Below are positions 1-24,000 of a stretch of DNA of 24,000 nt, one piece after another. Every line of letters begins with the position of its first letter. Position 1 is the first letter of the stretch. Source of the DNA: Eubacteriales bacterium (GTDB taxonomy: Bacteria; Bacillota; Clostridia; Tissierellales; GPF-1); assembly GCA_030625815.1 (NCBI GenBank), contig DAOUQF010000007.1, forward strand, positions 59,166 through 83,165, read 5' to 3'. The position numbers and the translations under genes are program-made. A model generated the notes under the pieces. That model was given only the letters and a program-made list of their open reading frames with translations, was not told where the DNA came from and searched no databases.

Positions 1-800
1 GGTGTTCCTTCAATGGTTTGCACCAGATTTGGATTCAAGGCCTCTCGAAGGAGAATCGTCAAGGAGTCTGTCGCCCCCAAATCCTTGCATCGGATCGGCT
101 GAACATCATAGGTATAAGCCACAATAATCCGATCCAATCGACGCTTCAAGTCCTCGATATCATTGGACAAACAAAGGATCGCCATAATCTCGGAGGCAAC
201 GGTAATGTCAAATCCAGATTCCCGCGGCACACCGTTCAAGGGACCGCCCAAACCGATATTGACATGCCGAAGGGCACGATCATTCAAATCCATCACGCGC
301 TTCCATACCACGCGTCTCGCATCGATATTCAATTCATTGCCCCTGTGGATATGATTGTCCAAAAGGGCTGCCAATAAATTGTGCGCCGATGTAATGGCAT
401 GAATATCACCCGTAAAATGGAGATTGATTTGTTCCATGGGCAACACCTGCGAATAACCGCCGCCGGCGGCGCCGCCCTTGATCCCGAATACGGGACCCAA
501 AGAAGGCTCTCTCAGGGTTGTAAAAGTCTTCTTTCCCAATTGATTCAAGGCCATGCTCAAACCGATATTCGTGGTTGTCTTTCCTTCCCCGGCCGGGGTC
601 GGATTGATGGCTGTCACCAAGATCAATTTGCCATCGGGTTTGCTTTGCAGGCGTTTCATGGCATCCAAAGAAATCTTCGCCATATATCTGCCATAAGGTT
701 CCACCTCCGACGATAAGATTCCGGCTTCCTCTGCAATCTCGTCGATGGTTTTCATTTTCGCGTTTCTTGCAATCTCAATATCTGTTCCTACTTTGGCCAT
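1..800 (-). CDS. fhs: formate--tetrahydrofolate ligase, N-terminal ~266 codons (gene runs off the left edge)
   Basis: It is absent from the ORF track because it has no in-window stop. My reverse-strand translation from the ATG at 800-798 (RBS GAGGTGA 4 nt upstream) is open to position 1. It reads [28 protein letters not shown]...[23 protein letters not shown]...[11 protein letters not shown]. The [11 protein letters not shown]-loop and NLVQT.EGT blocks are hallmarks of this ligase family. The + strand ORFs at 18-716 are antisense shadows of it. Confidence 0.93.
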
Positions 801-952
801 GACTTCACCTCACTATTAGTGTCCTTATTATTCAATCATTTGCTTAAATCCCTTGCAGCTGTTCCAAATACTCCAAAAGCCCGCTACATCGTTGCCATCT
901 ACCATAATAACACTTTTCAGACTATTTTAATATCCTTAAAATGCGATATTTT

Positions 953-978
953 CACGAACAAATAACACTTTGTTCGTG
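953..978. promoter_or_regulatory. perfect 10-bp inverted repeat CACGAACAAA-N6-TTTGTTCGTG, a PurBox-like candidate PurR operator upstream of fhs
   Basis: The arms at 953-962 and 969-978 are exact reverse complements. Each arm carries the ACACGAAC/CACGAAC core that I recall from Bacillus PurR boxes (AAACACGAACATTA). The repeat lies about 45-70 bp upstream of a possible extended -10 element (TGtTATTAT, minus strand, 904-912). Confidence 0.4.
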
Positions 979-1042
979 TGTTCATACGCCCTCAGACCAT
1001 ATATTCCATTCGAGATCGAAGAAGTTCCTGAAAACACCCTCG

Positions 1043-1057
1043 AAAACACGAACAATA
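1043..1057. promoter_or_regulatory. third PurBox-like motif AAAACACGAACAATA
   Basis: AAACACGAACAATA differs at a single position from the B. subtilis PurBox as I remember it. It sits 65 bp from the inverted pair, inside the fba-fhs intergenic region. Confidence 0.35.
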
Positions 1058-1117
1058 CTCATTGATTTCTCAATTTCAAAAAAACGTTTGCAAACTCGTC
1101 ATCGGTTAAAAACAAGC

Positions 1118-1147
1118 AAAAAAAGAATTCATGAGATTCATGAATTC
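1118..1147 (-). terminator. rho-independent terminator downstream of fba
   Basis: On the minus strand, GAATTCATGA-atc-TCATGAATTC forms a perfect 10-bp stem followed by TTTTTTT. It begins 10 nt after the fba stop. Confidence 0.8.
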
Positions 1148-1156
1148 CGACTTTTT

Positions 1157-2014
1157 CTATTTCCACGCTTGATTCACTGAATTGAACATGCGCATTTTGT
1201 CTTTAACAACTTCTTTCATCGCTTCTTTTCCAGGTCCGTTGATCTTTCGAGGATCGTATGCATCTGGATTTTCAGTGACAAACTTCTTCACGGCGCGATG
1301 ATATGCTTGTCGAAGGTCTGTATCGATATTGATCTTATTGATGCCGGCGGCAATTGCCTTCTCGATGGATTCTTTCGGCACGCCGGAAGAACCGTGCAGC
1401 ACCAATGGGATGTTTAATTTCGCTTTGATTTCCGCAATGCGCGTAAAATCGATCTTTGGATCTCCCTTGTAAGGACCATGCGCTGTTCCAACCGCAATCG
1501 CCAAATAATCAACGCCTGTTGCATTTACGAATTCGTATGCTTCTTCCACGTCTGTGTACGTCGCGTCTTTTTCGTCAACAGAGATATCGTCTTCAACGCC
1601 GCCGATTTTTCCCAGCTCCGCTTCTACGCCAACACCTGCTTGGTGTGCCATTTTCACGATTTCTTTCGTCTTCGCGATATTCTCTTCGAAGCCGTAGTGA
1701 GACGCGTCAATCATCAGTGATGTCCAACCTGCCCGCAAGCATTGCACTTGATTCCTGAACTCTGTGCCATGATCCAAGTGTAGAACCACTGGAACATTAG
1801 CCCCTTCCGCAGCCACCTTCACCATCGCGGCTATATACTTCACGCCCGCGTATTCCAATCCGCCTTGAGATACCTGAATAACAACAGGCGATTGAAGTTC
1901 TTCCGCTGCTTCGATGATGGCTTGAATCGCTTCCATATTGTTAACGTTGAAAGCCCCCACTGCATACCCATTCTCATGCGCGTGTTGCATGATTTCTTTA
2001 CCAGATACTAACAT
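1157..2014 (-). CDS. fba: class II fructose-1,6-bisphosphate aldolase
   Basis: This is a 285-aa ORF. It begins MLVSGKEIMQHAHENGYAVGAFNVNNME and contains HLDHG and LVLHGSSGVP blocks typical of class II (FbaA-type) aldolases. The RBS GGAGGA lies upstream. Confidence 0.95.
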   Translation of the reverse strand: MLVSGKEIMQHAHENGYAVGAFNVNNMEAIQAIIEAAEELQSPVVIQVSQGGLEYAGVKYIAAMVKVAAEGANVPVVLHLDHGTEFRNQVQCLRAGWTSLMIDASHYGFEENIAKTKEIVKMAHQAGVGVEAELGKIGGVEDDISVDEKDATYTDVEEAYEFVNATGVDYLAIAVGTAHGPYKGDPKIDFTRIAEIKAKLNIPLVLHGSSGVPKESIEKAIAAGINKINIDTDLRQAYHRAVKKFVTENPDAYDPRKINGPGKEAMKEVVKDKMRMFNSVNQAWK

Positions 2015-2065
2015 GAATGATCCTCCTAACCTAATTTGAAGGTATTGCCCTCAAGATCAACTCGA

Positions 2066-2557
2066 TTATAGGGATTTCTTCCCCTCGGCCAGATCCGCCC
2101 ATTGCGCGCGAATTATCTTCTGCAGGTTTGCCGGTGACAAGCAGACTTGAATTCCCCTCGCGCCACCGCTGATACAAATTATTTCATACCCCTGCGCCGA
2201 TTGATCAATCCATGCGGGGTAGCTTTTTTTCATTCCGATAGGCGAGCATCCGCCATGCACATATCCCGTTCGCCCCAGCAATTCTTGCATGGGGATCATG
2301 CGAATCCGCTTCGCACCGGCTGCCCGCGCCGCTTTCTTCAGGTTCAAAGAACCCGAAACGGGAACACAGAATACACAAAGGTTTCCGTCTTCCCGTTGAG
2401 CGACGAGGGTTTTAAATACCTGTTCCGGCATCTGCCCCGTCTTTTCTGCAACACTCACTCCATCGATCAAACCATCATCGATTCCATATTCACATGTTTC
2501 ATAGGGAATTTTCTGTTGATCCAACAATCGAATGGCGTTGGTTTTTTTTCGTTTCAT
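2066..2557 (-). CDS. ybaK: Cys-tRNA(Pro)/Cys-tRNA(Cys) deacylase, YbaK/EbsC family
   Basis: [20 protein letters not shown]...[14 protein letters not shown] matches YbaK-family editing domains. I place the start at the internal ATG at 2557, which forms an ATGA overlap with the upstream ATPase stop. The 25-codon extension to 2632 in the ORF track lies inside that upstream gene. Confidence 0.88.
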
Positions 2558-3525
2558 CTCTCGTCCATCAAATGACAGGCGACAAAATGCTCCGGTTCCA
2601 CTTCCTGCAAAACGGGAGCTTCCAGCTTGCAACGCTCTGTCGCATAGCGGCAGCGGGTGTGAAATCGACAGCCCGATGGCGGATTAATCGGACTTGGCAC
2701 ATCCCCTTCCAACAGGATCCGCTTCTTAACTGCCTTCGGATCTGGAATCGGAACGGCAGACAAAAGGGCTTTCGTATAGGGGTGCAGCGGGTTGGCATAC
2801 ATGGGTTTGGCTGGCGCCAACTCCATCATATTCCCCAAATACATCACCCCAACACGATCGGAAATATGGCGAATGACATTCAATCCATGGGCAATAAACA
2901 AATAGGTCAGACCGAACTCTTCCTGCAAATCATCCAAAAGATTCAAAACCTGCGCCTGAATCGATACATCCAAAGCCGACACCGGTTCGTCGCAGACAAT
3001 CAATTTGGGTTTCAGCGCCAAGGCGCGCGCAATTCCGATCCGCTGACGTTGCCCGCCGCTGAATTCATGGGGATAGCGATTTCGATAGAACGATGGCAAT
3101 CCCACCGTATTCATCAATTGCAAGACCTCTTGCTCCAGTTCTTTCTTCCCAAGATTCAAGTGCAGTTTCATAGGCTCTGTCACAATCTGTTCAACGGTCA
3201 TCCGCGGATTCAGCGAGGCATAGGGATCCTGAAAGATAATCTGGATATCCCGGGCCAAGGCTCGTCGTTCACGACCGGATTGATTCGTAATATTCTTTCC
3301 CTCAAAAAACAATTCACCGGCAGTGGGCTCCAGCAACTGAACAATCAATTTTCCCGTTGTGGATTTCCCGCAACCCGATTCCCCCACCAAGCCAAGGGTT
3401 TCTCCCGCGGCAATGGAAAAGCTCAAATCGTCGACGGCGCGAACCATCTTGCCCTTTTTCGATAAAAAACCCTGTTCTACAGGAAAGTGTTTGGTTAAGC
3501 CTTTGACTTCCAATAACGGCTTCAT
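2554..3525 (-). CDS. Opp/Dpp-type peptide ABC transporter ATP-binding protein (OppF-like)
   Basis: It has a Walker A motif (GESGCGKST), the ABC signature LSGGQRQR, a Walker B motif ([12 protein letters not shown]), and a C-terminal oligopeptide-type extension with 4 Cys. The start forms an ATGA overlap with the upstream ATPase stop. Confidence 0.93.
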
Positions 3526-4496
3526 TCAACTTCCCCCTTTTCGTCGTACAAGAAACATCGCACTTCTCGGTCTCCCATCGTACGAATTTCTGGCATCTTG
3601 TGCTTGCAGATCTCCATGGACTTCTCGCATCGCGGCTCGAAAGGACATCCCGCCGGCATTTGCATTGGATTCGGCACATTGCCTTCAATCATCGTCAAGC
3701 GCCCTGAATCGCCTTCCATCTTTGGAATGGATGCAATCAAGCCTTGGGTATAAGGATGCTTCGGATTGTCAAAAAGATCCACCACATTCGCCATCTCCAT
3801 CACCTTGCCGCAATACATAACCACGACACGGTCCGCCGTCTCAGCAACAACCCCCAAATCATGGGTGATCAAGAGAATCGACGTTCCCATATCTTCCCGC
3901 AAGCGATTCATCAGATCCAAGATCTGCGCCTGAATGGTTACATCCAGCGCAGTGGTCGGTTCATCAGCGATCAACAATTGCGGTTCCGTCGCCAATGCCA
4001 TGGCAATCATCACACGCTGCCGCATCCCGCCGCTCATTTGATGGGGATAATCGTCCACCCGAGTCTCGGGGGATGGAATTCCCACCTTATACAGCATCTC
4101 AATGGCAATGGCGCGCGCTTCCTTTTTCGAAATTTTATTGTGGCGCCGAATCGCCTCTGTAATTTGTTTTCCAACTGGATACACGGGATTCAAGGAGGTC
4201 ATGGGCTCTTGAAAAATCATGGAAATTTCATTTCCTCGAACGTTTTGCATTTCTTTGTTTGTCTTCTTCAACAGATCCTCTCCATCGAAGATGATTTCTC
4301 CGCCTTCAATTTTCCCCGGCGGCGATGGAATCAATCCCAACACGGAAAGACTTGTTACACTCTTTCCACTGCCCGATTCACCGACCAAAGCGACAACCTC
4401 TTTCTTTCCAACCGAGAAAGAAACGCCGTCTACCGCTTTTGCGACCTTTCCTTTGATATGGAAGTGCGTCTCCAGTCCTTTTACTTCTAGTAACAT
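3522..4496 (-). CDS. Opp/Dpp-type peptide ABC transporter ATP-binding protein (OppD-like)
   Basis: It has a Walker A motif (GESGSGKS), the signature MSGGMRQR, a Walker B motif ([12 protein letters not shown]), and a C-terminal Cys-rich extension. The RBS is GGAGGGG. Confidence 0.93.
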
Positions 4497-4505
4497 ATGC
4501 CCCTC

Positions 4506-5408
4506 CTATCCTTTACGTATCCGTGGATCCAACGCGTCCCGAAGACCATCTCCCAAAAGGTTGAACGCCATTACCGTAAAGGTAATCGCCAAACCCGGGA
4601 ACAGCACCAAGTGATTCGCGTTAAAGAAATATGCCCGTCCGGAGCCCAACATGGTTCCCCATTCGGCTGCTGGCGGCTGAACGCCCAACCCCAAGAAACC
4701 CAGGGCTGAGGTGTCCAAAATCGCGACCGAGATTCCCAGGGTCGCCCGGACAATCACCGGCGGCAAGATATTAGGAATCACATGGAAGAAAATGATTCGC
4801 CAATCGGGATTCCCAATGGCTCGTGCCGCTTGCACATATTCATTTTCCTTCACCGACAAAACGGATCCCCGAACAATTCGAGCATATTGCGGAATGGTCA
4901 CGATACTGATGGCGATAATCGCATTCTCGATTCCTCGACCCAAAACAGACATAAAGGCAATGGCCAATAAAAGCGATGGGAAGGCCAACATGATATCCAT
5001 CAAACGCATCAGGATCATGTCGATTTTTCCGCCATAGTATCCGGCAGTAGCGCCGATCACCATGCCGAAACTCAAGGCAATGCCAACTGCCGACAACCCG
5101 ACTCGCAAGGAGATGGCCGCCCCGGATATAATTCGGCTCAGCATATCGCGGCCCTGTTCATCGGTTCCCAACCAGTGCGCGCGAGAAGGCCCCTGCAGAC
5201 TCTCTTTCAAGCTTCCGCCGTAATTTGGATCATACGGGGTTAAATACTTGCCGAACAGCGCGAAAAACACCAGCAAGCCGACAATGACAAGACCCAGCAT
5301 GGCAGCCCTGTTTTGCCTTAATCGATCCCACATGTCTCTCCAGGGAGAGACGCCTTGTTCTTCAGGAACAATTTCTTCGTTGATTCCTTTATTAACTTCT
5401 TCCGTCAT
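4506..5408 (-). CDS. peptide ABC transporter permease (OppC/DppC-like)
   Basis: This 300-aa polytopic membrane protein has the BPD_transp_1-type core typical of OppC. The RBS is AGGAGGGG. Confidence 0.92.
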   Translation of the reverse strand: MTEEVNKGINEEIVPEEQGVSPWRDMWDRLRQNRAAMLGLVIVGLLVFFALFGKYLTPYDPNYGGSLKESLQGPSRAHWLGTDEQGRDMLSRIISGAAISLRVGLSAVGIALSFGMVIGATAGYYGGKIDMILMRLMDIMLAFPSLLLAIAFMSVLGRGIENAIIAISIVTIPQYARIVRGSVLSVKENEYVQAARAIGNPDWRIIFFHVIPNILPPVIVRATLGISVAILDTSALGFLGLGVQPPAAEWGTMLGSGRAYFFNANHLVLFPGLAITFTVMAFNLLGDGLRDALDPRIRKG

Positions 5409-5417
5409 CTGCCCCTC

Positions 5418-6422
5418 CTATGAATACTTGATCCGCGGATCCAAAACGCTATAAATCAAATCCACGGCCAAATTGACTAATACAAAGATTATCGACATCA
5501 TCATAACCGTTCCCTGCACCACTGGATAATCCGATTTCAAAATGGATTGCACCGTGTAGGAACCAACCCCCGGCCAAGAGAATACCGTCTCGGTCAAAAC
5601 CGCGCCGCCCAGAAGGCCGCCCATTTGAAGTCCGATAACCGTAATTATCGGAATCATGGCATTTCGAAGAGCATGCCGCACAATGACAAGCCCTTCCACA
5701 ATCCCCTTTGCCCGTGCGGTGCGAATATAATCCTGCCCCAAGGTTTCCAGCATCGTCGAACGGGTCATCCGCGCGATAATGGCCATGGAATACATGGCAA
5801 GGGCCGTACCCGGCAAGATAATATGCTCAATGGCGCTCTTTAACGCTGCCGTATTTCCTGTAATGATACTGTCCAGGATGTAGAGTCCGGTAACATGCGC
5901 CGGTTCATATCCCATCTGAATTCTTCCCGATACGGGGAACCATCCCAGCTTTAAAGCAAATAGGACAATCATGATCAAGCCCAACCAAAAGATCGGCATC
6001 GATACCCCCATCAAACTGATCGTCATGGATAAATAATCCAAGATGGAGTTTTGCTTCACAGCTGAAATGACACCCAATGTCACCCCAACAACAGAGGCAA
6101 CAATAATTGCGAACAAAGCCAACTCAATAGTCGCTGGAAAACGCGACATCACTTCGGTAAATACCGGTGTACGCGTAAATAAAGAGGTTCCAAAGTCTCC
6201 TCGCAGCATCCCGCTCAAGAAATTCCAGTACTGCTGGTACAATGGCAAGTTAAATCCCAATTCCTCGCGCAAGGCCGCCGCGTCCGCATCCGTTGCATGC
6301 TGCCCCAAAATCGTCAGCGCCGGATCCGATGTGAATAAATGCATGACCGTAAAAACCAATACGGAAACGCCAAACACGACGGGAATTAAGTACAATAGTC
6401 TTCTGCAAATATATTTTCCCAT
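5418..6422 (-). CDS. peptide ABC transporter permease (OppB/DppB-like)
   Basis: This is a 334-aa ORF. It begins MGKYICRRLLYLIPVVFGVSVLVF and contains the ARAKG motif characteristic of OppB/DppB permeases. Confidence 0.92.
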   Translation of the reverse strand: MGKYICRRLLYLIPVVFGVSVLVFTVMHLFTSDPALTILGQHATDADAAALREELGFNLPLYQQYWNFLSGMLRGDFGTSLFTRTPVFTEVMSRFPATIELALFAIIVASVVGVTLGVISAVKQNSILDYLSMTISLMGVSMPIFWLGLIMIVLFALKLGWFPVSGRIQMGYEPAHVTGLYILDSIITGNTAALKSAIEHIILPGTALAMYSMAIIARMTRSTMLETLGQDYIRTARAKGIVEGLVIVRHALRNAMIPIITVIGLQMGGLLGGAVLTETVFSWPGVGSYTVQSILKSDYPVVQGTVMMMSIIFVLVNLAVDLIYSVLDPRIKYS

Positions 6423-6433
6423 AGAAACCCCCT

Positions 6434-6470
6434 AAACAAAAAAACCGGTGCCGTATTAAGGGCACCGGTG
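6434..6470 (-). terminator. intra-operon stem-loop with T-run between the binding-protein gene and the permease genes
   Basis: On the minus strand, ACCGGTGCC-cttaatac-GGCACCGGT forms a 9-bp GC-rich stem followed by TTTTTTTGTTT. It lies in the 57-nt gap between the stop at 6480 and the start at 6422. Confidence 0.7.
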
Positions 6471-6479
6471 CTCAATTCT

Positions 6480-8042
6480 CTACTTGTCTACGCCAAACAG
6501 GTTAACGCGTCCTGTTGGATGCAATTCAAATCCTGTAACGTTTGTTCTCCACGCGCCAAGATCCAATGCATGTGAGATTGGTACCCATGGAACCTCTTGA
6601 GCCAACACTTCTTGTGCTTGCTTGTAAGTTTCCCAACGCTCGTCGCCATTTGGCAATTCACGGCCTTTGGCCATCAAAGCGTCAAATTCTGGGTTTGACC
6701 AACCGGTATCGTTCAACCCGCCAATGCTCGCCCCTTCAAGCAATGTCAAAAAGTTGTCCGGATCCCCGTTGTCGCCAATCCACCCCATGAAGTAAATATC
6801 GCCTTCATATTGATTTACCTTGTCTCGATAATCTGTCCAAGGGTATACCACAACTTCTGCTGTGACCCCTACTTCGTTCAAGTATGCTTGCACTGTTTCA
6901 GCCAATTTTCCGCCGGCTGGATTGTAAGGACGAGGGTTTGAGTAACAAATGATTTTGATTGGTGTTTGATCCAATCCCAATGCAGCAACTTCGGCCTTTG
7001 CTGCTTCTACATCATAGTCTGTCAAACCGGGATCCCCATTGTATCCAGGCATAAAGTCCGGGAAGAAACTTTCCGCTTTTGTCGCGTATCCTTGATAAAG
7101 GAAATCAACGATTTCTTGCGTATTGATTGCTTTGGCAACGGCAACGCGAGCGTCTTTGTTGTCAAATGGTGCGCGAGTTGTATTGAACGCCATATAGTTG
7201 ATGTTCATGCCCGCTACTTTTTCGACTTCTACTTCATCGCTGGATTCCAACTGCTCCACATCATTGAAGCTGATTCCATCGATCATATCGACTTGGCCAG
7301 ACATCAATTCTGTCGCACGAACCGAATTTTCTTTTGTTACCTTAAAGATCACTTTATCAAAACTCGGTTTCTCGTCGCCCCAGAAATCTTCATTTTTCAG
7401 AAGCGTAATGGATTCGTCTTTTTTCCAAGCTTCGAATTTGTACGGGCCAGTACCTACTGGATTTTCCGCTACATCATCGGCTGGCTTGTAGATCTGTACA
7501 GAAAGACCCATTGCCAAGTTTGCGATAAATGGTGTTGATTGCTTCGACAATATAATTTTTAGTGTCAAGTCATCAACCGCTTCAACCGATACGACATCCG
7601 CGAAAGTAAAGGAAGCGTATGGCATATCTGATGTTCTTGTGTCCGCCAATTGACGCTCAAAGCTCCAAACAACCGCATCAGCTGTAAAGTCGCTGCCGTC
7701 ATGGAATTTTACGCCTTCTCGCAAATGGAAGATATACTCGGTTCCATCTTCAGAAATGTCCCAGCTCTCCGCCAACCAAGGCATGAGTTCTGTAGAACCA
7801 TTCTTGTATCGAACCAAAGTGTCCGCGATCTGAGTTAAGACCTTGGAAGACTCGCCGTCTGATACAAAAGCGGAGTCAAGACTAATGGAATCGGATCCAC
7901 GCGCATAAACGAAGATCTTTGGCTCGGCTTGCGCCGGCTCGTCGCCACCGTTTGCAACTGGTTCTTGCGAGACACAACCCGCTGATAGAATCATCGCCAC
8001 CAAAAGCAGTAATGCAATCCATATTTTTTTCATGTTTTTCAT
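6480..8042 (-). CDS. family 5 (Opp/Dpp/Nik-type) ABC substrate-binding lipoprotein
   Basis: This is a 520-aa ORF. It has a signal peptide with the lipobox LSAGC (MKNMKKIWIALLLLVAMILSAGC). Its length and sequence character fit SBP_bac_5. It is the first gene of the transporter operon. Confidence 0.93.
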   Translation of the reverse strand: MKNMKKIWIALLLLVAMILSAGCVSQEPVANGGDEPAQAEPKIFVYARGSDSISLDSAFVSDGESSKVLTQIADTLVRYKNGSTELMPWLAESWDISEDGTEYIFHLREGVKFHDGSDFTADAVVWSFERQLADTRTSDMPYASFTFADVVSVEAVDDLTLKIILSKQSTPFIANLAMGLSVQIYKPADDVAENPVGTGPYKFEAWKKDESITLLKNEDFWGDEKPSFDKVIFKVTKENSVRATELMSGQVDMIDGISFNDVEQLESSDEVEVEKVAGMNINYMAFNTTRAPFDNKDARVAVAKAINTQEIVDFLYQGYATKAESFFPDFMPGYNGDPGLTDYDVEAAKAEVAALGLDQTPIKIICYSNPRPYNPAGGKLAETVQAYLNEVGVTAEVVVYPWTDYRDKVNQYEGDIYFMGWIGDNGDPDNFLTLLEGASIGGLNDTGWSNPEFDALMAKGRELPNGDERWETYKQAQEVLAQEVPWVPISHALDLGAWRTNVTGFELHPTGRVNLFGVDK

Positions 8043-8090
8043 TTTTCCCCTTCTTTCTAAAATATTTCATTTGTGTAATAAATTACTATA

Positions 8091-8119
8091 ATGTTACCCC
8101 ACATCTGTTTCCCTGTCAA
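8091..8119 (-). promoter_or_regulatory. candidate sigma-A promoter of the opp operon
   Basis: On the minus strand, TTGACA (8119-8114) is followed by a 17-nt spacer and TAACAT (8096-8091). It lies about 50 nt upstream of the start at 8042. Confidence 0.45.
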
Positions 8120-8196
8120 GTACAAAGCATGTCTATTTTGTAATTGAACTCGCTAAATATAAAGGAATGTTCATAAATTTCCAATATTTTCTGTAA

Positions 8197-8231
8197 AGAA
8201 AAAACGCGAGAGGCCGACTCTCGCGTTTTTC
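8197..8231 (-). terminator. rho-independent terminator (structurally bidirectional)
   Basis: CGCGAGAG-gccga-CTCTCGCG forms the stem. It is flanked by an A-run (8197-8204) and a T-run (8226-8230), so on the minus strand the stem is followed by TTTTTT. Confidence 0.7.
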
Positions 8232-8318
8232 TGACATCAAAAAGGGGGTTGACGTCACACCTATTGAAATAGCCTTCAGGCTACTGCAAACATATCCATG
8301 TCTTTTTTGTAATACTTT
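8197..8318 (-). ncRNA. candidate ~120-nt small RNA or leader transcript (family unknown)
   Basis: It is bounded by a promoter (8325-8353) and a terminator (8197-8231). Two internal hairpins are visible by eye: UAGCC-UGAA-GGCUA, and UGACGUCAA-CCCCCUUU-UUGAUGUCA, the second with an unpaired C-rich loop. No credible ORF is present. Confidence 0.3.
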
Positions 8319-8324
8319 GTTCAT

Positions 8325-8353
8325 AGTTTAGTGCATGATCGGTTTAAAGTCAA
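8325..8353 (-). promoter_or_regulatory. candidate sigma-A promoter for the small transcript
   Basis: On the minus strand, TTGACT (8353-8348) is followed by a 17-nt spacer and TAAACT (8330-8325). Confidence 0.45.
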
Positions 8354-8392
8354 GGGTTGAAATGGAAGATTTTCCATGAAAAGAATTTCATT

Positions 8393-8417
8393 AAAAAAGC
8401 GCTCGGACAAACCGAGC
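8393..8417 (-). terminator. terminator immediately after the acyltransferase gene
   Basis: On the minus strand, GCTCGG-tttgt-CCGAGC is followed by GC and then TTTTTT. It begins 9 nt after the stop at 8426. Confidence 0.6.
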
Positions 8418-8425
8418 ACTCTTCA

Positions 8426-9175
8426 CTATCTTTCCAGTTTATATTTTTCCAGGTTTTTCTCAATCTGATCATGAATTTTGATGCTCAATTCCTTTTTCTC
8501 TTGGCGATCCAAATCCACCGTTGGAATTGGCGCATCAATCACAACACGCACCTTTGACTTCTCGATCAAATAACTTCCTTTTTTATGAATCCAAAAACTG
8601 CCCACCGTCGTGACCGGTACAATTTCCGCGTTCGCCTTCAGCGCCAAGTTCAATGCACCCGACTTAAAGGGAAGCATTTTCTCTGACGTCGAACGGGTTC
8701 CTTCCGGATAGATCATCACGGGATATCCGTTTCGAACAAACTCCGCCCCCTCTTGAATCGCCTTAAGGCTCTGTCGCAAATCCTTGCGATCAATTAAAAC
8801 GCAGTGATCCAGTTCCATTAAATAGGGCACAATCGGAAGCTTTCGAAGCTCTTTCTTCGCGACAAACCCAAGACCACGATCCATAAATAAAAATGGAAAA
8901 AATGGATCCGCGTGTCCCTGATGATTGCCCACCAAAACATAACGCCCGTGCTTGGGCAAATTCTCCTGTCCAATAATCTCAACCTCAATGCCGATGATTT
9001 TTATCAAGCGACGGGCAAATCGCTTCAACATGGTAATCGTTACCTGATCGGCTTCTTTCGCTTTCCCTTGTCGATTCAATCGATTTATTCTTGGCGCCCA
9101 CATGGGTCCAATCCGCATCCATATAATGCCGATAATCGCATATAAAATTGCAAGTATTTCCCGAAGTACTGCCAT
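8426..9175 (-). CDS. plsC: 1-acyl-sn-glycerol-3-phosphate acyltransferase family protein (LPLAT/AGPAT)
   Basis: It has the HX4D motif NHQGHAD, plus FVAKKEL and IYPEGTRS blocks, which are the classical acyltransferase motifs I-III. A strong RBS (AAGGAGGGGG) is present. The symbol denotes the family, and orthology to the essential PlsC is not established. Confidence 0.88.
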   Translation of the reverse strand: MAVLREILAILYAIIGIIWMRIGPMWAPRINRLNRQGKAKEADQVTITMLKRFARRLIKIIGIEVEIIGQENLPKHGRYVLVGNHQGHADPFFPFLFMDRGLGFVAKKELRKLPIVPYLMELDHCVLIDRKDLRQSLKAIQEGAEFVRNGYPVMIYPEGTRSTSEKMLPFKSGALNLALKANAEIVPVTTVGSFWIHKKGSYLIEKSKVRVVIDAPIPTVDLDRQEKKELSIKIHDQIEKNLEKYKLER

Positions 9176-9197
9176 AATCCCCCTCCTTATCTTTCCA

Positions 9198-9680
9198 TTA
9201 TAGCATAATTTTATCTGCTTTGGACCAAGAGAGGAATCGCTGAATCAGTTGATAATCCGGGGGATTCCATAGTTCCATTTCCGGCAGAGCGAAAATGGGA
9301 AATCGCTTGATTTCCAGCGACTCGTCGTCATGGACATGGGGGCTTCCCTCCCATGATTGACAGACAAAGAGACAGGCGACATTATAGACCTGATCTCCAT
9401 TGGGATATTCGTGGAACAAGGCTTCCCCCGCTTCCACCCCAATCAATTCGAGTGCTATCGCTCGAACCCCAGACTCTTCCAACAATTCTCGCTTTGCGGT
9501 ATCTTCCGGCTGTTCGCCAAATTCCATGGCACCCCCAAAGATTCCCCAACACCCATTGTCGGATCTTTTTTGCATCACAATCTCTCCGGCAGCGGGATCA
9601 TATAAGACAACCCCGGCGCCCGGCATAAAGATCGGTTTTTTTCCTACATATTTTCGGATTTCCTGGACATAATTCGCCAC
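9198..9680 (-). CDS. NUDIX hydrolase
   Basis: It has the Nudix box GGAMEFGEQPEDTAKRELLEESGV (GX5EX7REUXEEXGU). The start is a GTG at 9680, preceded by GGAGGAG 8 nt upstream. The start overlaps the 3' end of the RND gene by 37 nt. Confidence 0.88.
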   Translation of the reverse strand: MANYVQEIRKYVGKKPIFMPGAGVVLYDPAAGEIVMQKRSDNGCWGIFGGAMEFGEQPEDTAKRELLEESGVRAIALELIGVEAGEALFHEYPNGDQVYNVACLFVCQSWEGSPHVHDDESLEIKRFPIFALPEMELWNPPDYQLIQRFLSWSKADKIML

Positions 9681-12600
9681 TCTTTTCTCTCCTCCATCAA
9701 ACTGTATACAACCGGAATCACAATCAGGGTCAATACGGTTGCCACCATTAAGCCAAAAATCAAGGCGATGCTCATGGGCTGGAACAAACTGCTCCCCCCA
9801 ACCGCCAAAGGAATCAACCCAATCACCGTCGTTGTTGTCGACAAAAGGATGGGACGAATCCGTTTATTGACCGCTTCCCGACATGCCTTTTGAACGTCGT
9901 GGCCCTGCGATCGCTCGAAATTAATGAAATCAATCAAAACGATCGCATTATTTACAACAATTCCCATTAAGGATACCATACCCAACAGCGCTGTAAAAGA
10001 GAGGGGCTGCCGGAAGATCGTCAGTCCTAAAATCGAACCGACCAAGGACAGCGGTACCGTCGCCATAATAATAACTGGCTGCAGGAAAGAATTGAACTGC
10101 ACCAAAAGAATCAAGAACACCAAAGCCAAAGACAAAAATCCCAAGGGAATCAAGTCGCCAAAATAGCGATTGACGGATTCTCGTTCCCCATCATAAGAAA
10201 ATCCAATCCCGTTCCAATCCCGTTTATTCAATTCCGCTTCCAGCTGATTTTCTATGGAGATCGGATCATATCCCTTCGCCGCATTGGCATAGACAGAAAT
10301 AATCCGCTTTCCATCCTCATGGCGAATAATCGGCAATTCGCTCTTCAATTCAACATCGGCAATCTGCTTGAGCAAGATCTTGTTTCCCGTCATCTGCGAG
10401 TAGATCGCCAAGTTCTCCAAGTCGTCAAGGGTATCCATGGTGCTGACCAGACGAATATTCGACTCCCTGCCCTCTTCACGGAAAACCGATACATCCCGGC
10501 CTCTGAGGGCCAAGTTCATTTCATTTTGAATGTCATACTTGGTGATTCCCAAAGCAGCGGCGCGATCCGTATCCACATCCAGATAATACTCGTAGATTCG
10601 ATTGACCGCATTATTTCCCACCTCGATAGCTCCCGGAATACGGATCAAAATCTCCTGCACATCCTTTGCAAAACTCGCCAATTCCGACAGATCGTCGCCG
10701 ATCAATTTAACCGACACACCGTAGACCCGCGGCTCCGCCAGCTGCAATTGACGCACAAAGGCTTGTCCGCCCACCAATTCTTGATCCAGCTTCCGCTGCA
10801 ATCCATTCACCAAATCCTGTTGTTCCTTAAAGATTTTCGATTCCTCCAGAGAATAGCGGAGAACAACCTGAGAATAATCCGACGAGCGAATCGGCGGACT
10901 CAAGGTCGTGGCGAATTTCGGAAATCCGTCGCCAATCACCTGGCTGACTTTTCCCACTTCCGAAAACTCCTTCATCATGGATACAGCTTGATCCGATACA
11001 GCTTCCGTACGGGCGAGATCCCCATCAACTTCCGAATATATATCGACATACAATAGATCCGTATCCTTAAATGGAAATACACTCATGGTCAAGAACAAAG
11101 CCAGGCTGCCAATGGCAACGGATGCCGCCAAAACCGCGACCAGGGTCCGTCCCCGCTGCTTCATGGCTCGATCCAATAACCTTCCGTAAAAATCACGCAC
11201 CCGGCTCTTTCGAAACCGCCCATGGCTCGGTTTAAAGAACATGAAAGCAAATGTCGGCGTCACCAATAGAGCGATTGCGTAAGACGCCACAAGAGCCATC
11301 ATCACCACCAACGGCAATGCATGCATATATTTCCCCGCGGTATTGTTTAAGAGCAGGAACGGCGCGTAGGCCGCAATTGTAGTCATGGTAGAGGTCAGGA
11401 TCGGAATCGCAACCTCCTTCACTCCGTCCACACAGGATCGAAGGCGATCCTCCCCTGCATCAATCCGCAATTGAATGGCATCGCTCACCACGATGGCATT
11501 GTCCACCAGCATCCCCAAGGCAATAATCAGGGAGGCAATGGAAATCTCGTGGATCTTCAAACCCAATCCATCCATGCCCAAGAAGGTCATCGCAATGGAC
11601 AAGGGAATCGCCAAAGAAACAATAATTGCATTTCTAGGCCCCATCCCCACCAAGACCACCAGAATGACAAGCAGAATCCCCATGATCAGGTTGACCATAA
11701 ACTCATTCACTGCCGTTTCAACGTCATCCGGCTGATAGACGATGGTATCAAACCGCAAATCCTCCGGCAGGTCGGCTTTTAAGGCTTCAATCGTTTCATC
11801 GACTGTATCACCGATGGTGATCACATTTTTTCCCGACTCGAAATACCCCGTCAACAAAAGGGTCGGCACACCGTCATGCTTCACCTTGTAATTGGAAGAA
11901 GCCGGAACGAATTTCACCTCGGCAATATCCTTCAATCGAACGATCGCACCGCTATCCGGCGATCCGAACACAATGGTGTTGGCAATCTCGTCGAGTTCCG
12001 AGTACATGCCCGTGGCACTGACTTGAATTTTTCCGTACTCATCCTCAATCACGCCAGATGGAATCGCCAAATTTGATGCGACAATCAACTGCGACAATTG
12101 ATGATAGGAAAGGTTGTATTGATTCATCTTTTGAAAATCGACAAGAATTTGCAATTCCTCTTCCTGCTTGCCGGTAATCTTAAACCGGCTCACCCCATCA
12201 ATGGAAGTCAACGCTTCCTTCACCTGTTCCGCATAGATCTCCATTTCTTCATAGGTATAATGCGTGCTTGACAAGGAAATCAACATCCCCGCGGTGGAGA
12301 TCAGATCCGTATTCACCTCAACGGGCAGCGCAAACTCCGGCAGCTCCGCCTGCAGATCGGTCATCCGCCAACGCAACTCCGCCCAGGTTTCATCAATTCC
12401 TTCATCACTCACGCTTTCCTTCAGTTTAATCACCACAACGGAAACAGAGTTCTTCGATTGTGAAGTCACTTTATCGATTCCCTCCAACGCGCCGACCTCA
12501 TCCTCGATCCGTTTGGTGACCATCTTTTCAATATCGTCCGGACTCGCTCCCGGATACACGCAATACACCATGGCATAGGGTGCGCTGATATCCGGCGATT

Positions 12601-12712
12601 CTTGTTTCGGCAGTTCGATATAGCGAACGAATCCAAAAATCAGCAAAAAAATCACGAGGGTAATGGTGACTCGTCTTCGTTGAATGGCTCCTGCGATTAT
12701 TCCTCGTTTCAT
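9644..12712 (-). CDS. RND-family efflux transporter permease (AcrB/AcrD/AcrF superfamily)
   Basis: This is a 1022-aa ORF. It has the 12-TM, two-large-loop architecture and an N-terminus (RRRVTITLVIFLLIFGFVRYIELPKQESPDI) typical of RND pumps. The start forms an ATGA overlap with the adaptor gene stop. Confidence 0.93.
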   Translation of the reverse strand: MKRGIIAGAIQRRRVTITLVIFLLIFGFVRYIELPKQESPDISAPYAMVYCVYPGASPDDIEKMVTKRIEDEVGALEGIDKVTSQSKNSVSVVVIKLKESVSDEGIDETWAELRWRMTDLQAELPEFALPVEVNTDLISTAGMLISLSSTHYTYEEMEIYAEQVKEALTSIDGVSRFKITGKQEEELQILVDFQKMNQYNLSYHQLSQLIVASNLAIPSGVIEDEYGKIQVSATGMYSELDEIANTIVFGSPDSGAIVRLKDIAEVKFVPASSNYKVKHDGVPTLLLTGYFESGKNVITIGDTVDETIEALKADLPEDLRFDTIVYQPDDVETAVNEFMVNLIMGILLVILVVLVGMGPRNAIIVSLAIPLSIAMTFLGMDGLGLKIHEISIASLIIALGMLVDNAIVVSDAIQLRIDAGEDRLRSCVDGVKEVAIPILTSTMTTIAAYAPFLLLNNTAGKYMHALPLVVMMALVASYAIALLVTPTFAFMFFKPSHGRFRKSRVRDFYGRLLDRAMKQRGRTLVAVLAASVAIGSLALFLTMSVFPFKDTDLLYVDIYSEVDGDLARTEAVSDQAVSMMKEFSEVGKVSQVIGDGFPKFATTLSPPIRSSDYSQVVLRYSLEESKIFKEQQDLVNGLQRKLDQELVGGQAFVRQLQLAEPRVYGVSVKLIGDDLSELASFAKDVQEILIRIPGAIEVGNNAVNRIYEYYLDVDTDRAAALGITKYDIQNEMNLALRGRDVSVFREEGRESNIRLVSTMDTLDDLENLAIYSQMTGNKILLKQIADVELKSELPIIRHEDGKRIISVYANAAKGYDPISIENQLEAELNKRDWNGIGFSYDGERESVNRYFGDLIPLGFLSLALVFLILLVQFNSFLQPVIIMATVPLSLVGSILGLTIFRQPLSFTALLGMVSLMGIVVNNAIVLIDFINFERSQGHDVQKACREAVNKRIRPILLSTTTTVIGLIPLAVGGSSLFQPMSIALIFGLMVATVLTLIVIPVVYSLMEERKEWRIMSRKSENM

Positions 12713-13851
12713 TCTTCCATCTCCCGCACGGACACGGTCTGCCCTTCTTCTACATAGGCCATTCCCATGACAACGACTTGATCCCCCGGTTCAATCCCGT
12801 CCACTTCGACAAAGGTGTTCTCAATTTCCTTTCGAATAATGGCTTTTTTATGGATCTCGCCGTTTTCCACCACATAGACATAGTCGCCAGTCTCGTCATT
12901 CATAATTCCTTGAATGGGAATTTGTATTGCCTGTACGCGCTTCAAAATCAGATCCACATTCACAATGGTTCCCAGGCGAAGATCCGACTCCTCCAATTTC
13001 ACCTGCACTTCATAGGTAAGGGTCGCCGAATCCGGCACTTCCGCGATCCAATCGACGGTTCCGGAACAGACTTTCTCCCCAAAGGTACATCTCGCAAGCT
13101 GTCCAACCTGCAGATCCACCACTTCATCTTGAGTGGCAAAGAGTCGAACGCGGCTTTCTGCATCCCGCATAACAATCACGGGATATCCCGCCCCCACAAA
13201 TTCTCCGGGTTCGTTCAGGATACTCACCACATAGCCCGGCGCCGTCGCTCGAATGACACTCTCGTCGGCAATTTTACCCGCACCCGCGAAACCCGCTTGC
13301 GCCTGCTCCCAGACCTGATACGCCGCATTGCGGTCTTCGATCAGGGTATCCAATTGCAGCTTGGCTTGATCCCGTTCAAAAGCTGAAACCGCACCCGATT
13401 GATAAAGGATTTCCATCTTCTCATAGGTATCCCGCGCAAAATTCACAGCAGCGCTTGCTTTTTCAACTTGAGACCGTGCCGCCTCCCATTGAGCGCGGCT
13501 TGCATCCACCTGCAATTGCACCGTTTCCGGATCCAATGTCGCCAAAATTTGATCGGCTTCCACCCAGTCTCCTTCCGTGACTGCAATGGAATCGACCTTC
13601 CCATTGGCAGGAAAACTCAACTTCTGCAAACTCTCCGTATCTATAATGCCGATATAGCCGTAGGCACGCTCCACCAATTCCGTTTCCGCCGTAATCACTC
13701 GAACACTCACTGGAATTGTTTCTTCCAGGGGTTCCGGCTCACATCCCGACAACACAAAAATCCCTATGACCATCATCATAAGGAAAAAAATTCCGTTCCA
13801 TTTCTTTTGTCCTCTCATTTTGTCCATCCCCAATCGTAAACGCTTGTTCAT
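12709..13851 (-). CDS. RND efflux adaptor (membrane-fusion protein, HlyD family) lipoprotein
   Basis: It has the lipobox VLSGC, a coiled-coil hairpin region (QVDASRAQWEAARSQVEKA...) and beta-barrel C-terminal parts typical of MFPs. The true start is probably the ATG at 13818 (MRGQKKWNG, RBS GGGGA), because the predicted promoter would leave the 13851 ATG with almost no leader. Confidence 0.88.
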   Translation of the reverse strand: MNKRLRLGMDKMRGQKKWNGIFFLMMMVIGIFVLSGCEPEPLEETIPVSVRVITAETELVERAYGYIGIIDTESLQKLSFPANGKVDSIAVTEGDWVEADQILATLDPETVQLQVDASRAQWEAARSQVEKASAAVNFARDTYEKMEILYQSGAVSAFERDQAKLQLDTLIEDRNAAYQVWEQAQAGFAGAGKIADESVIRATAPGYVVSILNEPGEFVGAGYPVIVMRDAESRVRLFATQDEVVDLQVGQLARCTFGEKVCSGTVDWIAEVPDSATLTYEVQVKLEESDLRLGTIVNVDLILKRVQAIQIPIQGIMNDETGDYVYVVENGEIHKKAIIRKEIENTFVEVDGIEPGDQVVVMGMAYVEEGQTVSVREMEE

Positions 13852-13864
13852 TATTCACATCTTC

Positions 13865-13893
13865 AGCGTACCATGCGAACGAATCCCCGTCAA
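13865..13893 (-). promoter_or_regulatory. candidate promoter of the MFP-RND-NUDIX-acyltransferase operon
   Basis: On the minus strand, TTGACG (13893-13888) is followed by a 17-nt spacer and TACGCT (13870-13865). The -10 element is weak. The promoter abuts the upstream terminator. Confidence 0.3.
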
Positions 13894-13922
13894 TAAAAAA
13901 AGAAGCTGATGAATCAGCTTCT
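13892..13922 (-). terminator. rho-independent terminator of the HAD-fusion gene
   Basis: On the minus strand, AGAAGCTGA-ttca-TCAGCTTCT is followed by TTTTTTTATT. The stop codon lies inside the stem. Confidence 0.7.
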
Positions 13923-15146
13923 CAAGAATTCTTCGATTCGGTTCATCAGCACCTCTGGATCATCGGTTCCTTGCGACAATTTCTCAATGGGACAAAGATC
14001 ATCCCTGGTCCGATTCATAACAAAGGGAGAGACCTCTTCATAGGCGAAAGCTGAAAATTTCTCTTCTTTACATACAGCCAAAGCAGACTCGCTGATCACA
14101 AAGGTATACAAGGAACGGATTCCCGCCGATAGAGCCAGTATCGCAGCCGCTCGCCCAATCACGCGATCCGCAAGCACGGCGCCCGTCAAATCCACATCGG
14201 ACAACAGGGCTTCATACATGGGGCGAATCCCCTTCTTCCGGCTCTCGAACAACACTTCTCCATCCCGAACAAAAGCAAGGGTGCAGTTATTCTCCTTTAG
14301 ATAGGAAACCGCCAGTTCTTGATCCGCTTTCAACCCTGCATCAACGATCTCTTCCACCGCTTCAATCATGGCTGCGACAGCCGATTCCGTATGCGGCGGC
14401 ATCACCCGCGCGGCAATCTCTTTTAATCGCGGATTGGCATTTTCGACACACCAGCCATTGGTCACCGTCTGCAGCATGGCATAGTCATTCATATTATCCC
14501 CCAGGACAAAGACCTTCTCTGGGTCCATACGCAAACCTCGAATCACAAATTCCAGTGCCTCGCCCTTGGATACGCCCTTCGGCAGCAATTCCAGGGTCGT
14601 TTCATAAGACTGCACAATCTCAACCTTACTGGTCTGTTCCCGCAGGTAGGCTTCCAATTGCGGCAGCTCCTCCGTCTCGACAGAGAATAATACCTTGGCC
14701 CAAGATTCTCCCAGTTCCGACAATTGCCTTCTCGGCAAGGTATTGGTGCGATAAAGATCCGGATCTCTTCGGAAAATCTCATTCTCGCGAACCATAAAGA
14801 TCTGCCCTTTGGCAACGGCCATCACTCCGGACTGAGGGAACTCTTCCATTACGTGTCCGGCAAAACTTTCAATTTGATGCGGCAAAAACCGTTCCATAAT
14901 CATAAAATCGGAATTGAAATCATAAATCATTCCGCCATTGGAAACAATGGCCGGCACATTCATGATCAGCTCGTCCAAAAAGGGTTCAATCTCTTCCCGG
15001 ATCCGTCCCGTGGCAACGGTGAATCGTCCTCCGTTCTCAATAAAATATCGAATCGCCTCCGCGTTTTTCTCACTTACCTGATGCTCCTCGTTTAATAAGG
15101 TGCCATCAAGGTCTGAAACTATTAAATAACCTGTGAACTTTCCCAT
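13914..15146 (-). CDS. fusion protein: Cof-type HAD-IIB phosphatase (N-terminal ~270 aa) plus a DUF1893 (TM1506-like) domain (C-terminal ~135 aa)
   Basis: The N-terminal part has HAD motif I (VSDLDGTLL), a cap region, and motif IV (LGDNMNDYAML). The C-terminal part (NCTLAFVRDGEVLFESRKKGIRPMY...LADRVIGRAAAILAL...DDLCPIEKL) matches the DUF1893 pattern as I remember it. Confidence 0.82.
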   Translation of the reverse strand: MGKFTGYLIVSDLDGTLLNEEHQVSEKNAEAIRYFIENGGRFTVATGRIREEIEPFLDELIMNVPAIVSNGGMIYDFNSDFMIMERFLPHQIESFAGHVMEEFPQSGVMAVAKGQIFMVRENEIFRRDPDLYRTNTLPRRQLSELGESWAKVLFSVETEELPQLEAYLREQTSKVEIVQSYETTLELLPKGVSKGEALEFVIRGLRMDPEKVFVLGDNMNDYAMLQTVTNGWCVENANPRLKEIAARVMPPHTESAVAAMIEAVEEIVDAGLKADQELAVSYLKENNCTLAFVRDGEVLFESRKKGIRPMYEALLSDVDLTGAVLADRVIGRAAAILALSAGIRSLYTFVISESALAVCKEEKFSAFAYEEVSPFVMNRTRDDLCPIEKLSQGTDDPEVLMNRIEEFLRS

Positions 15147-15264
15147 TCATATCCTCCATTTTTATGGCATATCTTTGTCCGAATTGTAACTTTTTTATGT
15201 ATATCCAGGCTGAAAATCGATCAACCCCAGTATTCATCAGTGTTTGAAGGGCTTTTGCCTGAAT

Positions 15265-15294
15265 TTGACACCCCTTTCCAACTCCCCGTATTAT
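15265..15294 (+). promoter_or_regulatory. candidate sigma-A promoter of the MotAB-like pair
   Basis: TTGACA (15265-15270) is followed by an 18-nt spacer and TATTAT (15289-15294). It lies about 50 nt upstream of the start at 15344. Confidence 0.5.
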
Positions 15295-15343
15295 GGAGAT
15301 AGTATTTGACTTTTTAATGGAGTCATCCTAAGGAGGAAAAAAG

Positions 15344-16297
15344 ATGTTTGACTTAATTCAACAATTAAACCCTTTAGCCATAACGATTATAACATTAATC
15401 GTCGTGGTATTTCTATCGGCATTTATTTCCACGATCGTTGTGCGAAATCGCTACGCCAAAATCAGTCGGGATTTTCATAGAAATCATAAATTAACGAATC
15501 CTAATTTTTCCGAAATCGTTCTGACAAAGATTACGGAAGACTATCGAAAAGCCGCGGAATCCAACGGACCCGATGTCAATACCCAAGCCATTATCGAAAA
15601 ACACTTCAACAACGAGCATGACGCCTTGGCCCTCGGGGAACGGTTTGTCAAGCAAGCGACTTCCATTATGATCATTCTCGGTCTATTGGGTACTTTCTAT
15701 GGTTTGACTCTTTCCATCAGCGAATTGGTCAACCTCTTGAGCAATGGCGGCGGCATGGAGTTCACCAATGTAGAAGGCGTGGTTACCGGACTGATTGATT
15801 CGGTCCAAGGCATGAGCGTCGCCTTTGTCACTTCCCTCTTCGGCATTACCGGCTCTATCATCCTAACGATTCTTTCCACCTTCGCCAATATCGGCACCGT
15901 GCGGGAAACCCTATTGATCGAAATCGAATCATACTTGGACAACGTGGTCGCAAAGGACTACTCGACTCGCATGCAAGAAGAATATCAAATGCTGGCGCAA
16001 GCCGTTCAACAAGTATTCGACCGCTACGGCGATCAATTGTCCAATGACTTGATCCATTTGGCTCAAGATTCCACGATTCAATTGACGAAGACGACAACAG
16101 AGCTTCACACCTCTTCAAAAGCGTTGATGCAAGCCATCTCAATGTTTGCGGCATCCTTGGAAACATTCTCGGACAACACCCGAGACTTGACGGAATTCAA
16201 CCACCACTTGAAGACCAATATCGAACGGATGAATGTAAGTTTTGCAGATTTTACAGATACGCTGAAAGATACAACAGACAACGTCCAGAGTGCGTAA
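15344..16297 (+). CDS. MotA/TolQ/ExbB-family proton-channel-like membrane protein with a C-terminal helical tail
   Basis: This is a 317-aa ORF. It has an N-terminal TM helix (residues ~9-33), then a TM pair carrying ILGLLGTFYGL and AFVTSLFGITGSIIL, which resemble the GLxGTVxGI and AxxTTxxGLxxAIP cores of ExbB/TolQ/MotA. A ~130-aa polar helical C-terminus follows. The RBS is AAGGAGGA. Confidence 0.8.
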   Translation: MFDLIQQLNPLAITIITLIVVVFLSAFISTIVVRNRYAKISRDFHRNHKLTNPNFSEIVLTKITEDYRKAAESNGPDVNTQAIIEKHFNNEHDALALGERFVKQATSIMIILGLLGTFYGLTLSISELVNLLSNGGGMEFTNVEGVVTGLIDSVQGMSVAFVTSLFGITGSIILTILSTFANIGTVRETLLIEIESYLDNVVAKDYSTRMQEEYQMLAQAVQQVFDRYGDQLSNDLIHLAQDSTIQLTKTTTELHTSSKALMQAISMFAASLETFSDNTRDLTEFNHHLKTNIERMNVSFADFTDTLKDTTDNVQSA

Positions 16298-16310
16298 GGA
16301 GTGATCAGCG

Positions 16311-17258
16311 ATGAAAATGCGACGCAGAAATTTTAAAGAAATAGAAGAGGCACCGAATTTTTGGCCCTCGTTTACAGATATGATCTCCACAATCGCCTTG
16401 ATTCTTTTTTTCCTGATGCTTCTGTCTTATGTTCAAAATATCATTACCGGAACCAATCTGAAAACAAAAGAAGAACAATTACAGCTTGCCAATGCGGATA
16501 TCCAAGAGACCAAGAAAGAATTGATGATCCTGGAAGATCAATTGGACGAGCTCAATGCAGAGATCGACGAGGGACAAAGAATCCTGCAACTTTCCTTGAT
16601 TCAGATGTCCGAGCAGCAGAAGATTATCGGCAACTCCAATCGAGAATTAGCAGAGCTTAGAATCAAGCTTGATCAATTGGCAGCCCTTCGATTCGAAGTT
16701 CTGGAAGCCGTCAAGCAATCCATTGAGGAGGAATTGGGCGGATTCACAGCCAACGGCGAATCGGTTGTCACCATCGGAGAGAATGGAAACATCATTCTCA
16801 ACAGCAGCGTCTTGTTTGCTCCAAGCTCCACAGTAATTACAGAAGACGGCCAAGCGCTTATTGGAAAATTGGCGGACGCCTTCGAGAATATCCTGGATGA
16901 TGAATCCATTCGACAATTTATCGATGTGATTGAGATTCAAGGCCATACGGACAAGCGCCCGGGCATGAGTCCAAACCGAGAATTGTCCACTGACCGCGCG
17001 ACAGCTGTTACGAATTATATGGCTTCTGTCAATCCAAGTCTGGAAACCAAGTACGGCGAATATATCGCAGCATCCGGATACTCGGAATACCGACCGATCG
17101 ATCCAGGCACAACGGAAGAAGCCTGGGCGAAGAATCGACGCATCGAGATTGCCATCGGTTTGAAGGATCCAAACCTTCAAAATTTGATCAACGAATACCT
17201 CAATGGAACCGATCAATTGATGGGCATTGCCTCAGCACCATCGGATGATTCCAACTAA
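16311..17258 (+). CDS. MotB/OmpA-family protein: TM with a conserved Asp, a long coiled coil, and an OmpA-like peptidoglycan-binding domain
   Basis: This is a 315-aa ORF. FWPSFTDMISTIALILFFLMLL parallels the MotB plug/TM segment with its protonatable Asp. Residues ~50-140 are heptad-rich (EEQLQLANADIQETKKELMILEDQLDELNAEIDEGQRIL...). The C-terminus has IEIQGHTDKRP, NRELSTDRATAV and NRRIEIAI, which are the OmpA_C signature. Confidence 0.85.
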   Translation: MKMRRRNFKEIEEAPNFWPSFTDMISTIALILFFLMLLSYVQNIITGTNLKTKEEQLQLANADIQETKKELMILEDQLDELNAEIDEGQRILQLSLIQMSEQQKIIGNSNRELAELRIKLDQLAALRFEVLEAVKQSIEEELGGFTANGESVVTIGENGNIILNSSVLFAPSSTVITEDGQALIGKLADAFENILDDESIRQFIDVIEIQGHTDKRPGMSPNRELSTDRATAVTNYMASVNPSLETKYGEYIAASGYSEYRPIDPGTTEEAWAKNRRIEIAIGLKDPNLQNLINEYLNGTDQLMGIASAPSDDSN

Positions 17259-17266
17259 ATGAAGTC

Positions 17267-17308
17267 AAAAAAAGAAGGTTCCCGTTAACAAACGGAAACC
17301 TTCTTTTT
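17267..17308. terminator. bidirectional terminator between the convergent MotB-like and MATE genes
   Basis: GAAGGTTCCCGTT-aaca-AACGGAAACCTTC forms 12 bp with 1 mismatch. It is flanked by AAAAAAA (17267-17273) and TTTTT (17304-17308). Confidence 0.8.
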
Positions 17309-17312
17309 CATT

Positions 17313-18656
17313 CTATAACTCATTCACCAAGTTCCTTGCCCATTGATTGGTCAGGACTCTCGGCAAACCCACAGCAGTCTTAGACACCTCCATCAAAGTC
17401 ACCAAGGCAAAGACCCATACCATCGGCCAATGCAGGATATAGGCACCCAAGAAAGCCAAAGCTGTTCCCACAAACCAAACCGAACCCACATCGACAACCA
17501 AGGCAAATCGCGTATCGCCTCCGCTTCTCAATACGCCGACAAACGTGGTCGCATTCATCATTCGAAGCGGCATGGAAATTGCCATTACGGTCAACAACCC
17601 GCTGGCGATTTGCAAGGTCGCATCTTGCACCGTGTAAAATTGCAGCGCAAAGGGCTTGCTGAAGAACAAAACCGCACCCAGAACGATGCCAACGCTGCCA
17701 GCGATCATCAAAAACCATCGGCCCTCCTGCTTCGCCTCTTCGATCTTGCCTTCCCCCAGGGTATTGCCAAGAATCACCGCGCAGGCATTGGCGACACCAA
17801 ATCCAAAGACGATAAAGAGTCCGTTGATGGTATTGGCAATCTGAATGCTTGCCACCGCTTGTGTTCCAATATGAGCGTAGGCAACCATATGCAAGGTCAT
17901 GCCCAACGCCCATAAAAATTCATTGAAAATCACAGGACTCGATGTCTTTAAGACCGCTAAAACGAATTCCTTCGAATAAGAAAAGTACGCCGAAAGCTTC
18001 GTCAGCAACGGACTTCCATGTCGCTTCATCAAAATGATAATCAAGAAAAATTCCATCCAACGAGAGATTGAAGTGGCGATTGCCGCCCCCTGCACCCCCA
18101 ATTGCGGAAATCCAAAGTTTCCATAGATCAGGCAATAATTCAAGATCGTGTTGCTTCCAAGGGCAATCACGCTCACCACCATCGGCAATTTTGCATTCCC
18201 AATAGAGCGGGACGAAAACCCAAAAGCAAAGGAAAGGGCCGTCGGCAAATAGCACAAAACCACAATTCGCAGATACTGGCTGCCAAGACGGATCACCACC
18301 GGGTCATCGGAATAAAAGCCCAAGACCCAATGAGGCGCCAGCCAGCCCAAGCTGGAAAACACCGCAGTTCCCATCAACCCAATGGTCAACCCCAAGCCAA
18401 GGGCGCTATGAATATTGGGCAAATCCTTTTTACCCCAAAACTGCGCAATAAACACCGTCATACCGCTCAGGGTGCCAAATAACAACAAATGAAACAGAAA
18501 GAAAAATTGATTGGCCAACCCAACGGCGGCAATGGAAACCTCGCCCAGGGAGCCAATCATTATGGTATCCACCAGATTCAATGAAGATGCAATCAGGTTT
18601 TGCAGGGTAACGGGTACCGCAATTACCAGCAATTTTTTGATGAAATCCTTATGCAT
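17313..18656 (-). CDS. MATE-family efflux transporter
   Basis: This is a 447-aa ORF with 12 predicted TM segments. The N-terminus (LLVIAVPVTLQNLIASSLNLVDTIMIGSLGEVSIAAVGLANQ) is typical of MatE/NorM-type proteins. Confidence 0.92.
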   Translation of the reverse strand: MHKDFIKKLLVIAVPVTLQNLIASSLNLVDTIMIGSLGEVSIAAVGLANQFFFLFHLLLFGTLSGMTVFIAQFWGKKDLPNIHSALGLGLTIGLMGTAVFSSLGWLAPHWVLGFYSDDPVVIRLGSQYLRIVVLCYLPTALSFAFGFSSRSIGNAKLPMVVSVIALGSNTILNYCLIYGNFGFPQLGVQGAAIATSISRWMEFFLIIILMKRHGSPLLTKLSAYFSYSKEFVLAVLKTSSPVIFNEFLWALGMTLHMVAYAHIGTQAVASIQIANTINGLFIVFGFGVANACAVILGNTLGEGKIEEAKQEGRWFLMIAGSVGIVLGAVLFFSKPFALQFYTVQDATLQIASGLLTVMAISMPLRMMNATTFVGVLRSGGDTRFALVVDVGSVWFVGTALAFLGAYILHWPMVWVFALVTLMEVSKTAVGLPRVLTNQWARNLVNEL

Positions 18657-18668
18657 CTCCGCGTCCTC

Positions 18669-18914
18669 CTACTTTTTCAGCTCTTCTTTCCAATCGTGAA
18701 TCACGATCTCCACAGCTGCAATCTCCGCGTTATTCGCCGCGTCCATGATCTCACCGCGTCCGCCGATATCATCTCCCATGCGCCGAAACAAACTTTCCAA
18801 CAAGCGTTCCAAATCTTCTATGGTGAGGCTGGAATTCTTCTCCCGATCAACCATCAAACTCTCATAGGTCTTCTCAAATACACGGTCATAATGTTCCTCT
18901 AAATAATTCTTCAT
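18669..18914 (-). CDS. small acidic helical protein of unknown function (81 aa)
   Basis: AAGGAG lies 8 nt upstream of the ATG. Its stop TAG is embedded in the AGGAGGA RBS of the MATE gene 12 nt downstream. I recognise no family. Confidence 0.65.
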   Translation of the reverse strand: MKNYLEEHYDRVFEKTYESLMVDREKNSSLTIEDLERLLESLFRRMGDDIGGRGEIMDAANNAEIAAVEIVIHDWKEELKK

Positions 18915-19026
18915 AAAAACACTCCTTTTTCCTCAATCGAATCAATGATAAAATAGGGTTGGTTCCTTTTGATTCAACCTTTATCTTAACGGAAAGATCC
19001 GTGAATTTCAATGACTGGAGAAAAAA

Positions 19027-19662
19027 ATGACGAAAAGAGACGAGCGACTCAAAACCTTATATGCCTATGATGACGCCTATCAAGAAACGAGCCTGTGTGG
19101 AATTGATGAGGCTGGCCGCGGATGCCTGGCAGGACCTGTGTTTGCCGCAGCTGTCATCTTGCCTGTACAACCATGGCCGGAGGATCTCAACGACAGCAAA
19201 AAAATCGCCGAAACCAAACGCTACCGATTAGCCGATGAAATCAAAAAACTCGCTCAATGGGGAATTGGCATGGCGACCGCTCAAGAAGTAGACACCGTCG
19301 GAATTCAGCAGGCGAACTTTCTCGCCTTTAAACGGGCGCTTCAGCAATTGCAAGCAAACTTTCCCGTTGCACCCGCCATCATCCTAATCGACGGGAACTA
19401 TAAAAATACAGGCATCGATTCCGCCATAAGCGTTGTCAAAGGCGATACCAAAAGCGCCTGCATTGCCGCCGCCAGCATCTTGGCAAAGGCTGGCAGGGAT
19501 CAATATGTGATTGATCACTTGGAGACCATCGCACCGGAATACGGATTTGCCAAGCACAAAGGCTATGGAACCAAGCAGCATCGTGACGCCATCCTTGAAT
19601 ACGGACTGACTCCTTGGCATCGCAAAACCTTTTGTAGAAACCTCACAGGGGAGCAATCATGA
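19027..19662 (+). CDS. rnhB: ribonuclease HII
   Basis: It has the GIDEAGRGCLAGPVFAAAV catalytic block, DSKK, and the C-terminal GYGT..H motif of RNase HII. Confidence 0.93.
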   Translation: MTKRDERLKTLYAYDDAYQETSLCGIDEAGRGCLAGPVFAAAVILPVQPWPEDLNDSKKIAETKRYRLADEIKKLAQWGIGMATAQEVDTVGIQQANFLAFKRALQQLQANFPVAPAIILIDGNYKNTGIDSAISVVKGDTKSACIAAASILAKAGRDQYVIDHLETIAPEYGFAKHKGYGTKQHRDAILEYGLTPWHRKTFCRNLTGEQS

Positions 19663-20177
19663 CCCGTTGGAAAAGCTTCAACCATCGAGGCGACTATACC
19701 GAAACCCTCATCGATGAAGTCAATCAACTTTATGAACGTCAAGAAATGGCCATGGTAACCAAGGTTCCGGTTCCCATCAAGGTCATCGAAATAGGCGACG
19801 GAATCATCAACAAGGCGTTCTTTGAAAAAAAATCAACCGTGGATTATATCGGCATGTGCCAGGGATTCGCTCTTTGCTTCGACGTCAAGGAAACCAATCA
19901 AAAATACCTGCCTTTGAAAAATATCCACGAGCATCAAATCGTGTACATGAACACCTTTCAAAAACAAGGCGGGTGGGCCTTTATCATTTGTCACTTCAAG
20001 GTCACGGGAGACTTTTACCTGATTCCCCTGGCGCTTTTGAATTACTATTGGTACGAATCCCCCCGGCGATCCATTCCCTTGGATGCCATGGAAGAAAAGG
20101 GGTACCCAATCCCCATGGAACAGGGTTTGCCCAATTACCTGTCTGCCTTCAACACCTATATCAGCGCAAAAAAATAG
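19659..20177 (+). CDS. recU: Holliday junction resolvase RecU
   Basis: STVDYIGMCQGFALCFDVKETNQKYLPLKNIHEHQIVYMNTFQKQGGWAFIICHF aligns by eye with the RecU catalytic core (D..E.K...H.HQ). The start forms an ATGA overlap with the rnhB stop. Confidence 0.88.
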   Translation: MTRWKSFNHRGDYTETLIDEVNQLYERQEMAMVTKVPVPIKVIEIGDGIINKAFFEKKSTVDYIGMCQGFALCFDVKETNQKYLPLKNIHEHQIVYMNTFQKQGGWAFIICHFKVTGDFYLIPLALLNYYWYESPRRSIPLDAMEEKGYPIPMEQGLPNYLSAFNTYISAKK

Positions 20178-20201
20178 GAAGCTTTCCAGCTTCCTGTTTT
20201 T
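20168..20201. terminator. bidirectional terminator between the convergent recU and radical SAM genes
   Basis: AGGAAGCT-ttcc-AGCTTCCT is preceded by an A-run and followed by GTTTTT. Confidence 0.75.
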
Positions 20202-20243
20202 ACGCACATTTTTCTCTTTTTTTTCACCCGCAGCAGCTTCCGT

Positions 20244-21608
20244 TTATTTTTCAGCCTGCTTGATTCCAGCCGGTGATTCTTTCCAGACTTTATCGGCTAC
20301 CGGTGCCCAACCGCTTGCAATCGGATTGCACTTGTTCATCAAAAACTCTGAGGATTCATGGTCGCCAAGTTGTGTGGAATGAGCGCCTGACTCCATCACC
20401 ATCTCATGGATCATCGTCGGATTGTCAAGAATTGGACAAGGACGAAGATGGTTGCAGTTAAATGGCTGTCGCGCCGCATAGGCTTTAAAAATTGGCGATG
20501 CCAAGGCTTCTTTTAGACTGACATCTTTAATATTCGTGTCCGAGTAGTGAACAAAAGCACAAGGTTCCACATCCCCTGCCGCATTGATATGGAAGTAATT
20601 TCTTCCGCCGGCAATACAGCCGTCGACATATTCTCCATCGTTCCAGAAATCCATAAAGAACATCGGCTTATTCTTTCTCATCTCCCGAACGCGGTCATAC
20701 ATAAACGATCGTTCGTCCGGTCGCGTGACGAGATCCAAATTCGCGTCTTTTCCAATCGGCATATAGGTGAACAACCACATAAAGAATGCACCCAACTCCA
20801 ACATGTCGTCTGTGAATTTCTCCGCGCCGATCTCTCGGTAATTGAAGTGATGATAGCATGTCGATACCCCGAAGAATACCCCTCGCTTCTGCAAGAGTCG
20901 CATGCCGCGGGTTACGCCTTTGTATGTGCCTTCTCCCCGTCGGAAATCTGTGGCTGCTTCATCGCCTTCCACACTGAAAGCAAAGGTCAAGTTGCCCACT
21001 TCGGCGATCTGATCGGCAAATTTCTCATCGATCAAAGTGCCATTGGTAAAGGCTAGGAAGAAACAATCGTCATGCCGTCTTGCCAATTCGATCAAGTCGT
21101 CTTTTCTGACCGTTGGCTCGCCGCCTGAATATAAGTAAACGTAAATTCCAAGTTCTTTTCCTTCTTGAATAATTCGATCCAATGTCTCCAGCGGCAAATC
21201 GTTATGTTGATCGTATTCCGCCGCCCAGCATCCCGTACACTTCAGATTGCATTTCGCCGTTGGATCCATCAAAATTGTCCATGGAATTCGAACACCTAAT
21301 TCTTTTTGCAATTCATTTTTCTTCGGAATGCCAAAAACAACCGAATTCAAAAAGAAATTCACCGCAAACTTTCTCTGCATCTTGGGATTGACAGTCTTAA
21401 AAAATTGATGAATGGTCTTTGACCATGGATTTTCTGGATCCTTTAAGCCTTCCTGAGCGGTCTTGATTACGTTAATGTCCCTCGGGTTGGTTGCAAATTT
21501 TTCAGCCAATTTCAAGATCTTCGGAAGATTTTTCTCCGGATCTGCATTCAAATACTTTACTGCCTGCTGTACCGCGATCTGACTGCCAAACTCTTTAATC
21601 GACTTCAT
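20244..21608 (-). CDS. radical SAM enzyme with a ~110-aa N-terminal extension and a twitch/SPASM-like C-terminal Cys domain
   Basis: It has the CX3CX2C motif CNLKCTGCW and a GGEP-like block (YSGGEPTV). The C-terminus has C-X18-C with GDVEPC (GX4C), then CNHLRPC. The subfamily was not recognised. Confidence 0.9.
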   Translation of the reverse strand: MKSIKEFGSQIAVQQAVKYLNADPEKNLPKILKLAEKFATNPRDINVIKTAQEGLKDPENPWSKTIHQFFKTVNPKMQRKFAVNFFLNSVVFGIPKKNELQKELGVRIPWTILMDPTAKCNLKCTGCWAAEYDQHNDLPLETLDRIIQEGKELGIYVYLYSGGEPTVRKDDLIELARRHDDCFFLAFTNGTLIDEKFADQIAEVGNLTFAFSVEGDEAATDFRRGEGTYKGVTRGMRLLQKRGVFFGVSTCYHHFNYREIGAEKFTDDMLELGAFFMWLFTYMPIGKDANLDLVTRPDERSFMYDRVREMRKNKPMFFMDFWNDGEYVDGCIAGGRNYFHINAAGDVEPCAFVHYSDTNIKDVSLKEALASPIFKAYAARQPFNCNHLRPCPILDNPTMIHEMVMESGAHSTQLGDHESSEFLMNKCNPIASGWAPVADKVWKESPAGIKQAEK

Positions 21609-22207
21609 TTCACTATCCCCTTTCGTTTTATGCCGTTCAATAAAATATGCATGGTTTCCAAATACTCATCAATTGTCGGCGTCTCATCGCCCATAAGAAT
21701 CGCCAACGATTCCACAACCGCCAGTAACATGGAAGCCAATGCTTTTCCGTTGATGCTCGGCAGAATTTCGCCTGCATCCTTTGCCCTTTTCAATAACATT
21801 TCAACTCTGTTGAGAATCTGATCCGAAAGCCTAAAAATCTCATCCTCCAATTCTTGATCGGTTCGATGGATCACCATCCAAAAATCAAGGAAGCGATTGC
21901 TGACGATGCTCTCATCCAGATTCTTAACCAAATACTCCAACAACCGTTCCAATCGATCAAGATTCGGCAGGTCCAAAGCCAAAACCCGGTCGACCTGTTC
22001 TTCAAAAAAAACATAGGCTCGCTTCACGATATAATAATAGATCTCATCCTTGTTGCGAAAATATTTATATAGGGAAGTTCTGCCCATTCCCGTCGCCTTC
22101 GCGATATCCTTCAAATTGGTTTGATAATAGCCTTTCTTAGCGAATATCTCAATGGCATCGCTGGCAATTTCCAATCGCTTTTCTTCATAATCAATAATCT
22201 TTGGCAT
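21605..22207 (-). CDS. TetR/AcrR-family transcriptional regulator
   Basis: It has the HTH block FAKKGYYQTNLKDIAKATGMGRTSLYKYFRNKDEIY. I favour the ATG at 22207 (MPKIIDYEEKR, RBS GAGGGGATGAGG) over the ORF-track start at 22240. The stop forms an ATGA overlap with the radical SAM start. Confidence 0.88.
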   Translation of the reverse strand: MPKIIDYEEKRLEIASDAIEIFAKKGYYQTNLKDIAKATGMGRTSLYKYFRNKDEIYYYIVKRAYVFFEEQVDRVLALDLPNLDRLERLLEYLVKNLDESIVSNRFLDFWMVIHRTDQELEDEIFRLSDQILNRVEMLLKRAKDAGEILPSINGKALASMLLAVVESLAILMGDETPTIDEYLETMHILLNGIKRKGIVK

Positions 22208-22246
22208 AAACTGCCTCATCCCCTCATTGCCAATTTCCATACATCT

Positions 22247-22279
22247 GTATTTTTATAGACGTTTGTGTTTTTATAGACG
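22247..22279. repeat. tandem direct repeat GTrTTTTTATAGACG x2 (18-bp period) in the tetR upstream region
   Basis: GTATTTTTATAGACG (22247-22261) and GTGTTTTTATAGACG (22265-22279) are identical at 14 of 15 positions. They lie 7-40 bp upstream of the longest tetR ORF start. Confidence 0.6.
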
Positions 22280-22483
22280 CGCGTGTCATTTACAATTTCA
22301 TTATATGCTCTTTTTTAAAAAAGTCAACGCCATTTCCGCAAACTTTTCGACAAGAGAACAAGGAAATTTTTTACTCTTTTCCTAAACTTGTTAGAACTTG
22401 TAATGTAATTTTTTTGGAATTTATTTTTATTTTCCCATTTTTTAGGTATCATATAGATAAGTGTGCTCTAAAGGGAGGGAAAT

Positions 22484-22921
22484 ATGAAGAAACAAGCTGG
22501 TTTTACCTTGCTTGAATTGATTGTTGTACTCGCCATACTCGGAATTATTTTATCGATTGCTGTACCCAATTATCTGGGAATCAATGAAAACGCGAACAAT
22601 AGCGCGCAAGGCGTGCAAGCGGCTTTGATCGCGAAAAGCCTGCAGCAGGAATTTGCCGATGATTTTGCATCCGTCAACGAATCCGAAACCAAGTTGTATG
22701 TAGAAATTGACGGATCTGATGAAGTTGTTGTTGGAGGAAAAATCGACGAAGACGCTCCAATCCGTAGTCATCTCTGCTTTACCTATATTCAAGAGGGTGA
22801 TGTGCTAACCTACCCCTATTTCCATTTTGATCTTGATACCGCGAGCGACACCCTGACGATTAAGTATATGAAATCCGCCAGTGACGAACTCCCAAATCTG
22901 GCAACCGTCAATTACTATTGA
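22484..22921 (+). CDS. type IV pilin-like / pseudopilin protein with a prepilin N-terminal cleavage-methylation motif
   Basis: MKKQAGFTLLELIVVLAILGIILSIAVPNY is a canonical class III signal (G/FTLLE) followed by a hydrophobic alpha1 helix. The RBS is AAGGGAGGG. Confidence 0.85.
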   Translation: MKKQAGFTLLELIVVLAILGIILSIAVPNYLGINENANNSAQGVQAALIAKSLQQEFADDFASVNESETKLYVEIDGSDEVVVGGKIDEDAPIRSHLCFTYIQEGDVLTYPYFHFDLDTASDTLTIKYMKSASDELPNLATVNYY

Positions 22922-22970
22922 TTCATATGAAAAAGGCCCGCTGCAAATTTGCAACGGGCTTTCATATGAA
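22922..22970. terminator. long palindrome and terminator after the pilin gene
   Basis: The outer arms of TTCATATGAAA-aag-GCCCGcTGCAAATTTGCAaCGGGC-TTTCATATGAA are exact reverse complements. The T-run is better on the minus strand (CTTTTTCAT) than on the plus strand. Confidence 0.65.
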
Positions 22971-22980
22971 CAAATCCTAT

Positions 22981-23673
22981 CGAATAAGATAAAACGCCTC
23001 AAACCTCTATTTTCTCCGCGCCGAAGATTCTAAGAAGCATACTATTTCATTATTTATAATCCCTTCTAATAATGTATAGTTCCCGAATACGGAACATGTC
23101 TAGGGGCAATGTTTTCGGACCTGAAAGCGATATTGCTTTGTTCCCCTTTCAAATTTAGTATGCTTCAATTGTCCGTTCAGCGTTTATTGATTTACCTGAT
23201 CGTGATCACAATCATTACAGTTATATTTTACCACAATATAAACATATATGATCGCTAAATGCATCTTTTCGATTTCAAGATTATTTTTCTTGTATTTACA
23301 TCATAAACATTTACGTCATTTGATTCATTGTTTATTATGCGATTAATTCAGTGTGTTGTGATTCATTTTACGAACCATGCATTTCTCCTTTTTTCCAACT
23401 CCACTACAGCAACTCGTTGTTTCTTAAGCACCTTGTATAATCAAACAATTGTATTGTTATCTTTGTTTACACTCTAATTATTTCGTTTATTTAATATTTC
23501 AGCAGTTTGTATTCGACCTCTCTCCATCCATTTTGCAAATTTGTATCCAGTCATAAACGACTTGATGCGTTACAGATAAATAGTCTGCAATTTGCATGCA
23601 ACTCTTCTAACCACGAAGATATGATTCAATTGCCTTTATCTTTTGTCAGTTGACATTTTGCTTTACTTCCCAT
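22981..23673 (-). pseudogene. decayed, 3'-truncated IS3-family transposase remnant (OrfA HTH plus the N-terminal part of OrfB, no DDE core)
   Basis: No ORF of 60 aa or more exists on either strand. My minus-strand translation, allowing frame changes, gives four recognisable pieces. (1) MGSKAKCQLTKDK / KIKAIESYLRG*KSCMQIADYLSVTHQVVYDWIQICKMDGE is an HTH like IS3/IS150 OrfA. (2) SRSGKSINAER compares with VSRSGYYxW. (3) LDMFRIRELYIIRRDYK compares with KRVxRLMRExGL..RRK.Y. (4) MLLRIFGAEKIEV*...FYLIR compares with NLLxRxFxAxxPNxxWxTDITYIR. Stops and frameshifts occur throughout. Confidence 0.5.
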
Positions 23674-23729
23674 AAGAAAACTCCCCTTGTAGACAGTTAT
23701 AATATTTCTACTGTCTCCTACAAGGGGAG
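23674..23729 (-). terminator. rho-independent terminator of the M42 peptidase gene
   Basis: On the minus strand, CTCCCCTTGTAGgagACAGT-loop-ACTGTCTACAAGGGGAG forms a 17-bp stem with a bulge, followed by TTTTCTT. Confidence 0.7.
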
Positions 23730-23756
23730 CTTATCAATCAGGAATACGAACTTCCT

Positions 23757-24000
23757 TTAAATTTCAAATGGTTTTTCCAAGGATTTCACCAGCAATTGAA
23801 TGGCTGCTTCCACATCCGCCTTCGACACCACTTCATGATCGGAATGACCGTATCGGGTTGGGATCGACAAGCAAGAAGCCGGAACCCCTTCCTTGGTCAA
23901 ACTCATGGCGCCGGCATCGGTTCCACCGAACTCCAGCACTTCCATCTGGTACTTGATCTCCCCCTCTTCGCATAAAGCAATCAGGCGGTCGTTCACCTTC
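23757..24000 (-). CDS. M42-family metallopeptidase (glutamyl aminopeptidase / YsdC-FrvX-like), C-terminal ~80 aa; the gene continues beyond the right edge
   Basis: FGGTDAGAMSLTKEGVPASCLSIPTRYGHSDHEVVSKADVEAAIQLLV matches the conserved M42 C-terminal block (GGTDAG...IP.RY.HS..E). The frame is open to position 24000. Confidence 0.85.
   Translation of the reverse strand, partial: KVNDRLIALCEEGEIKYQMEVLEFGGTDAGAMSLTKEGVPASCLSIPTRYGHSDHEVVSKADVEAAIQLLVKSLEKPFEI

What the first reader, a model, noticed from the sequence alone, without database searches (positions are those of the whole stretch)
15265..17308. Orphan MotA/ExbB-like plus MotB/OmpA-like stator pair with a helical tail and a long coiled coil, outside any flagellar, Ton, Tol or Zorya context
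What the sequence shows:
- The two + strand genes form a self-contained unit. It has its own TTGACA-18-TATTAT promoter, strong RBSs, a 13-nt intergenic gap and a bidirectional terminator. It is wedged between unrelated minus-strand genes.
- Protein A has one N-terminal TM helix, then the channel-forming TM pair (GLLGTFYGL and AFVTSLFGITGSIIL). A ~130-aa soluble helical tail follows.
- Protein B has the MotB-type TM with the protonatable Asp (FTDMIS). About 90 residues of heptad-rich coiled coil follow, and then an OmpA-like peptidoglycan-binding domain.

Established knowledge: 5:2 MotAB/ExbBD/TolQR/ZorAB complexes convert ion flow into rotation or force. The 3-TM-plus-cytoplasmic-tail layout of protein A is closer to ExbB/ZorA than to the 4-TM flagellar MotA.

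Inference: this is an ion-driven stator-like unit of unknown output in an apparently monoderm host. No partner genes are present in the window (no ZorC/D/E, TonB, flagellar or chemotaxis genes). It could be a minimal Zorya-like envelope sensor or a new envelope-energising module.
Basis: partly seen in the sequence, partly recalled or inferred. Interest (0 to 1): 0.72.

Follow-up and report, generated by a model that had tools for sequence, protein, structure and literature searches.

The report
Zorya-like membrane motor without effectors
Two adjacent genes encode a cell-wall-anchored, ion-driven membrane motor that most resembles the sensor half of the Zorya anti-phage system. It lacks Zorya's effector genes and is stably inherited across many Clostridia, so it probably does a still unknown routine job at the cell envelope.

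Summary
Window 15265-17308 holds a self-contained two-gene operon: A (317 aa, 15344-16297) and B (315 aa, 16311-17258).

- **A:** a 3-TM ExbB/TolQ/ZorA-fold subunit followed by one 134-residue cytoplasmic helix.
- **B:** a TM helix with an invariant Asp, a roughly 100-residue coiled-coil stalk, then an OmpA-like peptidoglycan-binding domain.
- **Closest relatives:** by sequence, both are nearest Zorya ZorA/ZorB and not flagellar MotAB or ExbBD/TolQR. The ZorA ion-filter residues T147/S184 align with invariant T117/S164.

It fails the tests for Zorya membership:
- No effector gene lies beside it in 81 loci.
- The tail is short, and B has a stalk where ZorB has no linker.
- It scores far below the NCBI ZorA cutoff.
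- It is absent from plasmids, phages and viral contigs.
- Synteny decays smoothly with divergence, as for a vertically inherited gene.
- Promoters are of the vegetative sigma-A type.

The pair defines an uncharacterised Clostridial family (about 100 clusters at 50% identity). Its tail carries a conserved block exactly 83 residues from the membrane collar. In one clade, a 150-residue tail extension co-occurs perfectly with a linked TPR gene (26/26 against 0/50).

Best reading: a housekeeping, wall-anchored 5:2 motor that signals through its tail. Its function is unknown. It is a new variant of a known kind.

The parts
15265..15294 (+). Sigma-A-type promoter-like site, TTGACA-18-TATTAT
   Evidence: It matches 11 of 12 positions and is retained in the close relatives L003-L005. 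Across the family, an extended -10 box (TGnTAYAMT) occurs upstream in 31 of 80 loci, against 2.5 expected.
15330..15336 (+). Ribosome-binding site of gene A (AAGGAGG)
   Evidence: Read directly from the sequence; it lies 7 nt upstream of the ATG at 15344.
15344..16297 (+). Gene A: a 317-aa ZorA/ExbB-like 3-TM subunit with a cytoplasmic helical tail
   Evidence: Supported.
15620..15886 (+). A residues 93-181: the TM2-loop-TM3 channel core, with invariant T117 (GTFYGL) and S164 (FVTSLFG)
   Evidence: The alignments show these residues invariant. T117 and S164 align with EcZorA T147 and S184, which form ZorA's ion-selectivity filter (PMC11946911).
15890..16291 (+). A residues 183-316: a single long cytoplasmic helix (the tail, about 20 nm if extended)
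   Evidence: Predicted by AF2. Heptad power is 43.6 against 6.8+-6.7 in permuted controls.
16124..16252 (+). A residues 261-303: the conserved tail block (consensus F..SL..F.ENTRDFSEFNHHLKTNI.RMNV.F.DF), placed exactly 83 residues after the membrane-proximal collar motif
   Evidence: Invariant columns appear.
16296..16301 (+). Ribosome-binding site of gene B (AAGGAG), overlapping the stop codon of A
   Evidence: Read directly from the sequence. The A-B gap is short in all loci, with a median of about 18 nt.
16311..17258 (+). Gene B: a 315-aa ZorB/MotB-like subunit
   Evidence: Supported.
16362..16436 (+). B residues 18-42: the TM helix, with invariant Asp23 (codon 16377-16379) in NFWPSFTD
   Evidence: The alignment shows Asp23 invariant and AF2 predicts the helix. 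Asp23 is the counterpart of ZorB Asp26 (PMC11946911).
16437..16736 (+). B residues 43-142: the extracellular coiled-coil stalk (about 100 aa, about 15 nm)
   Evidence: AF2 predicts a continuous helix over 18-142. Heptad power is 69 against 10.8+-10.3. The length is conserved across the family.
16758..17165 (+). B residues 150-285: the OmpA-like peptidoglycan-binding domain (GHTD...N..LS..RA...NRRIEI)
   Evidence: Pfam OmpA matches at 1.3e-11. The core residues are invariant and AF2 predicts an alpha/beta fold.
17269..17308 (.). Hairpin terminator flanked by an A-run and a T-run, shared with the convergent MatE gene
   Evidence: Free energy -20.2 kcal/mol, z = -5.6, and 0 of 200 shuffles fold as well.

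Best explanation
A and B most likely assemble into a ZorAB-type A5B2 ion-driven rotary motor in the cytoplasmic membrane of a monoderm Clostridial host.

**Proposed assembly**
- Two B subunits form the axle. Their TM helices carry the protonatable Asp23.
- The extracellular helices of B pair into a coiled-coil stalk of about 15 nm. The stalk carries the OmpA-like domains out to the peptidoglycan and anchors the complex there.
- Five A subunits surround the axle. T117 and S164 line the ion path.
- The five C-terminal helices of A bundle into a cytoplasmic tail of about 20 nm.

**Proposed action**
- Ion flow turns, or strains, the A ring and its tail relative to the wall-fixed B dimer.
- The output is delivered through a conserved block held at a fixed distance (83 residues) below the membrane. 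I infer that this block docks an unlinked cytoplasmic partner.

**Proposed role**
- The pair is vertically inherited, expressed from sigma-A promoters, lacks effectors and is never found on mobile elements.
- I therefore read it as a housekeeping transducer between envelope and cytoplasm. It would sense or energise something related to the state of the wall and membrane, and it is not an anti-phage system.

**Shown:** homology, topology, conserved ion-path residues, operon structure, distribution, and the link between tail length and the TPR partner.

**Inferred:** the 5:2 stoichiometry, rotation, wall binding, tail docking and the housekeeping role.
For: **Homology and fold**
- PADLOC ZorB1 matches B over its full length at 3.2e-30. 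ZorA models match the TM2-TM3 region of A at 3.4e-10.
- The A profile reaches only ZorA in the PDB, at 1.5e-7. The top solved hit for B, 8VVN_B, is type I ZorB.
- Foldseek matches A to ExbB/TolQ/ZorA with probability 1.00.

**Ion path**
- Invariant D23 in B, and T117 and S164 in A, align with ZorB D26 and ZorA T147/S184.

**Architecture**
- The AF2 models show a 134-aa tail helix in A and a 100-aa stalk helix in B. Both have heptad periodicity.

**Operon and neighbourhood**
- A and B are adjacent and co-directional in 79 of 81 loci with short gaps. No other gene is shared across the family.

**Inheritance and expression**
- Shared flanking clusters fall smoothly with A divergence: 6.5, then 4.2, 2.5 and 0.3.
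- There is no hit in 72,556 plasmids, 50,697 phages or IMG/VR viral contigs.
- The window's neighbours give no defence hits beyond generic folds.
- Extended -10 sigma-A promoters occur in 31 of 80 loci against 2.5 expected, with no sigma-D sites.

**Tail as a docking platform**
- The conserved block has invariant residues at outward-facing positions, and its spacing from the collar is fixed.
- The TPR gene co-occurs strictly with a tail extension of about 150 aa: 26 of 26 loci with it, 0 of 50 without.
Against: - No experiment exists for any member of the family.
- The stoichiometry could not be modelled, because no multimer tool was available.
- The ZorA match is weak and limited to TM2-TM3: 31.6 bits against the NCBIfam cutoff of 100.
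- The closest characterised relatives are defence proteins. More distant long-tailed relatives sit beside nuclease-like genes, so a defence role with an unlinked effector cannot be excluded.
- The link between the TPR gene and the tail extension is a single evolutionary event.
- The family is patchy across Clostridia as a whole: 122 confirmed loci among species representatives, from a pattern-limited scan. So 'core' holds only within lineages.
- Conservation of the tail block could reflect closure of the helical bundle instead of partner binding.
Confidence: 0.6

Rival explanations
1. It is a minimal or split Zorya-like anti-phage system. A/B would sense phage damage to the wall, as ZorAB does, and activate an effector encoded elsewhere in the genome.
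For: - The nearest characterised homologues of both proteins are ZorA and ZorB.
- More distant long-tailed relatives sit in defence-like units: DUF4145-NYN then A621 then B221, and A669 with B234 and an unknown 365-aa protein.
- The conserved tail block could recruit an effector.
Against: - No effector lies beside the pair in 81 loci.
- PADLOC finds nothing in the window's neighbours or in the TPR partner.
- The tail is 134 aa, whereas all Zorya subtypes have long tails and tail truncations abolish defence (PMC11946911).
- B has a 100-aa stalk where the ZorB domain is fused without a linker.
- Inheritance is vertical, synteny decays slowly, and the family is absent from plasmids, phages and viral contigs.
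- Sequence conservation is high for a defence gene: 40-57% across families.
- Zorya is under-represented in monoderms.
Confidence: 0.2
2. It is an alternative stator for motility: a second MotPS-like flagellar stator, or a motor for gliding or pilus-based movement.
For: - Sources annotate B as 'chemotaxis protein MotB'.
- NCBIfam MotD, MotB and MotS models match B at 1e-13 to 1e-15.
- A pilin-like gene lies 5 kb away in the window.
Against: - A has three TM helices and lacks the large loop of MotA. The A profile finds no MotA or PomA in the PDB even at E<=1, and none appears among the 50 Foldseek matches listed.
- B has no MotB_plug domain.
- No fli, flg or che genes occur in the annotated contexts.
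- No sigma-D promoter occurs in 80 upstream regions.
- The pilin gene is not a conserved neighbour.
Confidence: 0.05
3. It is a static tether between membrane and wall, or a gated ion channel, with no rotary or signalling output. The long helices would serve only as spacers.
For: - The OmpA-like domain and the stalk would suffice for tethering.
- No output partner has been identified in this lineage.
Against: - The Asp/Thr/Ser ion path is invariant.
- A cytoplasmic block is strongly conserved, with invariant surface residues, at a fixed distance from the membrane.
- The tail extension was co-inherited with a TPR gene.
- None of these features is needed for a passive tether.
Confidence: 0.1

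Closest known systems
Zorya ZorA/ZorB motor (E. coli type I, PDB 8QYD; Shewanella ANA-3 type I, 8VVN; S. kujiense type II, 8VVI)
   Same: - A is a 3-TM subunit with a C-terminal helical cytoplasmic tail.
- The GTFYGL threonine in TM2 and a serine in TM3 align with ZorA T147 and S184.
- B has an N-terminal TM helix with an Asp and an OmpA-like peptidoglycan-binding domain.
- The gene order is A then B.
- ZorA and ZorB are the best sequence matches among solved structures and among defence models.
   Different: - There are no ZorC/D, ZorE or ZorF/G genes.
- The tail is 134 aa, against roughly 280-500 aa.
- B has a 100-aa coiled-coil stalk, where ZorB has no linker.
- The cytoplasmic domain is all-helical, with none of the beta strands reported for Zorya-type proteins (PMC12505986).
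- The NCBIfam ZorA score is 31.6 against a cutoff of 100.
- The family is vertically inherited in monoderm Clostridia and not carried on islands.
ExbB-ExbD and TolQ-TolR (Ton and Tol-Pal motors)
   Same: ExbB and TolQ are the best fold matches for the membrane part of A (Foldseek E about 1e-4, TM-score up to 0.57), and they share the 3-TM topology.
   Different: - Sequence profiles do not reach them.
- The B partner is OmpA-type, not ExbD/TolR-type.
- There is no TonB or TolA gene, and the host has no outer membrane.
- A carries a long C-terminal tail.
Flagellar stators MotAB / MotPS / PomAB
   Same: - An ion-conducting Asp in the TM helix of B.
- An OmpA-like wall anchor.
- The A-B operon order.
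- B matches the MotD, MotB and MotS models at 1e-13 to 1e-15.
   Different: - A has 3 TM helices, not 4, and lacks the torque-generating cytoplasmic loop.
- No plug domain is detected.
- There is no flagellar neighbourhood and no sigma-D promoter.
NCBIfam PRK09039 'peptidoglycan-binding protein' models (NF006542-NF006546)
   Same: These are the best NCBIfam matches for B (6.8e-30, 105 bits). The match covers both the coiled coil and the OmpA-like domain, B 48-281 against model positions 124-346.
   Different: - The score is well below the model cutoff of 305 bits.
- The models have a longer N-terminal part.
- I found no functional literature on them. That they are mainly alphaproteobacterial is my recollection and was not tested.
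Long-tailed ZorA-like relatives of unknown function (450-750 aa; e.g. P0315, P0334)
   Same: - They share the GLLGTF TM2 motif.
- They score 110-145 bits against the A-family profile, higher than against any PADLOC ZorA model (40-71 bits).
   Different: - Their tails are much longer.
- Their B partner is short (221-234 aa) and has no stalk.
- They sit beside candidate effectors, a DUF4145-NYN protein or an unknown 365-aa protein.
- They lack the collar motif and the conserved tail block.

Membership tests
MotA/ExbB/TolQ 5:2 motor superfamily | The A subunit matches the MotA_ExbB channel domain (PF01618) or has its fold | tested here: met
   The window protein scores 22.8 bits against a cutoff of 22.9. 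The homologues P0075 and P0052 pass at 28.7 and 27.0 bits, and many carry a precomputed PF01618 annotation. Foldseek matches A to ExbB/TolQ/ZorA with probability 1.00.
MotA/ExbB/TolQ 5:2 motor superfamily | The TM helix of the B subunit carries a conserved protonatable Asp, and polar Thr/Ser residues line TM2 and TM3 of A | tested here: met
   B D23 is invariant in 30 of 30 sequences. A T117 and S164 are invariant in 64 of 64. They align with ZorA T147 and S184.
MotA/ExbB/TolQ 5:2 motor superfamily | A5B2 stoichiometry and ion-driven rotation | not testable with these tools
   Only monomer AF2 prediction was available. Testing this needs AF-Multimer or AF3, or cryo-EM.
Zorya anti-phage system | ZorA and ZorB are encoded together with ZorC/ZorD, ZorE or ZorF/ZorG in one operon | tested here: not met
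   No gene other than A and B is shared across 81 loci. PADLOC gives no hits for the window's neighbours or for the TPR partner. The annotated contexts lack such genes.
Zorya anti-phage system | The ZorA model is matched at family level | tested here: not met
   NCBIfam antiphage_ZorA_2 scores 31.6 bits against a cutoff of 100. PADLOC ZorA models align only with TM2-TM3, best 3.4e-10.
Zorya anti-phage system | The ZorB model is matched | tested here: inconclusive
   PADLOC ZorB1 matches over the full length at 3.2e-30, and the best PDB hit is ZorB 8VVN_B. PADLOC has no curated cutoff, and B carries a stalk insertion of about 100 aa.
Zorya anti-phage system | A long ZorA tail, present in all subtypes and required for defence | tested here: not met
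   The tail is 134 aa. In Zorya the tail spans residues 236-696 in Shewanella type I and 100-378 in type II, and truncations abolish defence.
Zorya anti-phage system | The ZorB peptidoglycan-binding domain is fused to the TM helix without a linker | tested here: not met
   AF2 shows a continuous helix over residues 18-142 before the OmpA-like domain. The feature itself is taken from PMC11946911.
Zorya anti-phage system | A patchy distribution associated with mobile elements or defence islands | tested here: not met
   Synteny decays smoothly with divergence. There are no plasmid, phage or viral-contig hits. The window's neighbours are housekeeping genes.
Flagellar stator (MotAB/MotPS/PomAB) | A 4-TM MotA with a large cytoplasmic torque-generating loop between TM2 and TM3 | tested here: not met
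   A has 3 TM helices, with a loop of about 30 aa between TM2 and TM3. Neither the profile search nor the fold search finds MotA or PomA.
Flagellar stator (MotAB/MotPS/PomAB) | A MotB plug (PF13677), and linkage to flagellar or chemotaxis genes or a sigma-D promoter | tested here: not met
   There is no MotB_plug hit at E<=1. No fli, flg or che neighbours were found. Sigma-D sites number 0 in 80 upstream regions.
ExbBD / TolQR | An ExbD/TolR-type B subunit, a TonB or TolA partner, and a diderm host | tested here: not met
   B is OmpA-type. No TonB or TolA gene lies nearby. The host lineage is Tissierellales, Bacillota.

The most novel reading that the evidence does not exclude
This pair represents a housekeeping class of Zorya-type rotary motors. 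It would be a wall-anchored, ion-driven A5B2 machine of monoderm Clostridia, with a stalked B dimer reaching the thick wall. Its 20-nm cytoplasmic tail would present a docking block, at a fixed distance from the membrane, to a conserved cytoplasmic partner. That would make it a previously undescribed device for mechanotransduction or energisation between envelope and cytoplasm, and possibly the non-defence lineage that is sister or ancestor to Zorya.
Probability: 0.3. Interest if true: 0.8.

Novelty: new variant of a known kind. Interest (0 to 1): 0.6.

Why it matters
Tailed 5:2 motors of the ZorAB type are known only as phage sensors, mostly in diderm bacteria. The Zorya structure paper notes that they are under-represented in single-membrane bacteria.

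A conserved, vertically inherited ZorAB-like pair without effectors in Clostridia would show that this motor design has a second use outside defence. The stalk on its wall anchor fits a thick Gram-positive envelope.

It also offers a simple test system for how rotation or strain of a cytoplasmic tail is read out. The system has two genes and a short tail with a sharply defined conserved block, and in one clade a single linked TPR partner. Cultured hosts exist, including Thermoclostridium stercorarium, Alkaliphilus metalliredigens and strain SANA.

In practice, these genes are currently annotated as 'MotA/TolQ/ExbB proton channel' and 'chemotaxis protein MotB' or 'OmpA family'. Those labels wrongly suggest motility.

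Tried and rejected
- **Ordinary flagellar stator.** Rejected on the 3-TM topology, the absence of MotA or PomA profile hits, the missing plug domain, the lack of flagellar neighbours and the lack of sigma-D sites.
- **Ton/Tol motor.** Rejected because B is OmpA-type, no TonB or TolA gene is present and the host is monoderm.
- **Canonical Zorya.** Rejected on the membership tests listed above.
- **Sporulation-specific function.** A YunB gene lies upstream in only 3 loci, and crude sigma-E, F/G, K and H patterns are not enriched. Not supported.
- **Riboswitch or leader RNA.** Rfam finds nothing in the window.
- **Universal linked partner.** None was found. The TPR protein is confined to one clade and has only 18 detectable homologue clusters.
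- **Enrichment of two-component systems near the pair.** They are present in several contexts, but I judged this no more than expected for genomes rich in such systems. I did not test it formally.
- **Similarity of the tail block to any solved protein.** Only coiled-coil noise came back.
- **Pfam accessions PF28082 and PF28175.** They are attached to some homologues in the precomputed annotation. They are not in my Pfam copy and not in the literature library, so I do not know their names.
- **Literature.** Searches for ZorAB-like or stator-like pairs in Gram-positive bacteria, for PRK09039 and for strain SANA gave no functional information.


Full report
**1. What is there**

Window 15265-17308 contains two plus-strand ORFs. 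A lies at 15344-16297 (317 aa) and B at 16311-17258 (315 aa), 13 nt apart. They sit between a minus-strand HAD-DUF1893 hydrolase and a minus-strand MatE transporter.

- The promoter-like site is TTGACA-18-TATTAT, matching 11 of 12 positions.
- The terminator hairpin has a free energy of -20.2 kcal/mol, z = -5.6.

The rest of the window is housekeeping. It holds a class II aldolase, an Opp-type ABC transporter, an acyltransferase, a NUDIX protein, an RND pump with its adaptor, RNase HII, RecU, a radical-SAM/TetR pair and a pilin-like gene. Rfam finds no RNA element and there are no tRNAs.

**2. What the proteins are**

*Protein A*
- It matches Pfam MotA_ExbB just under the cutoff (22.8 against 22.9 bits). 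Close homologues pass.
- AF2 with 64 sequences gives pLDDT 79.6. The model has TM1, two short cytoplasmic helices, TM2, TM3 and then one uninterrupted helix over residues 183-316. It has no beta strands.
- Foldseek places the model with ExbB, TolQ and ZorA (E about 1e-4 to 1e-3). No MotA or PomA appears among the 50 matches listed.
- By sequence, a profile of the family reaches only ZorA among all solved structures, at 1.5e-7. PADLOC ZorA models match TM2-TM3.

*Protein B*
- It matches OmpA at 1.3e-11 and PADLOC ZorB1 over its full length at 3.2e-30.
- Its best solved relative is chain B of 8VVN, which is Shewanella type I ZorB (PMC11890865). Flagellar MotB, MotS and PomB follow.
- AF2 (pLDDT 76) shows a single helix over residues 18-142, made of the TM segment plus about 100 extracellular residues. 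An OmpA-like alpha/beta domain follows.
- No MotB_plug domain is detected.

*Periodicity and ion path*
- The A tail and the B stalk both show heptad periodicity far above permuted controls.
- Counting through the HMM alignment, EcZorA T147 (in GTFYGL) corresponds to invariant A T117, and S184 corresponds to invariant A S164. B D23 is invariant.
- In Zorya, these residues form the ion-selectivity filter and the essential Asp26 (PMC11946911).

**3. A family, not an orphan**

- A has more than 1000 homologue clusters at 90% identity, and B has more than 1800. These are 40-57% identical across many Clostridial genera.
- The window is syntenic with Gottschalkiaceae bacterium SANA, in Tissierellales.
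- An exhaustive profile search finds about 100 clusters at 50% identity with E<=1e-30.

I fetched 80 loci from species-representative genomes and clustered all their ORFs.
- A is followed by B on the same strand in essentially every locus, with a median gap of about 18 nt.
- No third gene is shared family-wide.
- The five Pfam-annotated contexts contain no flagellar, chemotaxis, Ton/Tol or Zorya-effector genes.
- Two MAGs labelled Calditrichales and delta-proteobacterium share flanking genes with Clostridial loci, so they are probably mislabelled.

**4. Defence or housekeeping?**

Several independent observations argue against a mobile defence cassette:
- The number of shared flanking gene clusters falls smoothly as A diverges. 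It is 6.5 above 85% identity, 4.2 at 70-85%, 2.5 at 60-70% and 0.3 at 50-60%.
- The family has no representative in 72,556 plasmids, 50,697 phage genomes or IMG/VR.
- The window's neighbours give no PADLOC signal beyond generic NUDIX and radical-SAM folds.
- Upstream regions carry extended -10 sigma-A promoters in 31 of 80 loci, against 2.5 expected. There are no sigma-D sites, and sporulation-sigma patterns are not enriched.

The architecture also departs from Zorya:
- The tail is 134 aa. Zorya tails are long in all subtypes and indispensable.
- B has a 100-aa stalk, where the ZorB domain is fused without a linker.
- The cytoplasmic domain lacks the beta structures described for Zorya-type proteins (PMC12505986).
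- The NCBIfam ZorA score is a third of the cutoff.

The Nature paper itself notes that Zorya is under-represented in single-membrane bacteria.

**5. The tail looks like a docking platform**

- The tail shaft (residues 201-260) is poorly conserved.
- A block at residues 261-303 is nearly invariant. Phe, Leu and Met occupy the heptad a positions. Asn, Phe, Ile and Ser occupy the d/e positions.
- Invariant or near-invariant residues also sit at outward-facing positions: R280 (f), E284 (c), and H287/H288.
- The block begins exactly 83 residues after the membrane-proximal collar motif (E-E/S-Y-L-D-N) in almost every member, including the window.

In one clade (Thermoclostridium, Acetivibrio and relatives), A is about 490 aa long, because about 150 residues are appended after the block.
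- Exactly these 26 loci carry a TPR-like gene directly downstream of B.
- The 50 short-tailed loci never do.
- A neighbour-joining tree shows that this clade is monophyletic. The gain is therefore one event, although it has been stably co-inherited over deep divergence.
- The TPR protein has only 18 detectable homologue clusters and no defence-model hit.

**6. Wider relatives**

Beyond the core family, the profile finds proteins of 450-750 aa that share the GLLGTF motif but lack the collar and the block.
- They match PADLOC ZorA models at only 40-71 bits, less than their score against this family's profile.
- Their B partners are short (221-234 aa).
- In the two informative contexts they sit beside a DUF4145-NYN protein, or ahead of an unknown 365-aa protein.

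So there appears to be a spectrum of ZorA-like motors. The window's family is the branch with a short tail, a stalked B and no effector.

**7. Mechanism**

The best-supported model is an A5B2 ion-driven motor.
- It is anchored to peptidoglycan by a coiled-coil-stalked B dimer.
- Its cytoplasmic five-helix tail transmits rotation or strain to a partner that docks at the conserved block.

Homology, topology, ion-path residues, operon structure, distribution and the correlation between tail and partner are shown. Stoichiometry, rotation, wall binding, docking and the housekeeping role are inferred.

I put this model at 0.6. The rivals are a split defence system at 0.2, a passive tether or channel at 0.1, and a motility stator at 0.05.

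**8. Comparison, novelty and score**

The pair works like ZorAB and belongs to the MotA/ExbB/TolQ superfamily. It is not a member of Zorya, of the flagellar stators or of ExbBD/TolQR, because defining features of each were tested and not met.

I found no publication describing this family. Databases name its members only generically.

I rate it a new variant of a known kind, with interest 0.6. It is a solid and well-delimited lead for specialists in 5:2 motors and Gram-positive envelopes, but it has no functional evidence yet.

Noticed in passing
L038-L083 subset (26 loci), e.g. L092:7532-10951 (Thermoclostridium stercorarium): In one monophyletic clade, A carries a C-terminal tail extension of about 150 aa, and a TPR-like gene of about 320 aa follows B directly. 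The co-occurrence is perfect: 26 of 26 loci with the gene, 0 of 50 without.
   Followed up: yes
L086:6076-10533 and L084:2187-6006: Distant long-tailed ZorA-like relatives (621-669 aa) pair with short OmpA-type B proteins. One sits directly behind a DUF4145-NYN protein and the other ahead of an unknown 365-aa protein. These may be undescribed Zorya-like defence variants.
   Followed up: partly
window 9644-13851; also L019, L020, L029, L030, L049, L078, L011: An RND efflux pair (an AcrB-like pump with a HlyD/YknX-like adaptor) recurs within 2-5 genes of the A-B pair in about 12 loci, on different sides and in different orientations. An SLH-domain wall protein lies directly upstream of A in 6 Tissierellales loci. 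This may be lineage synteny or a functional envelope neighbourhood.
   Followed up: no
L036 and L058: Records titled 'Calditrichales bacterium MX18-03' and 'delta proteobacterium ML8_F1' share flanking gene clusters with Clostridial loci (Lutisporaceae-like and L045/L057/L070). Their taxonomic labels therefore look wrong.
   Followed up: partly
Homologue lists: Many named hosts are haloalkaliphiles or halophiles: Alkaliphilus, Natronincola, Tindallia, Anoxynatronum, Thermohalobacter, Maledivibacter halophilus, Sporosalibacterium, and strain SANA from a saline lake. The coupling ion could be Na+ instead of H+.
   Followed up: no
window 20244-22240: A 454-aa radical-SAM protein is paired with a TetR regulator and gives weak PADLOC pVip (viperin) hits at 1e-8, probably only the generic fold. 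In the SANA genome (L003), ilvB and ilvN are inserted between recU and this gene, unlike in the window.
   Followed up: no
window 13914-15146: The upstream divergent gene is a fusion of a HAD phosphatase (Hydrolase_3/S6PP) with DUF1893 (TM1506). A different HAD hydrolase also sits divergently upstream of the operon in the Thermoclostridium clade.
   Followed up: no
window 22484-22921: A 145-aa protein has an N-terminal prepilin methylation motif (N_methyl, 4.9e-10). It resembles a type IV pilin or a competence pseudopilin, and it is not a conserved neighbour of the pair.
   Followed up: no
A homologues P0052, P0072, P0086, P0090, P0099-P0101 and P0075: The precomputed annotation assigns Pfam accessions PF28082 and PF28175 to some family members. 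These accessions are absent from my Pfam copy and from the literature library, so a recently created and possibly relevant Pfam entry may already cover part of this family.
   Followed up: partly
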